Assembly: GCA_020353515.1 (NCBI GenBank)
Contig: CP070695.1
Span: 948,127-1,012,126 of the forward strand
Source: Candidatus Heimdallarchaeota archaeon
GTDB lineage: Archaea > Asgardarchaeota > Heimdallarchaeia > Hodarchaeales > Hodarchaeaceae
Reading direction: 5' to 3'
Length of the DNA stretch: 64,000 nt
Part shown: one piece after another, positions 1 through 64,000 of the stretch
Layout: each line of letters opens with the position of its first letter
Numbering within the stretch: the stretch's first letter is position 1
The notes under the pieces: model-generated
Databases searched by the model: none
Told to the model about the DNA's origin: nothing
The model's input: the letters and a program-made list of their open reading frames with translations, nothing else
Translations under genes and position numbers: made by a program

Positions 1-1
1 A

Positions 2-1954
2 TTTATTGGTGAAATTGTATCGAGAGCTCTCAGTGATGGCCTTCCAGACAATCCTATGGCAAGTAGTTTAGCTGACTCATTTAGTCAGGATCCAATGAAA
101 ATTTTCACATTTAAACCTGAGAAATTCTATTCTACTAATTTAAGGAAAATGGCTATTAATTATCTTGCCAATATTCATCCTGATGTAGATATTCAATTTC
201 TTGAAGTGTTATTCCACACACTGAATCCTACTATAAGATCCACAGCATTTAAATGGTTATCTGGGATTGAAGTATCAGAAGAAGATCTAAAACGCTTAGA
301 AGTTCCTAATTCTATTAATACAGAAAGTCGTGCTCTATCCATACTTCAAACTATTTCAGCACTTGCTAGAAAACCAATTTTATTAAGCTTTGACCAATTA
401 GAATCGATTTACATCCGTTTTAAGAGAGATAATGGTATTCAACTCTTATTTGATTCATTAACCAACCTATACAATCAGTGCCCACATCTTCTTGTCTTAG
501 CAATGGTACAGTCCGTTGTTTGGAAAGAATCTATTCAAAATGACATTCCAGAATATTCACGACAAAGAATTGACTACATTACAACACTTGAACGGTTAGA
601 TTCTAAAACAGCAGGATTACTTGCAATAGCAAGACTTGATACTCTTTTTCGTGACTCAGGTATCTCACCTCCATTTCCAACGTATCCATTCTCTGAGGAA
701 TACATAACAATTGCAAATAAAAATACTAATGGAAATCCACGTCTTTTTCTACGTCATCTAAGAGATAGATTAAATGAATTTAAAGATCGAGGACATATAC
801 GAAAACTAACGATTTCTGATATTGAATCAGAAGCGAAAGAAGAAGCTGTAGCTGTGGCTGGAGTCCCACCAATGACTCCTGATAAAATCGTCACTCCAAC
901 TGAACTCCCAGAAATCACTACTAAAGAAGAAAGTACTAAACCAATTATCGATCTGAAACCTGAAGAGATTGATGCGCTTTCAGAATTATTTTCAGATCTT
1001 GAAAAACCCATGACACAACCAACGTCTAGCGTGACAGCTACGCCCACGTTTATTGAACCTTCAGAGACTGTCCCAATTTCCCCAGTAGTTTCTACTTCTA
1101 GCGAGATTATAGGCTTTTTAGAAAAAAAATGGGCTCAATACGCCCGTGAGTTTGAACACGAGATTTTCGCATTCCCACATCCTGTTCGCCGTGATTTTCT
1201 AAAAGGAGTTTTATATGATATTCTGAACACTTCTATTGACCGTCATCAACCCGTGTATGGATTAACAATTCTTAATGTCAGGATTGATCGACAGCTCATT
1301 GAAAAGGATACGAAAGGACTGGATCTTGTCTTTACTTATCAAACTCCTAGAGGTCCGACATCTGTAGGGATTGAGATAAATAATTCCGAACATTCTGCTA
1401 CTGTCTTCCAAAGTCTCAGGCGATTGAAAAAATTGGTTCGGGGTAACATCCGCTATGCATTCATTCTTCGTGATGAAGAGCTATCCTTACAACGAACAGC
1501 AACAAAAACTCTTGATCTCGCTGAATCTCTAACCGAACATGGAGGACTATATTATATCGACTTTATGTCAAACCAAGCGCTTTTGGCAACCAAAAAATTA
1601 ATAGAAATGGCTTCAGCTGGAGATCTGGCTGTTGGAACTCATATTGTAACCAGAAATGAAGTATTAACATTTGTTTTCGAAGAATGTCTCAATCGGATAA
1701 TAATTTTTCAAACCATTTTTGGACATCTTAGTACTATTGAAAGTGGCCCTCGTGCAGTAGCTACTGAACGAATTTCAGAATCCTCAGAAGCTATTGAAGC
1801 TATTATTTCTATTTTGAAATTTAATCCAGCTATGACAACTGATCGACTCTGTTTGTTGTTGAATCGAAATGAAAATGAAATAGTCCCCGTCCTGAAAATG
1901 CTTGCCATTCGTGGAATGATTTCATTTGATGGGAAGAATATCCATTTACTCTAA
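2..1954 (+). CDS. P-loop/AAA+ (STAND-like) ATPase, 5'-truncated, with Pro/Thr linker, C-terminal PD-(D/E)xK-like fold and winged helix
   Basis: Frame is open from nt 2 to the ATG at 56. Walker B PILLSFDQLE; GNPR helical motif; C-terminal wHTH-like segment (MTTDRLCLLL...LAIRGMI). Walker A would lie upstream of the window. Confidence 0.65.
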   Translation, partial: FIGEIVSRALSDGLPDNPMASSLADSFSQDPMKIFTFKPEKFYSTNLRKMAINYLANIHPDVDIQFLEVLFHTLNPTIRSTAFKWLSGIEVSEEDLKRLEVPNSINTESRALSILQTISALARKPILLSFDQLESIYIRFKRDNGIQLLFDSLTNLYNQCPHLLVLAMVQSVVWKESIQNDIPEYSRQRIDYITTLERLDSKTAGLLAIARLDTLFRDSGISPPFPTYPFSEEYITIANKNTNGNPRLFLRHLRDRLNEFKDRGHIRKLTISDIESEAKEEAVAVAGVPPMTPDKIVTPTELPEITTKEESTKPIIDLKPEEIDALSELFSDLEKPMTQPTSSVTATPTFIEPSETVPISPVVSTSSEIIGFLEKKWAQYAREFEHEIFAFPHPVRRDFLKGVLYDILNTSIDRHQPVYGLTILNVRIDRQLIEKDTKGLDLVFTYQTPRGPTSVGIEINNSEHSATVFQSLRRLKKLVRGNIRYAFILRDEELSLQRTATKTLDLAESLTEHGGLYYIDFMSNQALLATKKLIEMASAGDLAVGTHIVTRNEVLTFVFEECLNRIIIFQTIFGHLSTIESGPRAVATERISESSEAIEAIISILKFNPAMTTDRLCLLLNRNENEIVPVLKMLAIRGMISFDGKNIHLL

Positions 1955-1979
1955 CGAAATTACTTATTCTCAAGAAAAT

Positions 1980-2444
1980 TTACGCAAAATTTAGGGGCCA
2001 TGGTTTTAAAGTCCATTGTTGCCGAGGACCACTTCCCTGTAAATAGACATACCCCTTTTCTGATATTATTTCTAGACAGGAGAGGATTTCTTCAATTTCA
2101 TCCCTTCCAAGTGATGTTACCTTTGCTAGTTCCTCAATGCTTTGTGACTCATCAATGAGAGCCTCGATCGTTGATAAGAATTGTTGAATGTATTTAACCC
2201 GGAAGTTTTTTGAGGGTGGATCAGAATCTTCTTTTTTCCTAATAATTCTCCAATTTCCTGTGTTAGATACAATTTTCCCATAATGAGTTAAATAGGACAA
2301 CATCCGAGCCACTTCAGAAGCATCTGATGTACAGGAACCAATGGCTTTCGCAATTTGCCAAGAAGAAAGTGCATCTTCTTTTTCTAAAGCTTCTATGACA
2401 CTTAAGAAATATTTGAAAGGAAATTTTGTCTGATCAAGAATCAC
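1980..2444 (-). CDS. tandem winged-helix protein
   Basis: Two internal repeats (FLSVIEAL..QIAKAIG..GKI..W and FLSTIEAL..ELAKVTS..GYV..W). Confidence 0.6.
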   Translation of the reverse strand: MILDQTKFPFKYFLSVIEALEKEDALSSWQIAKAIGSCTSDASEVARMLSYLTHYGKIVSNTGNWRIIRKKEDSDPPSKNFRVKYIQQFLSTIEALIDESQSIEELAKVTSLGRDEIEEILSCLEIISEKGYVYLQGSGPRQQWTLKPWPLNFA

Positions 2445-2456
2445 TTGTTTTCAAAC

Positions 2457-3281
2457 CTAACTGTTTTCTTTGTTTTCAGGTATTGAAGGTCTGTAACCCT
2501 CCAGATCCAGTGTAACAAAAGAATAGCCTAAAGAATGTAGCTTTTCCACAATCTGATTTATAGTGTCTTTCTCTAAAAGAGTGGTAAAATCTTTTGAATC
2601 AATTTCTATACGTACAATTGTGTTGTGATCACGAAGTCTTAATTGCCGAGAAAAACCTAATTCACGTAAGAACTTTTCCCCTTCCTCCACTCTGGTTAGT
2701 TTTTCTAATGTTATCTTCTCTCCATATGGAATACGAGAAGCAAGACACGCCATTGCTGGTTTATTAGCTATAGGCAGGTTATTATGCATTGCAATTTGTC
2801 TAACTTCCTCCTTGGTTATATTTCCTTGTAATAATGGACTATGTATGCCCAATTGTTTTAGAGCTTTCAATCCAGGTCTATGACCAATTATATCTGATGC
2901 ATTGGTACCATCAACAACAATGTCGAATCCTTTTTGACTGCAGTACTCCAATAAACGAGAAAAAATAAATAATTTACAGTGAAAACAACGATCTGGAGGA
3001 TTATCCCAAAGGTGTTTCTTAATATTAACTTTTAGTATGTCATGAGGGATTTTCAAATACTCACTAATGGCTTGCGCTTCTTCAATCTCATAGTCAGATA
3101 TCCATTCTGAAATTACAGTAATCAACAATATATCTTTGCATACCTTTTGAGTGAGATGGGCAACTACAGTAGAATCAACTCCTCCTGAAAAGGCAATAAT
3201 AACTGATTTACCCTTCAAAGAAACCATACTATCATGGATTTTCTTTTTTAAATCCTTGTCCATGAATATTTCACTACTCAA
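2457..3281 (-). CDS. larE: ATP-dependent sulfur transferase LarE (PP-loop)
   Basis: AFSGGVDS PP-loop, DRCFHCK, DGTNASD..HRPG, ACLASRIPYG, LRLRDH. Confidence 0.9.
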   Translation of the reverse strand: MSSEIFMDKDLKKKIHDSMVSLKGKSVIIAFSGGVDSTVVAHLTQKVCKDILLITVISEWISDYEIEEAQAISEYLKIPHDILKVNIKKHLWDNPPDRCFHCKLFIFSRLLEYCSQKGFDIVVDGTNASDIIGHRPGLKALKQLGIHSPLLQGNITKEEVRQIAMHNNLPIANKPAMACLASRIPYGEKITLEKLTRVEEGEKFLRELGFSRQLRLRDHNTIVRIEIDSKDFTTLLEKDTINQIVEKLHSLGYSFVTLDLEGYRPSIPENKENS

Positions 3282-4348
3282 TTAGTATTAACCTTTGAAA
3301 CACCGGAAACTACCTGTGCAATATGCGTTTGAGCACCAACTTGTTGAAGTGCTCGACTTACACTTTCTTCATGACCAGGACAGAAAGCAATCATACACCC
3401 ACCATTGCCTGATCCTGTAATTTTGCAACCTAAGGCACCAGCTTTCAAGGCTGCTTCAATCATTTTGTCAATTTTTGGAGTACTTATCCTTATGTAATCT
3501 CGAAGCGACGTATGGTGTTGATTCATTAAATAACCAATATATTTTTCATCCCTAACATTAGAAGGCTTTTTTAACTCTGAATGAGCTTTTTTCGTTATTT
3601 CAAAGTTCATAACAGCAGCTATGAGTGCATTGAGGGAGAATTCATCTAATAAACCTTCAACTGGCTTTATCTCTTTAACATCCTCAATTGTTAATTCTCG
3701 TACCTTTGATACTCCCATATATTTCAATCCCCGCTTTACTCCATTCTTAATGGTAGCCAAAGTCGTCAAAGTATCTTTCCTTTCTAAAGAATTTCCTATT
3801 ACTATTCCAGGAAATCTCGATAAGAGAGGAGTACATTTGATTGGGTCAAATTCTTCAAAATTTATGTAACCATGAGCAATGACCATATGATCCTGCATAC
3901 CTCCTGGTTCATTAAATTCCAAAACTTCAGCTCGATGGGCAAATTTGGTGATTTCCATTGGGGTTAAAGGATTATTAAAAAGCTCAGCAAGAAAGGAGAT
4001 CCAAATTACGCATAATGCGCTTGAAGAGGATAAACCCGCCTGCATTGGGATATCGCTTGTAATTCTAGCTGAAGCACCTTCATCATCAGGGATGATGCCA
4101 TTTTCTTGCAGAACTTTCACTCCAGATCGCAAATAATCTCGAGATGACTGATATGTGACATTAATTGCAGAAAAAACTTGTCTATCTTGAATATCTGGTA
4201 AATCGATATTAAATTTAGTTGAATTTGCTTTCCTCCCCTTTATGGTCATATACAAATCTACTGCAGCAGGAATTACTGGAAGTCCAAGATAATCCTGATG
4301 TTCTCCAAATAATACAATCCTTCCAGGAGCCTTAATGGTCAAATCCAT
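3278..4348 (-). CDS. galK: galactokinase-family GHMP kinase
   Basis: APGRIVLFGEHQDY, PMQAGLSSSSA, KITGSGNGGC; substrate not certain. Confidence 0.75.
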   Translation of the reverse strand: MDLTIKAPGRIVLFGEHQDYLGLPVIPAAVDLYMTIKGRKANSTKFNIDLPDIQDRQVFSAINVTYQSSRDYLRSGVKVLQENGIIPDDEGASARITSDIPMQAGLSSSSALCVIWISFLAELFNNPLTPMEITKFAHRAEVLEFNEPGGMQDHMVIAHGYINFEEFDPIKCTPLLSRFPGIVIGNSLERKDTLTTLATIKNGVKRGLKYMGVSKVRELTIEDVKEIKPVEGLLDEFSLNALIAAVMNFEITKKAHSELKKPSNVRDEKYIGYLMNQHHTSLRDYIRISTPKIDKMIEAALKAGALGCKITGSGNGGCMIAFCPGHEESVSRALQQVGAQTHIAQVVSGVSKVNTN

Positions 4349-4444
4349 CTAAATTCTCACAGTATTAGGAACTTTAAATCTTATTTAAAATTATAGGTTT
4401 CCTATAAATTCAAAGTACCCCTCATCCCTCTATCTCACAAAATT

Positions 4445-4489
4445 TGAATAAAGTCGGCTGGATCCGAGAGAAGATGAATAAAGTCGGCT
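4445..4489. repeat. perfect 15-bp direct repeat (TGAATAAAGTCGGCT x2, 30-bp period)
   Basis: Copies at 4445-4459 and 4475-4489 in a divergent intergenic region. Confidence 0.9.
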
Positions 4490-4669
4490 TATTTACCGAA
4501 TTAATCCTGTTTTATTTTAAAAATCTAAGTCAGTATTTAATTTGTAGTACTTAGGTTCTTATCCTAGGAAGAATATTTATTTAAACTGGAAATCCATATT
4601 TCTATGTACCATATATAGGAATATAAGGAAGGATTCTTTGTCATTGAAAAACTATTTTGAGATTGCAAC

Positions 4670-5053
4670 ATGACCAATGACTTCATTAACCAACCATTAA
4701 ACGATCTAGTTTCAAAGGTATTTGAGAGCTTGGGATTTGTCACCCTCCATCCAATGCAGGTATTAAAACATCCTCTGGCTGATTCTCGCTTATCCTTTGT
4801 ATTAAAGCGTGTCAATTCAAAATCAGAGTATATTGGAGTTATTGTTAGGGATTGGAAGCGAGTGGTGGGAGTAGGCCAAATTCATAAAGCAGAAGAACTT
4901 ATTCAAGCATGTCCTGAACTATCTCAAGTATTAATTGTGTCTTCAATGGGATTTTCTTTCAGTGCTTCACGCCTCGCAGAGAAAGTAGGTTTAGGTTTGA
5001 TCTCAAGGGGAGAATTAGTATCTCTTTTACAAAGAGGTATTGAAGCTTTATGA
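4670..5053 (+). CDS. Mrr-type restriction endonuclease-fold protein, probably inactive (paralog 1)
   Basis: Mrr_cat-like pattern LV..VF..LGF...VIVRDWK..VG...IVSSMGFS..A...LISRGEL; the D and (Q/E)xK catalytic positions are replaced. Confidence 0.7.
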   Translation: MTNDFINQPLNDLVSKVFESLGFVTLHPMQVLKHPLADSRLSFVLKRVNSKSEYIGVIVRDWKRVVGVGQIHKAEELIQACPELSQVLIVSSMGFSFSASRLAEKVGLGLISRGELVSLLQRGIEAL

Positions 5054-5367
5054 AAATGTTGATACACTAATATTGACCGATAAGATTATCTATAAACGAA
5101 AATGGTCTGATTTTTACAGAGATTGTTATTCTACTTATTACTGAAAGAAATCAAAAAAAATTTCATTTAAAATCATGAATTCAACTGTACCTATTTATGT
5201 CGGCATCGAGGGGGAATTACTGTTTTAGGCCGTTGTGTTTTCTTTTTTATTTCGTCAAATTATTGTTATTCATGTATTCACTCAATTTATCTTATTTAGG
5301 TATTATGGGTAATTAAATACTCTAATTACTTGTTTATCCTAAATATAATTTATACAGGGATTGAATC

Positions 5368-5742
5368 ATGTATCCTAAATCACTAATTAATCTAGTGGCC
5401 ACAGTGTTTGAAACTATAGGTTTTGTTACACATCATCCTATGCAGATGCTTAAACATCCCCTAGCGGATTCAATGTTATCTTACGTACTAACACGACCAG
5501 ATTCAAGATCAGAGTATATCGGAGTGATAGTTCGGGATTGGAAGCGAATTGTGGGTTTAGGCCAAATTCATAAGACAATGGAACTTCTCCAAGTCTGCCC
5601 TAAACTTAATCAGGTGATTATCGTCTCTTCTATGGGATTCTCGTCTGAAGCTAAGCATATTGCTGAAAAAAGAGAGAATATTAACCTTATTTCGAAAAGA
5701 GAATTGATTTCTTTAATGCTAAAGCAACTTGAAATTTTATAA
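5368..5742 (+). CDS. Mrr-type restriction endonuclease-fold protein, probably inactive (paralog 2)
   Basis: Roughly two-thirds identical by eye to 4670..5053 (shared HPLADS, EYIGVIVRDWKR, IVSSMGFS). Confidence 0.7.
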   Translation: MYPKSLINLVATVFETIGFVTHHPMQMLKHPLADSMLSYVLTRPDSRSEYIGVIVRDWKRIVGLGQIHKTMELLQVCPKLNQVIIVSSMGFSSEAKHIAEKRENINLISKRELISLMLKQLEIL

Positions 5743-7077
5743 GTCAGTTTTTGAGATGGGGGGTGATATTTCTTCAATTACTTCTTGGGTTTCTTGAATA
5801 TGTTTACTTGAATGAACAAACGAAAGTGCTCCAATACCATGCATCCCACTGATGTGTCTATTCAATAATGCTAATTGGAGTAGGGCCTCCCGTTTTTTAT
5901 CAGTCAATTGAACTATTTCATTTGGATTTAGATTTTCAATATACTTTTTTAATACATGGAGAGTAAGGAAGGATTTAAAACCAGTAGCTACAAAACCAAG
6001 CTCTCGTTCAGTAAAGAATGTATTCATTTTAGTCATAAAAGTTGTACCATTTTGATTCGTACGATCATAATCACGATTAGACTTTTTCAGAATTTCTAAA
6101 GTCTTTAGTCCAGCAGCCATACTAAGTGGATGTGCTGAAAAAGTACCTCCTCCAGTCCAAACTCGATATTTCGACTGAGGGTTCGCTTGTTCCATAATCT
6201 CCTCTCTTCCTCCTACAACTCCTATTGATAAACCGCCACCTACAATTTTACCCATCGTAGTAAGATCTGGAATGACTTTTAGTTCATTTTGAAACAATCC
6301 GTAAGAAAATCTATATCCAGTGATTATTTCATCAAATATCAATAGGATATTAAGTTTTTCAGTTATTTCTCTAAGCATCTTTAAGAACTCTAGTTTGACA
6401 GGAAATCCTCCTCCACCACCTAGAACAGGTTCTATGATTACTCCTGCTAATTGGTTGGCTTTTTCTTTAATAAATTCCTCGACTGCTTCATTATTCACAT
6501 CAAATGAAATAATTCCAGCCTTATCTTCTGGAAGAATCCCAGGGCCTTCTTTCCCAAGAAATGGTGCCTTAACGTTATATAAAAGGGTATCTGCATACCC
6601 ATGCCAACCCATTCTCGCCTTTGCTATCAAAGATCTACCCGTAAACGCTCGAGCTAAACGAGTGGCATACATGGTAGCCTCTGTTCCACTAGAACTGAAT
6701 CGTACTTCTTCGATGCTTGGATTATCATTAACGAGAGTGTCTGCTAGCTCAACTTGTTCTGTGGTTACAGTACCAAAATGCCAGCCATGCTTCAATTTAT
6801 CAATGATAGTCTGATATACATCAGGGTGGTTATGACCAAGAAGCATTGAGTAATGTCCTTGCCAATAGTCAATATATTCGTGATCGTCTACATCCATTAA
6901 ATAAGCATCGTGGCCTGATTTAATAAATACTGGAAAACCACCAATTGATGGAAGGCCTAAATTCCGAATATTATGAGAAACTCCCCCTGGAATCCTTTTT
7001 ATGGATTTATGCCACAATTCACGAGATTGAGGCCTTGTTTGGATAAAATTATTAAGTTCTTCTTTATAAAAATTCAT
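5737..7077 (-). CDS. class III PLP aminotransferase, glutamate-1-semialdehyde aminomutase-like
   Basis: PGGVSH, SSGTEATM, WHG, FDEIITGYR, DLTTMGKIVGGGL, GTFS; divergent from canonical HemL. Confidence 0.85.
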   Translation of the reverse strand: MNFYKEELNNFIQTRPQSRELWHKSIKRIPGGVSHNIRNLGLPSIGGFPVFIKSGHDAYLMDVDDHEYIDYWQGHYSMLLGHNHPDVYQTIIDKLKHGWHFGTVTTEQVELADTLVNDNPSIEEVRFSSSGTEATMYATRLARAFTGRSLIAKARMGWHGYADTLLYNVKAPFLGKEGPGILPEDKAGIISFDVNNEAVEEFIKEKANQLAGVIIEPVLGGGGGFPVKLEFLKMLREITEKLNILLIFDEIITGYRFSYGLFQNELKVIPDLTTMGKIVGGGLSIGVVGGREEIMEQANPQSKYRVWTGGGTFSAHPLSMAAGLKTLEILKKSNRDYDRTNQNGTTFMTKMNTFFTERELGFVATGFKSFLTLHVLKKYIENLNPNEIVQLTDKKREALLQLALLNRHISGMHGIGALSFVHSSKHIQETQEVIEEISPPISKTDL

Positions 7078-7132
7078 AAAGAACCCTCAAAAATCGGGAG
7101 AAAGATACAAATTTTTGAACTTTTACCTTGAT

Positions 7133-7161
7133 AAAAAGAAAGAGAGAAGAAAAAAAAGAAA
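7133..7161 (-). terminator. putative oligo-pyrimidine (U-rich) archaeal terminator
   Basis: 29-nt purine-only tract on + strand, i.e. U/C-only on - strand, just after the stop of 7166..8608. Confidence 0.4.
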
Positions 7162-7165
7162 TGCT

Positions 7166-8608
7166 CTATAATAGCTTGAAAAACTCTTTTTGTTCAAGTT
7201 CCCTAACCTTAGGAAGTAAATTGTAGAACACAATCTGTTCGAGGTCATCTCGAAATGTCCCAAAATCCTCATCATCCATGAAAGGATCTTGTAATTTGGA
7301 TCGAACTTTTAATGCTGGTTCTTCTCCTCTTAAATTCCAAAATATTCGTAATCGATTTTCTGTTAGATAATAAATAGGATCAGAGAACTCAACGTTTTTA
7401 CTAACAACGTCAGTAGGCCATCTAGTAAAAATCAAGTACACTCCAATAAATAACAGTAAAGGAATTATGACAAACCGAGTTATTTCATGTGATAATAAAA
7501 GTCTATCAGAAGAACTAGTGAAAGAAATCACTGCTATTAATAACGAGATAACTAAGATTAAAAAACCAAATAAAACTGCAAACCAATCATTAAATGCACC
7601 TTTAGGTTTGAAACTGTGCCAAAAATTAGGAATTTCAAATCGTGGTTTTTGATCTCTTGTCACCGCATTTTTCTGCTTCAACTTGTTATGAGTCAGTGTT
7701 TCAGCGTAATAATGAAAGTTGTCGTATCTAACTTTTTCCAATTGCCATTTATTTTCTTTTTTACGAATATAAATGAAGAAAGGTGCCCAATCCATTGCAT
7801 GGGTAGCATTGGTGAATGCTGGAGGTTCCCATTTCCAGAAAAACAGTGCAACAACCGCTCCTACAAAAAACAGAATACTAATCCAAGAAATCTTAAGCAT
7901 GTACTCTAAATTAAGGGTAGTTGAAACGCCATCAACAAACTCTTGACCTACTGGAAGTTCATGCCATGTTTCTGCACCTGGGTTTAGTTCTTTATCTTGA
8001 GAGCCTTTACTAATATAGATCTCCCCTAAAAGCGCCCAAAACACAATTCCAAATATTATAAAGAGCTGTCCATTACTAAAGTAGTACCTTCCTTTCGTTA
8101 ATCCTTTGATTGCCGAATATAATTCTCTAGCTCCTAATAGAAAGAAAATAGCACCAATGAGTACAACGGATATTATAGCAGACTGAAATGAGAGGTAAGA
8201 GTATACGAGAGTCCCCATCAGCCCAAGTACGAATAAGGGGAGAACTGTCAGCCAGAGAGAAATGAAAAATCGTTGTTTGGTCCAAACATAGATCCACTGA
8301 ATGCATCGTTGATCACTTTGCTCGGTACTTTCTAGGACTCTAAAATATGAACCTCCCCAAGCTTTAGATTTGCGCTCTCCTCGTAATTCAATACCTGATA
8401 ATTGCATTTCAGGCTTAAACTGTTCAACTAGCGAAATATCTCTTTCTGTAACATCCACGGCATCTAAGGGCATCATAAAGCCTTTTCTACGCAATCCAGC
8501 TATTTCAATTTGTCTTTTCAGCGATTTAGTCTGCCATTTCTCTTCAACAGTTTCTTCAACTGCAGTTTTCAAATCTACAAGCTTACCCTGTAAGACAATT
8601 TCTGTCAT
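7166..8608 (-). CDS. multi-pass membrane protein with possible Vps62/NPP1-like soluble domain
   Basis: About 6 hydrophobic segments; motifs IQWIYVW, HAMDW, RYDNFH, PRF...WHSF. Confidence 0.55.
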   Translation of the reverse strand: MTEIVLQGKLVDLKTAVEETVEEKWQTKSLKRQIEIAGLRRKGFMMPLDAVDVTERDISLVEQFKPEMQLSGIELRGERKSKAWGGSYFRVLESTEQSDQRCIQWIYVWTKQRFFISLWLTVLPLFVLGLMGTLVYSYLSFQSAIISVVLIGAIFFLLGARELYSAIKGLTKGRYYFSNGQLFIIFGIVFWALLGEIYISKGSQDKELNPGAETWHELPVGQEFVDGVSTTLNLEYMLKISWISILFFVGAVVALFFWKWEPPAFTNATHAMDWAPFFIYIRKKENKWQLEKVRYDNFHYYAETLTHNKLKQKNAVTRDQKPRFEIPNFWHSFKPKGAFNDWFAVLFGFLILVISLLIAVISFTSSSDRLLLSHEITRFVIIPLLLFIGVYLIFTRWPTDVVSKNVEFSDPIYYLTENRLRIFWNLRGEEPALKVRSKLQDPFMDDEDFGTFRDDLEQIVFYNLLPKVRELEQKEFFKLL

Positions 8609-8850
8609 ATTTCCACCGACAATATAAATTGAATAATCAATACACGTTTTATAATAGATACATGTATTGACTATAGCTTTAAAAATTTGTTTTTTTTAAA
8701 TTAGTGATATTGAACTTTTACATTCAAGATTTTCCTTAAGATTTTATCCGTCCTGAAGGTGAGAAATCACTCTAGATACAATCATCCTCGATGAGTAATG
8801 AAATCAAACTTCTTATCTTGGATTTTAGGTTAAAAATTTAGTAATAGTAG

Positions 8851-10146
8851 ATGGTAATTACAATGGATTTGTTAATACAAGACGTAATGATTATTCCTGA
8901 ACCTGATACAACACGGATTTTCCGAGCAAACATTGTCATCGAGGACAATATCATAAGTACCATTGCACCTAATGCCAAAATACCTGATCCCGAGTTTATA
9001 TTAAAAGGAAAATCTCTTGTTGCCCTTCCCCCTCCAATCAACAGTCATACTCACCTTCCAATGACCTTATTACGAGGATATTCTGATAATAAAACATTAA
9101 TGGATTGGCTCCAGACCATCTGGGAAATAGAAGGAAAATTCGACGCGAAATGGATTGAATTAGGAACCCGATTAGCCTGTCTTGAAATGATGAAAGCTGG
9201 AACTGGGGGGGCTGCAGATTTTTATTTCCATGAAAGCAAGATAGGTAATGTATTAGAGGAAGCAGGGATTAGAGGATGGCTTGGTGCTGGAATCTTACCA
9301 AGTGCATTTGTTGATCAGGGAGGGTATGAATTTCAATTAGATGAGTTAAAAAGAGCAATTGAATTGGCAAAAGGATCTTCTCTCCTCAAAGCATCGATTG
9401 CTCCTCACAGTCAAATCACTGTTCCTGAAGAAATTATTCTAAAAGCTGCAGATCTAGCTGAATCTTATCAAATCCCTCTTATGATCCATGCTTCCGAAAC
9501 ACGGAAAGAAGTCATGGATTCAGAGGATAAATATGGGGTCCCTCCTGTAGAGAGACTTGATCAGATCGGATTTTTTAGAGAGGGAACGAAGGAGATCATT
9601 GCACATTGTACTTGGATTACCCAAAGAGAAGTTGAAATATTAGGAAAACATCAAGCTACCGTGGGTTGGTGTCCTGTATCTGCTCAGAAATTAGCTTATG
9701 GAGGAGTGACTCCCGTACCTGAACTACGCACTGCAGGCGCTCACGTTGCTCTTGGTACAGATGGTACTGCTTCCAATAACACCTTAGACTTATGGCGCGA
9801 GATGCGAGAAGCTTCTAATGTCATTTCAGCCTCACGATGGGATCCAGCACTATATTCAGCTGAACAGGTGCTGGAAGATACATGCTGGTCTTTCAGACGA
9901 AATTTTCATTCAGAATCCTTAATTAAAGTGGGTAATCAAGCAGATCTTGTTATTTTGAACTTTCAGGCTCCTCATCTTCAACCATTGCACAATATCATTT
10001 CAAACATAGTTTACGCAGCCAATGGAAGTGATGTCCATTCCTTAATAGTGAATGGTAAATTATTAATGAATAATCGTCAAATTTCAACTCTGAATGAGAC
10101 AAAAATCTTAGAGGAAACGGAAGATAAAATCGAAGAGCTTCTTTAG
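8851..10146 (+). CDS. mtaD: amidohydrolase, MTA/SAH deaminase-like
   Basis: NSHTH, APHS, IHASET, AHCTW, LGTDGTASNN. Confidence 0.75.
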   Translation: MVITMDLLIQDVMIIPEPDTTRIFRANIVIEDNIISTIAPNAKIPDPEFILKGKSLVALPPPINSHTHLPMTLLRGYSDNKTLMDWLQTIWEIEGKFDAKWIELGTRLACLEMMKAGTGGAADFYFHESKIGNVLEEAGIRGWLGAGILPSAFVDQGGYEFQLDELKRAIELAKGSSLLKASIAPHSQITVPEEIILKAADLAESYQIPLMIHASETRKEVMDSEDKYGVPPVERLDQIGFFREGTKEIIAHCTWITQREVEILGKHQATVGWCPVSAQKLAYGGVTPVPELRTAGAHVALGTDGTASNNTLDLWREMREASNVISASRWDPALYSAEQVLEDTCWSFRRNFHSESLIKVGNQADLVILNFQAPHLQPLHNIISNIVYAANGSDVHSLIVNGKLLMNNRQISTLNETKILEETEDKIEELL

Positions 10147-10217
10147 TTTCGAAAGAATCAACAATCAATAATAAAGAGTTATTAACATGCAACAGTGATT
10201 TGAGGAGTTGATCAGAA

Positions 10218-11492
10218 ATGTACAATATGCTCGAGATCAGGTTTGTGGATATTCATGGAACACTGAAAGCAATGAATATCCCAATTGATGTCGATAAAAT
10301 TAGTAATGCAACTACCGATCCAGTCTTCTCGGAAGGAATTAATATTGATGGGAGTTCCGTTGCAGGTTTCACTGCTTTAGAGAATTCAGATTTGCACTTA
10401 CTACCTGTTTCAGATAGCTTATTTGAATTACCTTACACAGATGAACCTAAATTAGCAGTCATGTGTGAAATTCACCAGGATAGTACCATTTTTGCTGGGG
10501 ATACCCGCTCACAACTACGAAAAGTGATTGAGAAACACTTAACGAACAAAGGATTATCCCTTAAAGTTGGGCCAGAACCTGAATTTTACCTATTCAAAGA
10601 TAATGCCCCTGTAGATCAAGGCCAATATGCAGATATTTTTCCAAATGCTGTTGTTGAAGGGATGGTTAAGCGATTCTCTCAATACTTGACAAAAGCCCTA
10701 ATAGAACCAAAAGTTCACCATCATGAAGTTGGACCAGGTCAGTATGAAATTGAAATCGGTTATGAAGATGCTCTTCGCATAGCTGACATCATTGTTACTT
10801 ATAAAGCAACCATTAGAGCACTAGCTGCAAAATCAGGCCATACAGCCACATTTATGCCTAAACCATATGCTCAATTAGCAGGAAATGGGATGCATTGTCA
10901 TCTTTCATTATGGGAAGGTTCGAAAAACCTTTTTTCAGATTCAACAAAAAATACGATATCAGCTACAGCAGAACATTTTATGGCTGGGATCCTAGAACAT
11001 GCTCTTGCAATGACAGTGTTGGTAGCACCCACTGTTAATTCCTATAAAAGATTGGTTCCAGGATATGAAGCTCCTGTTTATGTTGCATGGGGACCCCTTA
11101 ATCGTAGTACGTTAATCCGTGTTCCAATGATCAATAATCCTAAACTTGCACGATTCGAATATCGTTGTCCTGATCCCAGCTGTAATCCTTATCTTGCTCT
11201 TATTTCCATTGTTACTGCAGGAATGGATGGAATCAAACGTGAACTCGAACTTCCCCCACCAGTTAAAAGGAACATATACAAATTATCAGAAAAGGAAAGA
11301 AAAGAATTAAATATCAAAACTCTTCCAGGGAACCTTTTTGAGGCTCTTTCTTATCTTGAGAAAGACAAACTTATCTGTGATGCTCTTGGAGAGCATATCT
11401 GTGAGAAATTTTTTCAATTAAAGAAAGAAGAATGGCTTCAATATTCAACACAAGTCACTGATTGGGATTGGAAAAACTATCTTCAAATCTAA
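10218..11492 (+). CDS. glnA: glutamine synthetase type I
   Basis: DGSS, GPEPEF, HHEVGPGQYE, FMPKP, GNGMHCH, SYKRLVPGYEAP, NRS..IRVP, EYRCPD. Confidence 0.9.
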   Translation: MYNMLEIRFVDIHGTLKAMNIPIDVDKISNATTDPVFSEGINIDGSSVAGFTALENSDLHLLPVSDSLFELPYTDEPKLAVMCEIHQDSTIFAGDTRSQLRKVIEKHLTNKGLSLKVGPEPEFYLFKDNAPVDQGQYADIFPNAVVEGMVKRFSQYLTKALIEPKVHHHEVGPGQYEIEIGYEDALRIADIIVTYKATIRALAAKSGHTATFMPKPYAQLAGNGMHCHLSLWEGSKNLFSDSTKNTISATAEHFMAGILEHALAMTVLVAPTVNSYKRLVPGYEAPVYVAWGPLNRSTLIRVPMINNPKLARFEYRCPDPSCNPYLALISIVTAGMDGIKRELELPPPVKRNIYKLSEKERKELNIKTLPGNLFEALSYLEKDKLICDALGEHICEKFFQLKKEEWLQYSTQVTDWDWKNYLQI

Positions 11493-11493
11493 A

Positions 11494-12804
11494 TTAACAG
11501 TCTAAATAGTGAGATATCTCCCATGGGGTAATTTCTTGTTTTTCAAAACTATATTCGTTAGAAAACTCCATCCACTCACTCATTCGGGCTTCATAATATT
11601 CCTGATGAAGAGCTGATCCAAGTATCTTCTTTGCAAGGGTACTGGCTTTAAATTTCATTAAAGCATCTTTAAGAGATCTTGGTAATAATTCCACTCCTTT
11701 CTCTTCAAGTTGTTTTAAACTTAGAGTATCTGCATCAAAATTTGCTTCTTCAGGGGGTTCGAGGTTCCTTCTGACTCCCTCCAAACCCGCTTTAAGGAGA
11801 AATGCCAAGGTAAAGTAAATATTTGTAGCTGCATCGGCTGCTCGATATTCCAGACGACCAGCTTCGTAACCAGGTACACGAATAAGAGCAGTACGATTAG
11901 CTATCCCCCAAGTCTTATAGACTGGAGCTTCTTTACCAGGAACTAAACGCCTATAGGAATTGATAATAGGATTTGTTATTGCAGTGATTTCACCTGCAAA
12001 ATGTAGTTGACCTGCAATAAAATGAAGAGCAAACTCTGATAATTCATTTCCACTCCCTTTGAACATTTCTTCACTTGATGTATTGACAATTTGATGGATA
12101 TGCATTCCGTTTCCTGCTTCAGTAATGAAGGGTTTGGGCATAAAAGAGATTATCCATTCGCTTTGATTTAGTGCTACCATTTTAGCAATTTGTTTGAAGT
12201 ACTGTACACTATCAGCTGCTCGAACAGCAGGTAATGAATCAAATTCGATTTCATGTTGACCTGGTCCAACTTCTGAATGAAATGTCTTATATGGGATGTC
12301 TACTTGTTCTAGTGTTTGTACAATCATTTTCCTTAGGAAATACCCTTTATCTCGAGGAGGGAGAACCATATAAGTTGCAGAATCCGCAGGTTTAAAATCA
12401 GAAGTCAATATGTAAAATTCCATTTCTGGTCTCGCAAAGTACGTTGCTTGAAACTCATCATATAATTCCTTGCTAGCCTCGGCTAATATACCACGAGGAT
12501 CAGCAGCTATACGCTCATGAGTTTCATCAGTACTTCGTAAATCACAGAATACGCAAGCTGTATTTTCCTGCCAAGGTACCAATGTTACAGTTGAAGGATC
12601 AGGAACAATAATCATATCTGATTGTTTTGTTCGTAAAAATCCAATACTACTTCCATCGACTCCAACTTGATCAACTTTAGAAAAAGAACGTTTAGAAATT
12701 TCAACTCCTTTCAGATGACCATCGGCTCCCGTGAATTGAAGTAGAAGATATTTCGCTCCTATTTGATCCATCTTCTGAATAACAGCTTTTCTAATATCAA
12801 ACAT
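11494..12804 (-). CDS. second glutamine synthetase-family protein
   Basis: DGSS, PEMEF, HSEVGPGQHE, GNGMHIH, SYRRLVPGKEAP, NRTALIRVP, LEYR. Confidence 0.88.
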   Translation of the reverse strand: MFDIRKAVIQKMDQIGAKYLLLQFTGADGHLKGVEISKRSFSKVDQVGVDGSSIGFLRTKQSDMIIVPDPSTVTLVPWQENTACVFCDLRSTDETHERIAADPRGILAEASKELYDEFQATYFARPEMEFYILTSDFKPADSATYMVLPPRDKGYFLRKMIVQTLEQVDIPYKTFHSEVGPGQHEIEFDSLPAVRAADSVQYFKQIAKMVALNQSEWIISFMPKPFITEAGNGMHIHQIVNTSSEEMFKGSGNELSEFALHFIAGQLHFAGEITAITNPIINSYRRLVPGKEAPVYKTWGIANRTALIRVPGYEAGRLEYRAADAATNIYFTLAFLLKAGLEGVRRNLEPPEEANFDADTLSLKQLEEKGVELLPRSLKDALMKFKASTLAKKILGSALHQEYYEARMSEWMEFSNEYSFEKQEITPWEISHYLDC

Positions 12805-12816
12805 TATACTAATCTC

Positions 12817-13269
12817 TTAGGTATCAACTTCTTCCTTTTCTAGTAAAAGGCGGGTTATCTTTGTAGCAGAACCACCTACAAGACCTCCAAGAAAACCGAA
12901 TAATCCACAAATGACGCTTGATAGAAAGATGATCATTAAGGAACCTGGGGGTAGAGACGCTCCTAATACATCTCCTATCGCAGCTAGAAAATAATCTAAC
13001 GTTTCTAACAATCCTGGTACTGTTAAGATCATTGTTAAAATTGACATAAAGCGGCCAACTAGTGTTCCTAAACCAGTAAACAAGCTAGCTCGGGCGGATC
13101 CAATAATAATACCTCCTATTACTCCCAATATTAATGGACTTAACCAAAAAGGTAAGAATGAAGCAATAGAGATATCTAAGATAAACACACCAATTAGACC
13201 AACTACAAATGCGACTGAACGTCGATTGTCTAGAATTGTATATAGATATTTAAAGGAGGTTTCACTCAT
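12817..13269 (-). CDS. small Gly-rich 4-TM membrane protein
   Basis: Four hydrophobic segments with GxxxG patterns; 10-12 nt gaps to neighbours. Confidence 0.7.
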   Translation of the reverse strand: MSETSFKYLYTILDNRRSVAFVVGLIGVFILDISIASFLPFWLSPLILGVIGGIIIGSARASLFTGLGTLVGRFMSILTMILTVPGLLETLDYFLAAIGDVLGASLPPGSLMIIFLSSVICGLFGFLGGLVGGSATKITRLLLEKEEVDT

Positions 13270-13279
13270 TTTTTTCCCT

Positions 13280-15865
13280 TCATTTTGGTTTTAGAATTAC
13301 CTTAGCTTCCCGATTGGCTATCGGGAATTGTTCCACTGAATTATATTCGATCAACATCAGATGGTATTGCCCTTCCATCCACAAATTAAGTGCCTGGTCA
13401 GCATAATGAGGATTGGATGGATTTCCACTGACACCTGCGGGAATTACACTCCAACTATTAGAAATATTGTTAAAATCGACAACCATTCGTTCACTGGGGC
13501 CTACTCGTGGTGCACGACCTCCAGCAAGCAAAGGAGTATAACTAGAACCGTCGTGGGGGTAGTTCCCAGCACTAAAAGCTGGAATACCACCTAAATGATT
13601 GAAATGCATTCTATGATACTCACCCCATTTCCATTCTGAAACATCTGAACCCAATATTTCTTCTAGGTCCTCAATTGCTTTCAAGAATCCTTTGACGATT
13701 ATATCGTCTCGTTTTTCCACTAATGGAGTTGTGACATTGTCGAACCATTTAGATTCTGGAAAGTTGCGAACTAAGAATTCTAACGTGTTATCCTGAGGTT
13801 TAGTGACATCTATTTCAGCTTCATCATAATCATCTTGCCAAACAAATTCCCTGAATCGCGATAATGTTGCATCGAAGATTGTTGGCCCCACCAGCTCTTT
13901 TTTCATTAGGTAACGATCATCACTATTATTCCAGGTTTTTAATTTGGCTAAAGCAATAGTTGCGGTGTCTGAAAGAGTTTCTCCAGATTGGTCAAAAGCA
14001 TCTAGAAAGTAGGGAGTAAAAGCCTCAGCACTAATGTCAAAGATTCCCCAATCTCCACATTGCAGTTTTTTCATAAAATCAACATCAATTGTCCCAGGTT
14101 GAGCTTCATTTAGGAAACGATTAATGCATCTGGCGCGATACCCTGGGTCTTGGGTACTACTAATATAGTATGGATAGTCGGGTCCAGTTGATTTTTGGTT
14201 TGCCGAAGCAAGATAGTTCTGGGGAGGATTTAGATCATAAGGAAGTTCATTAAAAGGAATATAATCCCAGTCTTTGTCAAGATTGGAATCCGACCCATTT
14301 TGAATAAATCGTCCTTGGTAAGCTTGAGTAAAGTTTCTTTTTATTATTCTACCTGTGGGTCTCAAAGCAATATTTCCTTCAGTATCTGCAAAAACTACAT
14401 TGATTGTGGGACTGGAAAACCATTGCATTGATTCGTTAAATGTCTTCCAATTTGTAGCTGTATTTACACCATACATTGCTTTAATCTCATAAGTAGGACT
14501 TTCAGTAGTAATCCAACGCATGGCAATGAGCTTTCTTCCCATCTCCTCTGCCATTACTACTCCGTCTTCGGTATATCGAATCGTTTCAGTGTGATTATTA
14601 AGGCCCTTTACTGGAATAGTTATGATTCTTTCTTCTGGAGACTTCCATTTGTTTTCAGATCCACTCCAGTATTGAGAGGAGGAGTCATCCCAGATATATT
14701 CGTACCAATCAAGTGCATCACTTGATACATAGGTTATCCCCCACGCTACATGTGTATTGAATCCAACGATAACTATTGGAGTGCCTGTTAAAGTATATCC
14801 GTATATATTCATCTTAGGTTTAGACACAACTAGATGCGCTTCATACCATATATGTGGAAGTGTTATTTCTAAGTGCATATCATTTGCCAGCATGGGCATA
14901 CCTGTTACGGTTTTTGAACCATTTACAGCCCAATTATTTGAACCTACTCCAGATTCCTTAAGAAATCGTACACTATCGGGAATACGATTTAGGATCTTAT
15001 TAATCGCTGAAACACGAGCTTCAATATCATCATCTGTACTATGAATAGGCTCTAGATTCATCTTCATTTCATTAGAAGGAAGAGAATAGTTTCCGTATTT
15101 TGGAATGACTGGGACTTGATAGTATGACTGATTAAGTGGGAAAATCTCATCCATAGCGGTCAAATTACCATTGAATAATTTATCTCGCAATATGGTAGCT
15201 TGTAAATCATATGTAGAATAAGTTCCACTGAGACCCATTAAAAGATTGTAAACAAAAGTCTTAAGGGGGGTCCATGGTGAGGGTTTAAACCCTAATAGTT
15301 GAAATTCTATTGGTAATGTCTTTGTATTTGTTCGATGATTGATTTCGTAATTGGCTCCCTCACAATAACTATCCAGAATGTTTAACATTTCATCTAAGGT
15401 ATTATCATTCTTGAATGTATCTAACATTTCTTGAGCTGTTTTTTCTATCCCAATTGTTTGATAAAAAATGTCATCTTCAAGAGAGGAATTACCTAATATC
15501 TCTGCTGTTCGTCCCATACCAGTTCGAGCAATCATTTCCATTTGAAACATCCTGTCAGTTGCATGGCAATACCCTAATGCAAAAGCAGCATCCTTGTGAG
15601 TTTCTGCATAAATATGGGGGATTCCCCAATTGTCTCTGATAATGGTAACAGTATTATCAATACCTTCAAGTGTAATTGTGTCAGAAACATAATCTGATCC
15701 TTTTGATGCACCAAAAATCCCTCCAGGAGACACAATCGGTCCGAGAGCGAACATTCCCATTATTGGGGTCGAAAGAATTAGTACTAAGAGCAAAACCCCT
15801 CCAATTGAAATTGTAAGAAGTGCTCCCTGTTTATATAAATCACGAGGAAGTGACATTTTAATCAC
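13280..15865 (-). CDS. penicillin acylase family (Ntn hydrolase), N-terminal membrane anchor
   Basis: RDNWGIPHIYA, DRMFQM, GSNNWAV nucleophile site, LANDMHL, GVSGNP. Confidence 0.93.
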   Translation of the reverse strand: MIKMSLPRDLYKQGALLTISIGGVLLLVLILSTPIMGMFALGPIVSPGGIFGASKGSDYVSDTITLEGIDNTVTIIRDNWGIPHIYAETHKDAAFALGYCHATDRMFQMEMIARTGMGRTAEILGNSSLEDDIFYQTIGIEKTAQEMLDTFKNDNTLDEMLNILDSYCEGANYEINHRTNTKTLPIEFQLLGFKPSPWTPLKTFVYNLLMGLSGTYSTYDLQATILRDKLFNGNLTAMDEIFPLNQSYYQVPVIPKYGNYSLPSNEMKMNLEPIHSTDDDIEARVSAINKILNRIPDSVRFLKESGVGSNNWAVNGSKTVTGMPMLANDMHLEITLPHIWYEAHLVVSKPKMNIYGYTLTGTPIVIVGFNTHVAWGITYVSSDALDWYEYIWDDSSSQYWSGSENKWKSPEERIITIPVKGLNNHTETIRYTEDGVVMAEEMGRKLIAMRWITTESPTYEIKAMYGVNTATNWKTFNESMQWFSSPTINVVFADTEGNIALRPTGRIIKRNFTQAYQGRFIQNGSDSNLDKDWDYIPFNELPYDLNPPQNYLASANQKSTGPDYPYYISSTQDPGYRARCINRFLNEAQPGTIDVDFMKKLQCGDWGIFDISAEAFTPYFLDAFDQSGETLSDTATIALAKLKTWNNSDDRYLMKKELVGPTIFDATLSRFREFVWQDDYDEAEIDVTKPQDNTLEFLVRNFPESKWFDNVTTPLVEKRDDIIVKGFLKAIEDLEEILGSDVSEWKWGEYHRMHFNHLGGIPAFSAGNYPHDGSSYTPLLAGGRAPRVGPSERMVVDFNNISNSWSVIPAGVSGNPSNPHYADQALNLWMEGQYHLMLIEYNSVEQFPIANREAKVILKPK

Positions 15866-16027
15866 AGAGTCTTAATTAGATATTACAGGGTCTTTATTGT
15901 ATATTTGAAAGGTTTGAGATGATGGCCAATTGAGGAATAAAAGAGTTTTTGAAGTATCACTAAACCCTTTCAATAGTATAGAAGATTAAATGCTTTATAC
16001 TAGCAAGATGGATTATCTACCCTTTAT

Positions 16028-16516
16028 ATGCAAAAAAGACGGACTAAAAGACAAATGATGCCTGAAGATTTGCCTGATGATCATAATTTAGGATTATTTT
16101 TCGGGATTATAGAACATAACAAATTAAATCCAACAATTCTTTGGTCAGGGTCTACATGGCATTCAGAAGTTCAAACTTGGAATTTACTCTTGAAGATTCT
16201 TGCAACTAAAGATCCAGTGGATCTTGAGGAAGTAGACTGGAATTTTTTACCTTTAATATGGGATGAAGTAGAAATTTTTGCATTGACTAAAGCTTTTCGA
16301 ATTCGTGGAATTGGTTCAGCATACTTGGTTGTTTTCCATCAATCGGCAGAGAAATTAACCCAATTTATTCTCATGAAGGAGGAAGAGATATCAGAAACAT
16401 TTAATGAAATATTAACGTCTTCTACTTTTTTTTCGATCCAACGCTTAACAAATGAACAACTAAAACAAATTCGTATCAAATGTCAACTATATTACGAAGT
16501 TCTGTCACAGCTTTAA
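16028..16516 (+). CDS. hypothetical protein, possible longin/uDENN-like fold
   Basis: 162-aa ORF; beta-hairpin-P, helix, beta strands with RG, terminal helices. Confidence 0.5.
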   Translation: MQKRRTKRQMMPEDLPDDHNLGLFFGIIEHNKLNPTILWSGSTWHSEVQTWNLLLKILATKDPVDLEEVDWNFLPLIWDEVEIFALTKAFRIRGIGSAYLVVFHQSAEKLTQFILMKEEEISETFNEILTSSTFFSIQRLTNEQLKQIRIKCQLYYEVLSQL

Positions 16517-16569
16517 ACTCTAGTTAGCTATTTGTCTCTTCTTACGATGATTTGGTGCAAATATTTAAC

Positions 16570-17322
16570 TCATTGATTTAATAAATCTTGCATCCCAGCA
16601 ATAGCTGTTTTTATTGATTCTACATGACCTGCTTTTTTATTCATGATCAAATCCCCAGTGTCAAAATCACCAATAGCTGCCATTATTGCTCCCGTTTTCC
16701 ATCCTCTGATGCTTCCCAAAATGAAGAGAGTTGAGACTTCCATCTCTGTAATAAGAGTCTGTCCCCGTTTCCATGTCTCCCATCTTTCAATAATATCTTT
16801 CTTTGCAGGTATCATTTCAGGTTCTTCACTCCAAAAGGCATCTTTTGAATGAACAATACCTTCATGAAAACGATCTTGAAGATTGAGATCATATGCCCCC
16901 TGTCGTAAAGCGAAAATAACATCGGGATGAGCAACTGCAGGAAACTCTGGAGGTAGGTACTGCTTAGTAGTCCCTTCATCACGAATTGCACCAATAGCGG
17001 AGACAATATCTCCTAGTTTAACTTGGGGATTCAATATACCAGAAGTCCCCACACGAATGACAGTCGTGATTTGACATCTTCCGAATTCCTCCAATCCAAC
17101 AGCAGTAGAAGGCCCCCCAATCCCCATGCTTGCTACAATAACTGGGTTTTCATCGATGTATGCTAGGAATGTTCGATATTCACGGTTGAATGTAAGCTCT
17201 TGGGGATCTTGCAAGTGTTGAGCGATGGCTTCTGTTCGTGCTGGGTCACCAACTATGAACATATGCCGAGCTCCCTTTAAATCTTCTTTTGATAAGTTAA
17301 TATGATAATGTTTCATAACCAA
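16570..17322 (-). CDS. udp: uridine phosphorylase / nucleoside phosphorylase
   Basis: GDPAR, NREY, GIGGPS, RVGTSG, RDEGTT..Y, EME. Confidence 0.88.
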   Translation of the reverse strand: MVMKHYHINLSKEDLKGARHMFIVGDPARTEAIAQHLQDPQELTFNREYRTFLAYIDENPVIVASMGIGGPSTAVGLEEFGRCQITTVIRVGTSGILNPQVKLGDIVSAIGAIRDEGTTKQYLPPEFPAVAHPDVIFALRQGAYDLNLQDRFHEGIVHSKDAFWSEEPEMIPAKKDIIERWETWKRGQTLITEMEVSTLFILGSIRGWKTGAIMAAIGDFDTGDLIMNKKAGHVESIKTAIAGMQDLLNQ

Positions 17323-17340
17323 ACCTCAAATTTCTAAGTG

Positions 17341-17694
17341 CTAGAGAGGTTCCCAAACAAATCCAGATTTCATTTTTCCATCAATTTCTCTAACAGGTTT
17401 CCACACAGCTCTAAGTTTCATTCCTAACTCAATATCATCTGTGTCAATATCTAACTGGCCCGTATATCGTACTTCTCCAAGATCAACTATACCTAATAGG
17501 AGCGAGGATTTCTGAATACCTGATGGAGGAGCCTTCAAAATTGTATAAGTAACTAGAGAACCAATAGAGGGCAGCTCCACCTCTTGAAAATCCTGATGTT
17601 TGCACTCAAGACATCGTCCATGTTTTGGATAATGAACTTTGCCACAATTCAGACATTTATATCCTTTTGGTGTTCTTTCAGCCATTAAAATCAC
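17341..17694 (-). CDS. DUF35 Zn-ribbon/OB-fold thiolase partner
   Basis: CxxCG..HYP...CxxC followed by OB fold; 2 nt from the thiolase gene. Confidence 0.9.
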   Translation of the reverse strand: MILMAERTPKGYKCLNCGKVHYPKHGRCLECKHQDFQEVELPSIGSLVTYTILKAPPSGIQKSSLLLGIVDLGEVRYTGQLDIDTDDIELGMKLRAVWKPVREIDGKMKSGFVWEPL

Positions 17695-17696
17695 CT

Positions 17697-18878
17697 TTAA
17701 ACTATCGAGAGGATAGTGACAACAACATTATTACCAAATCCACCAAAATTAACTGCATATGCATGTGTAGGATTATTAGGAATTTGTCGTTCTCCTGCTT
17801 CACCTCTAAGTTGCCATACTAATTCACAGAGTTGAGCAACTCCAGTTGCACCAACAGGATGACCACGGGCTTTCAAACCCCCTGAAGGATTGACTGGAAA
17901 TCGGCCATTAATTTCTGTTTCACCCTCACGAATCGCAAGATGAGCTGTTCCTCGTTCGTAAAATCCTGCTGACTCCAATTCGGCAATTTCTAATATTTCA
18001 AAAGCATTGTGCACTTCTGCGAAGTCTATGTCCTCTTTCTTCAATTTAGCCATCGTAAATGCCTGGTCAGAAGCATCGCTAACAGCTCTAAGAAAAGTTG
18101 GATCTTCACGTTCATGAACAGCCATAGTATCCATACCTTGTCCTGTTCCACTGAATTTAATTTGTTGGTTTTCTGAAAATTCTTTTGCCTTATCAAGTGA
18201 ACACATTATAATAGAAGCTGCTCCATCAGTAACAGGACACATATCATATAGATGCAAGGGATCTGCTATCATAGGATTGTTCAATTTAGCTTCACGAGAT
18301 GTCAATATGCCTTCCAGGGTAATCTTTTGCTGTATATGAGCATAAGGATTCATTAAACCATTATTATGATTTTTAATAGCAATTCTAGCAAGATCTTCTG
18401 ATGTGACCCCATATTTTTTGAAGTAAATTCGAGCAAGCATTGCACCGAGAGAAGGAAATGTAATACCGTAAATATATTCGGCCTCTGGGTGTGACATGGT
18501 AGCAATGAAGTCAGTAACTACTGGTCCTGGAGCCACACGCATTTTTTCCCCACCAGTGACCATAACACAGTCGTGAATTCCTGAAGCAATGGCCATATAC
18601 CCTATACGAGCTGCTGTTCCCCCTGATGCTGGACCATTCTCAATAGAAGCACCAACAGCTGGGAATAGATTCAGGTAGTCGATTAAAGCGGAACCTAATG
18701 CGGTTTGGTTATTAATTCGTCCAGCTCCCATGTTGGCAACAAATACTGCATCAATTTCATCTGTTCCTGCATCGTTAATTGCGTCTAGTGAAGATTCCGC
18801 CATCAATTCAACGAGGGACCCATCATAACGTCCCCACTGACTCCCCATACCTACTCCAATAATGACAACATCACGCAT
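17697..18878 (-). CDS. SCP2/archaeal-type thiolase-family protein lacking the nucleophilic Cys
   Basis: ENGPASG (usually E.ACASG), GGEKM, CPVTDGAA, EVHNAF, NPSGGLKARGHPVGATG. Confidence 0.9.
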   Translation of the reverse strand: MRDVVIIGVGMGSQWGRYDGSLVELMAESSLDAINDAGTDEIDAVFVANMGAGRINNQTALGSALIDYLNLFPAVGASIENGPASGGTAARIGYMAIASGIHDCVMVTGGEKMRVAPGPVVTDFIATMSHPEAEYIYGITFPSLGAMLARIYFKKYGVTSEDLARIAIKNHNNGLMNPYAHIQQKITLEGILTSREAKLNNPMIADPLHLYDMCPVTDGAASIIMCSLDKAKEFSENQQIKFSGTGQGMDTMAVHEREDPTFLRAVSDASDQAFTMAKLKKEDIDFAEVHNAFEILEIAELESAGFYERGTAHLAIREGETEINGRFPVNPSGGLKARGHPVGATGVAQLCELVWQLRGEAGERQIPNNPTHAYAVNFGGFGNNVVVTILSIV

Positions 18879-19596
18879 TTAACCATTCTTCCTTCTTTTT
18901 GCGTGTGATTTGAAATATGACATCTTCAGGGAGAATTATATATTTTTTACACATTTCTATCAAATCCTCAGGTACAGGACGTTCTCCAAAGAGACGTTCT
19001 GGGATAACATAACTTTCCCAATTTTCTTTTGTTAGACAATATGAGGGGACCCCACCTAGTTCATGTTCTACTTCGAGACGTGGCTCGAGCCGTAGTTCTT
19101 CCATCCATCGTCGGAACCCAATCGGAGACTCTGCTACAATGTAAACTTCTTCATTTCCCAAAAGAAAATGATTTTCCATCTTAGCCACAAATAAATGAGC
19201 GCCAACACGAAGACCTCTTTTGAATGTCATTGTGTGAAGGCTCATTCCAATTTTAGGATTAACAGTCAAACGGCTGTTGACAAGGCCTAATACCTCACCA
19301 GTATTCCCATCTTGCCCAAGAATAACATATTCATCATGAACTCTGTAATTAGTATAAGCTAATAGTTCCCCTAATATCCGAGCACCTACAATATCATAAT
19401 ATTGATAGTCTGTGAGTCTTACAATATCATAGAATAATGGAATAACTTGTTTTACCTCATCCCGTGAGATTTGGCGAACTACCATCTTGGTACCGTCAAC
19501 TAAATTGATATACTTTGGTGGATAAGGTGTATTTTCTGGGTTTATCTTATTTTGTGGAGGACGTAACATTTCTTCATCTATTGACATCGTTCTCAT
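18871..19596 (-). CDS. thiolase-associated protein, putative GNAT-like fold
   Basis: Overlaps thiolase start by 8 nt; SLHTMTFKRGLRVGAHLF resembles GNAT motif A; ESPIGF. Confidence 0.55.
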   Translation of the reverse strand: MRTMSIDEEMLRPPQNKINPENTPYPPKYINLVDGTKMVVRQISRDEVKQVIPLFYDIVRLTDYQYYDIVGARILGELLAYTNYRVHDEYVILGQDGNTGEVLGLVNSRLTVNPKIGMSLHTMTFKRGLRVGAHLFVAKMENHFLLGNEEVYIVAESPIGFRRWMEELRLEPRLEVEHELGGVPSYCLTKENWESYVIPERLFGERPVPEDLIEMCKKYIILPEDVIFQITRKKKEEWLNA

Positions 19597-19778
19597 CTCT
19601 CTTAGTATTTTTAACGGTATTTTAGTCGAAAAAATTCAGGAAACAAAACTTTTTCTAGCATTTATATCAGAGTTGTTCTTAATAAGTAATTTTGCTAAGT
19701 TTGACTCAGACTCTGAAGATTGGATGAAATAGGTTATTATTCCTCTTAAACGAGAAAATTACACCCTCTTATCTCAGG

Positions 19779-21053
19779 ATGAAAGATAGAATGGATCTAC
19801 TAATTAAAAATGCTTATACACGAGATGGAAAATTAGTAAACATCTTAGTTGAATACGGAATGATAAGAGAGATTACAGGTAAAAAATTGAAAGAAGCTGA
19901 CCAGACTATTGATGCCAAGGGTTCCTTAGTGACCGAAAGTCTCATTAGCCCTCACAATCATTTAGATAAGGTTTTAATTGGTGATATTATTGAACCCAAT
20001 GAATCAGGGACACTTTGGGAAGCTATTCAAAAAACATGGGAAGTTAAAAGGAATTATACAGCGGAGGAAATTTATCAACGAGCGAGTCAGGTTATTGATC
20101 ATCAAATAAAATACGGGGTAACGCACTTCCGAACACATGTAGATGTTGATTCTATTGGAAAGCTTACACCCCTTAAAGGCCTCCTTGCAGTAAAAGAAGC
20201 CTATAGGAATATTATTGAGCTTCAAGTTGTTGCTTTTCCTCAAGAAGGAATTTTGAAAGATGAAGGGACTGAGGATTTATTGTATTCTGCCATGGAAACT
20301 GGTGCGAACCTAATTGGTGGTATGCCTCATAATGAGTTCACTCCTCAAGATTCCCGACACCATATTGACATTTTGTTTGATATTGCAAAACAATTTAATG
20401 TCGATATTGATTCTCATACAGACGAAACTGATGATCCCAACTCTCGAACCCTACAGTACCTTGCATCTAGCACAATTAAACGAGATTATCGTGAAAGGGT
20501 TTCTGTAGATCATATTTGTTCTCTAGCTGCTCAGAATGACTATTATGCAAGTCGTATTATTGAATTAGTCAAGTTAGCAGAGATTAACGTTATAACAAAT
20601 CCAGGAACAAATATGGTTTTGCAAGGTAGATTAGATAATTATCCAAAACGAGTTGGAATTACAAGAGTGAAACAATTAGTTGAGGCAGGAGTAAATGTCA
20701 CTGCAGGCCAAGATTGCATAAATGATCCGTATTATCCCTTTGGGAAAGGAGATATGCTCGAGGTGGCCTTACTACTTGGTCATGCCGCCAAACTGACTAC
20801 TAATAATGAAATCAACAGCTTATATGACATGATTACTTATAATGCCGCTAAAACGATGGGGATTTCTGACCATAGGTTAGTTGAGGATACACCAGCTAAT
20901 CTTGTCATTTTACATGGTGTGAAGACTGTAAACGAGGCAATACGAAAAACACCTCCCGCACGTACAACCATTAGAAAAGGGAAAATTATATCAAAAACTT
21001 CTCTCACAGAAGAGCAATATTATGAGGTAGAAAAGCCTAAAACAAAGAATTAA
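19779..21053 (+). CDS. codA: cytosine deaminase-like amidohydrolase
   Basis: PHNHLDK, RTHVD, VAFPQEG, GGMPH, HTDETDD, GQDCINDPYYP. Confidence 0.88.
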   Translation: MKDRMDLLIKNAYTRDGKLVNILVEYGMIREITGKKLKEADQTIDAKGSLVTESLISPHNHLDKVLIGDIIEPNESGTLWEAIQKTWEVKRNYTAEEIYQRASQVIDHQIKYGVTHFRTHVDVDSIGKLTPLKGLLAVKEAYRNIIELQVVAFPQEGILKDEGTEDLLYSAMETGANLIGGMPHNEFTPQDSRHHIDILFDIAKQFNVDIDSHTDETDDPNSRTLQYLASSTIKRDYRERVSVDHICSLAAQNDYYASRIIELVKLAEINVITNPGTNMVLQGRLDNYPKRVGITRVKQLVEAGVNVTAGQDCINDPYYPFGKGDMLEVALLLGHAAKLTTNNEINSLYDMITYNAAKTMGISDHRLVEDTPANLVILHGVKTVNEAIRKTPPARTTIRKGKIISKTSLTEEQYYEVEKPKTKN

Positions 21054-21543
21054 TTATAGATACTATCGTTATTCCGATCCAAAGGACAATTAAACTAAGT
21101 TCTGGAAGAATTCCAACTCTTTTATAGGTCAGATCGGGCATTCTTAAGAAAACCAATTGTCGAATTTTATCCGCAATAGGATGAAGATAATAGCTCTTCC
21201 CCCAATCAGGTTGGCTTTTACGTGAAGCGATATTCCGTAAAGTATACCAATCCCATAAATCAGGTAAATTTGCGAAAAGCATTCCTAGCCAATACTCCCA
21301 AATACAGAGTCCGATAATTACAAATCCAATCAAATACACGAAAATATGCCAGGTAAGCCAAAAATTATCATGAATCCTTTCTGGAGGGTGGTAAGTAAAT
21401 CTAGCTAGGGCATCTAAAAGAAAATGAGAGGAAAAAGCGATAACAACTACTAGAATCGCAGAAAACCAATTGGAGGGTGGAATTATTGCATAAATCGTGA
21501 ATTGAACAATAATCCCTGCTATAAGATGTGTAGGAAGTTGCAT
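21037..21543 (-). CDS. membrane-bound metal-dependent hydrolase-like (YdjM-like)
   Basis: THLIAG, SHFLLD, NLPD, later His; hydrophobic segments. Confidence 0.55.
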   Translation of the reverse strand: MQLPTHLIAGIIVQFTIYAIIPPSNWFSAILVVVIAFSSHFLLDALARFTYHPPERIHDNFWLTWHIFVYLIGFVIIGLCIWEYWLGMLFANLPDLWDWYTLRNIASRKSQPDWGKSYYLHPIADKIRQLVFLRMPDLTYKRVGILPELSLIVLWIGITIVSIINSLF

Positions 21544-21562
21544 TTTCGGACTACCACGGATT

Positions 21563-22171
21563 TTACGATTTGTGTGAGGATCTTTGATATAAGAACCATA
21601 CTAAACTAATAATCCAAAAAACTAGAACTAATATTAATAATCCAAATTTAAGAGTAGCAAAAAAAGAAGCAAGGAAGGGGGAGAATGTAGGAAAGTTTGA
21701 GGGAGAAGACAGCATTAAAATGAGATTTAAATTCTCGATAGCGTCAAAGAGGGCAGCTATAAAGGGTACTATTGTCATGTATAAGCCAACTAGTTGTATT
21801 TGCCCAGATAACAACTTTCGTACAATTAATAATGTAATTCCTGCAAGAAATGTCGAATAAGCCAGGAGGAACCCATAATCTATGTAGGTTACTGTTAATT
21901 CTTGAGTAATTAGTTCTTCTGTCCATGTTCCGAATATTTGTTCTATTTGTTCCATTGTCCAAGCAAATTCTAATTCCATTACTCCGTATGGGCTAGCAGC
22001 CTTCAATGCAGCCTCCACAGGACGCATTAATAGAAAAATGATTACTGAAGCGATAGCAGCCAATCCAGTCAGAATGATAACAATTTTTTGAGAGGGAGAG
22101 GTTTCTAGCTTTCGTATAAGAGGATTATTCATATTGTTCAACTCAATGATTATCACACTTAGGCTTAACAA
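21563..22171 (-). CDS. 4-TM membrane protein
   Basis: Hydrophobic helices; LEFAW, DYGF, FDAIEN motifs. Confidence 0.7.
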   Translation of the reverse strand: MLSLSVIIIELNNMNNPLIRKLETSPSQKIVIILTGLAAIASVIIFLLMRPVEAALKAASPYGVMELEFAWTMEQIEQIFGTWTEELITQELTVTYIDYGFLLAYSTFLAGITLLIVRKLLSGQIQLVGLYMTIVPFIAALFDAIENLNLILMLSSPSNFPTFSPFLASFFATLKFGLLILVLVFWIISLVWFLYQRSSHKS

Positions 22172-22827
22172 TCTATTTTTTTGGTGGATTGATATATCTT
22201 TTCTAAATATTCACTCATTTCATGAACCGCGGCATTAAGATCACCATTATTGTGAATAACTATATCTGGTAAAGGTATGTCAATCTTTTCATGCATACGG
22301 TTAATTCTCTCATGCAAAAGACTTGTATTTTCCCTCCCTCGTACTTTTAAACGAGTTTCAGCCACCTTATTCTCTACTTCAATCAAAATTATTTTAGATT
22401 GAGGGTATTTCTTCCGAGCTTCATAGAGAATACTACGAGAAACATTCACAAGAACTATTTCTCCTCGTTGAAGAGGCTCTTCAAGTGTCATTCGTGGGCA
22501 TCCATACCAATTGTTATAGACATACCAAGATAAAGCAAATTCATTCTTTGCTTTTTTCTGTAGAAATTGTGTCTCGGATATATAGAGGGAATTTTCAGTT
22601 TCATCTGATGGTCTCGTAATATATCTCTGTACTATATTAACTGGAATCTGTTTTTCAAAGAGATTATTTGAAGCTAGTCGCATTATTGTATCTTTTCCAC
22701 TACCTGATTTCCCTACTACAAAAACCAGCAAATCACTAGCAAGCTGAGATTTTATATTATCTGATTCCACTTTAGTAGACCACGAAACTTGATTTATGAT
22801 TATTATAACATGATCTTGTTTTCTCAT
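22165..22827 (-). CDS. phnN: ribose 1,5-bisphosphokinase PhnN / guanylate kinase-like
   Basis: GKSGSGKDT P-loop, RYITR, FALSW....WYG, NVSR, RGRE, NNGDL. Confidence 0.75.
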   Translation of the reverse strand: MRKQDHVIIIINQVSWSTKVESDNIKSQLASDLLVFVVGKSGSGKDTIMRLASNNLFEKQIPVNIVQRYITRPSDETENSLYISETQFLQKKAKNEFALSWYVYNNWYGCPRMTLEEPLQRGEIVLVNVSRSILYEARKKYPQSKIILIEVENKVAETRLKVRGRENTSLLHERINRMHEKIDIPLPDIVIHNNGDLNAAVHEMSEYLEKIYQSTKKIDC

Positions 22828-22990
22828 ATCAAATTTGGCATCTCTTAAAAACTATCAAAATCTCGTCCAATGTAATTTTGACAAAGGATTAATATTACAA
22901 AATTTACCCAAGAGACACATAAAATGTAAAGGTTCTAGAATAATACTCAGTATAAGGGTTGAAGGATGTTAACAGAGGAAGGAATTCTTC

Positions 22991-23527
22991 ATGGCCAAAT
23001 TTATTTTTAAAATTGTGTTGATTGGGGATGGGGCCGTAGGAAAGACATCCATCCGACGTAGATATATGGGTGAAGGGTTTCGAACAGACTTTCTAGCTAC
23101 TATGGGAGCAGATTTTGCATATCTTAAGACCAATATTGATGGGAATGAAATTGAGTGGCAAATTTGGGATCTCGCGGGCCAACCAGCTTTTAGAAACGTT
23201 ATGAAAGCTTATTTTAAGGGTACAATGGGTGCATTAGCAGTTTATGATGTTTCTCAACCTGATACATTAGAAAATATCGATTCCTGGACACAAGAGGCTC
23301 AATTTCATGCGAATACTTTTTCGGAACTTCCCATTGTGATAGTTGGGAATAAAATAGATTTACGAGAAGAGATTCCCAATTGCACGAAGACAATCAATGG
23401 TTTTGTAAAAGCAAAATCTTTAAATGCAGAATTCATTGAAACATCAGCTAAAACGGGAGAGAATATTGAAGATGCTTTTGCTAAACTTGCTCATCAAATT
23501 ATGAAAAAAACAAATGAATTAATCTAA
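22991..23527 (+). CDS. Rab-like small GTPase (Ras superfamily)
   Basis: G1 GDGAVGKT, G2 ATMGADF, G3 WDLAGQ, G4 NKID, G5 ETSAK; no C-terminal Cys. Confidence 0.95.
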   Translation: MAKFIFKIVLIGDGAVGKTSIRRRYMGEGFRTDFLATMGADFAYLKTNIDGNEIEWQIWDLAGQPAFRNVMKAYFKGTMGALAVYDVSQPDTLENIDSWTQEAQFHANTFSELPIVIVGNKIDLREEIPNCTKTINGFVKAKSLNAEFIETSAKTGENIEDAFAKLAHQIMKKTNELI

Positions 23528-23596
23528 GAATAATTTATGGGTGACAAACCTAAAGAAAAAAACCTAACTCCCTCCTTGATCTAAATCTTCTCTATT

Positions 23597-24277
23597 CTAT
23601 AATCTAGTGAGAGCCCATATCCCACCAGCATCGCCAAGGAGAAATACTAATAGTCCTTGAATGGTGAGAAGTCCACATAGAATAATAACAACTGGAGCCC
23701 AGCTGATTAATTGCAATATTCTATCAATTGTAAACTCTGTGAACCATGTAATAACGAACAATATTGCGACAATGATCACGATTAGTAAGATTACAAGCCA
23801 TAGGGGGATATTAATAGCACCAAGTTCAATGTTTGAAAATCCACCACTAAGATCTGCGTAGAATAATAAAATTCCCGCTAACGCTCCAAAGGCGATTGTG
23901 GCAACAATTGCTGCTATTGGGGTATCTTTTAATGGTTCTGCTAGCATTGAGGAGCCAGCTAGAAAAATTAATAACACTGTTAACCAGTGAACCATCTCTA
24001 CTGATACATCTGGATTTCCAAAGGGAAGTAAATCATCCAAGACCCACTCATAAATCGCCCAGAGATTCACTAATCCTATTACGATACTTGTAGCTAAGGC
24101 TAAGTACTTCAGGATTGTAGATTCGTCATCTTTTGACTTTATTAGCTTGTTGATTCCGTAAGCAAGACCAATAATGCCTGCAACAATAACGATAATGGGT
24201 AATAATAAATCTAAAATCTCTTCGAACATTTTTTCCACATCTTTGATTAAATTGTGCTCTAGATTCTGTTTTTCCAC
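23597..24277 (-). CDS. hypothetical multi-pass membrane protein
   Basis: About 6 hydrophobic segments. Confidence 0.7.
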   Translation of the reverse strand: MEKQNLEHNLIKDVEKMFEEILDLLLPIIVIVAGIIGLAYGINKLIKSKDDESTILKYLALATSIVIGLVNLWAIYEWVLDDLLPFGNPDVSVEMVHWLTVLLIFLAGSSMLAEPLKDTPIAAIVATIAFGALAGILLFYADLSGGFSNIELGAINIPLWLVILLIVIIVAILFVITWFTEFTIDRILQLISWAPVVIILCGLLTIQGLLVFLLGDAGGIWALTRL

Positions 24278-24393
24278 TATAAATAATTAAGATTTGTATT
24301 GACTTCCATATCAAGAAAAATGAGTACTACTCCCTATTCTCTTGTTTCTTTTCATAAAAATGCAAAATACCGAATAAAAGTGAAAAATATGGT

Positions 24394-25035
24394 CTAAATT
24401 CCACCTGAGATAATTTTATTCATCACAATCTGAAAATATTCTTGAATTAGACTTTGATCATGGTTAATATGAATTTGAAAAAGCTTGGCTAAGGTCACAC
24501 ATTTTAGAACGTTATGCAATAAAGAGAAATTCGGATCTGCAATTTCCCCCAGACGTCTAATACCAGCAAAGAAATGCCTTGAAATGTCATTATCATCTCT
24601 GGCTGGAATTTTGTGAATACATAATTGGATATACGAATCATATAGTTGATCAACAAGTTTTTCAAATTGTTGTGTATCAAAAACTTCGAGAATAGAAGAA
24701 ATGGTAGTAATGAATAGAATGTCTTCTGTTGCAAGCCCCTCTCTGAGGAATACGTGAGTTTTTTCATGAAAACGTAGCAGGACTAATTTTGGGTTAATTT
24801 GTAAGAAAATAGCTGCCTCTTCCAACACAACTTCATTGGGGGTAGGATCCGTTCCTTTTAAACTTAAATCGTATAAAAAGTCTGAAAGATGCAGAAAAAC
24901 ATGTTCAGCTCCTTGGATTTCTATTTGAAGTCGATGAGTACGATCTGTAATGAGGTTCGGACGAATGAAGAACTGTTGACACACTAGTTGTTTGATAACT
25001 TCATCCCTTTGAATTGGGTCTTTCTGCATGATCAA
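24394..25035 (-). CDS. hypothetical protein
   Basis: 213-aa ORF, mainly helical composition, no motif recognised. Confidence 0.65.
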   Translation of the reverse strand: MIMQKDPIQRDEVIKQLVCQQFFIRPNLITDRTHRLQIEIQGAEHVFLHLSDFLYDLSLKGTDPTPNEVVLEEAAIFLQINPKLVLLRFHEKTHVFLREGLATEDILFITTISSILEVFDTQQFEKLVDQLYDSYIQLCIHKIPARDDNDISRHFFAGIRRLGEIADPNFSLLHNVLKCVTLAKLFQIHINHDQSLIQEYFQIVMNKIISGGI

Positions 25036-25157
25036 CCTTCTTTTACACCATTACATCTGAGGAGTTGGAATTATTTTCAGATGAATAATAGATATCAGGA
25101 TTGAAAACATTACTAGTGAATTTCTCCGAGAAAACTTCAATCAATTAAAAGAGTTAT

Positions 25158-28040
25158 TTATTGCAATCGGTTTGTAATTGATCTTGTATTGAATCTATAT
25201 AAGCGTTTCATTGATTTTTCTGACAATTCAAGGTATTTTGCATAAAATTGATCAATCTCGGTACGAACCTTAGAATATCTCAACATTGAAGCTCGGTTTT
25301 CTTCGAGGATCAACTGATTCATAAGTTTCTTAATATGATTTTCTTCAGCTATTGCTTCAACTGGGATTCTAACTTCTCGTAACCAGTATACATTTGTATC
25401 TAAAACCCCAAATCCCATATTAGTAATACCTTGGGCCTCCATCTGAGCCCATACTAAGCTACTATTAAGATAAGTAAAGATTAATGGTAATATTTCTGGT
25501 TGTTTGACTAGTATTCCATAGAAACGTTGATCAGGCATCAATCCAGCTTGGTTGTAAAAGCATCCTGATTTATCATGATAGCTCTTTGTCCAGAGTAATG
25601 AAGGTGTAGGATATCTTCCTATTGAATACCAATAATCTCGTTGTTCAACACTACGAACTGAGGAGAATCCTAGAGTTTTTTCTCCAACTTTCTTTCCTTG
25701 CTTTATTGTTATCGTAGTATTTTCCCCCCATTTAATGTATGTCCACGCCTTAGACCCTTGTAGTTGAGTAGGGGAATCATGACAATAAAAAAGCCATAAT
25801 TGGGGGATAAATGAAGGAGGAATAATGAATCCTTTAATGTGGTTAGGACTCTTAATTAAGGGTTCAAGATATTTCTCTTCGATTAATCCCTCAAATCCAG
25901 AACGATTTCTCACATAAACTTTTCCATCAGTTCGTTTTTTCTCTAAACGTTGGAGGTGGAAGAAATCATTGGCACCAGTCTTGATTCCAAACCGTACATC
26001 TGCTAAGTTAGCGAGAGGAACACCTTTTTTTCCAAAATCTTGGATTATTTTTCTTTCCGAATGAGACATCCGTAGAAACGTCCCTGCCCACTTATGCGTT
26101 CTTTTAAGGAGTTCTTTTGGAATTTGTTCTGTTCGATAAAAATCATCTTCATAAGTATTTCTTGAAATGAGTCCTTTTTTCAATGAGGAGAGAGGAATCT
26201 GAGGAAAGTTTACTTGTGATTGAGTAAAGGTACCACTTGACAACTTAGCTTCATATGAGGTTTTTTCCGCTATAAGAATGATTGAGTTTATCCCAAGATG
26301 CTGCCACAGCCGTTTCCCACTCCGATGGATAATATCAAAATTAATAATATGTTGGTTGGGATCTAATAAAAACATCTGCAGAGTTCGACCATAATTCACC
26401 TCAAGCCAAGCATTACTAGTTAAGAAAGCTAGTACTCCTCCCTTTTCTAGAAGAGATAATCCCATAAGACAAAAATAAATGTAGAGATCACTTTTCCGAT
26501 CAAAATGGATGGAATTACCCGATAGATCTTTTATCTGGCTTTGAATAAGATCTTTATATTCAGGAGCTTGTCCAATTCCAATATCTTCATGCCTGACCCA
26601 TGGTGGATTCCCTAGAATGAGATCATATTTCTTTTCATAAATTTCCTTATGATTAAAGAAATCTCCTTCCATGATATTATTGATGTCCCATCTAATTGGG
26701 AACTTTTTTCCTTTTACAGAGCTTTTGAAAGAAAAATTTGAGAATTCATGAATTCTGAAAAAGATTAAACGAATTTTGGTTATCAAAACTGCAATTTCAT
26801 CAGAGTCAATTGCGACAATCTCAACTATGGGGAAGTTTCTATTTGTTGCAATTGATCCAGAGGACGCTAAACGAGTTAATAGACGAGATACACTCAAGAG
26901 AAATGTTCCTGTGCCACAAGCTGGATCTAAAACTCTTGATAAAGACTGATTTGATAATTGGGTTAGATCTATTACCTTAGGCTCCTCTTTTCCTAATCCC
27001 CAATCCTGGTACACCCATTTGAAAAGGTTGTCAGATGAGATACCAGGTAATTTATTTGCGAGAAGACGATATACAGCTAAATAAGATATGAAATCAGCAT
27101 GGGCTATGGAAGTATAATACTTTCCTTCTTTTTTCTTCTTAGAGGAAGATATAAACACATTTTCTGTTACATCTGATAAAACTGATGGATTAATGGCAAC
27201 TTCCTGTATAAAACCCGTAGGTTCGGTAAGAGAAAAAATATACCTTTCTTGAAGGTCTTGGATCATTTTCATATCTAATGAAAAAGTACTCAGACCAAAT
27301 TTGTTGAAAAGTACCTCTATTATAGATATCTCCTCATTAATGACCACCTGTTGTGAGTCAAACTCCTTTAACTTTCTAAAACACTCCTGTAATGAAATTT
27401 GTTTGAGATTATAGATATCACATTTTAAACAATCTAGGAAATTATCAATCAACGATAATTCAGAAAAAAATAAGAGAAGTGAAATATATAAAATTAGTTG
27501 GACTCTTAATTCAACATTAGAGGTTGTAATTTTCTCTTTCATAAATTTTAAAAAATCAGCTTCCAACGCAGGAACATCAAACATTTCCTGTAATAATTCT
27601 AAAGAAACTTTGTTTGATCTTCGAATTAATTCTTGAAAATATATAGGTATTCGTCCTCGGGGAAGGTGAATAATTTTTAATGAACTAAATGAGACTTCAG
27701 AATTAGAATCGAAGTAGAAAAGTGAAATTCCTTTTAAAGAAGGATGAAGAACAAGTATTTGTTTGTATTCAGTCCTTAAGAGATCTAATTGTGCTATGGT
27801 CCCAACACACACTTTAACTATAGAATTAACTTTATACTCACCCTTTATTAGGAAGATGAGGAGATTTTTAGTTTTACCTAAGGTAAATATATCATTTACG
27901 GCCTCACAACTGATACCAGGCAGTTCACTTGGAGGTTTAATACATAAAAAATGGAGAAAAGGAAGCCATGCTTCTGGCTCCATATCTGGATTTTTACAAT
28001 AGTTATACCAAAGCCTTTCCAGTTTGAATTGTTTATCCAA
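25158..28040 (-). CDS. Eco57I/TaqI-type N6-adenine DNA methyltransferase with C-terminal target recognition region
   Basis: GKYYT, VLDPACGTGTFL, GNPPW, DLYIYF, SNAWL...YG, GIKTGANDFF. Confidence 0.88.
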   Translation of the reverse strand: MDKQFKLERLWYNYCKNPDMEPEAWLPFLHFLCIKPPSELPGISCEAVNDIFTLGKTKNLLIFLIKGEYKVNSIVKVCVGTIAQLDLLRTEYKQILVLHPSLKGISLFYFDSNSEVSFSSLKIIHLPRGRIPIYFQELIRRSNKVSLELLQEMFDVPALEADFLKFMKEKITTSNVELRVQLILYISLLLFFSELSLIDNFLDCLKCDIYNLKQISLQECFRKLKEFDSQQVVINEEISIIEVLFNKFGLSTFSLDMKMIQDLQERYIFSLTEPTGFIQEVAINPSVLSDVTENVFISSSKKKKEGKYYTSIAHADFISYLAVYRLLANKLPGISSDNLFKWVYQDWGLGKEEPKVIDLTQLSNQSLSRVLDPACGTGTFLLSVSRLLTRLASSGSIATNRNFPIVEIVAIDSDEIAVLITKIRLIFFRIHEFSNFSFKSSVKGKKFPIRWDINNIMEGDFFNHKEIYEKKYDLILGNPPWVRHEDIGIGQAPEYKDLIQSQIKDLSGNSIHFDRKSDLYIYFCLMGLSLLEKGGVLAFLTSNAWLEVNYGRTLQMFLLDPNQHIINFDIIHRSGKRLWQHLGINSIILIAEKTSYEAKLSSGTFTQSQVNFPQIPLSSLKKGLISRNTYEDDFYRTEQIPKELLKRTHKWAGTFLRMSHSERKIIQDFGKKGVPLANLADVRFGIKTGANDFFHLQRLEKKRTDGKVYVRNRSGFEGLIEEKYLEPLIKSPNHIKGFIIPPSFIPQLWLFYCHDSPTQLQGSKAWTYIKWGENTTITIKQGKKVGEKTLGFSSVRSVEQRDYWYSIGRYPTPSLLWTKSYHDKSGCFYNQAGLMPDQRFYGILVKQPEILPLIFTYLNSSLVWAQMEAQGITNMGFGVLDTNVYWLREVRIPVEAIAEENHIKKLMNQLILEENRASMLRYSKVRTEIDQFYAKYLELSEKSMKRLYRFNTRSITNRLQ

Positions 28041-28069
28041 ATCTCATTTCTACCTATAAATAAATCTTC

Positions 28070-28546
28070 TTATCTTTTACGCATATTTACGACAATTAGG
28101 ACAATACCTATGATTAAGAATGCTAAAACAATAAGAACTTGGAGGATTTCCCACCATACTACCCCAGAGAAAAATGTTCCTACAGCTTCACCAAAATTTT
28201 CACCCCAGTTCCCCATAAACTCTCCAAAATCTGATCCAATCTGTCCCATAGTCTCACCAAAACCGCCAAAAAAAGTACCAATAAAGTTACCAAAGTCACT
28301 GAAGATAACTGGCATGAAAATTGCAACTGCTATAATTATACTTAAGACAATAAAAACTACACCCACTATTATTCCAGGTGCAGGTTCTGCTTCTTCACCA
28401 AAACACAGGTTATCGCCTCTTGCTACTACTCGTTTCGTTGGAACAAACTCAACCTGTTCCCCCTTGGGAATTGTCAATGCAGAACCACATTGACGACAGA
28501 ATTTTGCGTTTGGTTCATTTGTATGTCCACATTTCATACAATCCAT
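28070..28546 (-). CDS. zinc-ribbon membrane protein with Gly/Phe 11-mer repeats
   Basis: CMKCG...AKFCRQCG, LCFGE, two TM helices flanking four 11-aa repeats. Confidence 0.8.
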   Translation of the reverse strand: MDCMKCGHTNEPNAKFCRQCGSALTIPKGEQVEFVPTKRVVARGDNLCFGEEAEPAPGIIVGVVFIVLSIIIAVAIFMPVIFSDFGNFIGTFFGGFGETMGQIGSDFGEFMGNWGENFGEAVGTFFSGVVWWEILQVLIVLAFLIIGIVLIVVNMRKR

Positions 28547-28549
28547 TTT

Positions 28550-28924
28550 TTAACCTCCTTCTTTTCCTTTTCTGGCGGCCTGTATTATCATGGCCAATCC
28601 TAGGACGAAGAATCCTAATACAAGCAGATATTCAATTCGAAAAATAGGAACCAATTGATCTAGATCAAAAAATATTACTGCTAAAAAGAGTCCAATGCAG
28701 ATGAAAATTATTCCACCAATCCAGGGATTTTCTTCACGCTGTTCACCAAAACAAAGAAAATCTTCATCTCTTTTTCGAGCATAATGTGGGGTTCGTGTTG
28801 GAGGAGGAACGTCCACAGGTGCTTTTGTAGGCAGTAATTGTTGACCACACTTAGGACAGAATGCAGCATCATCTTCTACTTGAGCTCCACAATTATCACA
28901 ATACATAAAGCTTAATCCTCTCAT
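28550..28924 (-). CDS. zinc-ribbon membrane protein (paralog of 28070..28546)
   Basis: CDNCG...AAFCPKCG, LCFGE, two TM helices. Confidence 0.8.
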   Translation of the reverse strand: MRGLSFMYCDNCGAQVEDDAAFCPKCGQQLLPTKAPVDVPPPTRTPHYARKRDEDFLCFGEQREENPWIGGIIFICIGLFLAVIFFDLDQLVPIFRIEYLLVLGFFVLGLAMIIQAARKGKEGG

Positions 28925-29036
28925 TTCTTAGTTTTTTTAGTTATAGAACAATATTTTTTCCGGATATTTTAAAAGGTTTGATACGCGGAAGGTTAAATTG
29001 TTGAATAATGTTTCTTAGGAGACGTGCTATTAGTTA

Positions 29037-29768
29037 ATGCCTTTTCCGTACAAGATAAGTATTAGTAATGGATCAAATGAGCTAACGGAGTATCTTAATG
29101 TTGTCCATGAAGCCCAACAGACTTTTGATGATACAATTGTCTCTATATTTGAAAAATTTCTACAAGGCTTTGAACCATATATGAAGGAAGTTGCAAATCG
29201 TGAATTGGACATTAACTATAGTAATCCAATGCTCTATACTCGCAAAAATGAATATGTTTTGTACATGCTTCTCATAGAATATTCTAATCAGATAATGAAA
29301 GCTGCTTTTGATGCAGCTCCCAAGAAAATAGTTCTGCTCCCACGCTGTTTAACTGGGCCTAATTTTGATCTCCTAAGGATTAAACGAACTAAAATTGGAT
29401 GGCATCGTATTTTAGGTTGTAATAACGGGAATGGTTTAGCATGGGAGCTTACTGAGCTCGGAAACCAGCATAATTTTGAAGTTTTTATCACAATGGGTAA
29501 TCGCTTTAAGGAACCAAATTTTCTACGAGTTTTTCGTAATCTTCGAAAGAAATATGGACATTTTGGTCTCCTTGCAGTGGCTTGTCTACCAGAACTAGCA
29601 TTAGGTAGAACATATATCATGGAAGTGGGAATTCCAACCATTGCTGTTCCAATATTTTTTTCTGGTTGTGCTAAGTGGCATGGACCAACCCAAGCACTGC
29701 CAACAAAATTCCCATTTAAGTATCTCTTGGAATTATTAAATATTAATTTAAACTCGACAGAAGAATAA
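29037..29768 (+). CDS. DUF116 family protein
   Basis: LLPRCL and AVACLPEL Cys motifs, C-terminal GC. Confidence 0.65.
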   Translation: MPFPYKISISNGSNELTEYLNVVHEAQQTFDDTIVSIFEKFLQGFEPYMKEVANRELDINYSNPMLYTRKNEYVLYMLLIEYSNQIMKAAFDAAPKKIVLLPRCLTGPNFDLLRIKRTKIGWHRILGCNNGNGLAWELTELGNQHNFEVFITMGNRFKEPNFLRVFRNLRKKYGHFGLLAVACLPELALGRTYIMEVGIPTIAVPIFFSGCAKWHGPTQALPTKFPFKYLLELLNINLNSTEE

Positions 29769-29811
29769 AGGCATGGAAATTACCAAGTAAAGAAGGTTTT
29801 TTGAATAAAGG

Positions 29812-31188
29812 TTATTCTCTTTTAGGTTCAGTACGATATTTCGGTAGCATTATGTATACGGTTGCTCCAACAATCTTATCGTCTTCTATCCTATTTTCAG
29901 CCCATATTTTCCCATTATACCACTGAACAGCTTTGCGAGTTATCAAATGACCTAATCCTTTCTCAGATTTCGGTGATTTTTCCTTTGATATCGAAAATAA
30001 AGTTTTAACTTGATCTTCAGGTATTCCAGGGCCATCATCTTCAATGATGATTTGCCAACTATCTTCAATCGGCATATCTTTTATTGTAATAGAAAAGTAG
30101 ACTTCGGGACGATTACGATGATGTTTTACAGCATTATGGAAGATATTAAGAAATAGATCATCAAGAAATTCATTTCCGAGTATTTCAAATTTCTCGACGT
30201 CTGGGTCTAGATGGATCTTGTAATCAATTGAATTTTGGGGAAAACTATGTCTAACACCTTTAACATTATTTTCAATGATTACAACTAAATCCAACGGAGT
30301 AAGAAGAGATTCTTGAAACCTATCTATGGCTTTATATCGTCTAACTCTCTTAACTAAAGAATCAATATTCATTAAGTTATTGAAAATCATATTTTGAGAT
30401 TCTTTGTCAGTAATTCCATAATCTAACAGCATTTTGGACCCATGTACATACCCCTTGATATCATGAGTGATTATATCCATTAAGAAAGCTGATTCTGCTT
30501 TTGCTTCTCGGATTAGTTGGGTATATACTTTTTTCCGACCTAATTCTCTCACTCCAACAAGAATAGCGGCAATAGAAAAAGCTCGTCCAATATAAAATAA
30601 CAATTTCAAAGTATCATCATCAAATGGCCAAAGGAAAAGTAAGACAGCATATAAAAAGAAGTGAAGGGATATCCAAAAGGAAGCAATATTTTGAGTAGCT
30701 CTTAGATCCACAAACATTAAGTATGCTATTAGAATAGAGACGGGAACTATTGTTTCAACGCCGAACCACAACATCATACTTGTATTTGTGGGTTCTCCTA
30801 GTAATACAGGAGTTATTGGTAATGAAGTTGGGATAACAAAGCCAAAAAGGAAAGTTCCAATTGTAAAAAAACACCCAAAACCAAAAGAAATAAGTTTTGC
30901 ACGCTTAACATCTGGATCAAATAAGATAAGGGTTCCATATAACATAAAACCCATTGTAATAGCGCCAGAAAGATTAATATGAATAAAAAGCATGAAAATG
31001 GACGGTTCTAGAACAGAATACATCAGAGCTCCGATTAAACCCCCAACTCCGCACGCCATCATACCAATCCCCCATTCCAGTCTAGGACGTTCACTAGTTG
31101 CATACCAATCATATAAAAGTGTGAAAGCAGCGATAAACGCAATGAATGCGCTTGTAGCTGCACTTAAAGCGATTGGGTCTATATCCAT
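29812..31188 (-). CDS. membrane sensor histidine kinase (about 7 TM)
   Basis: H-box THDIK, N-box NIFHNAVKH, G1 EDDGPGIP, G2 GLG. Confidence 0.92.
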   Translation of the reverse strand: MDIDPIALSAATSAFIAFIAAFTLLYDWYATSERPRLEWGIGMMACGVGGLIGALMYSVLEPSIFMLFIHINLSGAITMGFMLYGTLILFDPDVKRAKLISFGFGCFFTIGTFLFGFVIPTSLPITPVLLGEPTNTSMMLWFGVETIVPVSILIAYLMFVDLRATQNIASFWISLHFFLYAVLLFLWPFDDDTLKLLFYIGRAFSIAAILVGVRELGRKKVYTQLIREAKAESAFLMDIITHDIKGYVHGSKMLLDYGITDKESQNMIFNNLMNIDSLVKRVRRYKAIDRFQESLLTPLDLVVIIENNVKGVRHSFPQNSIDYKIHLDPDVEKFEILGNEFLDDLFLNIFHNAVKHHRNRPEVYFSITIKDMPIEDSWQIIIEDDGPGIPEDQVKTLFSISKEKSPKSEKGLGHLITRKAVQWYNGKIWAENRIEDDKIVGATVYIMLPKYRTEPKRE

Positions 31189-31418
31189 AGGTTCAGAAAC
31201 CTTCCGAATATTTTTAAAGATGACAACTTCGCTTTTGAATTTTTTATTATCCTGAAGTACTTAAATTTCACTAGAGATTCTATAATGATTAACATTTCAA
31301 GTATGAAAACGTGCTAACACAATCAAAGTCATAAAATTAGTGTACATCACAGCTCTCTTGAATCTCTAAAAAGGTTCTTATACAAAATGAGTAATTTTGA
31401 ATCAATTCGTGAAATAAG

Positions 31419-32201
31419 ATGAATAACAAAATCACCCTGCTTTCTCAAGAATTATCTACTCTTGTGAATCAATTGAATGATAACCTTGAGAAAGTTATGG
31501 TTGTTCTTTTTGGTAGGTGCTCTGCTTTTTTCGATGGAAGGATTAAATCACATTTTACTGATGGGGATAGAGTTCTCATGATCAAAAAAGATCTAACCAT
31601 CCTTTTACATGGATCCTCTGGAGTTAAACCTGTACAATGGCAATTAGCAGGAGCAGGAAAGGTCACATTCAATGTAAAATCAGACATTCAACTTCAAATG
31701 GAAACCTATCGTCCCAAAACTGATGAGAGCTTTTTTATTAATTTCTCTGAAGTATATTTAGCTCTTTGCTACAATATTTTTGAGTTTGATGAGGCTGCAT
31801 CTATAATTGGTCACGAAAGGGATTTTGTTGAATATTTAATTAAAAATCCAGAGATTATCGAGCAAAATTTACAGATTATTGACTCTGAAAAAGAAATTGA
31901 TTTCGGATTCATTGATATTTGGGCAAAGGACCTTTCTAATAACTGTGTTATTATTGAAGTAAAAAGGACTATGGCTACCCCTGCTGATGCTCACCAACTC
32001 AAACGGTATGTAGATTTCTTCCAAAAGAAGGGTGAGGAAGTTAGGGGGATCTTGGTTGCTACAGGGTTTCCAAAAAAAGTCAAAAATTACTTAAAAAGTT
32101 TTAATTTAGAGTCGTGTATAGTGCCTTGGCAAGATATTTTTCCTACAATTACACGGCCTTCTTCTGTTTCCCAAACAAAGAGATTAGATGATTTCTTTTA
32201 A
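31419..32201 (+). CDS. nucS: mismatch endonuclease NucS/EndoMS
   Basis: CSAFFDGR, IKKD.TILLH, KPVQWQ, GFIDIWAKD, IEVKR, QLKRY. Confidence 0.9.
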   Translation: MNNKITLLSQELSTLVNQLNDNLEKVMVVLFGRCSAFFDGRIKSHFTDGDRVLMIKKDLTILLHGSSGVKPVQWQLAGAGKVTFNVKSDIQLQMETYRPKTDESFFINFSEVYLALCYNIFEFDEAASIIGHERDFVEYLIKNPEIIEQNLQIIDSEKEIDFGFIDIWAKDLSNNCVIIEVKRTMATPADAHQLKRYVDFFQKKGEEVRGILVATGFPKKVKNYLKSFNLESCIVPWQDIFPTITRPSSVSQTKRLDDFF

Positions 32202-32237
32202 GAAAAATTCTCTTAAAAATTTTTGAGGTGAATTGAA

Positions 32238-33206
32238 TTGGTTAAAAGTATAGTGATAGATTGTCATGCTGACACATTATTAAAAAAATATCTTGAAGAA
32301 ATGATGCCACTTTTGTTTGCCGAAAGGGGAATGAAATTTCATGCATCTAAAGATCTTTTAACACAAGGCGGAGTCGATATCCAAGTTTTTGCCATTTTTG
32401 TGCCACCAAAACTAGAAAAAATTGGTATAGAGGTATCATTAGAAATGATCACCCTCGCAAAAGAAATGGAAAAGGATGGGTTTATCCTTATTAAGTCTAA
32501 AAAAGATTTAAAAACAATTGAAAACAGTAAGAATGGAATTGGTATGGTTTTAAGTCTTGAAGGAACAGTCGCACTTGAAAGAAATCTTCAACTTCTCCCA
32601 ATTTTTTACGAATTAGGTATTCGCAATATTGGATTAAGCTGGAGCCGGAAAAATCTTTTCTGTGAAGGAACAGGTCTAACACAAGATAGCGATGAGGGAG
32701 AAGGAATATCTGTTCATGGTAAAGAACTACTTGAACAGATGGAATCTCTTGGTATCATCATTGATGTTTCACATCTAAATAAGAAGGGATTTGCTGATGT
32801 AGTGAAAGTAACTAGTGATCCTTTCATCGCCTCCCATTCAAATGCTTATCAGCTATGTCCAGTCAATCGAAATTTAACAGATGAACAATTGATGGAAATT
32901 GCTAGCGCAGAGGGAGTTGTAGGTATTAATTTCTATCCACGATTTTTATCTCAAAATGATCCACAATCAGTTTCAATTAAAGATGTTATTCAGCACATAA
33001 AATATATTACTAACCTTTTAGGAGTTGATCACGTTGGATTGGGATCAGATTTTGATGGTATTGGAATTACTCCAAAAGGGTTAGAGACTGCCAGTAAAAT
33101 AAAGAACATACCTCCCCTGTTAGAAGAAGAAGGTTTTAGCAATCAAGATATAGAGAAAATAATGGGTACTAATTTTAAACGGGTATTCAACAGGGTTTGG
33201 AAGTAA
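32238..33206 (+). CDS. M19 dipeptidase
   Basis: DCHAD, LSLEG, IDVSH, ASHSN, RNLTD, GSDFDG. Confidence 0.92.
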   Translation: MVKSIVIDCHADTLLKKYLEEMMPLLFAERGMKFHASKDLLTQGGVDIQVFAIFVPPKLEKIGIEVSLEMITLAKEMEKDGFILIKSKKDLKTIENSKNGIGMVLSLEGTVALERNLQLLPIFYELGIRNIGLSWSRKNLFCEGTGLTQDSDEGEGISVHGKELLEQMESLGIIIDVSHLNKKGFADVVKVTSDPFIASHSNAYQLCPVNRNLTDEQLMEIASAEGVVGINFYPRFLSQNDPQSVSIKDVIQHIKYITNLLGVDHVGLGSDFDGIGITPKGLETASKIKNIPPLLEEEGFSNQDIEKIMGTNFKRVFNRVWK

Positions 33207-33234
33207 AAAGAACATCTAGAAATAAACTAGAATT

Positions 33235-33573
33235 CTAATCAAAATCGAAAATACTTCGGCCTTTATTGAATAATTCGATATGACCACATCTCCTGCAGGT
33301 ACACATAACCACTTTAAACGAGGTAAATCCCCATTTACTGTCTAGTCTGCCTGTATCCTTAGCGAAGTCTTGGCTTCCACATAAACTACAACGTATCACT
33401 AAATGTTCACCTGTGTTACGATGTCCGAATCCAATGGACTCTTGCCCTCTAGAAGGTGTTGCACGATGTTCAACAATATTTGATGTATTTATTGATGTTC
33501 CACAAAATCGACAAAATTTTGCCTGACCCCCATTTTCTTGCCCACATGTCTCACAATAAACCATTTTAGTCAC
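33235..33573 (-). CDS. double zinc-ribbon protein
   Basis: CETCG..FCRFCG plus CSLCG..CRRCGHIELF. Confidence 0.75.
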   Translation of the reverse strand: MTKMVYCETCGQENGGQAKFCRFCGTSINTSNIVEHRATPSRGQESIGFGHRNTGEHLVIRCSLCGSQDFAKDTGRLDSKWGFTSFKVVMCTCRRCGHIELFNKGRSIFDFD

Positions 33574-33784
33574 TCTTAAACAGAATTTAATCTCCTATGA
33601 AAAAATCTCCATTTGTTAAATTCAATTCAAAAGAAATTAAGGGTTTAAATAAGATTATGGATTTCGGAAGTTACAAAATTGTATTTATCTGTCTGTTCGC
33701 TGAACTGAAAACTCTAATGAATTGAAGATCTTTTTTTGCTTTTAATGACGTATATTACCATTGATTTACAATTCTATCAACGAT

Positions 33785-34984
33785 TCAAAGGGCTTGAACC
33801 TCATCCGAGGCTTCTTCGAAAAAGAAGAAGCATATAAAGATGCTAAAAAGGCCTATAAGTGTTCCACCAAGAAAATTTGGGCTAACTATATCATTAGCTG
33901 CAGCTAAGAATGCACCCATCATTGTGCCAATCAATAAGCCAAAATATTGAGACCCAATGTATAATCCCATTATTTGGCCTCTTCCAGATTCGAGAGAATT
34001 TTCAGATATGAAAACTGGCGCTATAACAAACAAAATGGCATAAAATGGCAAACAGTATAATATGAAAATGATAAGCGGATCCCTTAGTAGAAAAATAGAT
34101 AGAGGGAATAGAGTGTATAGAAAGGTGGCAAGTAATACGAAAGGTTTTCTTTTGAACATATTTGCAGATTTTCCGACAAAATAAGTTACAAAAACACCAA
34201 ATAGGGTTGCAATACTATTGGCTAATGCAATAAAACTAATGTTTTGGTTCAATTCATCTTGGATAAATATGGAGAAAAAATTCACGTATATAGAAGAAGA
34301 TGAATTGATAAGAGCAATAAGAACTAAGAGTATTAGAATAGGTTTCATTGGTGGTTTTATTTCTGATGTAGAGGTTTGTCCTACATTTGAATGAGATATA
34401 TTAGTTTGCGACCGATTTGTATAGGTTGTTTCTTTGAGTTTAAAAGCAGATACGAAAGTGAATAATGAAATGAACATTGCAATAGGAAACATTGCGCGAA
34501 AAGTTTCAATTGAATTTCCAGAAGCATTCAAAGCAAAAGCTAAAGATGCAAACACACTACCTACAAGAAAACCAACACTAGCCATCATTCCAAGTCGTCC
34601 AAATTTTGCTGCTCGTTCATTCTCTTCGTAAAATGACATGAGTCTATTAAAAGCTGGAGTGAACCCAGAAATTATGACATTAAATCCAATATAGAGAATG
34701 AAGAACAATAATTTATCCTGAATAAAAAAATAACATAAAAATGACACCGATAAAGTTCCAAGAGAGATTAACACTAGATTTTTCGATCCAAATTTATCAC
34801 TAAGACGGCCAAAGAATCCTGTGGAGAAAATTAAGAAGAAGTATGGAATGGCAATAATTAAACCACTTCCTATGAAATCCCTCTCAGAAAGGCCGAAGAA
34901 AAAATACCAGCTGATAAATGGTGCTGTAAGCGCCATTGGGAAGTGATAGAGTGCATATAAAACTTCTTCAATTTTAAATGACAT
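33785..34984 (-). CDS. MFS transporter
   Basis: GRLSDKFGSK motif A, about 12 TM. Confidence 0.9.
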   Translation of the reverse strand: MSFKIEEVLYALYHFPMALTAPFISWYFFFGLSERDFIGSGLIIAIPYFFLIFSTGFFGRLSDKFGSKNLVLISLGTLSVSFLCYFFIQDKLLFFILYIGFNVIISGFTPAFNRLMSFYEENERAAKFGRLGMMASVGFLVGSVFASLAFALNASGNSIETFRAMFPIAMFISLFTFVSAFKLKETTYTNRSQTNISHSNVGQTSTSEIKPPMKPILILLVLIALINSSSSIYVNFFSIFIQDELNQNISFIALANSIATLFGVFVTYFVGKSANMFKRKPFVLLATFLYTLFPLSIFLLRDPLIIFILYCLPFYAILFVIAPVFISENSLESGRGQIMGLYIGSQYFGLLIGTMMGAFLAAANDIVSPNFLGGTLIGLFSIFICFFFFEEASDEVQAL

Positions 34985-35191
34985 TCACTATGCTCCATAT
35001 GGCAACAAAGACTTATTATTTAGATAGGTTTCGTTTAAACCAGAGTGATCAACAAATCAATCTAGAATAGATGTGTATACCTCAAATTTAATTAAAAAAT
35101 TTCAAGACCCAATGTAGATCTCACAACCAAACCATTTCCCTACCCAGAAGAAGAAATTCTAGTAAGCAATAACCAATGTTTTGTGAGTTGA

Positions 35192-35698
35192 TTAAGAGGA
35201 CTCCGTTATATGTAATACCCTTGATTCAATTTCATCAAATTCTATGTCTCCAGGGAATAACATTCGCGCTTCTTCAAGTAATCTCCTAGCCTCCCGAATC
35301 AGTTTAGCTTTTGCACTTACTTCAATCCAGACTATCCAGTCGATCTTTTCCATATGCAGCGGATATAATACGTTGAATTGTTTATAAAGGTTCTCTGCTT
35401 TTATGTAATAGCCAAAATCTTCTTCTCCCAATTTGAGATAGTTATCTGCTAACTTTCGAATTACCTCAATGTGTCTAGGAGGCGTACTCCGTGTTTCTGG
35501 TGTATTTAACCTCTCCTCGAGCAGTTTAACTTGTCCTTGTAAACTTGTTGTTGTTCGTCCTCTAACCACTGGCTTCCCAATTTCTGTCGTATCTTCTCGT
35601 TCGTCCAATCCCTTTTGAAATGAGAGTTCAGATTCTGTACGAACTTGTTTTACTTTTGATTTTCCGAACAATTTTCTGAGAAAACCCATTAGTGACAC
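35192..35698 (-). CDS. hypothetical protein with TPR-like helices
   Basis: LADNYLKLG..KAENLY; EARRLLEEARMLFP. Confidence 0.55.
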   Translation of the reverse strand: MSLMGFLRKLFGKSKVKQVRTESELSFQKGLDEREDTTEIGKPVVRGRTTTSLQGQVKLLEERLNTPETRSTPPRHIEVIRKLADNYLKLGEEDFGYYIKAENLYKQFNVLYPLHMEKIDWIVWIEVSAKAKLIREARRLLEEARMLFPGDIEFDEIESRVLHITESS

Positions 35699-35872
35699 CT
35701 TTATCCATATAATCAGTCTTTAGAAAATGATTTGGAAAAATTTATTCGCGATTAAATTAATATTACTAATCCACACCCCGTTTTTTAAACTTATGTGATT
35801 TTTATAATAGAAGTTAATCAATGCGCTATGTAAGTTTGTTCCAAATTTGAATCGAGAACTGTTGATTTTAGA

Positions 35873-36529
35873 ATGAAAAACAAGATAATGAGATTATTTG
35901 GTGTTCCAATATTAATAGTATTCATGAATTCAGGCTTTATTCTCTTTGCAGGAGAAGTATATACTTATCTCCACACCCTGTTTCCAATAATTCTACTTAA
36001 TGTGTTGATCAGTATAGATATTGTTATACGACCCACCTCAACAATAAAAGATGAATATAACCGATCAATCCTCATAATTTCATTTTTATCCTTACCAATT
36101 ATACTCTTCTTACCTTATTTTGAATATAAGGTTATCCTATATCAAATTCTTACTCCTTCAATATTCAACTGGACGATAATTGCGGGAAGTATATTATTAC
36201 TTTTAGGTGGTACATTGCTATTAATTAGTCGAATGCAGCTTGGAAAATACGGAGGCCCAAGAATCGTAATTGAAAAAGAGCATCAGCTAATAACTAATGG
36301 AGTTTATAAATATATCCGTCATCCAATGTATTTAGGGTTTTTATTCATATTTTTTGGTTATTCTCTATCATTGGGAAGCCTTTTCATGACATTAGTGATT
36401 TGTTTCGTCTTCCTCCTTATATTTAAAAATCGAATCGATATTGAAGAAAGACTGTTACTTTCAGAATTTGGGGAAGAATATGCAAATTATATGAAACGGA
36501 CTAAAAGACTGTTACCTTTTCTTTATTAA
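35873..36529 (+). CDS. isoprenylcysteine carboxyl methyltransferase (ICMT/Ste14) family
   Basis: HQLITNGVYKYIRHPMYLG, RIDIEE, FGEEY..Y. Confidence 0.9.
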   Translation: MKNKIMRLFGVPILIVFMNSGFILFAGEVYTYLHTLFPIILLNVLISIDIVIRPTSTIKDEYNRSILIISFLSLPIILFLPYFEYKVILYQILTPSIFNWTIIAGSILLLLGGTLLLISRMQLGKYGGPRIVIEKEHQLITNGVYKYIRHPMYLGFLFIFFGYSLSLGSLFMTLVICFVFLLIFKNRIDIEERLLLSEFGEEYANYMKRTKRLLPFLY

Positions 36530-37775
36530 GCAGAACATTTTCAGGATCTTGATATTTCATCAGATCACTTGACTTTCCAGTCTCTAATACCTCAGAAACA
36601 ACGGAAAAAACCTTTCTTGGCAATTTTAGTCCTCTCCTTATCAATTCATTTTTCATCTCAGAAAGATCAGAGGACAAGAGTTCAATTACTTTAGCTGCTT
36701 TTGTGAAAGGTAATACTGATCTCCAATGTTTCTCGTCCACCCATTGATAATAATAAGCTAAGTTATGGAGGATAGTACTTACTAAGAAATTTTTTTGAGG
36801 AACCCCTGGTGGAATATATCGGGGGACTCGATCTGGAATACCTACCTTTCGGCAATATTTGTGGCTCAATTTACACACATTAATGACATCCTTATAGCTA
36901 GGGTTTGGATTCCCATACTTATTGTCGTTACTATAAAGATCTTGATACAAAGAAACTAAATCTGGAAAGTATTTTTGAATAACATCAAAAAATTCTTGTT
37001 TATTTCTTCCAGGTTTGAGTGTCAAACCACCTGGTAGGACGAATTCGGCTTGAGCTTCTTTTGATTTTTGAACTATTTGCTTAATATTCTCCTCTGAATC
37101 ACCGATTCCAGGTAAGATAGGCATAAACACTATACCACCATGCAAGTTATTCTTCCTGACAGTTTTTAATGCCTGAAACCTTTGGGTTGATGATTGAGAC
37201 CTAGGTTCGAATATTTTCTTTGTTTTCTCATCATTTAGTGATATTGAAAATGAAACATTAGCATAACTCAATCGATTAATTTCGGTAAGTAAATCTAAAT
37301 CCCGTAATACCAAAGTACTTTTGGTGAGAACCATTACTGGTACGCCAAAATCACGATTTTTCTCAAGTATTTTTCTGGTAATCTTGAATTTCTTCTCAGC
37401 TGGCTGATACACATCACAAACACCTCCACCAACAGCTATCGGAAAGATTGGTTTTCTTAATTGCTTTATCTTTGTTTTTTTGGCTGCTTGTGGAAGAAAT
37501 CCCTCCAAATTATCCTTTCTTTTTCTAAACTCGGGATTCAATCCATTTTTAGTTAACTCTTTTTCATATTTTATTGATGCATCCTCTTTAACCCTGATAT
37601 GAGTACCAAAATTCTTGATACGATACCATTCCGCTTTTCCGTCACAATATGTGCAATTGTGTTCACATCCACGATAAGGATTGACACTCCCAGATACCCA
37701 AAACCATGGGTCTGGATGAGAGTAGCGATTTAAAATTTTTGAACGACTCTCAACGGCTTGGTATCTAATTTCCAA
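36501..37775 (-). CDS. radical SAM protein (SplB/Rv2578c-like) with C-terminal HhH-like domain
   Basis: NPYRGCEHNCTYC, DVYQPAE, LTKS.LV.RD, FEP, PILPG. Confidence 0.85.
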   Translation of the reverse strand: MEIRYQAVESRSKILNRYSHPDPWFWVSGSVNPYRGCEHNCTYCDGKAEWYRIKNFGTHIRVKEDASIKYEKELTKNGLNPEFRKRKDNLEGFLPQAAKKTKIKQLRKPIFPIAVGGGVCDVYQPAEKKFKITRKILEKNRDFGVPVMVLTKSTLVLRDLDLLTEINRLSYANVSFSISLNDEKTKKIFEPRSQSSTQRFQALKTVRKNNLHGGIVFMPILPGIGDSEENIKQIVQKSKEAQAEFVLPGGLTLKPGRNKQEFFDVIQKYFPDLVSLYQDLYSNDNKYGNPNPSYKDVINVCKLSHKYCRKVGIPDRVPRYIPPGVPQKNFLVSTILHNLAYYYQWVDEKHWRSVLPFTKAAKVIELLSSDLSEMKNELIRRGLKLPRKVFSVVSEVLETGKSSDLMKYQDPENVLLNKEKVTVF

Positions 37776-38044
37776 AAATAAACACCGTAGATTAATAATT
37801 AGTCAAGGAGAAATAATCTAGGGGAATAAGGTCATAATATGCAATTTATGCGTTAATTTGTTTTCTTCTAAATAAAATGATATTATTCTTCACTGACCTA
37901 TAATTACAAGAAAACTCTCCAATCCTAGTGTTTCCCAATCACTTGTCTGAAAACGAAGGAAATAATATTTTTGGGGATGAAGAGTGTGTGAATGGAAAGA
38001 AATGTAATTAGAAATTATAATTTGTCAGGTTATGACAAAAGAGG

Positions 38045-38326
38045 TTATAAATTGATGAACCGTAAGAAAACGGACTGAGATGTAATAAGATAAAGACTTT
38101 CTCTTAGATCCTGTAGATTTGGTCTTTTTTCAACTAGATGGTATTTACGCAGTTGTCTCAATCCATATTGAATTGTTCTTTCAGAATAAGGAAGTTCTTT
38201 CACTATATCCTTAACAGAAAGAGGAGATTTCTTCTCATCAAGTAATTGGAAAATAGCTTTTGCGCTGGGGGAAATCCTTATCTTTGCCTTTATTGCTGTA
38301 TTGTCACCAGTAACGATATGTGACAT
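38045..38326 (-). CDS. small winged-helix transcription regulator
   Basis: SPSAKAIFQLL...LPYSERTIQYGLRQL...DLRESLY. Confidence 0.8.
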   Translation of the reverse strand: MSHIVTGDNTAIKAKIRISPSAKAIFQLLDEKKSPLSVKDIVKELPYSERTIQYGLRQLRKYHLVEKRPNLQDLRESLYLITSQSVFLRFINL

Positions 38327-38426
38327 TTTTATAGCCTATTCCCGTAGTGTAATCACTTGAACTAATACATGCAAACTATTTATAAATCCACCTGCAAGTG
38401 CAATTGAATTGGAACACTGATGTGTT

Positions 38427-39614
38427 TTAATCTTTTTTCTTATTATCACTAGAACTTCGACGAAATGATTCTAAAATAATCTGGACTTCTTTTATGTATT
38501 GTTCTTTTTTTATTAGAATGTCAGAAAGCTCTTCCAACTCTGCTTTTAAAAAAATTAATTCCACTAAATTTTCGCTTGTATTTATCCCTGTTGCACGAAT
38601 CCATTGCTTCAGTTTTTTGAATTCTGGAAATTGAGGAAAATTTAACCATGATCGAAAAATATGCAGCAGTTTTTTCTGTTCTCTATCGGTTATCTTTAGA
38701 TCCAGACATACTGAAAGCCAATTCTCTTCTGAATACTCAATATTATCTGATAAAAAGAGTAATAATCCAAATAATTTTACCCAGACATCCCGAGAAGGGA
38801 TCTTTGAAAATTTTTTCAATATTTTCTCTGATTTAACACTATCAACATTTGATTTTGACAAAGGAAAATTAGGAAACAAAGCAGATAATACTTTAGCATC
38901 CCATAATAAGCGCAGACCCTTGGTAGGGTCTGGTAATAATAGTAACTTAAAGAACTCTTTCTGAAGCATAGTATAGCTAAAAAATCTCGCTTTTTTCCCA
39001 ATTGAAAGTGTAGCAGCTAATAAATTGGGATGGATCTTTAACTCAAATTGAGATACAAATCGTGCAAGTCGAATAATACGTGTCCCATCTTCTGATATAC
39101 GTGTATAAGCATCTCCTATTGTCTGTATGATTCCCTGCTTGAGATCTCTAAAACCATCATGCTTGTCGATAAATCGTCGATTTCTAGGATCATAAGCAAT
39201 AGCGTTGAAACTGAAATCACGCCGAGGTAAATCTTCTTCCAATGAATCTACAAAAACGATTTCTGGAGGACCAGATGAAGAATAAATCTCACGTCGGAAG
39301 GTACTTATATCAAAAACTGCATTTTTGTCAACAATTGCTAAAATCGTGCCGAATTCGCCCCCTATAGGCCTCGTTTTTATCCCCTTGGCGTTGAGAAATT
39401 TTTCAACTTCTTCAGGGCGAGCATCGGTTATAATATCGAAATCTATTGTTGGAGACCCAAGTAAACAATCACGGATTGCTCCTCCCACGATGTACACTTC
39501 TTTATGTTGTGCCCATAAGATTTCAAAGACAAGTCGAAGTTCTGTAGGTATGGAATTACTAAGAATAGAAGTGTAATCGCTTAACTTTCTCATGGGTTCG
39601 GGGTTTTTCGACAT
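38427..39614 (-). CDS. cca: class II CCA-adding enzyme / poly(A) polymerase family nucleotidyltransferase
   Basis: VGGAIRD..LG..DFD, FGT, TFRRE, DL.RRDF..NA, EDGTR..R..RF. Confidence 0.85.
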   Translation of the reverse strand: MSKNPEPMRKLSDYTSILSNSIPTELRLVFEILWAQHKEVYIVGGAIRDCLLGSPTIDFDIITDARPEEVEKFLNAKGIKTRPIGGEFGTILAIVDKNAVFDISTFRREIYSSSGPPEIVFVDSLEEDLPRRDFSFNAIAYDPRNRRFIDKHDGFRDLKQGIIQTIGDAYTRISEDGTRIIRLARFVSQFELKIHPNLLAATLSIGKKARFFSYTMLQKEFFKLLLLPDPTKGLRLLWDAKVLSALFPNFPLSKSNVDSVKSEKILKKFSKIPSRDVWVKLFGLLLFLSDNIEYSEENWLSVCLDLKITDREQKKLLHIFRSWLNFPQFPEFKKLKQWIRATGINTSENLVELIFLKAELEELSDILIKKEQYIKEVQIILESFRRSSSDNKKKD

Positions 39615-39637
39615 GATAATATCACAAAGTAGGCTAT

Positions 39638-40189
39638 TTAGATTTCATGATACGTGGGTAACGAAATATAAATCGAAGGATAAAAGTCAGCTAAAGAATT
39701 CCTTAAGGAAATTCTTTGATCTTTTGCCTGATTAAGAGTTTTATAGATTCCTAATTGCAAAAGCTTTCGTCCTTCTAAATATAATTTAAAGAAGTTTAAT
39801 TTCGAATCTCTAACAATAATTAACTGTAAGTCCTCATTGGGAATGATTCCACTAGTATTAATGAATGGGGAGCGAAAAAGAAGTTTGCGACCTGAATATA
39901 TTTGATCGACTGTTAATATCATTATTGGTTGTTCATAAAGAGCATTAATAAAACTATAAACTCCGTAAATCCAACCAATTAAGGATGCAACAAAAATGGT
40001 GATTTCGAGAATTGAACCATAGAACATTGATTGACCTAATGAGATTATTAAAAGAATTAATAGCACACTAGAAAAACTTAATATCCCTGTCGAATAGATT
40101 AATCTTCTTAAACAAGGAGTCTCTCTTGGTAAAACGATTACTACTTTCTTTTCACGAATATTACGTAAGCGAAAAGCGATAATATTCAC
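39638..40189 (-). CDS. hypothetical 2-TM membrane protein
   Basis: Two TM segments then a beta-rich domain. Confidence 0.6.
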   Translation of the reverse strand: MNIIAFRLRNIREKKVVIVLPRETPCLRRLIYSTGILSFSSVLLILLIISLGQSMFYGSILEITIFVASLIGWIYGVYSFINALYEQPIMILTVDQIYSGRKLLFRSPFINTSGIIPNEDLQLIIVRDSKLNFFKLYLEGRKLLQLGIYKTLNQAKDQRISLRNSLADFYPSIYISLPTYHEI

Positions 40190-40197
40190 CTATCCAT

Positions 40198-40731
40198 CTA
40201 AAAACAAGTACAATATAAAGAATATAATGCTATCAATGTTTTTCCATCTTTAATTATTCCCTGATTGATATATGAACGGATTTCATCAAATGAAAGGATT
40301 ATTACTTTTGAGATCTCATCTGAGGAGATTGGGTTTCCAGTTTGTGAAATAATCCCAGTCCCTTTGTAAATGTACAGTACCTCAGATGAATATCCAATAG
40401 CGGGAACATATTTCAGAATGAATTCAAGGTTATTAACTTTGAACCCTGTTTCTTCGATGAACTCTCGTCGAATACACTCTTCAGGATCTTCCCCTGAATT
40501 GATTTTTCCTGCTGGTATTTCGAGAGTTTCTTCGTGAACTGAGTATCGAAACTGTTTAACAAAAATTATCCGTCCATCTTCTAAGAGAGGTACTAAAGCA
40601 GCTGCATCAGGATGTTCCACCCGAATACGTTCTGTTACTCTCCCCGACGGAAGTTCCACCTCATCAAGATTGACTGAAAAGGAACGTGCAGAAATTGTGG
40701 CAACAGTTCTTAATTTTCGCTCATTAATCAT
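40198..40731 (-). CDS. Nudix hydrolase, ADP-ribose pyrophosphatase-like
   Basis: QFRY, LEIPAG, Nudix box GKINSGEDPEECIRREFIEETG, DGKT. Confidence 0.9.
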   Translation of the reverse strand: MINERKLRTVATISARSFSVNLDEVELPSGRVTERIRVEHPDAAALVPLLEDGRIIFVKQFRYSVHEETLEIPAGKINSGEDPEECIRREFIEETGFKVNNLEFILKYVPAIGYSSEVLYIYKGTGIISQTGNPISSDEISKVIILSFDEIRSYINQGIIKDGKTLIALYSLYCTCF

Positions 40732-41068
40732 CGTGTTTCACTGAATTAGCAATAATTTGTTTGCTAACATAAATTATTTCTTCCAACAAAGTATTAAAAC
40801 TTTTCCTTTCACTTTCAACACTTTCAGGGACCCCTTAATAAACTATATAAGGCAGAAAATGGAGAGAACCTTTGTGAGGACGATCATGACGAAAAGACAG
40901 ATACTGATGGTGGGATAATGCATACATCGATACCAATGTCTTCAAGTCTACACGAGTTATTATCGAACAAATACTTTAAGTGATAAATAACAATCTCTAA
41001 AGTTAGTGAACGGATAATGACATAATAAAATGAAAATTTAAAGCGAGAACAGCCAAACATCAGAGTCA

Positions 41069-41425
41069 TTGCAGTTTATTTGGATGGTCAGTGGAATACT
41101 AGCAAGTGGTTTCGGAGTAATTAACTTCTTTGCAATGGCGATAATGTCAACAGGTGGGGAAGCTTATAGACAGACAGCTGAAATAGCTGCATTCTCAGGT
41201 ATTTTCTGGCTATCTTTTGGAGTGGTAGCTGTCCTTGTTGGATTCGGTCTATTGAAATTAAAATATTATGCTTGGGTAGTCTTTGAAATTCAAACAGGTT
41301 TAGCAGCGTTGATTTTCTTATTTTATATCTTTTCAGGAGGATTATTCCTTGTGGCATCACTTGGATGCTTATTCTTAATGGTTGTTGCATTTACTCTTCG
41401 AGATCAATTTAGAACACGAAACTAA
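41069..41425 (+). CDS. small membrane protein, start uncertain
   Basis: Hydrophobic; GFGLLKLKYYAW motif. Confidence 0.55.
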   Translation: MQFIWMVSGILASGFGVINFFAMAIMSTGGEAYRQTAEIAAFSGIFWLSFGVVAVLVGFGLLKLKYYAWVVFEIQTGLAALIFLFYIFSGGLFLVASLGCLFLMVVAFTLRDQFRTRN

Positions 41426-42933
41426 TATTGTTTGCCAACATAGACATAGCAAGAGGCTGGTTTTCCACAGATAAAACATTTTTCACCTTTCTTAGAGATA
41501 ACACCTGCGTCTATCTCGCGCATGTCTCTTCCTCTAACTGTCGCTGCCAATTGGTCCTTTATTTCCACCGCACAGGCTTCACCGTCAAGATCAATTGAAC
41601 ACCACGGAATTTTACACATTTTCTTGTCATTAATTCTTTCTTCTAGCTCATCCAAAGTATTAGCATCTGAAATACTTTCATCAAATTTTGTTTGAGCTTT
41701 ATTCCGAATATTCTCAGTAATAGCTTTTCCAATATCCGCCACAATGCTAACTAATTTATCAAACGAGACAATTATTCTTTCTCTAGTATCTCGGCGGAAG
41801 ATTGTAATGTCTTTTTTCTTGAACTCTTTATTACCTATTTCAAAACGTAGTGGCACCCCTTTCATTTCCCAGAAGTAATATTTGTCTCCAGGCCTGCTAT
41901 CACTCATATCTATCTTTACTCGATAATCCTTTTTTCTCAAAACATCTGCGATCTCAATACAATATTCTTCCAGGTGTCTAATATCCTCTTTTTTGGGAAT
42001 GGGGACAATAACAATCTGCTTCGGAGCAACATCAAATGGGAAAATCAACCCATTGTTATCTCCATGAACTGCTATCATGCCACCAAATATTCGAGATATT
42101 GCTGGACCATAACACGTTTGATAGGCTATTTTTTCCTCACCATTTTGGTCAGTATAAGTAATATTAAATGCTTTCGCAAAATTAGATCCTAGAAGATGAG
42201 TGGAAGGCAATTGCAGAAATTTACCATCAGGCATTAAGGTATCAGCAGCATAGGTATGAACTGCTCCAGCGAATTTGTCCCATTCTGGCCGTTGGAAGTA
42301 GATAATCGGGATTCCAAAAATATCTGTCATCACATTGTATGCTATTTGCATATCTTCTCGAGTTTGCGCTATTGCTTCTTCCATCGTCTGGAACACGTTA
42401 TGAGACTCAATCCACCAAAATTCACGTGATCTTAGGAAGGGCCTTGTTGATTTCCCTTCATAACGAAAAACACTTCCGCTTTGATATAGCTTTAGTGGTA
42501 GATCTCTCCAACTTCTTATCCACAGGGAGTATAATGGATACATTGCTGTTTCTGACGTTGGTCTAAGAATTAATTTTTCCTCAAGTGTATCATTACCTGC
42601 TCTGTCTATCCAAAACACTTCAGGATTAAATCCTTCAACGTGATCCTTTTCAATCTGGAAATTAGACTCAGGAATCACCATTGGAAATATTGTTGGTTCG
42701 TGTCCAAATTTATCCAATTCCTTTTCATAAAAATCAAACATCCTTTTCATTGCTATAGTCGACCACTGTCTACAAACAATAAAACCCTTAACATTATACC
42801 GTATATCTGCAAGCTCAGCTCGCTTTACGATTTCAGTAAACCACTCAGAGAAATTCTCCTCTTTATCTATGTTGAATGTCTCGACTTCTGAAACAGCTGA
42901 TGTATTAGTATTCATAGATTCCTTTTTTGACAT
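41422..42933 (-). CDS. proS: proline--tRNA ligase, archaeal/eukaryotic type
   Basis: FSEWF, LRPTSET, FRYE...PFLRSREF, KFAGA, HLLG.NF, C-terminal Zn-Cys domain ending in Y. Confidence 0.96.
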   Translation of the reverse strand: MSKKESMNTNTSAVSEVETFNIDKEENFSEWFTEIVKRAELADIRYNVKGFIVCRQWSTIAMKRMFDFYEKELDKFGHEPTIFPMVIPESNFQIEKDHVEGFNPEVFWIDRAGNDTLEEKLILRPTSETAMYPLYSLWIRSWRDLPLKLYQSGSVFRYEGKSTRPFLRSREFWWIESHNVFQTMEEAIAQTREDMQIAYNVMTDIFGIPIIYFQRPEWDKFAGAVHTYAADTLMPDGKFLQLPSTHLLGSNFAKAFNITYTDQNGEEKIAYQTCYGPAISRIFGGMIAVHGDNNGLIFPFDVAPKQIVIVPIPKKEDIRHLEEYCIEIADVLRKKDYRVKIDMSDSRPGDKYYFWEMKGVPLRFEIGNKEFKKKDITIFRRDTRERIIVSFDKLVSIVADIGKAITENIRNKAQTKFDESISDANTLDELEERINDKKMCKIPWCSIDLDGEACAVEIKDQLAATVRGRDMREIDAGVISKKGEKCFICGKPASCYVYVGKQY

Positions 42934-43237
42934 TGATTATCAACCTGTGTACCTTTCATAAGTGAAAAACATTGGATTATATTTTACAAGAGATTTAGAA
43001 TTAAATAAAGAACTTTTAAGAAGAGTTTGACTGATATCTTGACAAAAGGGTAATTTAATGCATAATATTCTAGTTTTAAAGCTAAGGAAGACGATCCATC
43101 CTATTGTAACTCTCCGTCTCACCTCTTTTAAGTCTCTCTTTTAAGGTTCTCAGTATGGTTTCTCAATACAGCTCCTTTCAATGAATCTGTGAAAATAATT
43201 AATAATTCATCACTTATATTAATTTATCAGATTTACA

Positions 43238-44395
43238 ATGCCCCTTCATGAATCACTTTCGGGTGTTCGTATTCTGGACTTAACTAGCAACCTTCCTGGA
43301 CCTTTTGCGACTCAAATCTTAGGGGATTTTGGAGCTGACGTCATTAAAGTAGAATCACCACAAGGTGACATAGTAAGGTACTATCCGCCTTTCATTGAAA
43401 CAGAATCTGTTATTTTTCTATTACTCAATCGAAATAAACGATCTCTCTCTGTAAACCTAAAAACAAAGGAAGGATTGAAACTATTCTATGACCTAGTTAA
43501 AACAAGCGATGTTGTAATCGAGGGATTTCGTCCTGGAACCACGAAACGAATGAAAATAGATTTTAACACACTTAAATCCTTTAAACATAATCTAATATAT
43601 TGTTCACTGATTGGCTACGATTCAAAAGACACTAGATCTGGACACGATTTGAATTATGTTGGAGAATCAGGAATCCTTGATATAACTGGGCCAAAAGAAA
43701 CACCAACACCAATAGGGGTTCCTATAGCTGATATTGGGGGTGGTTCTCTACCCACAGTCATCTCAATTTTAGCAGCACTAGTGAATCGTAAAACAAAACC
43801 CCAATATCTTTGTGTGAAAATGACAGAACAATTAATACCCTGGTTAGCAGTAGTAGCTTCTACTTACTTAGCTGGATTAGGAGAACCTCAAAGAGAAGAT
43901 CATACTCTTTCAGGTTACAACCCTTTTTATCGACTATATAGAACAAAAGATGAAAATGATCGCTATGTATCATTCGCACCATTAGAAACAAAATTTTGGC
44001 ATAATTTTTGTACTGCGATTGAGCGAGAAGATCTGAAAGGAAAGCAATTTGATTTTGAAACTTGTGAAGAAGAACTCCCAAAAATCTTCGCTCAAAGAAC
44101 CCAATCGGAATGGACTAAATGGTTTGCTGACAATGACGTCCCAGGGGCGCCTATATTATCAGTAGGAGAAACTTTACGTGATAAATCACGATTGCAAAAG
44201 TTGAACCATTTAAAAGCTGGAAATGTAGATGTAATTGCTTCACCCTTCCTTGATAAGGATAAAGAAGCCATTATGCGTCCTCCCCCTCTTTTGGGCCAAC
44301 ATACCAAAGAGATTTTAGAGGAAATTGGTTATTCAGATGACCTCAACACCCTTAAGGAGCAGGGTATAATAGTTACTTCAGAAGAAGGAATTTAA
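43238..44395 (+). CDS. CaiB/BaiF family III CoA-transferase / methylacyl-CoA racemase-like
   Basis: LPGPFA...GADVIKVE, NRNKRS, EGFRPG, GHDLNY. Confidence 0.92.
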   Translation: MPLHESLSGVRILDLTSNLPGPFATQILGDFGADVIKVESPQGDIVRYYPPFIETESVIFLLLNRNKRSLSVNLKTKEGLKLFYDLVKTSDVVIEGFRPGTTKRMKIDFNTLKSFKHNLIYCSLIGYDSKDTRSGHDLNYVGESGILDITGPKETPTPIGVPIADIGGGSLPTVISILAALVNRKTKPQYLCVKMTEQLIPWLAVVASTYLAGLGEPQREDHTLSGYNPFYRLYRTKDENDRYVSFAPLETKFWHNFCTAIEREDLKGKQFDFETCEEELPKIFAQRTQSEWTKWFADNDVPGAPILSVGETLRDKSRLQKLNHLKAGNVDVIASPFLDKDKEAIMRPPPLLGQHTKEILEEIGYSDDLNTLKEQGIIVTSEEGI

Positions 44396-44415
44396 TCCAA
44401 TTTACCTTAAATCGA

Positions 44416-45330
44416 TTACATATCAATACCAGATACTAATTTCCCTTCTTTAGAAATGTAAGCATATGCCATTCGGGTAGTAGAAAAGAAATACCCTATT
44501 CTACCAAGTCTATCAACAGTAATAATGCCACCATACCCATTAATATCAGAAATTTTTTCAATCACGGCTTTCGCAGCATCTTGTGGTGGGTATCCTTGTT
44601 CAATAAGATCAGTAGCGAGTTTTGCGGCATTTAGTTTCATAAATGATTCGCCGTGACCTGTAGACGAAACTGCTGCAACTTCAGAAGCGTAACCACCACT
44701 ACCAATAATGGGACTATCTCCTAACCGTCCAACCATTTTGTAAGGAGACCCTCCAGTAGAAGTTGCAGAGGCTAAATGTCCTTTCTCATCTAATGCAACA
44801 GCCCCAACTGTGCCTGATGTGTTTGGGGAGAAAATATCCTCCCCCTTATTCCCTTTCTCCCATCTCTTCTGTTCTCTTGGTATGATCAAATCTTTTGGAT
44901 CAGTATTGATTTTCATTTTTTCCGCAAATTTATCAGCTCCCTGACCAACTAACATTATAGGTGAGTTGTCTTCCTCTAATAACATTCGTGCAAGAATGAT
45001 TGGGTTACGACAGTTAGATACCGCCCCGATAGCTCCTGCATTCAATGTATTACCATCCATTATTAAAGCATCCAACTCAACATAGCCTTCCTCATTTAAA
45101 AATGAACCTACGCCAGCATCAAAGATTGGATCTTCTTCCATGCACACCACTGCCCTTTCAACGGCATCAAGGGCACTTCCATGTTCAACAAGAATTTGAT
45201 ATCCAGCTTTTACCGCTTTAGTGACCCCATTAAGATGTCTGAGTTTCAGTGAGTCAGGAATACTCCAAGCACCCCCATGGACGATGATTACAGGTTTGAT
45301 TGATTCATGTGAAGAATGATTAGACGTCAT
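44416..45330 (-). CDS. isoaspartyl peptidase/L-asparaginase (Ntn)
   Basis: VHGGA, GTVGAVA, ATSTGG, GRLGDSP, STGHGE. Confidence 0.93.
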   Translation of the reverse strand: MTSNHSSHESIKPVIIVHGGAWSIPDSLKLRHLNGVTKAVKAGYQILVEHGSALDAVERAVVCMEEDPIFDAGVGSFLNEEGYVELDALIMDGNTLNAGAIGAVSNCRNPIILARMLLEEDNSPIMLVGQGADKFAEKMKINTDPKDLIIPREQKRWEKGNKGEDIFSPNTSGTVGAVALDEKGHLASATSTGGSPYKMVGRLGDSPIIGSGGYASEVAAVSSTGHGESFMKLNAAKLATDLIEQGYPPQDAAKAVIEKISDINGYGGIITVDRLGRIGYFFSTTRMAYAYISKEGKLVSGIDM

Positions 45331-45396
45331 TTGATCTCTAATGATAGTAATGAATGATTATTATAGAAATTACTGTTTAATTGAGTCTTTAATACT

Positions 45397-48300
45397 TCAG
45401 TGGAAAACCGTTGAGAAGAGATTTCTTTGCTTCCGGAATTGAACAAGTTGATAAACAATAAGTAGAAGGAAAAATCCTACTTCAAATCCACTTAGAACTA
45501 GAAATAGAATTGGGTCTGATGATACACTCCTCGGAGGACGATGAAATTCATCCTCTAATGGAATAGTGTTTAAAAAAAACAGAGCTTGCAAGGAGATATG
45601 CAAAAAAACAAGAAGAATGAATCCAAACTGTCCTGACGGTGCTGATTTTCTCGTCCACATAATTTGGTCTCTTAAGCCAAGATTTGGATTTGACCCCTGA
45701 AGAATAAGGAATGCCCAAATCCTTTGGAAAAGTAATGTTCCAATCAAGAATACAAATACGAGGAGTACTAACATCAAAATGAGATTTGCTATTAGAGCTA
45801 GTTCATAATTCACACCAGTTGATATCAAAGAAGAAATGAAAAAGAAAAATAAGAAAAGTAAAAGAACAAATAAATAAAAACAAATAATTATACTAACAAC
45901 TCCCAAAATAACGCTTCTGATAACATTTTTGATCATATTATTTGGCATTGCATCATTGGAAATATAATATGAGATCGGGCCTACAGTAGCAAGACCCACA
46001 AAGAATAGTAATGGATTTATTTGTAGGAAAGTAGTATCGTAAATAAAAATAATTTCTTCTTCTGGGTTAAGTAATCCAAGTAACCCATTAAGTAATTCTC
46101 GCCAAATAATGTCGGCAGGTATTAAACCTCGAATAACCATGTCAACTTCGAATATATAATTTAAAGTTACGATAGCTAGCAAAATAAGAAATGATGTTTG
46201 AATCTGAACTTTTCTTTCTCTTAGAAACGACCATAAAGATGTTTGATCTGAAAGATCCATATATTCTCGATCAAGATGAGGGGGAAGAGGAGGTGAATAG
46301 AAGGATGAAAAAGGTTTGAATGGTTTTTCGATGTATATTTTTGCCATTGGTCTTCCAGAAATTGTAGCAATGATATTTTTCTGACTTGATCTATAAGAGG
46401 GAAGGATTGTACTGACGAGCGTGACCATAAAAGAAAAAATCATCCATAATATCACCCGATCGAGAGGGAATTGGATAGAAACTGGGATACTCCGCGAAAT
46501 ATACCAAGCAAGAAGAATAGCACCTAATAATCCATCAATTAAGCCGATGATGACAGCTGAGAGACCTAACGCTGTGGATTCTGACATAAATATTCCGAAA
46601 ATACTCCTCTTATGTAACCCTAAACTACGCATAATCCCCATTTCACGCTCCATTCGTAATGTGGAGATGAGAATACAAACAAATTGAGCCATAGCAGCTA
46701 AGATTAACGATTGAACAAAAAGTACTTGAAAAATTGCGGTCTGAAACACGAGACTATCTTCTATCAATTCCTTATAGAATGTAATTGCAATAACTTCTTT
46801 TAATTCAGGGTAGGCATTTTCTAAGGATACTTGCGCATATTCTGCCTCTCCCTGAACATCACAAACGAACCATTTCGCGAGCTCAGAGCTAAAAAATTCT
46901 TGAAAACGTTCAGATGTAATATATAGATACTCTCCATTATTTAAAAAGACATTGCCTTTAATGATCGCGCTTAGAGTAATATTCGCTGTCGTGTTGGTGG
47001 AGGTACTTATCGTGATATTAGATCCCAAAGGAATCTGAGGTTGGAGACGTTGATAGAGACGATGCGAAATTAACCCATGTGTGATATTTATTGTTTTAAT
47101 CAATTCTCCTGATGTTGTGTTAAAGATCTGTTCTGTAGTTGTGTTCAATAGATTATACGTATCTACCCCCTCAAATCGGGTTTCGACAACATGTTCAGCA
47201 AAATAAGAGTACTTACTTGGATCAACTCCAAATACATACCCATTTCTCCCTTCAATCTCAGTGCGAGCTTCTTGAATGTAAGAGGATTTTTTAATGTCAT
47301 GACGCCGATCTAGTTCTTGTGTAAAATTCGTTGCAAGAGGAAAAGTATCTCGAGTTTCAGCGAACAGGTCAATATTGCCCCATTGGCTTTCAAAATAATC
47401 AGGGACGCTAGCTATAACAGCTGCGGAGGTCAATCCTGTCACAATAATGAAGGCAAGGGCTAATGCTGTAGTCAAAATTGTAAAAAGCGATTTTTGGAAC
47501 TCACGTGCTATATTCCTCATCGAAATTATTCGTGTGATGATACCAAAGTAAAATAAGAGTTTCATTCCGATTTTAGGTAAGAACACAAGAATTCCAATTT
47601 CCAGTAATACAGTTCCCACGAAAATCAAAATTACGACAAGAAAGTGAACGGAAAGAATCGAAAAATCTAAAAAACGAGTCGGACCAACAAAAAATTGTAA
47701 GAAGAAACCTGTAATAGAAAGAAGAATACCAGATACAACACTATACCTCCAATTACTCAAAATATCAGTTGATTTTGCAGTTCGCATTTTTGAGTGTATA
47801 TTTTGTACTACAGGAATGTTTAATGCCAAAAAAATTGGATAAAGTCCAGAGATTAGAGATACAATGATTCCTGAAAGAAAAGCTGCTGTAAGGGACGAAG
47901 GATGAATTGATATAACTTGAATTTCCACACCAACGTAAAAAGAGTCGATTATACCAATTAGAAATGTTGAAAAACCAATACCCCCTAAAATCCCGAAAAT
48001 ACTCCCTATTATGGCGTAAAAGAGAATTTCTAAAGCAATCAGTATAATAAGCTGACCAGAATTAATCCCTACAGCACGAAGAATCCCAAATTCCTTAGAT
48101 CGATCTTTAATTGCAATAGCAAGGACATTAGTGATAAAAAGAAATTCAACAAGAAAGGAAGCCAAAATTACTAAATTCATTGCGGTTTGGTAAGCAAGTA
48201 TTCCTTGAGCCTCAATTTCGGTTATTGCTTTCTCTATTATTACAATACTAGAGAAACCAACTAAATCTTGGATGTTTTCTTTCGCTTGCTTAATTTTGAT

Positions 48301-49188
48301 CAAATTATCAACAGAGACATCAATTTCATAACTCAAAACTAAATTTCTTTGATCTTTTGGTATGATATTATATAATACTTCAATATCAACTAAAATAAAA
48401 GAATGCAACAATTTATTTCCAAAATACGGTTCATCACTAATGATTCCCCCCACAGTAATCTCTGAAATATTCAAATTAGGATAGTCAGAAATGGGAATGG
48501 GAGTTCCGATTTCAGCATTAACAGCATCCTGAAGTTTCTCTGAAATCATTACAGTATACCCAGAAACTTCACGTTCCCCTTCGATAACTTTCAAATGGGT
48601 GAAATCAGGATGCGATTTAGGATTAATTCCATATACTAAGACTTTATCACTAACTTCTACATCTAGAAAAGCATTCGCTAAAATATAGTAAACTGGACTT
48701 GCTTTTGAGACTCCAGGCACCCTTTGAACACTCTTTGCCAAAGATTGAAGCTCATCAAGTGTAATCCATTCTTTAGGATTGACTGTAATATCTGTGAAAT
48801 TCTGATTTCGATGATCAAATATAAAATCGTCGTAGAGTGTGTCAACACTAATTACTATTCCTGTTTCAAGTGCAACTGTGAGTAAGATACCAAATATAAG
48901 AAGGAAAGAGCGATATTTGGAGCGAGTAGCATTTCGTATTGCCAAACCAAACATTAATTTCGTTTGTTCCCTACTAGCGCGAACTGTTTCTACAATGGCC
49001 TTTTTCAAAGACCATTGCCTCAATTTCACGCTCCTTGTGTGGATTTTTTTCTGAATTTCTATTTTCTGAACTTTTAAGGATGCTCTTACTCTTCGTGTAA
49101 GGACTACTTCTATTATTTCGCCTTTTAGGGCCAAAAACCTAGAGATTATTTCCCTATTACGGACTGCTTTCAAGAGAGGCTCTAGCAT
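45397..49188 (-). CDS. duplicated FtsX/MacB-type ABC permease with extra C-terminal membrane domain
   Basis: Two FtsX repeats (RSKEFGILRAVG; REMGIMRSLG), two extracytoplasmic domains, about 6 extra TM; start may be later. Confidence 0.85.
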   Translation of the reverse strand: MLEPLLKAVRNREIISRFLALKGEIIEVVLTRRVRASLKVQKIEIQKKIHTRSVKLRQWSLKKAIVETVRASREQTKLMFGLAIRNATRSKYRSFLLIFGILLTVALETGIVISVDTLYDDFIFDHRNQNFTDITVNPKEWITLDELQSLAKSVQRVPGVSKASPVYYILANAFLDVEVSDKVLVYGINPKSHPDFTHLKVIEGEREVSGYTVMISEKLQDAVNAEIGTPIPISDYPNLNISEITVGGIISDEPYFGNKLLHSFILVDIEVLYNIIPKDQRNLVLSYEIDVSVDNLIKIKQAKENIQDLVGFSSIVIIEKAITEIEAQGILAYQTAMNLVILASFLVEFLFITNVLAIAIKDRSKEFGILRAVGINSGQLIILIALEILFYAIIGSIFGILGGIGFSTFLIGIIDSFYVGVEIQVISIHPSSLTAAFLSGIIVSLISGLYPIFLALNIPVVQNIHSKMRTAKSTDILSNWRYSVVSGILLSITGFFLQFFVGPTRFLDFSILSVHFLVVILIFVGTVLLEIGILVFLPKIGMKLLFYFGIITRIISMRNIAREFQKSLFTILTTALALAFIIVTGLTSAAVIASVPDYFESQWGNIDLFAETRDTFPLATNFTQELDRRHDIKKSSYIQEARTEIEGRNGYVFGVDPSKYSYFAEHVVETRFEGVDTYNLLNTTTEQIFNTTSGELIKTINITHGLISHRLYQRLQPQIPLGSNITISTSTNTTANITLSAIIKGNVFLNNGEYLYITSERFQEFFSSELAKWFVCDVQGEAEYAQVSLENAYPELKEVIAITFYKELIEDSLVFQTAIFQVLFVQSLILAAMAQFVCILISTLRMEREMGIMRSLGLHKRSIFGIFMSESTALGLSAVIIGLIDGLLGAILLAWYISRSIPVSIQFPLDRVILWMIFSFMVTLVSTILPSYRSSQKNIIATISGRPMAKIYIEKPFKPFSSFYSPPLPPHLDREYMDLSDQTSLWSFLRERKVQIQTSFLILLAIVTLNYIFEVDMVIRGLIPADIIWRELLNGLLGLLNPEEEIIFIYDTTFLQINPLLFFVGLATVGPISYYISNDAMPNNMIKNVIRSVILGVVSIIICFYLFVLLLFLFFFFISSLISTGVNYELALIANLILMLVLLVFVFLIGTLLFQRIWAFLILQGSNPNLGLRDQIMWTRKSAPSGQFGFILLVFLHISLQALFFLNTIPLEDEFHRPPRSVSSDPILFLVLSGFEVGFFLLLIVYQLVQFRKQRNLFSTVFH

Positions 49189-49472
49189 GGAGGAGAACTC
49201 ACACCCTAGCGGTGTCTTTTTCTGAACTTAATCCTTCTGTTTTAAAAGTGTACTATAAGTGCATTTAAGACAACTAATTCACGATATTCTTCAGTTTATT
49301 TAAATTCAGATAATAAATTTTCCTACCACAACTCCGTAAAAATGAGTGTAGTCCCAAATTATTAATTATAATTGCTATTCATGCTTTTTCCTTCGATTAT
49401 TATTTTGACATCACCCTGAAAAATGCTTATCTATTCATATTATTCTCCAAATAATGGAGGAAAACATACATT

Positions 49473-50021
49473 TTGTCAGATTTAAACAGTCCACTAGGAA
49501 TAGAAAAGATCGTGATCTCACCTAAGAGATTTATATATGTTAAACTCTGGGGACCTTCTCATCATGCTCAATGGGGAATGACACGGTCTTCAATAGAACT
49601 TCAGGAGACAAGAATCTCTGATGATAAACAACCGTCTTATGGTAAGCCTATTCGACTCCCTTGTGATGGTTCTACAGCTCTAATTGCTGATTTAATTTCA
49701 AACTACATTATTGAAGGCAGACAGCTAAATAACCAGTTTAAAAATCAACAGAACCAAAAATCTCGTCCTTCACCGATACCGAAATCGTCAAAACCTGACC
49801 TATCGCCTCTTGAAATCGAAGATCTAGTACTTAAGGAGTTTAAAAACCAAAAATTATCCAAAACAAGAATTTTGACAAAATTATCCGAAAAAGGGGTTGA
49901 AATCGATAGTAAAAAATTATTGCAGGCCCTTGAATCATTAGCACATCAGGAGAAGATTTCAAAAGAATCAGCTGTTCACACTTCTTCTGGTACAAAATAT
50001 TATCTTTGGGGGTTTCCATAG
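49473..50021 (+). CDS. hypothetical two-domain protein (PC4-like N-terminus? plus C-terminal winged helix)
   Basis: Beta-rich N domain, Pro/Ser/Gln linker, wHTH-like C-terminus. Confidence 0.55.
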   Translation: MSDLNSPLGIEKIVISPKRFIYVKLWGPSHHAQWGMTRSSIELQETRISDDKQPSYGKPIRLPCDGSTALIADLISNYIIEGRQLNNQFKNQQNQKSRPSPIPKSSKPDLSPLEIEDLVLKEFKNQKLSKTRILTKLSEKGVEIDSKKLLQALESLAHQEKISKESAVHTSSGTKYYLWGFP

Positions 50022-50040
50022 ATTGCTGGAGAATTGAGCT

Positions 50041-51219
50041 TTGCAGCGATCAGGATTTGCAGAAATGCCTCTACATCCTGGTAAGACTCCTCGATGGTTA
50101 TTTCAACGAATGGAAAAACTGACAAAAGAAATTTGTCAAATTATTCTTGATGAATACGGTTCGCGTGAATTATTATACCGTTTAAGTAATCCCTTTTTTT
50201 TCCAAGCATTGGCCTGTGTTATAGGATTTGACTGGCATTCTTCAGGAACAACCACCACAACCTGCGGGGCCCTTAAAACAGCGTTAAACACTATTACAGA
50301 TACTTCAAGCCAGATTTTTGTTGCAGGAGGAAAGGGTCGTGTTTCAAAACAAACCCCGAAAGAACTGTTAAGCCTTAATAACCACTTAGAGACAAATTTT
50401 TCGGAAGAAGACATCTTGAATTTCATTCGTGCCAGTAAATTATCAGCAAAAGTAGATAATACAGTTATTCAGGATACATTTCAACTCTATCATCATTGTT
50501 TTTTTATAGATTCCGTTGGTAACTATACAGTAATCCAACAAGGGATGAATACCAAATGGGCTAGACGGTATCATTGGACGTCTGAAAAGAATAAAGGGGG
50601 AATGAAAGAAGGATCGTTTAGTGAAAATCCGCGGGATTTGATTGCCTGTGACTATGTTATTAATGATACACTAGATCTTACGGCGAAAGAAAGTGAACAA
50701 ACCCGACATTGCATTTTAGATTTGATTAATGATAATCCTATTCATTTGAAAAAGTATTTTCGTGGAAGGAAGGGTGCAACATTACCTTTAGATTTTTTTC
50801 TGGAACTAAGAAATGATATACAAAATTCTCCCTTATTACCAATGCCCGCTCGTCATCACATACTTCCAATAGATCTTGGAGATTCAGAATTCCAAGTATT
50901 ACTATCTGCCTATGAGCAGCAACCAAATCAATTTGATGATTTAATTGAAATCCAAGGGATAGGACCAAAAAAACTACGGGCACTCACATTGGTCTCTGAA
51001 TTAGTTTTTGGTACCCAAGTAAGCTGGAAAGATCCTGTAAAATACTCCTTCGCTCATGGAGGAAAGGATAGAATTCCTTTTCCTGTTGACCGCAATGTTT
51101 ATGATTCAACCATTGATACATTGAGATCCGCTATTGATAATGCCAAATTATCCAATAAAAAACAACTCAAAGCTTTAAAGAAGCTAGCTCTTTTTTCTAC
51201 ACAACTAAAATGTCAGTGA
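50041..51219 (+). CDS. DUF763 family protein
   Basis: LH.G..PRWL, DWHSSGTTT, AGGKG, AKVDN...QD...LYHH, QQGMN, ARRYHW, SFAHGGKD; HhH GIGPK. Confidence 0.9.
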   Translation: MQRSGFAEMPLHPGKTPRWLFQRMEKLTKEICQIILDEYGSRELLYRLSNPFFFQALACVIGFDWHSSGTTTTTCGALKTALNTITDTSSQIFVAGGKGRVSKQTPKELLSLNNHLETNFSEEDILNFIRASKLSAKVDNTVIQDTFQLYHHCFFIDSVGNYTVIQQGMNTKWARRYHWTSEKNKGGMKEGSFSENPRDLIACDYVINDTLDLTAKESEQTRHCILDLINDNPIHLKKYFRGRKGATLPLDFFLELRNDIQNSPLLPMPARHHILPIDLGDSEFQVLLSAYEQQPNQFDDLIEIQGIGPKKLRALTLVSELVFGTQVSWKDPVKYSFAHGGKDRIPFPVDRNVYDSTIDTLRSAIDNAKLSNKKQLKALKKLALFSTQLKCQ

Positions 51220-51273
51220 TTAGTAGAAAAAAATCTACTAACTAAGATTTCTATTATGTAGGTATCCTAGCAC

Positions 51274-51331
51274 TATAAATATTAGACAATTAAAAGCAAA
51301 TTAGAGTCAACTTTGCATTGTGATCGAGGTG
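51274..51331 (+). promoter_or_regulatory. putative TATA box and Shine-Dalgarno of the roadblock operon
   Basis: TATAAATA at 51274-51281; GAGGTG at 51326-51331 before TTG 51341. Confidence 0.4.
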
Positions 51332-51340
51332 CGATAGAGA

Positions 51341-51730
51341 TTGCTCGAAGACACAAGGAATGAACTGAGAACAATTTTAGAAAATGTCTTCCAACAAAAC
51401 TCACAGATCCAATTGATCTCCTTAATAACTCCTGAAGGACTTCCAATTTTAACATTTAACCGTGACACAGAGGAAGGAGTCTCCGAGCTTACAGATTCAG
51501 GTATTTTAAATAGATATGCTGCTCTTGCAGGAGCAAGTGCCTCCCTTGGGGACAGAACTCTCTCAACTTTTTCACCAGAAAAAGTTCGCTTAATACACGT
51601 ACAAGGGAATACCAGAGATATCGCAATCGCAATTTCACCTCATTTGATATCTTTAGTAGTAACGGATCCCTCTGGAAGTCCAAATCTTATTGCAGAAAAG
51701 TTAAATACTGAACTAAAAGCGAAATTATAA
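51341..51730 (+). CDS. roadblock/LC7 domain protein
   Basis: LITPEGLPI, AALAGASASLGDR, IHVQG, LVVT. Confidence 0.88.
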   Translation: MLEDTRNELRTILENVFQQNSQIQLISLITPEGLPILTFNRDTEEGVSELTDSGILNRYAALAGASASLGDRTLSTFSPEKVRLIHVQGNTRDIAIAISPHLISLVVTDPSGSPNLIAEKLNTELKAKL

Positions 51731-51750
51731 TCAATGGACATGAATTATTA

Positions 51751-53712
51751 ATGGATTCTCTTCAATGGTTTGAGATAACTAAAGAGGCTCTGACTCTGGC
51801 GGAATCTGATCTTGATGTTTCTCAACTTGATTCAATAGTCTTAATTCAGCTAGATCCAGAAATTCAAACATTTTCGACTACTGAACCACAAATAGATATC
51901 AAAACCTCAACTCTACTTGGACAAACATGGCATTACATCGTCGATCTTTTAACAGACGAGTTACTGATAGAATCTTGGAACTCTCTTTCCATCAAAAGTC
52001 GCAATAAAGCAATTTCAATCCATTCACTTGGACACAATGTAGTACTTGTAGTCATATCTGATGCTGCAATTGATACAATAGATATCATCAAGGTAATTCT
52101 GAAGTATATTTTTCAAATAGGTTATCAAGACAAGTATGAAACTGTTGGGCTTGTGTCAACAGATGGTTTCCCAGTCTGGGTTACTTCGATCGAAGAAATA
52201 GATGATTTTCTCTTCGCAATTTCTATTACATCACTTCTCTCCCTTGTTGAACGAATAGATATGGAAGTTTCTGCTGGTGGAGTAGGTGCTTGTATCCTTC
52301 AAGGAACCGAAAATTTGCTTCTGAATGTCGCGTTTAATCCCTCCCAGGACTTGGTACTAGCAGTGACTCAAAAGGGGTCAAATATTGAGGATGTTGCTCT
52401 TGACTTAGAATTAAGTTCTCTCTATCAAAAGACTGCTGATCCTGTATTATTCAGTGCGATAGTTCCTGAAATCACTGATGAAGATCGAGAACGAATGTTG
52501 GAAGAAATCCGTCAAGCATTTGAAGGTGAAACAACAGAAGAAGAAATCCAAACCCTAAATGTGTTTGATACTGAAATGCTTAGTTCTCTCGAAAATGAAA
52601 TCAAGACAGTTGCGAAAAAATATGGTGCTAAAGAAATCTCTATTGGCTATTTACGTAAACGGATGAAATTACCTGCAGAGGTCCTTTCCATGGCACTACA
52701 GTATCTTATTGGAGAGGGAACGATAGAAGGACGAATTGGAACAGAAAGAAAAACTGGAAGTGAGATCTTGGTAGTTGATATTGTTTCAGAAAGAAGTGAA
52801 CAAGATCAAAAAACATTAGATTTAGTCAAAGATCAAATTAGTGAGATCTTCAATCCTATAAACACTCATCTTTCTCAACTCCCAGAAGCCCATCTACCTG
52901 AAACAGCGGTTCAAGAAGAATTAATCACTGAAACACTAGGCGAATTCCAGATTATGCTAACTTTATCAGATACAGATCCTTTATTTTTGTTAACAAATGA
53001 TTTACGGATTGCAGGAACACAAATAGAAGGTTCAGTTAAATCACTGGTTCTTACCAAAAAACAGCTTTCAGAAACAGAACCAGATGATGTTCTTCGAGCC
53101 GAGCTCGAACGACGAGTAACAAATTTGGATGAGAAAATATCTGAACAAAAATTAACGATCATAGGTAAAGCTAAAAGATTTTATGAAGATCTCCTCAATT
53201 CTTATCGTCTTATATTCAGATTACTTCCCCCACCAAACAAGTTCAGAAGATCAAGGGGGAAAAAAATTGCAAACATCATCTTTACGTGCCCTGGTCACAA
53301 CTGCGAAAAATATGTTCGAATTCGGGATAACATATCGACATGGGTAAAATTATATGTTTTTGCGAATCTGTTGGGAATTCAAAAGGATGATTTTTCTGTG
53401 AAATTTCCACCTAATATCGTTAAGTTAAGATCTTCCATCGAAGATCGTCTTAATAGGCTTTCTTCTTTGATAAGTGATTCAGAAATGACTATTAACTTGG
53501 AATTAGCAGATTATTTATTTATTGAAAACTTAGATGATCTTTTAATAACCAATACTCAGAGAGATAAGGCTATTAATATACTTAAACGAGTAAAGATTGA
53601 ACAAAACCTTGAAGAAAAGGATTTTTACTCACTTTTTACTCAATGTAATTCATGTAACAAATGGTATTGCACAGAACATATGTCTACAACAAATAAATGC
53701 CAAAATTGTTAA
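51751..53712 (+). CDS. multidomain protein: tandem roadblock, PCI-like winged helix, coiled coil, split zinc finger
   Basis: VSTDGFPV...SLLSLVER (roadblock); EISIGYL..LIGEGTIEGRI (PCI-like); CPGHNC...CNSC-x4-CTEH-x6-CQNC. Confidence 0.7.
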   Translation: MDSLQWFEITKEALTLAESDLDVSQLDSIVLIQLDPEIQTFSTTEPQIDIKTSTLLGQTWHYIVDLLTDELLIESWNSLSIKSRNKAISIHSLGHNVVLVVISDAAIDTIDIIKVILKYIFQIGYQDKYETVGLVSTDGFPVWVTSIEEIDDFLFAISITSLLSLVERIDMEVSAGGVGACILQGTENLLLNVAFNPSQDLVLAVTQKGSNIEDVALDLELSSLYQKTADPVLFSAIVPEITDEDRERMLEEIRQAFEGETTEEEIQTLNVFDTEMLSSLENEIKTVAKKYGAKEISIGYLRKRMKLPAEVLSMALQYLIGEGTIEGRIGTERKTGSEILVVDIVSERSEQDQKTLDLVKDQISEIFNPINTHLSQLPEAHLPETAVQEELITETLGEFQIMLTLSDTDPLFLLTNDLRIAGTQIEGSVKSLVLTKKQLSETEPDDVLRAELERRVTNLDEKISEQKLTIIGKAKRFYEDLLNSYRLIFRLLPPPNKFRRSRGKKIANIIFTCPGHNCEKYVRIRDNISTWVKLYVFANLLGIQKDDFSVKFPPNIVKLRSSIEDRLNRLSSLISDSEMTINLELADYLFIENLDDLLITNTQRDKAINILKRVKIEQNLEEKDFYSLFTQCNSCNKWYCTEHMSTTNKCQNC

Positions 53713-53735
53713 GGTTAAAATAGAGGCCTAATGGC

Positions 53736-54524
53736 ATGAAATTAGTGGTAGGTATAGACATAGGTTCGTTAACGGCGAAGATTATAGTATTATCGGTTTC
53801 AGAACAAAAAGACGATAATTTTAATCAGAAGTATTCTTTTATAAGACGTGTAGGATACAATCCAGCAGCAGTGGCTAATGATTTAATAAGTAAAGCAATG
53901 AATGCTTTAAAAGTAAACAATTTTGATTATACTATTTCTACTGGGTATGGTAGAAAATTAGCTAGAACCAATGAAAATATTACAGAGATTACCTGTCATG
54001 CCAAAGGTGCTTTCTCTATTAATTCTAAGATTCGAACTATAGTTGATATTGGAGGGCAGGATTCGAAGGTTATACAAATCAACAACAGTGGACAAGTCCA
54101 AGATTTTGAAATGAATGATAAATGTAGCGCGGGAACTGGTCGTTTTTTGGAAGTTATGGCTAACGCCCTTGAGGTTGAAATATCGGAATTTGGTAATCAA
54201 GCTCTTATCTCAACGGATCCCGCATCTATCTCAAGTATCTGCACTGTTTTTGCTGAATCCGAGGTTATTTCTAGAATAAATCAAGGAACCAACAGATTGG
54301 ATATCATTGCTGGCATACATAGAACTATTGCTATAAAAATTGCAGCTCTAGCTGCTCGAGTTGGGATAAATCCTATGGTAGCTTTAACAGGTGGGGTTGC
54401 TCTAAACCCAGGAGTGAAGAAAATGCTTGAAGATCAATTGAATGTTGTAATTGAGGTTCCAGAGCATCCACAAATGGTAGGTGCACTAGGAGCTGCATTA
54501 ATAGCTGCTGAACGCCTCCAATGA
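53736..54524 (+). CDS. 2-hydroxyacyl-CoA dehydratase activase (HgdC/BadF-type ASKHA ATPase)
   Basis: GIDIGS, TGYGR, EITCH, DIGGQDSK, MNDKCSAGTG, CTVFAESE, GGVA.N. Confidence 0.92.
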   Translation: MKLVVGIDIGSLTAKIIVLSVSEQKDDNFNQKYSFIRRVGYNPAAVANDLISKAMNALKVNNFDYTISTGYGRKLARTNENITEITCHAKGAFSINSKIRTIVDIGGQDSKVIQINNSGQVQDFEMNDKCSAGTGRFLEVMANALEVEISEFGNQALISTDPASISSICTVFAESEVISRINQGTNRLDIIAGIHRTIAIKIAALAARVGINPMVALTGGVALNPGVKKMLEDQLNVVIEVPEHPQMVGALGAALIAAERLQ

Positions 54525-54540
54525 TCTAGAGGAAATAAGA

Positions 54541-55515
54541 ATGGCTAGCATCTTCAAAAATTTGACTATATCGGATGTTAAAGAGACTTTTTCTCAGATT
54601 CGACCCTATGTGATTTCAACACCACTGATACGATCTTATCAGTTAGAACAAATAATCGATAAAGAAATATACCTGAAACTAGAATATCTACAACCCACAC
54701 GATCTTTTAAAATCCGAGGAGCTTGTGCTAAAGCTTTATCATTAGAAAAAGAGGTCTTATCTCAGGGTTTAGTGACTGCATCTGGTGGTAACCATGGTTT
54801 GGGTGTCTGTTATGCAGGAAAAGAACTTAATGCACCTGTTGTAGTATTTCTTCCCAAAAGCACAGCCAAAGAGAAAGTTGAAAAAATCAGGAAATGGGGA
54901 GGAAAAACCGTCCTATACGGAGAGGCATGGGATGAAGCTAATAGTAAAGCTCAAGAATATGCACGAGGGAAAGAGCAAACCTATGTTCATCCCTTCGATG
55001 ACCTTACAGTTGTTAGAGGCCAAGGAACTATCGCATTAGAACTTCTGGATCAGAATCCATATTTGGATGCTATCATTGCATCTGTAGGAGGAGGAGGATT
55101 GATTAGTGGGTTGGGAGTGGTAGCAAGTCAGATGAAACCCGAAATAAAAATATTTGGTGTAGAAACGATCGGTTGTGATGCCGTAACACAGAGTTTTAGG
55201 GTCGGCTATCCTGTTACATTGTCCGCAATAACTAGTATTGCAGACACACTTGGGGCGAAAAAAACCACTGAGGCCACTTTAGCCAGAATAAAAGCAGTTG
55301 TCAACGATATGCAGACTGTTACAGATAAAGAAGCATTAGATGCGTTAAAATTGCTGCTAGATAAAGAAAAGATTCTTGTAGAACCTGCTACTTCGTGTTC
55401 TATCGCAGCATTATTACTAAACAAGTTTAATTTATCAGAAGTCAAGAAAATAGGGATTATTTTATGTGGTGCAAATGTTTCTCTAAGACAATTAAAGGAA
55501 TGGAAAGTTATTTAG
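54541..55515 (+). CDS. PLP threonine/serine dehydratase family
   Basis: SFKIRGA, SGGNHG, HPFD, GQGT, VGGGGL, CGAN; no ACT domain. Confidence 0.9.
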   Translation: MASIFKNLTISDVKETFSQIRPYVISTPLIRSYQLEQIIDKEIYLKLEYLQPTRSFKIRGACAKALSLEKEVLSQGLVTASGGNHGLGVCYAGKELNAPVVVFLPKSTAKEKVEKIRKWGGKTVLYGEAWDEANSKAQEYARGKEQTYVHPFDDLTVVRGQGTIALELLDQNPYLDAIIASVGGGGLISGLGVVASQMKPEIKIFGVETIGCDAVTQSFRVGYPVTLSAITSIADTLGAKKTTEATLARIKAVVNDMQTVTDKEALDALKLLLDKEKILVEPATSCSIAALLLNKFNLSEVKKIGIILCGANVSLRQLKEWKVI

Positions 55516-55571
55516 TTGACATTAGTTAACCGTCCCTACCATTTTATCGAAATGAATCTTAGGAAGAAAGT

Positions 55572-56084
55572 ATGATGAACGTATTGGAACTTTTAAAAAC
55601 CCGTAGAAGTATTCGAAAATATAAATCAACGCCAGTTGAACCTGAAAAACTTGATAAATGCCTGGAGGCAGCTCAGTGGGCGCCATCCGCCTCGAATAAG
55701 CAGCCTTGGGAATTTTTGATCGTAACTGATGAAAAAAAGAGGAAAAGATTAGCTGAAATTCATCCTTATGGAAAGTTTGTTGCAGAAAGTCCAGTTGTTT
55801 TTATTCCTCTAACTAATCCCGAAGTTCATCCTAAATATCATCATGCCGATACAGCATTGGCTACATTGCAATTTATGATTGCTGCTCATTCCCTACAACT
55901 AGGTACGTGTTGGGCTGGAGTTATTAATTCAGATATAGAACCTAATATCAAGGATTTGTTAAAAATCCCAAATCATTTAAAGGTTCTCGCTCTCGTGGCT
56001 GTTGGTTATGCTAATGAAACTCGTACTTCCAAGCGAAAACCCCTTGAGAGTCTAGTTCATAAAGAATCGTATGGTTTAAAATGA
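55572..56084 (+). CDS. nitroreductase family protein
   Basis: RRSIRKY, APSASNKQPW, LGTCW, terminal RKP. Confidence 0.92.
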   Translation: MMNVLELLKTRRSIRKYKSTPVEPEKLDKCLEAAQWAPSASNKQPWEFLIVTDEKKRKRLAEIHPYGKFVAESPVVFIPLTNPEVHPKYHHADTALATLQFMIAAHSLQLGTCWAGVINSDIEPNIKDLLKIPNHLKVLALVAVGYANETRTSKRKPLESLVHKESYGLK

Positions 56085-56103
56085 AAGCAAAAAATATGTA
56101 TTT

Positions 56104-56173
56104 TGAGCCCCTAATGTTCGAAAGGCATATGTCTGATTCATGATGACTGAACAGTTCCGAAAAATGGGGTTCA
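56104..56173 (+). ncRNA. candidate box C/D guide sRNA
   Basis: 8-bp terminal stem TGAGCCCC/GGGGTTCA enclosing degenerate C (ATGTTCGA), 11 nt, D' CTGA, ttc, C' ATGATGA, 10 nt, D CCGA. Confidence 0.45.
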
Positions 56174-56230
56174 CCAATGTTCTATTGTCCTTAAAAAATA
56201 GTAATTCTTAGTAAATCGGTTGGGAATTGT

Positions 56231-58591
56231 CTATCTAAGTGATAGTTGTAATGCTAGATTCTCTTGGGTAAAACGTCCAAATGCAACTAAATCCGCTTGA
56301 CCTTGTTTTATTGCTTGTTCTGCAGAGTCAATATCAAAATCACCACTGCAAACAATCGGGATATGAGGAAGATCATCTTTTACTTTTTGAATAAACCGTT
56401 CTATACCTACTTCCTCATCTTTTACCTCGCTATATAAGTAATCAATGCAGAGTAATTCGATTCCCGCTCTTTCGATGTATTTAACAACTGTGGAAAGCTC
56501 ATCATCAGGTAAACCGCGAAAAGGAGCTGAGATGTAATATGCAAGCATGATTTCTTGTGGAAGAGTAGCACGAATCGCTTTAGCAACCTCTAGAGGGAAT
56601 TGGATTCGATTTATGAATGATCCACCATATTCATCAGTTCGTTTGTTGTATTCTGGTGATATGAATTGACCAAGTAAGTCTGGTTTTTCTTGTATCATAC
56701 TTGAAGATATTTCAACTATATCAAAACCAGCACGAGCAGCACGAATTGCAGCTTCAGCAAACTCATTTCGAATTTGTGAAATCTGTCCCAACGTCAAGGA
56801 ACGAGGTGGATCACGATCAGATATAGGAATTGCAGAAGGCGCAAGTGGCTGCACACCACATATTGCCTTCTTCGTTGCTCCTCCTGCATGAGTTAAACGA
56901 ATTCCGATCAAAGACCCATTTTTATGAACCTGCTCAACAACCTGTGCTAAACGAGATATGACATAATCATCATGAATTCCAATTTGATGAGGATGACTTT
57001 TCCCTTGGAGAGAGATGTAAGCTGGCTCTATATAGACTAATCCAGCACCATCTTGAGCAGCTTTTCTATAGTAAGATATCGCTTCGTAAGAAATCTGCCC
57101 ATTCACAATTTCTCCAGTTTTAATTCCACTAATCGAAGAAGAAGGCATTACTACACGATTACGAGCTTTCAATCTCCCTAACTGATAAGTACGAGTTAAG
57201 ATCGATTCTTTAGGTACACGATTTCTAATAAAAAGTATCAATAAAGTTGCAATGGTATAAAGAGTGGCAGTGAACATAAATACATATAGGAAACCATAAT
57301 TATCTACTATAAAACCCCCTATTGAAGCAGAAACAGACCAAAACATTCCCCAAGCCAAAGTTTCTAGAGAATTCCATTTGGCACGGGAAGCAGAGGGAAC
57401 TATATCCATAACAATCGATCGACTCACAGGCCCAGCTGCATTCATTAATGCATTACGACTAATATAAAAAAATACAAGAAAAAGAACTGATAAGGAATAC
57501 GTTATGGTATGATTCAGGTAAAGTACAAGATTAATCATTAATCCAACCAAGCAGATAATTGCGAGTCCTTGAGTGAAAAACATCGATCCAATACGACCAA
57601 GAATTCGAATCATTCGCTGAGCAAGCAAACCTGCTAAACCTGTAACAATACTTGTAATACACATAATAGTATAAGTAAAAAAAGGGGGTAGACCGTAACC
57701 TATTTCTGAACTCGCAAAGAGAATAGGGAAAAAGGCTACTGTCGCTCCAGCTCCAAAACCAATTATAATTCCACTAATAACGATTACACTAGGGGTAATT
57801 ACCTCATAAAAAAACGGTATTCCAAAGATTGTCACAACAGGAGTCCCCCTTACTACTTCAACTCCTTCTTTTGGGAGGGTGGTTGAAGTGGGGGAATCTT
57901 GAATTCTTGTCACGAGAGCTTTATTGTCAGAAGCAAAAACAATTGCTAAGTATGCAAATAATGAAGTAAAAGCTGCCATAAGGATAAGATTTTGAAGTAA
58001 TTTGAGATCCCAAGTGTCACCAAGAAATAGTGTGGATCCAGCTGCTATAGCAGGACCTATAGCGGATGCGACGAGATTAGCAAAGAACATCTTTGCAAAC
58101 ACTTGACTCCGTCGTCCTGGTTCTATAGAGTCTGCAATTAATGCTTGTCCTGCTGGACCAGATAATCCCCACCCTATTCCTCCAAGTATCTCACTAACAA
58201 TAAGTGCTGTCAGAGCTGTTTGGGGATTCCCTACCAAAGTTGTGGCATAGATAAGTGTCACTTGTGCTAGAACACCAAAAATCACAGAAATTCGTATTAA
58301 AAGATCCCTTCGGTATCTATCTGCGAAAATCCCAGACGGTATAACGAAAATAGTGGAAGCAATTCCTTGTATTGTGAAAAGATTACCGAGAATTATATTA
58401 GTTTGTCCTAATCCATTAGGGGTATTATTTGTAACGAAAATTGAAAATGCTACCTGAATGATACCCATTCCAAGAGCAAAACTTATTGTTTGGATATAAG
58501 CCAGCCTAACATTCCAATTCATTTTTCTTTTCACTTTTTTTTCCGAACATTCAATCATAAGGATAAGTATATTACTTCGATAGATTTTCAT
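56231..58591 (-). CDS. MFS transporter fused to a degenerate NADH:flavin oxidoreductase (OYE) domain
   Basis: MFS motif GIFADRYRRD and about 12 TM to aa ~455; then NRVVMP, HAG, AGFD.VEI, QFISP..NKRTDEYGGS..NR, AFGR; start may be ATG 58522. Confidence 0.88.
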   Translation of the reverse strand: MKIYRSNILILMIECSEKKVKRKMNWNVRLAYIQTISFALGMGIIQVAFSIFVTNNTPNGLGQTNIILGNLFTIQGIASTIFVIPSGIFADRYRRDLLIRISVIFGVLAQVTLIYATTLVGNPQTALTALIVSEILGGIGWGLSGPAGQALIADSIEPGRRSQVFAKMFFANLVASAIGPAIAAGSTLFLGDTWDLKLLQNLILMAAFTSLFAYLAIVFASDNKALVTRIQDSPTSTTLPKEGVEVVRGTPVVTIFGIPFFYEVITPSVIVISGIIIGFGAGATVAFFPILFASSEIGYGLPPFFTYTIMCITSIVTGLAGLLAQRMIRILGRIGSMFFTQGLAIICLVGLMINLVLYLNHTITYSLSVLFLVFFYISRNALMNAAGPVSRSIVMDIVPSASRAKWNSLETLAWGMFWSVSASIGGFIVDNYGFLYVFMFTATLYTIATLLILFIRNRVPKESILTRTYQLGRLKARNRVVMPSSSISGIKTGEIVNGQISYEAISYYRKAAQDGAGLVYIEPAYISLQGKSHPHQIGIHDDYVISRLAQVVEQVHKNGSLIGIRLTHAGGATKKAICGVQPLAPSAIPISDRDPPRSLTLGQISQIRNEFAEAAIRAARAGFDIVEISSSMIQEKPDLLGQFISPEYNKRTDEYGGSFINRIQFPLEVAKAIRATLPQEIMLAYYISAPFRGLPDDELSTVVKYIERAGIELLCIDYLYSEVKDEEVGIERFIQKVKDDLPHIPIVCSGDFDIDSAEQAIKQGQADLVAFGRFTQENLALQLSLR

Positions 58592-58673
58592 TATAAGTAG
58601 TAAATAGCTGAAATTAACCCCTAAAAGCTAATTTAATGCTGGAATTACGGCGAATAATGATATCAAAATTAAT

Positions 58674-59162
58674 ATGGAGATATTATTCTTGACTAAGGCA
58701 ACTTTTGAAACTAAATTTGGAAATATTGTAATAGATTTTTTTGATGAGGTGACAAACACCGTTAAAAACTTTGTATCCCTTACTGATTTAGGATTTTATG
58801 ATGGATTGACATTTCATCGTTGCATCCCTGATTTTGTAGTTCAAGGAGGATGCCCTCAAGGGACTGGTACTGGGGGCCCTGGGTATTCTATTCCTTGTGA
58901 AACCGAAAAGAATACCGAAGAAAAGCATAAACATCATCGCGGAGCTCTTTCAATGGCTCATGCTGGCAAAGACACTGGAGGATCCCAATTTTTCTTAGTG
59001 AGAGCCCCTCAACCTCACCTCGACGGAAAACACACAGTATTCGGTAAGATAACAGAAGGATTAGAAATCATTGATAAATTAAGTAACGGAGACAAAATGA
59101 TTCAGGTGAAAATCACCGAAAAAAGCACGCTAATCGAAAATCATAATTTGAGAAAGATTTAG
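58674..59162 (+). CDS. cyclophilin-type peptidyl-prolyl isomerase
   Basis: [44 protein letters not shown]. Confidence 0.95.
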
Positions 59163-59287
59163 AAGCAGTTTTTATCTAATTAAAGTAATAGTTCAAAACA
59201 AATAATATTAAATGTGAGTTATTGTTTAATTCTTAGTTTAAAAAAGAGGCTTCAATCTAGTATCTACATTAAATAGAGGTCTTTGCA

Positions 59288-59920
59288 ATTCCTGTCTGTA
59301 AGAATTGTCTTAATTATGTTATGAATTTAGACGAAGACAACCCCTGTCCTCATTGTGGGAATATAGAAACCCTGACTGATAGGACAGATGATGATTTCAA
59401 ACCAGTCATTCCTGAGGATCTTCAATTTGACTTCAAGAAAGAGGCAGGAGACGAATCAAACATATTTATTGCACCTACTCCACAGGAAATCTATGGGAAC
59501 AATGACACTTCTACAAATGAAAACTTACCTGAACCTCCTCAACCTGTCCAATCCAAAACTCAACCAGAAGACTTACCAGAACCTCCTCAACCTGTTCCAA
59601 CAGATACTCAACCAGAAAGTTCTCCAACCCCAATTTCACAAAATATTCCTTTAGAATCACTTTTCCCTCCCATAGAAGGTGTAACTCTAGATCCAGCATC
59701 CCTTAAGGTATATTTTCAGCTGTCTATTGAATTTCAGATCATTTTGAATAAAGCTACAAATTATCGTCAAGGAGTTTACCGGTGGAACCTTTTATTACCT
59801 GATAGATTGCAAGAATATGGGTTGACAGAAGAAGCATGGCAAAGGATCTCAGCACAGGGAGATGCGGATGAAAAGATTCAAGAACAATTAAGTATAATAC
59901 TTAAATCAATTTTTGGATGA
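59288..59920 (+). CDS. zinc-ribbon protein with Pro-rich repeat; probable ATT start upstream of the listed ATG 59321
   Basis: In-frame upstream PVCKNC completes the ribbon with CPHC; GAGGT 7 nt before ATT. Confidence 0.65.
   Translation: MPVCKNCLNYVMNLDEDNPCPHCGNIETLTDRTDDDFKPVIPEDLQFDFKKEAGDESNIFIAPTPQEIYGNNDTSTNENLPEPPQPVQSKTQPEDLPEPPQPVPTDTQPESSPTPISQNIPLESLFPPIEGVTLDPASLKVYFQLSIEFQIILNKATNYRQGVYRWNLLLPDRLQEYGLTEEAWQRISAQGDADEKIQEQLSIILKSIFG
59523..59618 (+). repeat. 48-bp tandem duplication encoding LPEPPQPVxxxTQPE x2
   Basis: ACTTACC(T/A)GAACCTCCTCAACCTGT at 59523 and 59571. Confidence 0.9.
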
Positions 59921-59958
59921 AATAGATTGAAATCCTTTAGAGAATGTGCTTTAAAGGG

Positions 59959-61299
59959 TTATTCTTGGATAGCTGTGATATCTATTCCTTTTGTTTCGGG
60001 GATAAGTCGAGGGACAAACAACATAGCAAGATAAGCAAATGTACAAGCAAGCATTGCAACCGCTAAAGCTTGAGCATGTCCCAATGGATTTTCCAATACC
60101 GACACAGTGGGCTCCAACGTTTCTGCAACTATACCGACAAAAAATGCTCCCCAGGCTAATCCACGTGCTACTGAGAAAATAAGGGAAGTAGCTGTTGCAC
60201 GGATTCTTGTGGGATAGACCTCACTAGACCAAACACCAAATACTCCGTGCATTCCAAATGAAATAGTTAGAACGAGACAGCCTATTACGATTAAAGGAGT
60301 AAAAACCACAATAAAATTGGAAACAAAGAAAATAGAGGCTCCAATGAGCCCAATTATAGAACAACCAATAAATGCATTTCTCCTACCAATTCGATCACTC
60401 AACCATCCAGTAGTAAATAAAGCAAATGCAGCAATAATCATCACACCTAACATGACAACCATTGCCAGTGTGCCTGCAGTGTCAACATCACCACCAGCAT
60501 TTTGCAATTCATAAGTGAATAAATACTCGAAATAGGTAGGTGCCCAGTCAGCGAGCGTATGATAGGCAAATTCCGAAAGCCAGAACAATAATACAAGTAA
60601 AATAGTCAATTTCAACCATTTTCCTTGTAAAATGTCAAAAATCCTTACTTTTTCTGGTTTTACTTCGTCCTCGAGTTGTACTGATTTTTTGTAATCAGTC
60701 CAAACTTGAGATTCATCTAGTGCAAATTCTAAATAAATTAAGAAAGGAATAGGAAAGAGTGCAGAAAGGAAACAGATTCTCCATCCATCTAGAATTAAGG
60801 GGCCCAAAGTAATGGGATCCATATTCCCAAAAATAAGCGTAACTATTACTGCTCCGATATAACCAACAACAAATGTTGCATGAACCAATCCACCAGCAGC
60901 TCCTCGTTTTTCTGAGGAAAATGTCTCTGATAGTAAAGAAAATGAAATACCCCAAGAAACACCAAGCCCAGAGAGTAACCTTAATATAGCAAAAATTTCA
61001 AATGTTGGTGCAATTGCGGATAGTGACGTGAAAATAGAGTCCCAGAGTACAGAGAGTAAAAGGATATTTTTTCTGCCAAATCGATCAGCTAATTCGCCAA
61101 ATAGTGCAGCTCCTGGGACAGTCATGACATATTGCGCAGAGAAAACGAATCCAATCGCTATTTTATCAACACCATAAGCAACACTTATAGTTGTCGCCAG
61201 CAAACTTACTAATACTAACGCAAATCCATCATGGGCCCATCCGATTACTCCTGCAATTAATACAGGAACTTTACTACTGGTATCATTCATTTCTGCCAT
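59959..61299 (-). CDS. MFS transporter (sugar/aromatic acid type)
   Basis: GELADRFGRK, GWLSDRIGRR, SEVYPTRIRAT, PETKG. Confidence 0.93.
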   Translation of the reverse strand: MAEMNDTSSKVPVLIAGVIGWAHDGFALVLVSLLATTISVAYGVDKIAIGFVFSAQYVMTVPGAALFGELADRFGRKNILLLSVLWDSIFTSLSAIAPTFEIFAILRLLSGLGVSWGISFSLLSETFSSEKRGAAGGLVHATFVVGYIGAVIVTLIFGNMDPITLGPLILDGWRICFLSALFPIPFLIYLEFALDESQVWTDYKKSVQLEDEVKPEKVRIFDILQGKWLKLTILLVLLFWLSEFAYHTLADWAPTYFEYLFTYELQNAGGDVDTAGTLAMVVMLGVMIIAAFALFTTGWLSDRIGRRNAFIGCSIIGLIGASIFFVSNFIVVFTPLIVIGCLVLTISFGMHGVFGVWSSEVYPTRIRATATSLIFSVARGLAWGAFFVGIVAETLEPTVSVLENPLGHAQALAVAMLACTFAYLAMLFVPRLIPETKGIDITAIQE

Positions 61300-61402
61300 A
61301 TCTTATCACTCTGAAAGGATAATAACAAGGATTTTCTTTTGGTGGAGAAGAATAGTGGCCTGATAAAGTAGAAAGTTAAAAAATCTTTTGCTCAACCACT
61401 AC

Positions 61403-62119
61403 TTATTTAATTAGAATAGAAAGGATCGATATGAAGAAAAAAACAGAATAGAGCAATAATTTAAGAATGAAAATGTTATCTTCGCTTGATTCCTGCTTAC
61501 TTTGCAATCTTGTTCTCACCTTGGATTTCCTTCTTAATTTCAGACTTTTTTCAGAAAATCCTCTCCTTTCTTTCATTTTCTGTCTTTGGAGCTTCATGGG
61601 AGATAATAAGGCATCCTTGTTATGACCTATGAGAGTATTATTCCGTTTGGTAACCTTTCGTTTCCAAACAATTCGAACTCCACAAACAGGACAAATTGTA
61701 GAGCTTTTTACAGGGCTAATTACGCGGACAGTAGCACAACGCGGACAGTGGATCATGAAAGATTTTCTTTTCTTTATCTTGACTCTAGTTTTTTTATTCA
61801 ATTTAGATATAGGGTTTGTTTCTAATGATAAGAGTGAAGATTCCTTTATTTTGTTTATGATATGATTTTGAATATTATGTAGTTCACCATTACACATTGG
61901 ACACTTATTTTTTATTCTCAACCATGAAGTGAGATGTCTAATATGGAATACAGAGGCACAACTAGGGCACAAAAAACAACTTTCTTCAACCCACACTCCT
62001 CTCCTACAAATGCAGCATATACCTATTTCGCATGAGTTGGTCCAATTGGTATTTAACTGAATTGTTCCTCCAATTACCAACACTAATGCTACTATGGTCA
62101 GGATTTGAAAGAATAACAA
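61403..62119 (-). CDS. RING-finger protein with zinc ribbon, basic region and C-terminal TM
   Basis: CCIC-x12-CPSC-x4-H-x2-H-x3-W-x6-CPMC; CPRC..CPVC; hydrophobic C-tail. Confidence 0.8.
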   Translation of the reverse strand: MLFFQILTIVALVLVIGGTIQLNTNWTNSCEIGICCICRRGVWVEESCFLCPSCASVFHIRHLTSWLRIKNKCPMCNGELHNIQNHIINKIKESSLLSLETNPISKLNKKTRVKIKKRKSFMIHCPRCATVRVISPVKSSTICPVCGVRIVWKRKVTKRNNTLIGHNKDALLSPMKLQRQKMKERRGFSEKSLKLRRKSKVRTRLQSKQESSEDNIFILKLLLYSVFFFISILSILIK

Positions 62120-62204
62120 GTAGTTCTGTGCTATTGATATAGTTTACATTTAATAATCCAGCGATATCCGACCTTACTTGAATGAACTCGGGTTCTCGAC
62201 AATC

Positions 62205-63998
62205 TTACTTCTTCTTACGAAGTTTCTCAGACAACAATCGCTGCATAATCCCTTTTCTTAACAGGGTGGTTTCATCAAGTATCTGCTGTGTTGATGCTAT
62301 CTTAGCATCTACTGCTGATAATATTTTCACGATATCTCTTTGTTCGGATATAGAGGGAAGGGGAACTTGGATAGTATTGAAGTCTGACCTATTGATTCCT
62401 CCCACGACCCCATGAAACCGTTTTTTAATTTGATTTTGACAGAGCGAAGAAAATAACAGATAGAATAGGAATTGATTACCGATAATATCAGTGTTTTTAC
62501 TTCTAACAATAAACACATGTTCATTGACAGCAATTTTCTCAAACGGTAATTCTTTTACGAGGGCGACTTTGCCTGTGGTTGCCCCATCTTTAACCATCAA
62601 GATATCATTCATTTGAACTTTTCCCTGTGTTAAATGCTTATCATATAAGTCTTCTGGAATAAATTTGATATTCTCCCAATTAATGTATCCAGACTCATTG
62701 ATATGTTCCCCTCCAATACTAACTACTGTTCCCTCTCTCAAAGCTCCACCTTTTGCCCTTTTTCCTGTTTCTAATTCCACTAAATCGCCTAATTTAACGA
62801 ATTTCCACATATCTGGTTGAATATTATCATTCCCATTCAACTCAGTAGAAATAATACTACCTAGATCTGGGTACTCCTTCTCTAGTGTTTTCAACTTTGA
62901 AATTTTTGACAGAACTTGATTTATATTAATGGACTTTTCCTCTATTGTATTTTCAACATACAAAGGGATGTTGAGATTATAATCGAAACCAGTTATTTCT
63001 TGAGAATCGACAATCCTTGAGAATCTATTTTCTGATTTACATTTCCTAAATGCTGTCACAATCTTTTCGATGTCTTTAGGTCTTAAGATATTTTGGGATC
63101 TTTCTTCTTTATAACAGTTGTACCCATCTATAAACAGGATCTGCCCTTTCTGGGCAGGTTTTTTATTCTTATTAATTAAAATAATTGCTGCTGGAATGGA
63201 GGTACCATAAAAAAGATTTGGAGGTAAACCAATAATTGCCTCTATTAAATCATCATCAATCAATGCTTGTCGAATCTTTTTTTCAGCCCCACCTCTAAAT
63301 AGTACCCCATGGGGTAATATTACACCCATTCGACCTGTGTCACGAAGTGTAGCTAACATATGTTGTAAGAAAGCTAAATCTCCATAATTTTTTGATGGGA
63401 TTCCGAACTTGAATCGATCATACGAATCATTTTGAGCTGCTTCAGCACCCCAATTGGATAAAGAAAACGGTGGATTCGCGATAACAATGTCAAAAAGCAG
63501 TAACTTCTCTCCTTTGATCAATTTAGGGTCTCGAATTGTATCTCCCCTCTCAATCCTAGAATTCCAGATCCCATGAAGATACATATTCATTCGACAAATA
63601 ATCCAAGTGTAAAGATTTTTTTCTTGACCAAAAAGTAGTAGTGTTCTCCAATCCCCATTTTTATTCTTAATATACTCAATACATTGAATCAGCATACTAC
63701 CTGACCCTACTGTAGGATCCGCTATTCTCATTCCTTCTTTGGGCTGGAGTAAATCTACTAGGAGTTTCGAAACCATATTTGGAGTATAAAATTCCCCTCC
63801 TTTCCTCCCAGCGGTTTCGGCAAAATGAGCCATTAAGAACTCATAAGCTCTCCCTAATAAATCAGGGTCATCAAAATCAGTATTACGAAATCTATAAACA
63901 CTGAAATGATTGATCAATTGATCTAATGTCTCTTTTGCTAAACGATCTCCGATATTAAACCCAATTCCACTTAAAATCCCTTTTAAGGATGGATTGTG
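62205..63998 (-). CDS. hsdM: type I R-M methyltransferase HsdM fused to a single-TRD HsdS half, 5'-truncated
   Basis: GEFYTP, DPTVGSG, NPPF, LPHGVLFRG, YNLNI, then W..VKLGDL, DILMVKDGATTGK, PLPSISEQ..I; frame is open to the window end. Confidence 0.92.
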   Translation of the reverse strand, partial: HNPSLKGILSGIGFNIGDRLAKETLDQLINHFSVYRFRNTDFDDPDLLGRAYEFLMAHFAETAGRKGGEFYTPNMVSKLLVDLLQPKEGMRIADPTVGSGSMLIQCIEYIKNKNGDWRTLLLFGQEKNLYTWIICRMNMYLHGIWNSRIERGDTIRDPKLIKGEKLLLFDIVIANPPFSLSNWGAEAAQNDSYDRFKFGIPSKNYGDLAFLQHMLATLRDTGRMGVILPHGVLFRGGAEKKIRQALIDDDLIEAIIGLPPNLFYGTSIPAAIILINKNKKPAQKGQILFIDGYNCYKEERSQNILRPKDIEKIVTAFRKCKSENRFSRIVDSQEITGFDYNLNIPLYVENTIEEKSININQVLSKISKLKTLEKEYPDLGSIISTELNGNDNIQPDMWKFVKLGDLVELETGKRAKGGALREGTVVSIGGEHINESGYINWENIKFIPEDLYDKHLTQGKVQMNDILMVKDGATTGKVALVKELPFEKIAVNEHVFIVRSKNTDIIGNQFLFYLLFSSLCQNQIKKRFHGVVGGINRSDFNTIQVPLPSISEQRDIVKILSAVDAKIASTQQILDETTLLRKGIMQRLLSEKLRKKK

Positions 63999-64000
63999 TT

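Follow-up and report, generated by a model that had tools for sequence, protein, structure and literature searches.

The pair of genes described here lies in a window of 64,000 nt from the genome of a Candidatus Heimdallarchaeota archaeon of the order Hodarchaeales (GenBank assembly GCA_020353515.1, contig CP070695.1, positions 948,127 to 1,012,126 of the forward strand), which is available as a single 4.94-Mb contig. Two open reading frames of 129 and 653 codons, separated by 20 nt, were found as described in a first-pass annotation of this DNA, which had been made from the sequence alone. The genes and the parts of the larger product, in window coordinates, are as follows.

51341..51730, + strand: small-protein gene, 129 aa, TTG start after GAGGTG; a stand-alone roadblock by sequence profile
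51751..53712, + strand: large-protein gene, whole ORF, encoding a 653-aa multidomain protein of a Hodarchaeales-restricted family
51751..52077, + strand: roadblock 1 (aa 1-109), divergent, its predicted fold completed by helix 110-124
52078..52443, + strand: roadblock 2 (aa 110-231), canonical, predicted to be MglB/LAMTOR2-like
52444..52566, + strand: acidic helical linker (aa 232-272), conserved, net charge about -10, low model confidence
52567..52791, + strand: predicted winged helix of the PCI/DDRGK type (aa 273-347), lacking the PCI helical-repeat bundle
52798..53223, + strand: helical stalk (aa 350-491) with an antiparallel hairpin at its end
53224..53709, + strand: predicted VEPH1/Melted-type zinc domain (aa 492-653)

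Searches with the single proteins returned little. Pfam gave no match for the 129-aa protein alone and only a chance match to Sec23_trunk for the large one; a PDB sequence search with whole-protein and tail profiles of the latter yielded nothing significant, and an ESM feature search yielded nothing at or above 0.9. A scan for sigma-70 promoters and terminators, whose model is not suited to archaea, stayed at chance level. An AlphaFold2 model of the large protein was built on 62 sequences (pLDDT 80, pTM 0.46); in it, the domains are confident, the packing between them is uncertain, and no transmembrane helix is present.

Homologues of the large protein comprised 61 sequences at 37-84% identity and nine distant ones at 27-36%. 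The homologues of both proteins were labelled mostly as Hodarchaeales or Hodarchaeota, and their locus tags were adjacent. Within a search of 301 Asgard genomes, the large-protein family was present in 18 of 20 genomes of the same genus (three of them carrying fragments) and in one of two genomes from another family of Hodarchaeales, while the 278 other Asgard genomes held no protein of the 653-aa type, only single-roadblock matches and one tail match. Among the genomes searched, none outside Hodarchaeales had the 653-aa protein. Immediately upstream of the large gene, the small gene recurs in 17 further loci that include flanking DNA. It does so in five distant lineages as well, and its products there matched the small-protein profile with E values from 1.8e-45 to 3.7e-8. 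The gene pair is kept together in every informative locus.

Judged by its sequence profile, the small protein belongs to the roadblocks. Robl_LC7 was matched in 44 of its 72 homologues (best E 1e-4), and its profile recovered a Pfam-positive roadblock of the source genome (E 3.7e-8) and, in the PDB, Odin RBLC7 (E 4e-4), with dynein roadblocks matched about as well as Asgard ones. Helix 2 is nearly invariant among the homologues of this protein.

Both N-terminal domains of the large protein are predicted to have the roadblock fold (helix-strand-strand-helix-three strands-helix). In the AlphaFold2 model, aa 5-121 superimposed on roadblock 7yh1 (Z 11.3, rmsd 3.2, 111 residues aligned) and aa 111-231 on roadblock 9jue (Z 11.5, rmsd 2.8, 116 residues aligned), and roadblock 2 scored Z 11.5-11.8 against 9jue, LAMTOR2, and MglB. 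The two sheets are separated by a single helix (110-124), which took part in both structural alignments; five helices are present, compared with six for two complete roadblocks, because this helix is common to both. As helix 1 of the small protein aligns by profile to helix 110-124, the latter corresponds to helix 1 of roadblock 2. The two roadblocks originally proposed for aa ~1-124 and ~125-227 are thus recovered as folds, but their boundary at 124/125 has to be moved, since helix 110-124 opens the second domain. Roadblocks 1 and 2 would pack together via this helix and leave both dimer edges free.

The two domains also differ in conservation. Helix 2 of roadblock 2 (aa 152-172) was the most conserved segment measured (0.85, compared with 0.52 for its counterpart in roadblock 1), and column conservation of roadblock 1 was 0.48. 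The roadblock-2 profile found the Pfam-positive roadblocks of the source genome at an E value of 7e-7. In this genome, the roadblock-1 profile otherwise matched best to a 302-aa GTPase (C1:1525251-1526159), in its C-terminal part (E 5.8e-5), a likeness that might offer a faint lead towards a Rag-like client.

In solved complexes, the two-helix side of a roadblock/longin dimer binds small GTPases (PMC5680233, PMC10933270). The source genome has 64 Ras-family matches, the nearest GTPase gene being about 28 kb upstream of the pair, and no GTPase gene adjoins the pair in this genome or in the loci of the genus. In three distant loci, the large gene is met by a convergent Rab-like GTPase gene on the opposite strand, with 11-36 nt between its end and the stop codon of the large gene. 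These three neighbours are 68-82% identical, form one clade, apparently lack a one-to-one partner among the GTPases of the source genome, and may reflect plain synteny in one lineage. We counted both the missing GTPase neighbour and this possible synteny against a function as a GTPase adaptor. Prediction of a complex from a distant-clade trio (the roadblock part of protein P0151, its small roadblock, and the neighbouring Rab-like GTPase with GTP) gave a score of 0.01, which speaks neither for nor against such a function.

Roadblocks are common in prokaryotes, are alone weak eukaryote signatures, and have uses beyond GTPase control (PMC12962969), the last point also weighing against the adaptor reading. 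The pair could be imagined as a GTPase-independent assembly hub, in which the roadblock dimer would organise partners as dynein LC7 or p14/MP1 does, with the Melted-type head and the winged helix as its output. The lack of a GTPase gene beside the pair in the genus, the about equally good matches of the small-protein profile to dynein roadblocks, and a roadblock 1 without a helix of its own, as in RBLC7-type domains, would all suit a hub. However, conservation peaks at the helix-2 surface, as expected of a surface that binds a ligand, and Rab-like neighbours do occur in a distant clade, so that we regard the hub as rather unlikely.

Downstream of the roadblocks and the acidic linker, aa 273-347 matched winged helices of CSN2, TREX-2, a proteasome subunit, and DDRGK1/UFL1 with Z 8.8-9.4 overall and mostly 20-24% identity, the matches at Z 9.2-9.4 having an rmsd of 1.4-2.4. 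The CSN2 match (Z 9.2, rmsd 1.4, 23% identity) speaks for a true PCI subunit, which would oligomerise into a turnover scaffold like the lid, CSN, or eIF3 and be joined to a Ragulator-like platform, as the first-pass annotation had proposed; CSN2 was also the only winged helix recovered when the PDB was searched by sequence (E 1.4). However, Pfam PCI remained below the cut-off on this segment (12.6 bits versus 22) and was matched in only 15 of 53 members of the family (best E 0.0066). In the model, the winged helix is preceded by two short helices in the low-confidence acidic linker and, before that, by a roadblock; the PCI helical-repeat bundle that should stand directly before it is absent. 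Only two Pfam PCI matches exist in the source genome, both far from the pair and in other architectures, and no partner PCI or MPN genes lie nearby. Isolated PCI-like winged helices are, moreover, already known as add-ons in Asgard longin/adaptin proteins (PMC10936438), and the nearest Asgard relatives of this segment are likewise winged helices, situated in very large proteins; in one of these proteins, on our reading of its sequence, a longin-like segment seems to follow the winged helix. Aa 273-347 are best described as a predicted PCI-like winged helix of this known Asgard type and not as a PCI subunit. What stands of the PCI winged helix placed at aa ~280-343 is a predicted winged-helix subdomain of about 70 residues, which the large protein shares with CSN2, the proteasome lid, TREX-2, and DDRGK1/UFL1; in contrast to PCI proteins, it is internal and has neither the helical-repeat half nor PCI/MPN neighbours, and DDRGK1/UFL1 and MarR-type proteins match it equally well. 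Because the PCI helical bundle is missing, and with Pfam PCI below the cut-off, the protein-turnover scaffold is unsupported, and we consider a true PCI subunit highly improbable.

The likeness to MarR/SarS-type winged helices (Z 8.5-9.4, with SarS and JetA tying with the PCI/DDRGK matches) bears on a different possibility, a sensor-type transcription regulator whose roadblocks would sense a ligand or a partner and whose winged helix would bind DNA and control the genes downstream. A BadF/HgdC-type ATPase gene follows the pair in 16 loci of the genus, usually with a PALP (threonine dehydratase-like) gene behind it, and also in locus L062; archaeal roadblock-HTH fusions exist, as an Atlas match showed; and R302 and R304 of the winged helix are invariant. 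On the other hand, basic residues are missing from aa 309-322, where the recognition helix would lie, and the whole domain is near neutral, the PCI/DDRGK matches exceed the MarR-type ones in identity (mostly 20-24% versus 6-12%) and have a lower rmsd, and the relatives of the tail are signalling scaffolds. The BadF gene is missing from the distant loci, and we read its presence in the genus as synteny. Transcriptional control by the pair is, in our estimate, distinctly unlikely.

The winged helix is followed by the stalk, of which aa 409-491 were modelled as two long helices forming a hairpin. They cover a region at aa ~415-485 that had been called heptad-rich; heptad periodicity was weak in a crude check. 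The last stalk helix continues into the tail domain, and the same is true of all relatives of that domain.

Eight Cys/His residues of the tail are conserved, each in 63-67 of 66-68 aligned rows, and suggest that the tail binds zinc at two interleaved sites. Putative site 1 would consist of C513, C518, C640, and H643, a grouping made because HEAT-type relatives and most eukaryotic ones keep only the equivalents of these four residues; putative site 2, absent from those relatives, would consist of C632, C635, C650, and C653. The Cys/His finger first noted at the end of the protein has conserved ligands, but it represents only half of an eight-ligand arrangement that includes C513 and C518 and lies within a 160-residue domain.

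Interleaved spacing of eight ligands is a feature of cross-brace fingers such as AN1, B-box, or RING, and the pair might on this basis be a ubiquitin-system adaptor through which a GTPase platform would be coupled to p97/proteasome or to tagging of the ubiquitin type. Weak zf-AN1 matches were obtained for 28 of 62 members (best E 0.013), the ligand order fits AN1, and the winged helix resembles DDRGK1/UFL1 and CSN2. The finger is, however, split by a 113-residue helical insert, whereas AN1 fits its eight interleaved ligands within ~45 residues, and it forms part of a larger domain, the second site of which is entirely missing in the HEAT-type and eukaryotic members. With no ubiquitin-system gene in any inspected locus, a ubiquitin adaptor appears very doubtful. 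A likeness of the tail to the Cys/His domain that follows COR in certain bacterial Roco GTPases had also been presumed; in the 11 Roco proteins compared, the tails have other domains and gave no match, a result that neither supports nor refutes this likeness.

Folded alone, aa 468-653 gave a confident model (pLDDT 88, pTM 0.85), for which comparison with the PDB (Foldseek, VIA) returned no fold match (best Z 4.4), a result that does not by itself prove a new fold. The top match in the ESM Atlas was a cluster of chordate VEPH1 proteins (TM 0.55, rmsd 3.5, 127 residues), and the next row scored 0.36. The Atlas's own model of the tail led to the same VEPH1 top row (TM 0.42), which, coming from the same library, is not independent evidence.

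Profile searches led in the same direction. The family profile reached the C-terminus of a 554-aa HEAT-repeat protein in the source genome (C1:3219396-3221060; E 2.9e-4), which has no PH domain and whose family ranges over Hod-, Kari-, and Thorarchaeota, one Myxococcales and one Planctomycetota genome, and protists. Profile-profile comparison of the tail with this family gave a probability of 96.5% (E 8.4e-10, 127 columns), compared with 0.6% for the reversed control, 6% for the best of 30 block-shuffled controls, and at most 1.3% for other segments of the protein. The TPR proteins of another Asgard group bridge the two families (96.3% to the tail and 99.3% to the HEAT family) and keep the putative second zinc site with its spacing unchanged, and against the HEAT and eukaryotic sets the tail profile scored 96.5-96.9%. 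L123, a metagenome ORF that is probably eukaryotic, contains helical repeats, a coiled coil, the tail-type domain, and a PH domain that passes the Pfam cut-off, in the order that constitutes the VEPH1 layout; it matched the Asgard HEAT protein at an E value of 3e-64, and a tail-only HMM matched it across the whole domain at 3e-6. Another eukaryotic relative, P0198, carries ankyrin and FYVE after the domain. Generally, the relatives consist of HEAT or TPR repeats, a coiled coil, and then the domain, to which several eukaryotic ones add a membrane-targeting unit (PH/FYVE) that is missing from the large protein, and every one of them is a non-enzymatic scaffold.

By these profile comparisons, the tail is homologous to the C-terminal domains of the Asgard HEAT proteins and the Asgard TPR proteins and to the domain of a probably eukaryotic protein with helical repeats and PH. 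In the tree, the tails linked to roadblocks group on a long branch of their own, at about 20% identity to their relatives, which points to a distant paralogous domain of the VEPH1/Melted type and not to an orthologue. The tie to VEPH1 itself comes from the Atlas structural match and the architecture. VEPH1/Melted is an animal adaptor with an ARM fold and a PH domain that acts on TOR/TSC1, FoxO, Hippo, and TGF-beta; it is described as single-copy and free of paralogues, with nothing similar in animals older than pseudocoelomates (PMC6734325). Its domain before the PH has neither a Pfam family nor a solved fold, and that the Melted-type domain lacks an established function even in animals was likewise counted against the adaptor reading. 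VEPH1/Melted and the PH-less Asgard HEAT relative share with the large protein the coiled coil followed by an unnamed Cys-rich domain with four ligand positions. In contrast to VEPH1/Melted, the large protein has no ARM/HEAT repeats and no PH, as it ends at C653, but carries roadblocks and a winged helix instead, and its tail has a putative second zinc site. We found no paper that links VEPH1 with Asgard or other archaea, and the supplements of two Asgard surveys do not mention it. The HEAT-Melted protein was also considered as an obligate partner of the pair and rejected, as three of the 20 genus genomes have it (twice as a fragment), compared with 18 of 20 for the roadblock protein.

Collectively, we favour, at what we judge an even chance, the reading that the products of the two genes form a single soluble signalling adaptor, a roadblock heterodimer for a Rab-like GTPase that carries a Melted-type interaction head. 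This reading draws on the conservation of the pair wherever flanking DNA exists, the strongly conserved second helices of roadblock 2 and the small protein, the fold matches to MglB and LAMTOR2, the Rab-like gene beside the large gene in three distant loci, the 64 Ras-family matches of the source genome, the scaffold nature of the tail relatives, and the lack of a transmembrane helix. The small roadblock would pair with roadblock 2 via both conserved second helices, and the heterodimer would offer, by analogy with MglB, TRAPP, and Ragulator structures, a two-helix surface for a small GTPase, which the complex may regulate or hold as a GAP, a GEF, or a scaffold. Roadblock 1, sitting on roadblock 2 via the common helix, would provide a second, faster-evolving docking edge, possibly to receive a further copy of the small protein or a Rag-like GTPase by its roadblock tail. 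The zinc domain, carried by the winged helix and the stalk, would serve as a partner-binding head.

Among known systems, the pair would work most like roadblock platforms of the MglB/Ragulator type. MglB (the Myxococcus/Thermus GAP/GEF of MglA; 6hjm, 6h5b, 3t12) and the Asgard roadblocks (9jue, 7yh1, 7f8m; PMC10933270) share their fold with the small protein and both N-terminal domains (Z 10.9-11.8), and MglB and the stand-alone Asgard roadblocks also have the conserved helix-2 surface in common with the pair. Unlike MglB, the pair would probably form a heterodimer and not a homodimer, has two fused domains with a common helix and about 420 extra residues, and has no cognate small GTPase gene in its operon. 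Ragulator (LAMTOR1-5) and EGO likewise hold several roadblocks per assembly, LAMTOR2 matching in fold at Z 11.7, and LAMTOR4/5 lack helix 3 (PMC5680233), just as one domain of the large protein lacks a helix of its own. In contrast to these assemblies, the pair has three domains on two chains, takes the missing helix from the same chain, shows no sequence-level orthology, and is confined to Hodarchaeales; Ragulator combines four roadblocks as two heterodimers, the pair encodes three, and a 2:1 complex would give four. No gene for a lipid-anchored subunit of the LAMTOR1/Ego1 type is conserved beside the pair in the loci compared, although an unlinked gene is possible, and we found no eukaryotic orthologue of the whole 653-aa protein and no Rag GTPase in the locus. 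The Ragulator-like platform of the first-pass annotation therefore holds as an analogy of fold, but not with respect to a LAMTOR1-like subunit, a membrane anchor, a Rag GTPase at the locus, or a eukaryotic orthologue.

Lineage-specific multidomain signature proteins of Asgard archaea have been described (bioRxiv 10.1101/2020.10.19.343400; PMC10936438); in them, eukaryote-type domains are shuffled within one lineage, as here, and longin/roadblock proteins with HTH/PCI add-ons are a described theme. Taken by itself, the roadblock part is a commonplace example of such lineage-specific shuffling in Asgard archaea. The combination of roadblocks, a winged helix, and a VEPH1-type tail was not found in searchable papers. 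The three roadblock units of the early proposal, in an always-paired and undescribed architecture, are supported by the model, the fold matches, the loci, and the literature. The pair belongs neither to Ragulator nor to the PCI proteins nor to the VEPH1 family, with which it shares one domain. What is new is an archaeal relative of the unnamed VEPH1/Melted domain, joined to a Ragulator-like fold, in a tail that had been left unidentified.

The VEPH1/Melted-type domain emerges as a mobile module, present in protists and a few bacteria as well as in three archaeal architectures (HEAT, TPR, and roadblock-winged helix). Hodarchaeales are one of the Asgard groups proposed to be closest to eukaryotes. 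By joining a Ragulator-like platform to the core domain of Melted/VEPH1, they might preserve an archaeal trace, or a parallel, of a nutrient/GTPase signalling scaffold that preceded TOR, the zinc domain then being an unrecognised interaction module of GTPase pathways; we regard this as quite improbable. The fusion to roadblocks nevertheless yields the testable idea that the Melted-type domain works with regulators of small GTPases, and the compact archaeal version of 160-190 residues, which is modelled with confidence, lends itself to a first structure determination of the domain and to a partner screen.

The tail domain, the VEPH1/Melted-type Cys-rich region at aa 492 to 653 of the 653-aa protein, also constitutes the C-terminal end of proteins from another Asgard family, in which both predicted zinc sites are present:

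L071:5174-7039, L072:4534-6408 and L073:104-1627, TPR-repeat proteins together with one protein lacking TPRs

The TPR-type proteins of this set represent a third architecture with the tail domain. A 554-aa HEAT-repeat protein, encoded at L031:7397-9061 (C1:3219396-3221060 of the source genome, G000), resembles VEPH1/Melted in layout but lacks the PH domain; its family occurs patchily in Hod-, Kari- and Thorarchaeota and is also present in Myxococcales, Planctomycetota and protists. Further members of the tail-domain family are probably eukaryotic:

L123:21-2339; L124, L125 and L128-L130; proteins P0195-P0198

The L123 protein ends in a PH domain and P0198 in ankyrin and FYVE domains. A Cys-Cys tail closes the proteins of the P0195-P0197/L124 group, and the L130 protein has a CaaX-like C-terminus; either ending is a possible lipid anchor. 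Most ligand cysteines were lost in L129 and L130.

Winged helices were also found in other proteins. In a 420-aa protein of the source genome (L114, G000 C1:620130-621392), a PCI-type winged helix occurs twice, scoring 30 bits with Pfam PCI, which is above the cut-off. Each copy precedes a RING/B-box-like finger, the end of which is similar to the finger that closes the 653-aa protein (hhalign, 52%). Similar winged helices occur in very large Asgard proteins of 1080-2320 aa (L152-L163), one of which, L152, contains a longin-like segment after one winged helix.

Two genome assemblies have aberrant copies of the large gene, interrupted by an internal TGA in G175 (L018) and reduced to a C-terminal fragment adjoining an unrelated gene in G244 (L019), which may reflect assembly error or decay.

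Two genes lie downstream of the pair, after a gap of 23 nt, and are syntenic across the genus:

53736-55515, genes for a BadF/BcrA-type ATPase and a threonine dehydratase-like PALP enzyme

No dehydratase partner subunits adjoin the ATPase gene in the window. At one distant locus (L068:1-4979), a tubulin/FtsZ-family gene and a gene for a 1389-aa protein with no Pfam match lie upstream of the pair in divergent orientation. Two other genes of the window are:

56231-58591, minus strand, MFS transporter (Pfam MFS_1) with an in-frame fusion to an Old Yellow Enzyme-like barrel (Pfam Oxidored_FMN)
61403-62119, minus strand, RING-finger-like protein (zf-RING_2, E value of 4e-4)

In the latter, a second zinc ribbon and a basic stretch are also present, and the C-terminus is hydrophobic.

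Follow-up and report, generated by a model that had tools for sequence, protein, structure and literature searches.

A gene in the window, the whole stretch of 64,000 nucleotides of Asgard archaeal DNA analysed here, encodes an MFS transporter that continues in frame into an Old Yellow Enzyme (OYE)-type TIM barrel, and this barrel is a real accessory domain without prior description and very probably not a working enzyme. The protein is a 12-helix MFS secondary transporter, the last helix of which is tethered via a near-invariant linker to the cytoplasmic barrel. The latter descended from a YqjM/FadH-type OYE, keeping the OYE scaffold and losing the flavin pocket, and purifying selection maintains it, probably as an accessory module of the transporter that does no catalysis. 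Its likeliest role appears to be that of a cytoplasmic ligand-binding or regulatory domain, with a purely structural or partner-docking role as a close second. The gene is laid out as follows:

56231..58522, minus strand: whole gene, 763 codons plus stop, starting at the homologue-supported ATG
57227..58522, minus strand: MFS half, residues 1-432, 12 predicted helices, both termini cytoplasmic (Pfam MFS_1, full-length model, positive-inside count)
58304..58333, minus strand: MFS motif-A-like cytoplasmic loop between TM2 and TM3, GIFADRYRRD, core invariant in the family
57188..57226, minus strand: linker RNRVPKESILTRT from TM12 to the N-terminal hairpin of the barrel; P, E and S invariant
56234..57187, minus strand: OYE-type TIM barrel, residues 446-763, without catalytic or flavin-binding residues (Pfam, AF2, Foldseek)

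The first-pass annotation had described an MFS transporter running without a stop into an OYE domain. This reading holds: a single stop-free open frame of 786 aa spans 56231..58591 on the minus strand, and the Pfam families MFS_1 and Oxidored_FMN both match it. The frame is real, but its start, taken at 58591 in that first reading, almost certainly lies at M24 of the open frame (58522), yielding a protein of 763 aa, because all seven orthologous genes that were read, as well as a database entry, begin with MNWN. A random stretch of 328 codons of the same composition would remain open with P ~1e-10; in the barrel region, the two alternative frames contain 23 and 30 stops. The junction, for which confirmation by reads and homologues had been proposed, is not an assembly artefact, since the identical fusion recurs in at least 35 independent assemblies, other long contigs and closed genomes included. 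A 1571-nt contig of metagenome run X1, possibly the source sample itself, crosses the junction with zero differences; the independent runs X2-X4 contained only short, diverged pieces, none of which spans it.

Each half satisfies the definition of its family. The MFS half matches MFS_1 with E 1.3e-28 (100.4 bits against a cut-off of 33.4), forms 12 helices in the full-length predicted model (pTM 0.69) and carries the motif-A-type basic loop between TM2 and TM3, which together place it in the MFS superfamily. Lys and Arg residues number 17 inside versus 1 outside, in keeping with the positive-inside rule; the barrel is cytoplasmic, as had been proposed. The cut-offs of the DHA3/EntS-like subfamilies are missed (33 versus 319.6 bits for TIGR00900, 19.7 versus 27 bits for PF05977). 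Since an NCBIfam search of the MFS half returned DHA-type matches only, all sub-threshold, and the comparison of the family profile with solved MFS structures gave no match at E<=0.001, no substrate can be inferred.

The barrel matches Oxidored_FMN (PF00724) with E 1.7e-41 (143.1 bits against a cut-off of 27) at residues 470-774 in the numbering of the 786-aa frame (residues 446-763 above are in the numbering of the 763-aa protein), covering profile positions 7-324 of 342. Its AF2 model (pLDDT 88.6, pTM 0.90) comprises eight strand-helix units plus the hairpin, and Foldseek aligns it to XenA, TsER, PETNR and GkOYE with E 1e-25 and TMq 0.84-0.86. Profile threshold and eight-stranded alpha/beta barrel with N-terminal hairpin thus both assign it to the OYE family, and as predicted the fold is a complete OYE TIM barrel. 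The 13-residue linker is near-invariant: its mean pairwise identity of 76% is the highest of any segment of the protein, and new invariant sites appear in the linker and N-terminal hairpin (V1, P2, E4, S5, Y11 and L16 in domain numbering). A complex prediction of the MFS half against the barrel half, run with 35-row alignments of each and without controls, scored 0.00 and carries no weight in either direction.

The flavin site and the catalytic residues were compared residue by residue with TsOYE (3hf3/5nux), as well as with OYEs of the same genome or of the DCR type; the 17 FMN contacts and the residue roles were taken from PMC4002455. The segments concerned are the following:

57017..57031, minus strand: end of beta-2, IEPAY, a family-specific invariant Pro-Ala at the site of the FMN-contacting Ala (TsOYE A58 / YqjM A60)
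56879..56902, minus strand: beta-3, IRLTHAGG; the FMN-binding Gln (YqjM Q102) is replaced by a near-invariant Arg and the final Arg of HAGR is gone
56675..56713, minus strand: segment that was once catalytic (HxxHxY in OYEs) and is here a longer loop of variable sequence, EISSSMIQEKPDL, with no His/His/Tyr
56618..56647, minus strand: scaffold motif NKRTDEYGGS; N, R, D, Y and G invariant in the family and in canonical OYEs
56528..56539, minus strand: beta-5, YYIS; the FMN-binding Arg (YqjM R215 / TsOYE R225) is replaced by Tyr, in the family by Y/H/S/C
56273..56284, minus strand: beta-8, AFGR; the Arg corresponds to the one that binds the FMN phosphate (YqjM R308) and is present in the window's protein

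On this alignment, the earlier readings of RLTHAGG, YYIS, the catalytic segment and NKRTDEYGGS all proved correct. Relative to TsOYE, the window's protein has H172 changed to Ser, H175 to Lys and Y177 to Asp, with a four-residue insertion; Q100 is changed to Arg (IRLTHAGG), R225 to Tyr (YYIS), C25/Y27 to Ser/Ile (PSSSIS) and A58 to Pro (IEPAY). In YqjM numbering, this corresponds to Q102 to Arg, R215 to Tyr, A60 to Pro, H164 to Ser and H167 to Lys, with R308 kept. The changes extend over the family: the His/His(Asn)/Tyr set, the segment of which reads SSSMIQEKPD in the window's protein, occurs in 0 of 35 members, the Q102 equivalent is Arg in 97%, the R215 equivalent is Y/H/S/C in all, and that of A60 is an invariant Pro. 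The phosphate-binding GR, earlier reported as retained, is indeed present as AFGR in the window's protein, but it is kept only in that protein's close subclade and gives way to GFEK, GLSQ or GFGQ elsewhere; family-wide the R308 equivalent is Arg in 40% versus 96% in canonical OYEs. Each member has at least two of the Q102, R215 and R308 equivalents replaced. The loops after beta-6 and beta-7 are shorter than in OYEs (the beta-7 GG loop by one residue), and the barrel ends directly after alpha-8, the C-terminal extension (Arg finger or Fe-S/FAD domains) being absent.

In GkOYE, any two of the substitutions Q102A, R215A and R308A render the protein colourless with no FMN by LC-MS, and the apo-barrel remains folded with an RMSD of 0.24 A (PMC11233575). 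Judged by these mutational data, FMN is very probably not bound by the fusion barrel. Some remaining or modified flavin binding is conceivable, chiefly in the window's subclade with its phosphate Arg, because the family has Gln replaced by Arg and Arg by Tyr, where the GkOYE tests used alanines. Since the flavin pocket and the hydride- and proton-transfer residues are lost, the barrel should not be an ene-reductase but a pseudo-enzyme in the OYE sense; that classification, already given in the first-pass annotation, agrees with the loss of catalytic and key FMN residues in every family member. The accompanying idea of a redox sensor fares worse because the flavin site is dismantled, with two to three of the Q102, R215 and R308 equivalents replaced. 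For the barrel to hold FMN in an altered mode and modulate transport through its redox state, comparable to Kv-beta with NADPH, is very improbable: the phosphate GR and the NxRxDxYGG scaffold are kept in the window's subclade, and flavoprotein genes lie nearby (nitroreductase in the window, flavodoxin at the barrel-less loci L007 and L008), but the Q102 and R215 equivalents, the pairwise loss of which empties GkOYE (PMC11233575), are replaced in all members, an invariant Pro stands in for A60, both His are missing, the beta-7 GG loop has become shorter and the phosphate Arg is not conserved family-wide.

What the family conserves instead suggests a pocket wall that is remodelled rather than decayed. 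New or re-fixed invariants (Q41, P65, A66, Q78, H82, Y85 and R107) line the C-terminal ends of beta-1 to beta-3, and the 35 alignment columns shared with canonical OYEs are mostly scaffold residues. Because the former substrate loop at the end of beta-4 and the phosphate side at beta-7/beta-8 are the variable parts, at least half of the old pocket seems to be relaxed. We consider it fairly probable that the barrel is a non-catalytic accessory module, most plausibly a cytoplasmic ligand-binding or regulatory domain of the MFS transporter. A ligand or regulatory role is favoured because the beta-2/beta-3 side of the former flavin pocket carries the new family-specific invariants, and ligand-binding or regulatory action on transport may be what these reflect. 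In a more specific and tentative form, the barrel would be a natural flavin-free OYE serving as a cytoplasmic ligand-binding gate or substrate-capture domain that controls or feeds the transporter.

The variable loop and phosphate side are as compatible with a purely structural role as with a ligand site. A module without any small ligand, acting as a platform for folding, stability, membrane insertion, oligomerisation or partner docking in the way that the inactive CD98hc barrel serves LAT transporters, is rather unlikely when taken by itself; it would accord with the predominance of scaffold residues among the columns shared with canonical OYEs, with the variability of the old substrate loop and phosphate site, with the concentration of the strongest new constraint on linker and hairpin, i.e. 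the junction, and with the finding that OYE barrels devoid of flavin are stable and crystallise as dimers (PMC11233575). It does not readily account for invariant polar residues (Q41, Q78, H82, Y85, R107) on the catalytic face, where there is no obvious interface, and the YqjM-type C-terminal arginine-finger extension of OYE oligomers is missing. Improbable to a further degree is a neo-enzyme, using new flavin-free or differently bound cofactor chemistry to modify the transported substrate at the membrane, so that uptake and conversion would be coupled as in LplT-Aas fusions. Engineered FMN-free GkOYE does acquire non-redox Morita-Baylis-Hillman activity in its emptied pocket (PMC11233575), and R107, H110, H82, Y85, D166 and E169 are invariant under strong purifying selection; however, that activity still relied on H164/H167, which the family lacks, D166, E169 and H110 are scaffold residues of ordinary OYEs and form no new constellation, no part of the pocket is less conserved than the substrate-site loop, and barrel-less orthologues occur naturally in the same gene context.

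The fusion is restricted to one Hodarchaeales-type Asgard lineage. Its members, in at least 35 independent Asgard assemblies, share 50-80% identity with open frames of 718-804 aa; of the 21 sister species genomes, 14 carry the fusion and 4 (completeness 71-93%) yielded no copy of the gene, and 0 of 61 further genomes in the class have the fusion. The first-pass annotation knew of no described MFS-OYE fusion, and this statement stands: no second MFS+OYE family turned up among 1.84 billion representatives (exhaustive profile search) or 5.8 billion proteins (word-indexed), and the literature yielded neither such a fusion nor a relevant OYE pseudoenzyme, Hodarchaeales MFS or Asgard MFS domain fusion.

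The barrel is under purifying selection. In the least saturated pair, omega is 0.099 for the barrel and 0.118 for the MFS half; over all pairs it ranges from 0.10 to 0.32, the barrel, at about 0.10-0.25, being similar to the MFS half, so that the dN/dS check suggested for the OYE part gives purifying, not neutral, evolution. That the barrel is a decaying relic of a once-active fused enzyme, or the product of an assembly or gene-calling error, is hardly credible and largely refuted. In distant pairs the barrel has diverged somewhat more quickly than the MFS half (mean pairwise identity 52% versus 66%), and it has been lost in some lineages, but at these omega values no stop is seen in any of the at least 35 lineages despite saturated synonymous divergence, the fold is predicted with confidence, and the same junction occurs in independent assemblies and closed genomes.

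Barrel-less orthologues and paralogues nest within the fusion clade in a quick IQ-TREE run, the support of which is SH-aLRT only and the outgroups of which sit on long branches. This nesting within the fusion radiation indicates secondary loss rather than a recent accident, with two or three losses, and makes the barrel, as read from the tree, dispensable for the transporter core. Absence of the OYE half from relatives, raised as a possible objection at the outset, thus applies in part: barrel-less orthologues and paralogues exist, but inside a clade whose other members have the barrel. Whatever its function, it is dispensable, given these two or three losses and the four of 21 sister genomes in which no copy of the gene turned up. 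The barrel-less forms retain nearly all MFS-conserved residues; nine columns switch, five of them cytoplasmic compared with 76 of 180 conserved columns, which as an interface signal is not significant and comes from barrel-less rows mostly of one clade. A split gene at the barrel-less loci L007 and L008 was considered and rejected, the next gene (395-401 aa) encoding no OYE but a multi-pass membrane protein that ends in a zinc ribbon. An origin by fusion of operon partners likewise found no support, as the nearest outgroup MFS genes, P0141 and P0137, have no OYE neighbour.

The closest relatives of the barrel are YqjM, TsOYE (TsER), GkOYE, XenA and the OYE domain of FadH/BaiCD-type proteins, with which it shares the homologous TIM barrel, the N-terminal hairpin, NxRxDxYGG and GFDxxE; solved OYEs are 26-28% identical to it, and DCR-type N-terminal domains 30-35%. 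In contrast to these enzymes, it has no His/His(Asn)/Tyr set, the Q102, R215 and A60 equivalents are replaced and that of R308 is unconserved, and it is attached to the C-terminus of a membrane transporter. A laboratory analogue is apo-GkOYE.8 (PDB 8X0J; Q102A/Y169F/R215A/R308A), in which the same positions are changed and the flavin-free barrel is folded (PMC11233575); Foldseek matches it to the barrel model with TMq 0.85. That construct is soluble and has H164/H167, whereas the natural family changed both and re-fixed an Arg at Q102.

Pseudoenzyme domains on transporters are a recognised but sparsely documented route to regulate or stabilise transport. Kv-beta, a TIM barrel of the aldo-keto-reductase type that sits on Kv1 channels at their cytoplasmic side, is considered a modulator rather than a metabolic enzyme and has kept its NADPH site and residual catalysis. 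It resembles the fusion as an oxidoreductase-derived cytoplasmic barrel on a membrane transport protein, but it is a separate subunit of another barrel family with an intact cofactor site, whereas here the attachment is covalent and the cofactor site dismantled; measured by an intact nucleotide or flavin cofactor site, the fusion barrel is not of the Kv-beta type. CD98hc and rBAT are glycosidase-like TIM barrels of heteromeric amino-acid transporters, inactive in CD98hc, with roles in stability or trafficking. They too are enzyme-derived TIM barrels permanently coupled to a secondary transporter, but are extracellular, disulfide-linked, of GH13 ancestry and eukaryotic, with an APC-fold partner. 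MFS proteins with C-terminal cytosolic domains are known from E. coli YajR and LplT-Aas fusions (reviewed in PMC8154325), and P0163, a relative found in the protein search, combines an MFS with CRAL/TRIO. All three share a 12-TM MFS core followed by a C-terminal cytoplasmic domain; in YajR, however, this domain has ~65 residues and is unrelated to the OYE barrel, Aas is an active enzyme and not an OYE barrel, and P0163 has no OYE barrel.

The fusion offers a clean natural case of a flavin-less OYE barrel under selection and covalently fixed to an MFS, for which orthologues naturally lacking the barrel, and a neighbouring paralogue also without it, provide built-in controls. If the gate or capture reading is true, a transporter would for the first time be seen under the control of a dead-oxidoreductase TIM barrel fused to it covalently, in a prokaryotic counterpart of the eukaryotic Kv-beta or CD98hc arrangements and in the archaeal lineage that is usually placed nearest to eukaryotes. 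A ligand, if found, would show what class of substrate this orphan transporter handles and, at the same time, a new use for the OYE fold; the rigid 35-kDa barrel would suit cryo-EM. To our knowledge, almost no membrane protein has been characterised from this Hodarchaeales-type lineage. The finding is solid and of moderate weight, the gene being not universal even within its own lineage.

Two neighbouring genes complete the picture:

58674..59162, plus strand: cyclophilin gene, divergently transcribed, the most persistent neighbour of fusion and barrel-less orthologues
55572..56084, plus strand: nitroreductase-family gene, convergent, last gene of a conserved same-strand block

The order of this block is BcrAD_BadFG, PALP, nitroreductase. 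The nitroreductase, to which the first-pass annotation had drawn attention, is present, but its link with the barrel is weak: as a functional partner it was rejected and is not barrel-specific evidence, because it equally flanks the barrel-less orthologues L007, L008 and L013 and is missing beside the fusion genes L003 and L006. A flavodoxin gene lies near L007 and L008.

On the minus strand, positions 56231-58591 form a single uninterrupted frame of 786 codons, in which Pfam assigns the first ~440 residues to MFS_1 and residues 470-774 to Oxidored_FMN, the Old Yellow Enzyme (OYE) family (E 1.7e-41; 143 bits vs a cut-off of 27). The first-pass annotation had read one open MFS-OYE frame here, which the absence of stops and the two Pfam domains bear out. 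Its start (ATG 58591) adds 23 residues (window 58523-58591; MKIYRSNILIL...) that are absent from every homologue. Translation begins at the second ATG (MNWN...) in the database copy and in each of the seven orthologous genes read as DNA, so that the gene is best placed at 56231-58522, with 763 residues:

57227-58522, minus strand: MFS half (residues 1-432)
57188-57226, minus strand: linker RNRVPKESILTRT (residues 433-445)
56234-57187, minus strand: OYE-type barrel (residues 446-763)

An AT-rich intergenic gap of 151 bp (about 28% GC) separates the conserved ATG 58522 from a divergent cyclophilin gene.

The junction between transporter and barrel is genuine. When 5.8 billion proteins were searched with a word index, about 37 full-length MFS+OYE clusters emerged (737-780 aa, 50-79% identity). 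Their source assemblies are all Asgard, under the labels Hodarchaeales, Heimdall or 'Promethearchaeota', and several sit on long contigs or closed chromosomes; translation is continuous across the junction in all six fetched fusion loci. Across the species representatives of the window's class, the barrel occurs in 14 of 21 sister species (those sharing the window's genus/family group), always within open frames (718-804 aa), and in none of 61 genomes of other families. The proposed check of the junction against homologues thus favours the fusion; a 1571-nt metagenome contig, possibly originating from the source sample, also bridges it with zero differences. A 328-codon stretch would stay open at this base composition with P about 1e-10, and the barrel's two alternative frames hold 23 and 30 stops.

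When the full-length profile was searched exhaustively, as an HMM, against 1.84 billion 50%-identity representatives, the only one to span both halves was a family member, the other top matches being MFS-only or OYE-only. The literature searched yielded no published description either, in agreement with the earlier remark that no such fusion was known. In public records it is annotated as an 'MFS transporter' or as an 'OYE-family reductase'. Of the other matches, P0149 and P0286 are ordinary OYEs, and the 245-aa P0148, in which an unrelated 60-residue N-terminus precedes the C-terminal half of a barrel from this family, is probably a chimeric contig or a miscalled fragment. Only generic models, or DHA-type ones below threshold, match the MFS half, for which sequence comparison found no solved structure. 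A more distant MFS relative (P0163, 816 aa, E 1e-52 to the family profile) resembles the fusion in that a cytosolic ligand-binding domain, here a C-terminal CRAL/TRIO lipid-binding domain, is added to the same kind of MFS.

The full-length model (pLDDT 78, pTM 0.69) contains twelve helices. Loops on the N-terminal side hold 17 Lys+Arg vs 1 in the opposite loops, and loop 2-3 carries the motif-A-like GIFADRYRRD; both place the C-terminus and the barrel in the cytoplasm, as initially annotated. Only about 13 residues, the best-conserved stretch of the protein, connect TM12 to the first hairpin strand, which argues for a barrel held at a fixed position relative to the transporter or the membrane.

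By descent and predicted fold, the barrel is an OYE. Its AlphaFold2 model (60-row alignment; pLDDT 88.6, pTM 0.90) shows the OYE hairpin followed by eight beta-alpha units, and Foldseek matches it to XenA, TsER, PETN reductase, NemA and GkOYE (E about 1e-25, TMq 0.84-0.86, 26-28% identity). Closest in sequence are the OYE domains carried by multi-domain reductases of the FadH/BaiCD-like type (30-35% identity), and the genome's own three free-standing OYEs are just 23-25% identical. These three (L009:1420-2517, L010:1426-2451, L012:1333-2532) keep the canonical HxxHGY and Gln; their C-terminal Cys-x-S-C-N-x-C looks like the beginning of the Fe-S linker in FadH-type reductases, whose FAD/NAD domains they lack.

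Judged by its residues, the barrel is not a working OYE. In an alignment to TsOYE, whose exact count is secured by the mutant names C25D, I67T and A102H landing on the correct letters, C25/Y27 are replaced by S/I, A58 by P, Q100 by R, H172 by S, H175 by K, Y177 by D (plus a four-residue insertion) and R225 by Y. The 35-member family alignment extends this: the HxxHxY segment is a variable loop with His/His/Tyr in 0 of 35 members, the FMN-binding Gln is almost invariably Arg, the R215 equivalent (YqjM numbering) is Y, H, S or C, and the beta-7 'GG' loop is shortened by one residue. Compared with canonical relatives, the post-beta-6 loop is short by about 15-25 residues. This family-wide loss supports the earlier designation as a pseudo-enzyme. 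The phosphate-binding 'GR', stated to remain, does so in the window's close subclade but not beyond, Arg being found in 40% of the fusion family vs 96% of canonical OYEs.

Residue roles follow the YqjM FMN-contact list (PMC4002455). In GkOYE, the single mutants Q102A, R215A or R308A remain yellow, whereas any double mutant is colourless, with FMN absent by LC-MS, and the apo barrel (8X0J) retains its structure (RMSD 0.24 A) (PMC11233575). Since at least two of the three equivalents are replaced in every fusion protein, by residues that differ from the alanines of GkOYE, we infer by analogy that the barrel carries no FMN; a redox sensor, as suggested in the first-pass annotation, is for the same reason unlikely. 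Gating and oligomerisation, suggested there too, are candidate roles.

Although not a working OYE, the barrel is maintained, judging from substitution patterns. Nei-Gojobori estimates over seven genes, with dS saturated in many cases, put omega at 0.099 in the barrel and 0.118 in the MFS half for the pair with the least saturation (window vs the relative's locus L001, dS about 1.1), so that the dN/dS check proposed for the OYE part speaks for maintenance; all pairs span 0.10-0.32 in the barrel and 0.08-0.17 in the MFS half. Averaged over pairs, sequence identity reaches 76% in the linker, 66% in the MFS and 52% in the barrel. Column conservation in 35 fusion barrels vs 25 canonical OYE domains defines four classes:

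35 columns of scaffold common to both sets, for example hairpin NR, GFDxxE and NxRxDxYG
11 columns lost in the fusions, with the phosphate Arg, the 'L..ADP' motif of beta-8/alpha-8 and the Gly that follows beta-6
4 columns fixed anew for a different residue, among them Gln to Arg107 (domain numbering)
25 columns newly invariant, in two groups

The first new group comprises the linker and N-terminal hairpin (V1, P2, E4, S5, Y11, L16), the second the C-terminal ends and loops of beta-1 to beta-3 (Q41, P65, A66, Q78, G80, H82, Y85), adjoining R107 and H110. By these classes, the old flavin pocket has been remodelled on its pyrimidine side, which is under constraint, and is relaxed at the substrate loop and on the phosphate side. 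Most probably, the barrel is a non-catalytic cytoplasmic accessory module of the transporter. Because the pocket wall is re-fixed, a ligand-binding or regulatory role, with the remodelled pocket as the putative site, is favoured over a purely structural one.

The transporter core can dispense with the barrel. MFS-only relatives of the same lineage (417-478 aa) are about 58% identical, and in two loci (L007, L008) the short form occupies the fusion's exact syntenic slot, between the divergent cyclophilin and nitroreductase/PALP/BcrAD, stopping right after a linker remnant (RNRAPSE...). A split-off barrel downstream was rejected, as the following gene, on the same strand in the barrel's place (L007:6638-7843, L008:6572-7759), encodes a multi-pass membrane protein of 395-401 aa that has no Pfam match on record and carries a conserved zinc ribbon (Cys-x2-C...C-x2-C) at its C-terminus. 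Both forms coexist in one genome at L013:1970-5598, where a 426-aa short paralogue, which ends exactly at the linker motif ...VPKESIV, and a 764-aa full fusion are arranged tail-to-tail between nitroreductase and cyclophilin. A quick maximum-likelihood tree of the MFS part places nine of the ten short forms within a clade of 96% support that also holds 11 fusions, and barrel presence/absence needs at least three state changes; this nesting, on a root that depends on long-branch outgroups, speaks for an ancestral fusion followed by two or three barrel losses. Of the seven sister genomes in which no barrel matched, two have a complete short form and one a match cut at 350 aa, and the gene was not found in the other four (completeness 71-93%).

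A block converges on the fusion (DUF763, a roadblock-like gene of 129 aa, a gene of ~650 aa, BcrAD_BadFG, threonine-dehydratase-like PALP, nitroreductase) and the cyclophilin gene diverges from its start, an arrangement found in most loci. Since barrel-less forms share these neighbours and two fusion genes lack them, the context is not specific to the barrel. The fusion P0021 (L006:1-12256), the longest fusion branch on the tree, lies in an entirely different context of CBS-domain proteins, pyruvate:ferredoxin-oxidoreductase subunits, GcvH and Hdr-like CCG/Fe-S proteins. Two genes beyond the window's fusion, a place conserved in L001, L002 and L004, lies a second MFS gene (59959-61299, minus strand; 446 aa, Sugar_tr / aromatic acid:H+ symporter-like). 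The plus-strand gene at 59321-59920 encodes 199 aa with a CxxC start and Pro/Gln/Glu-rich repeats (PEPPQPV twice) and has no Pfam match; the same slot after cyclophilin is held in L001, L002, L004 and L005 by genes of 136-237 aa, likewise with no Pfam match on record.
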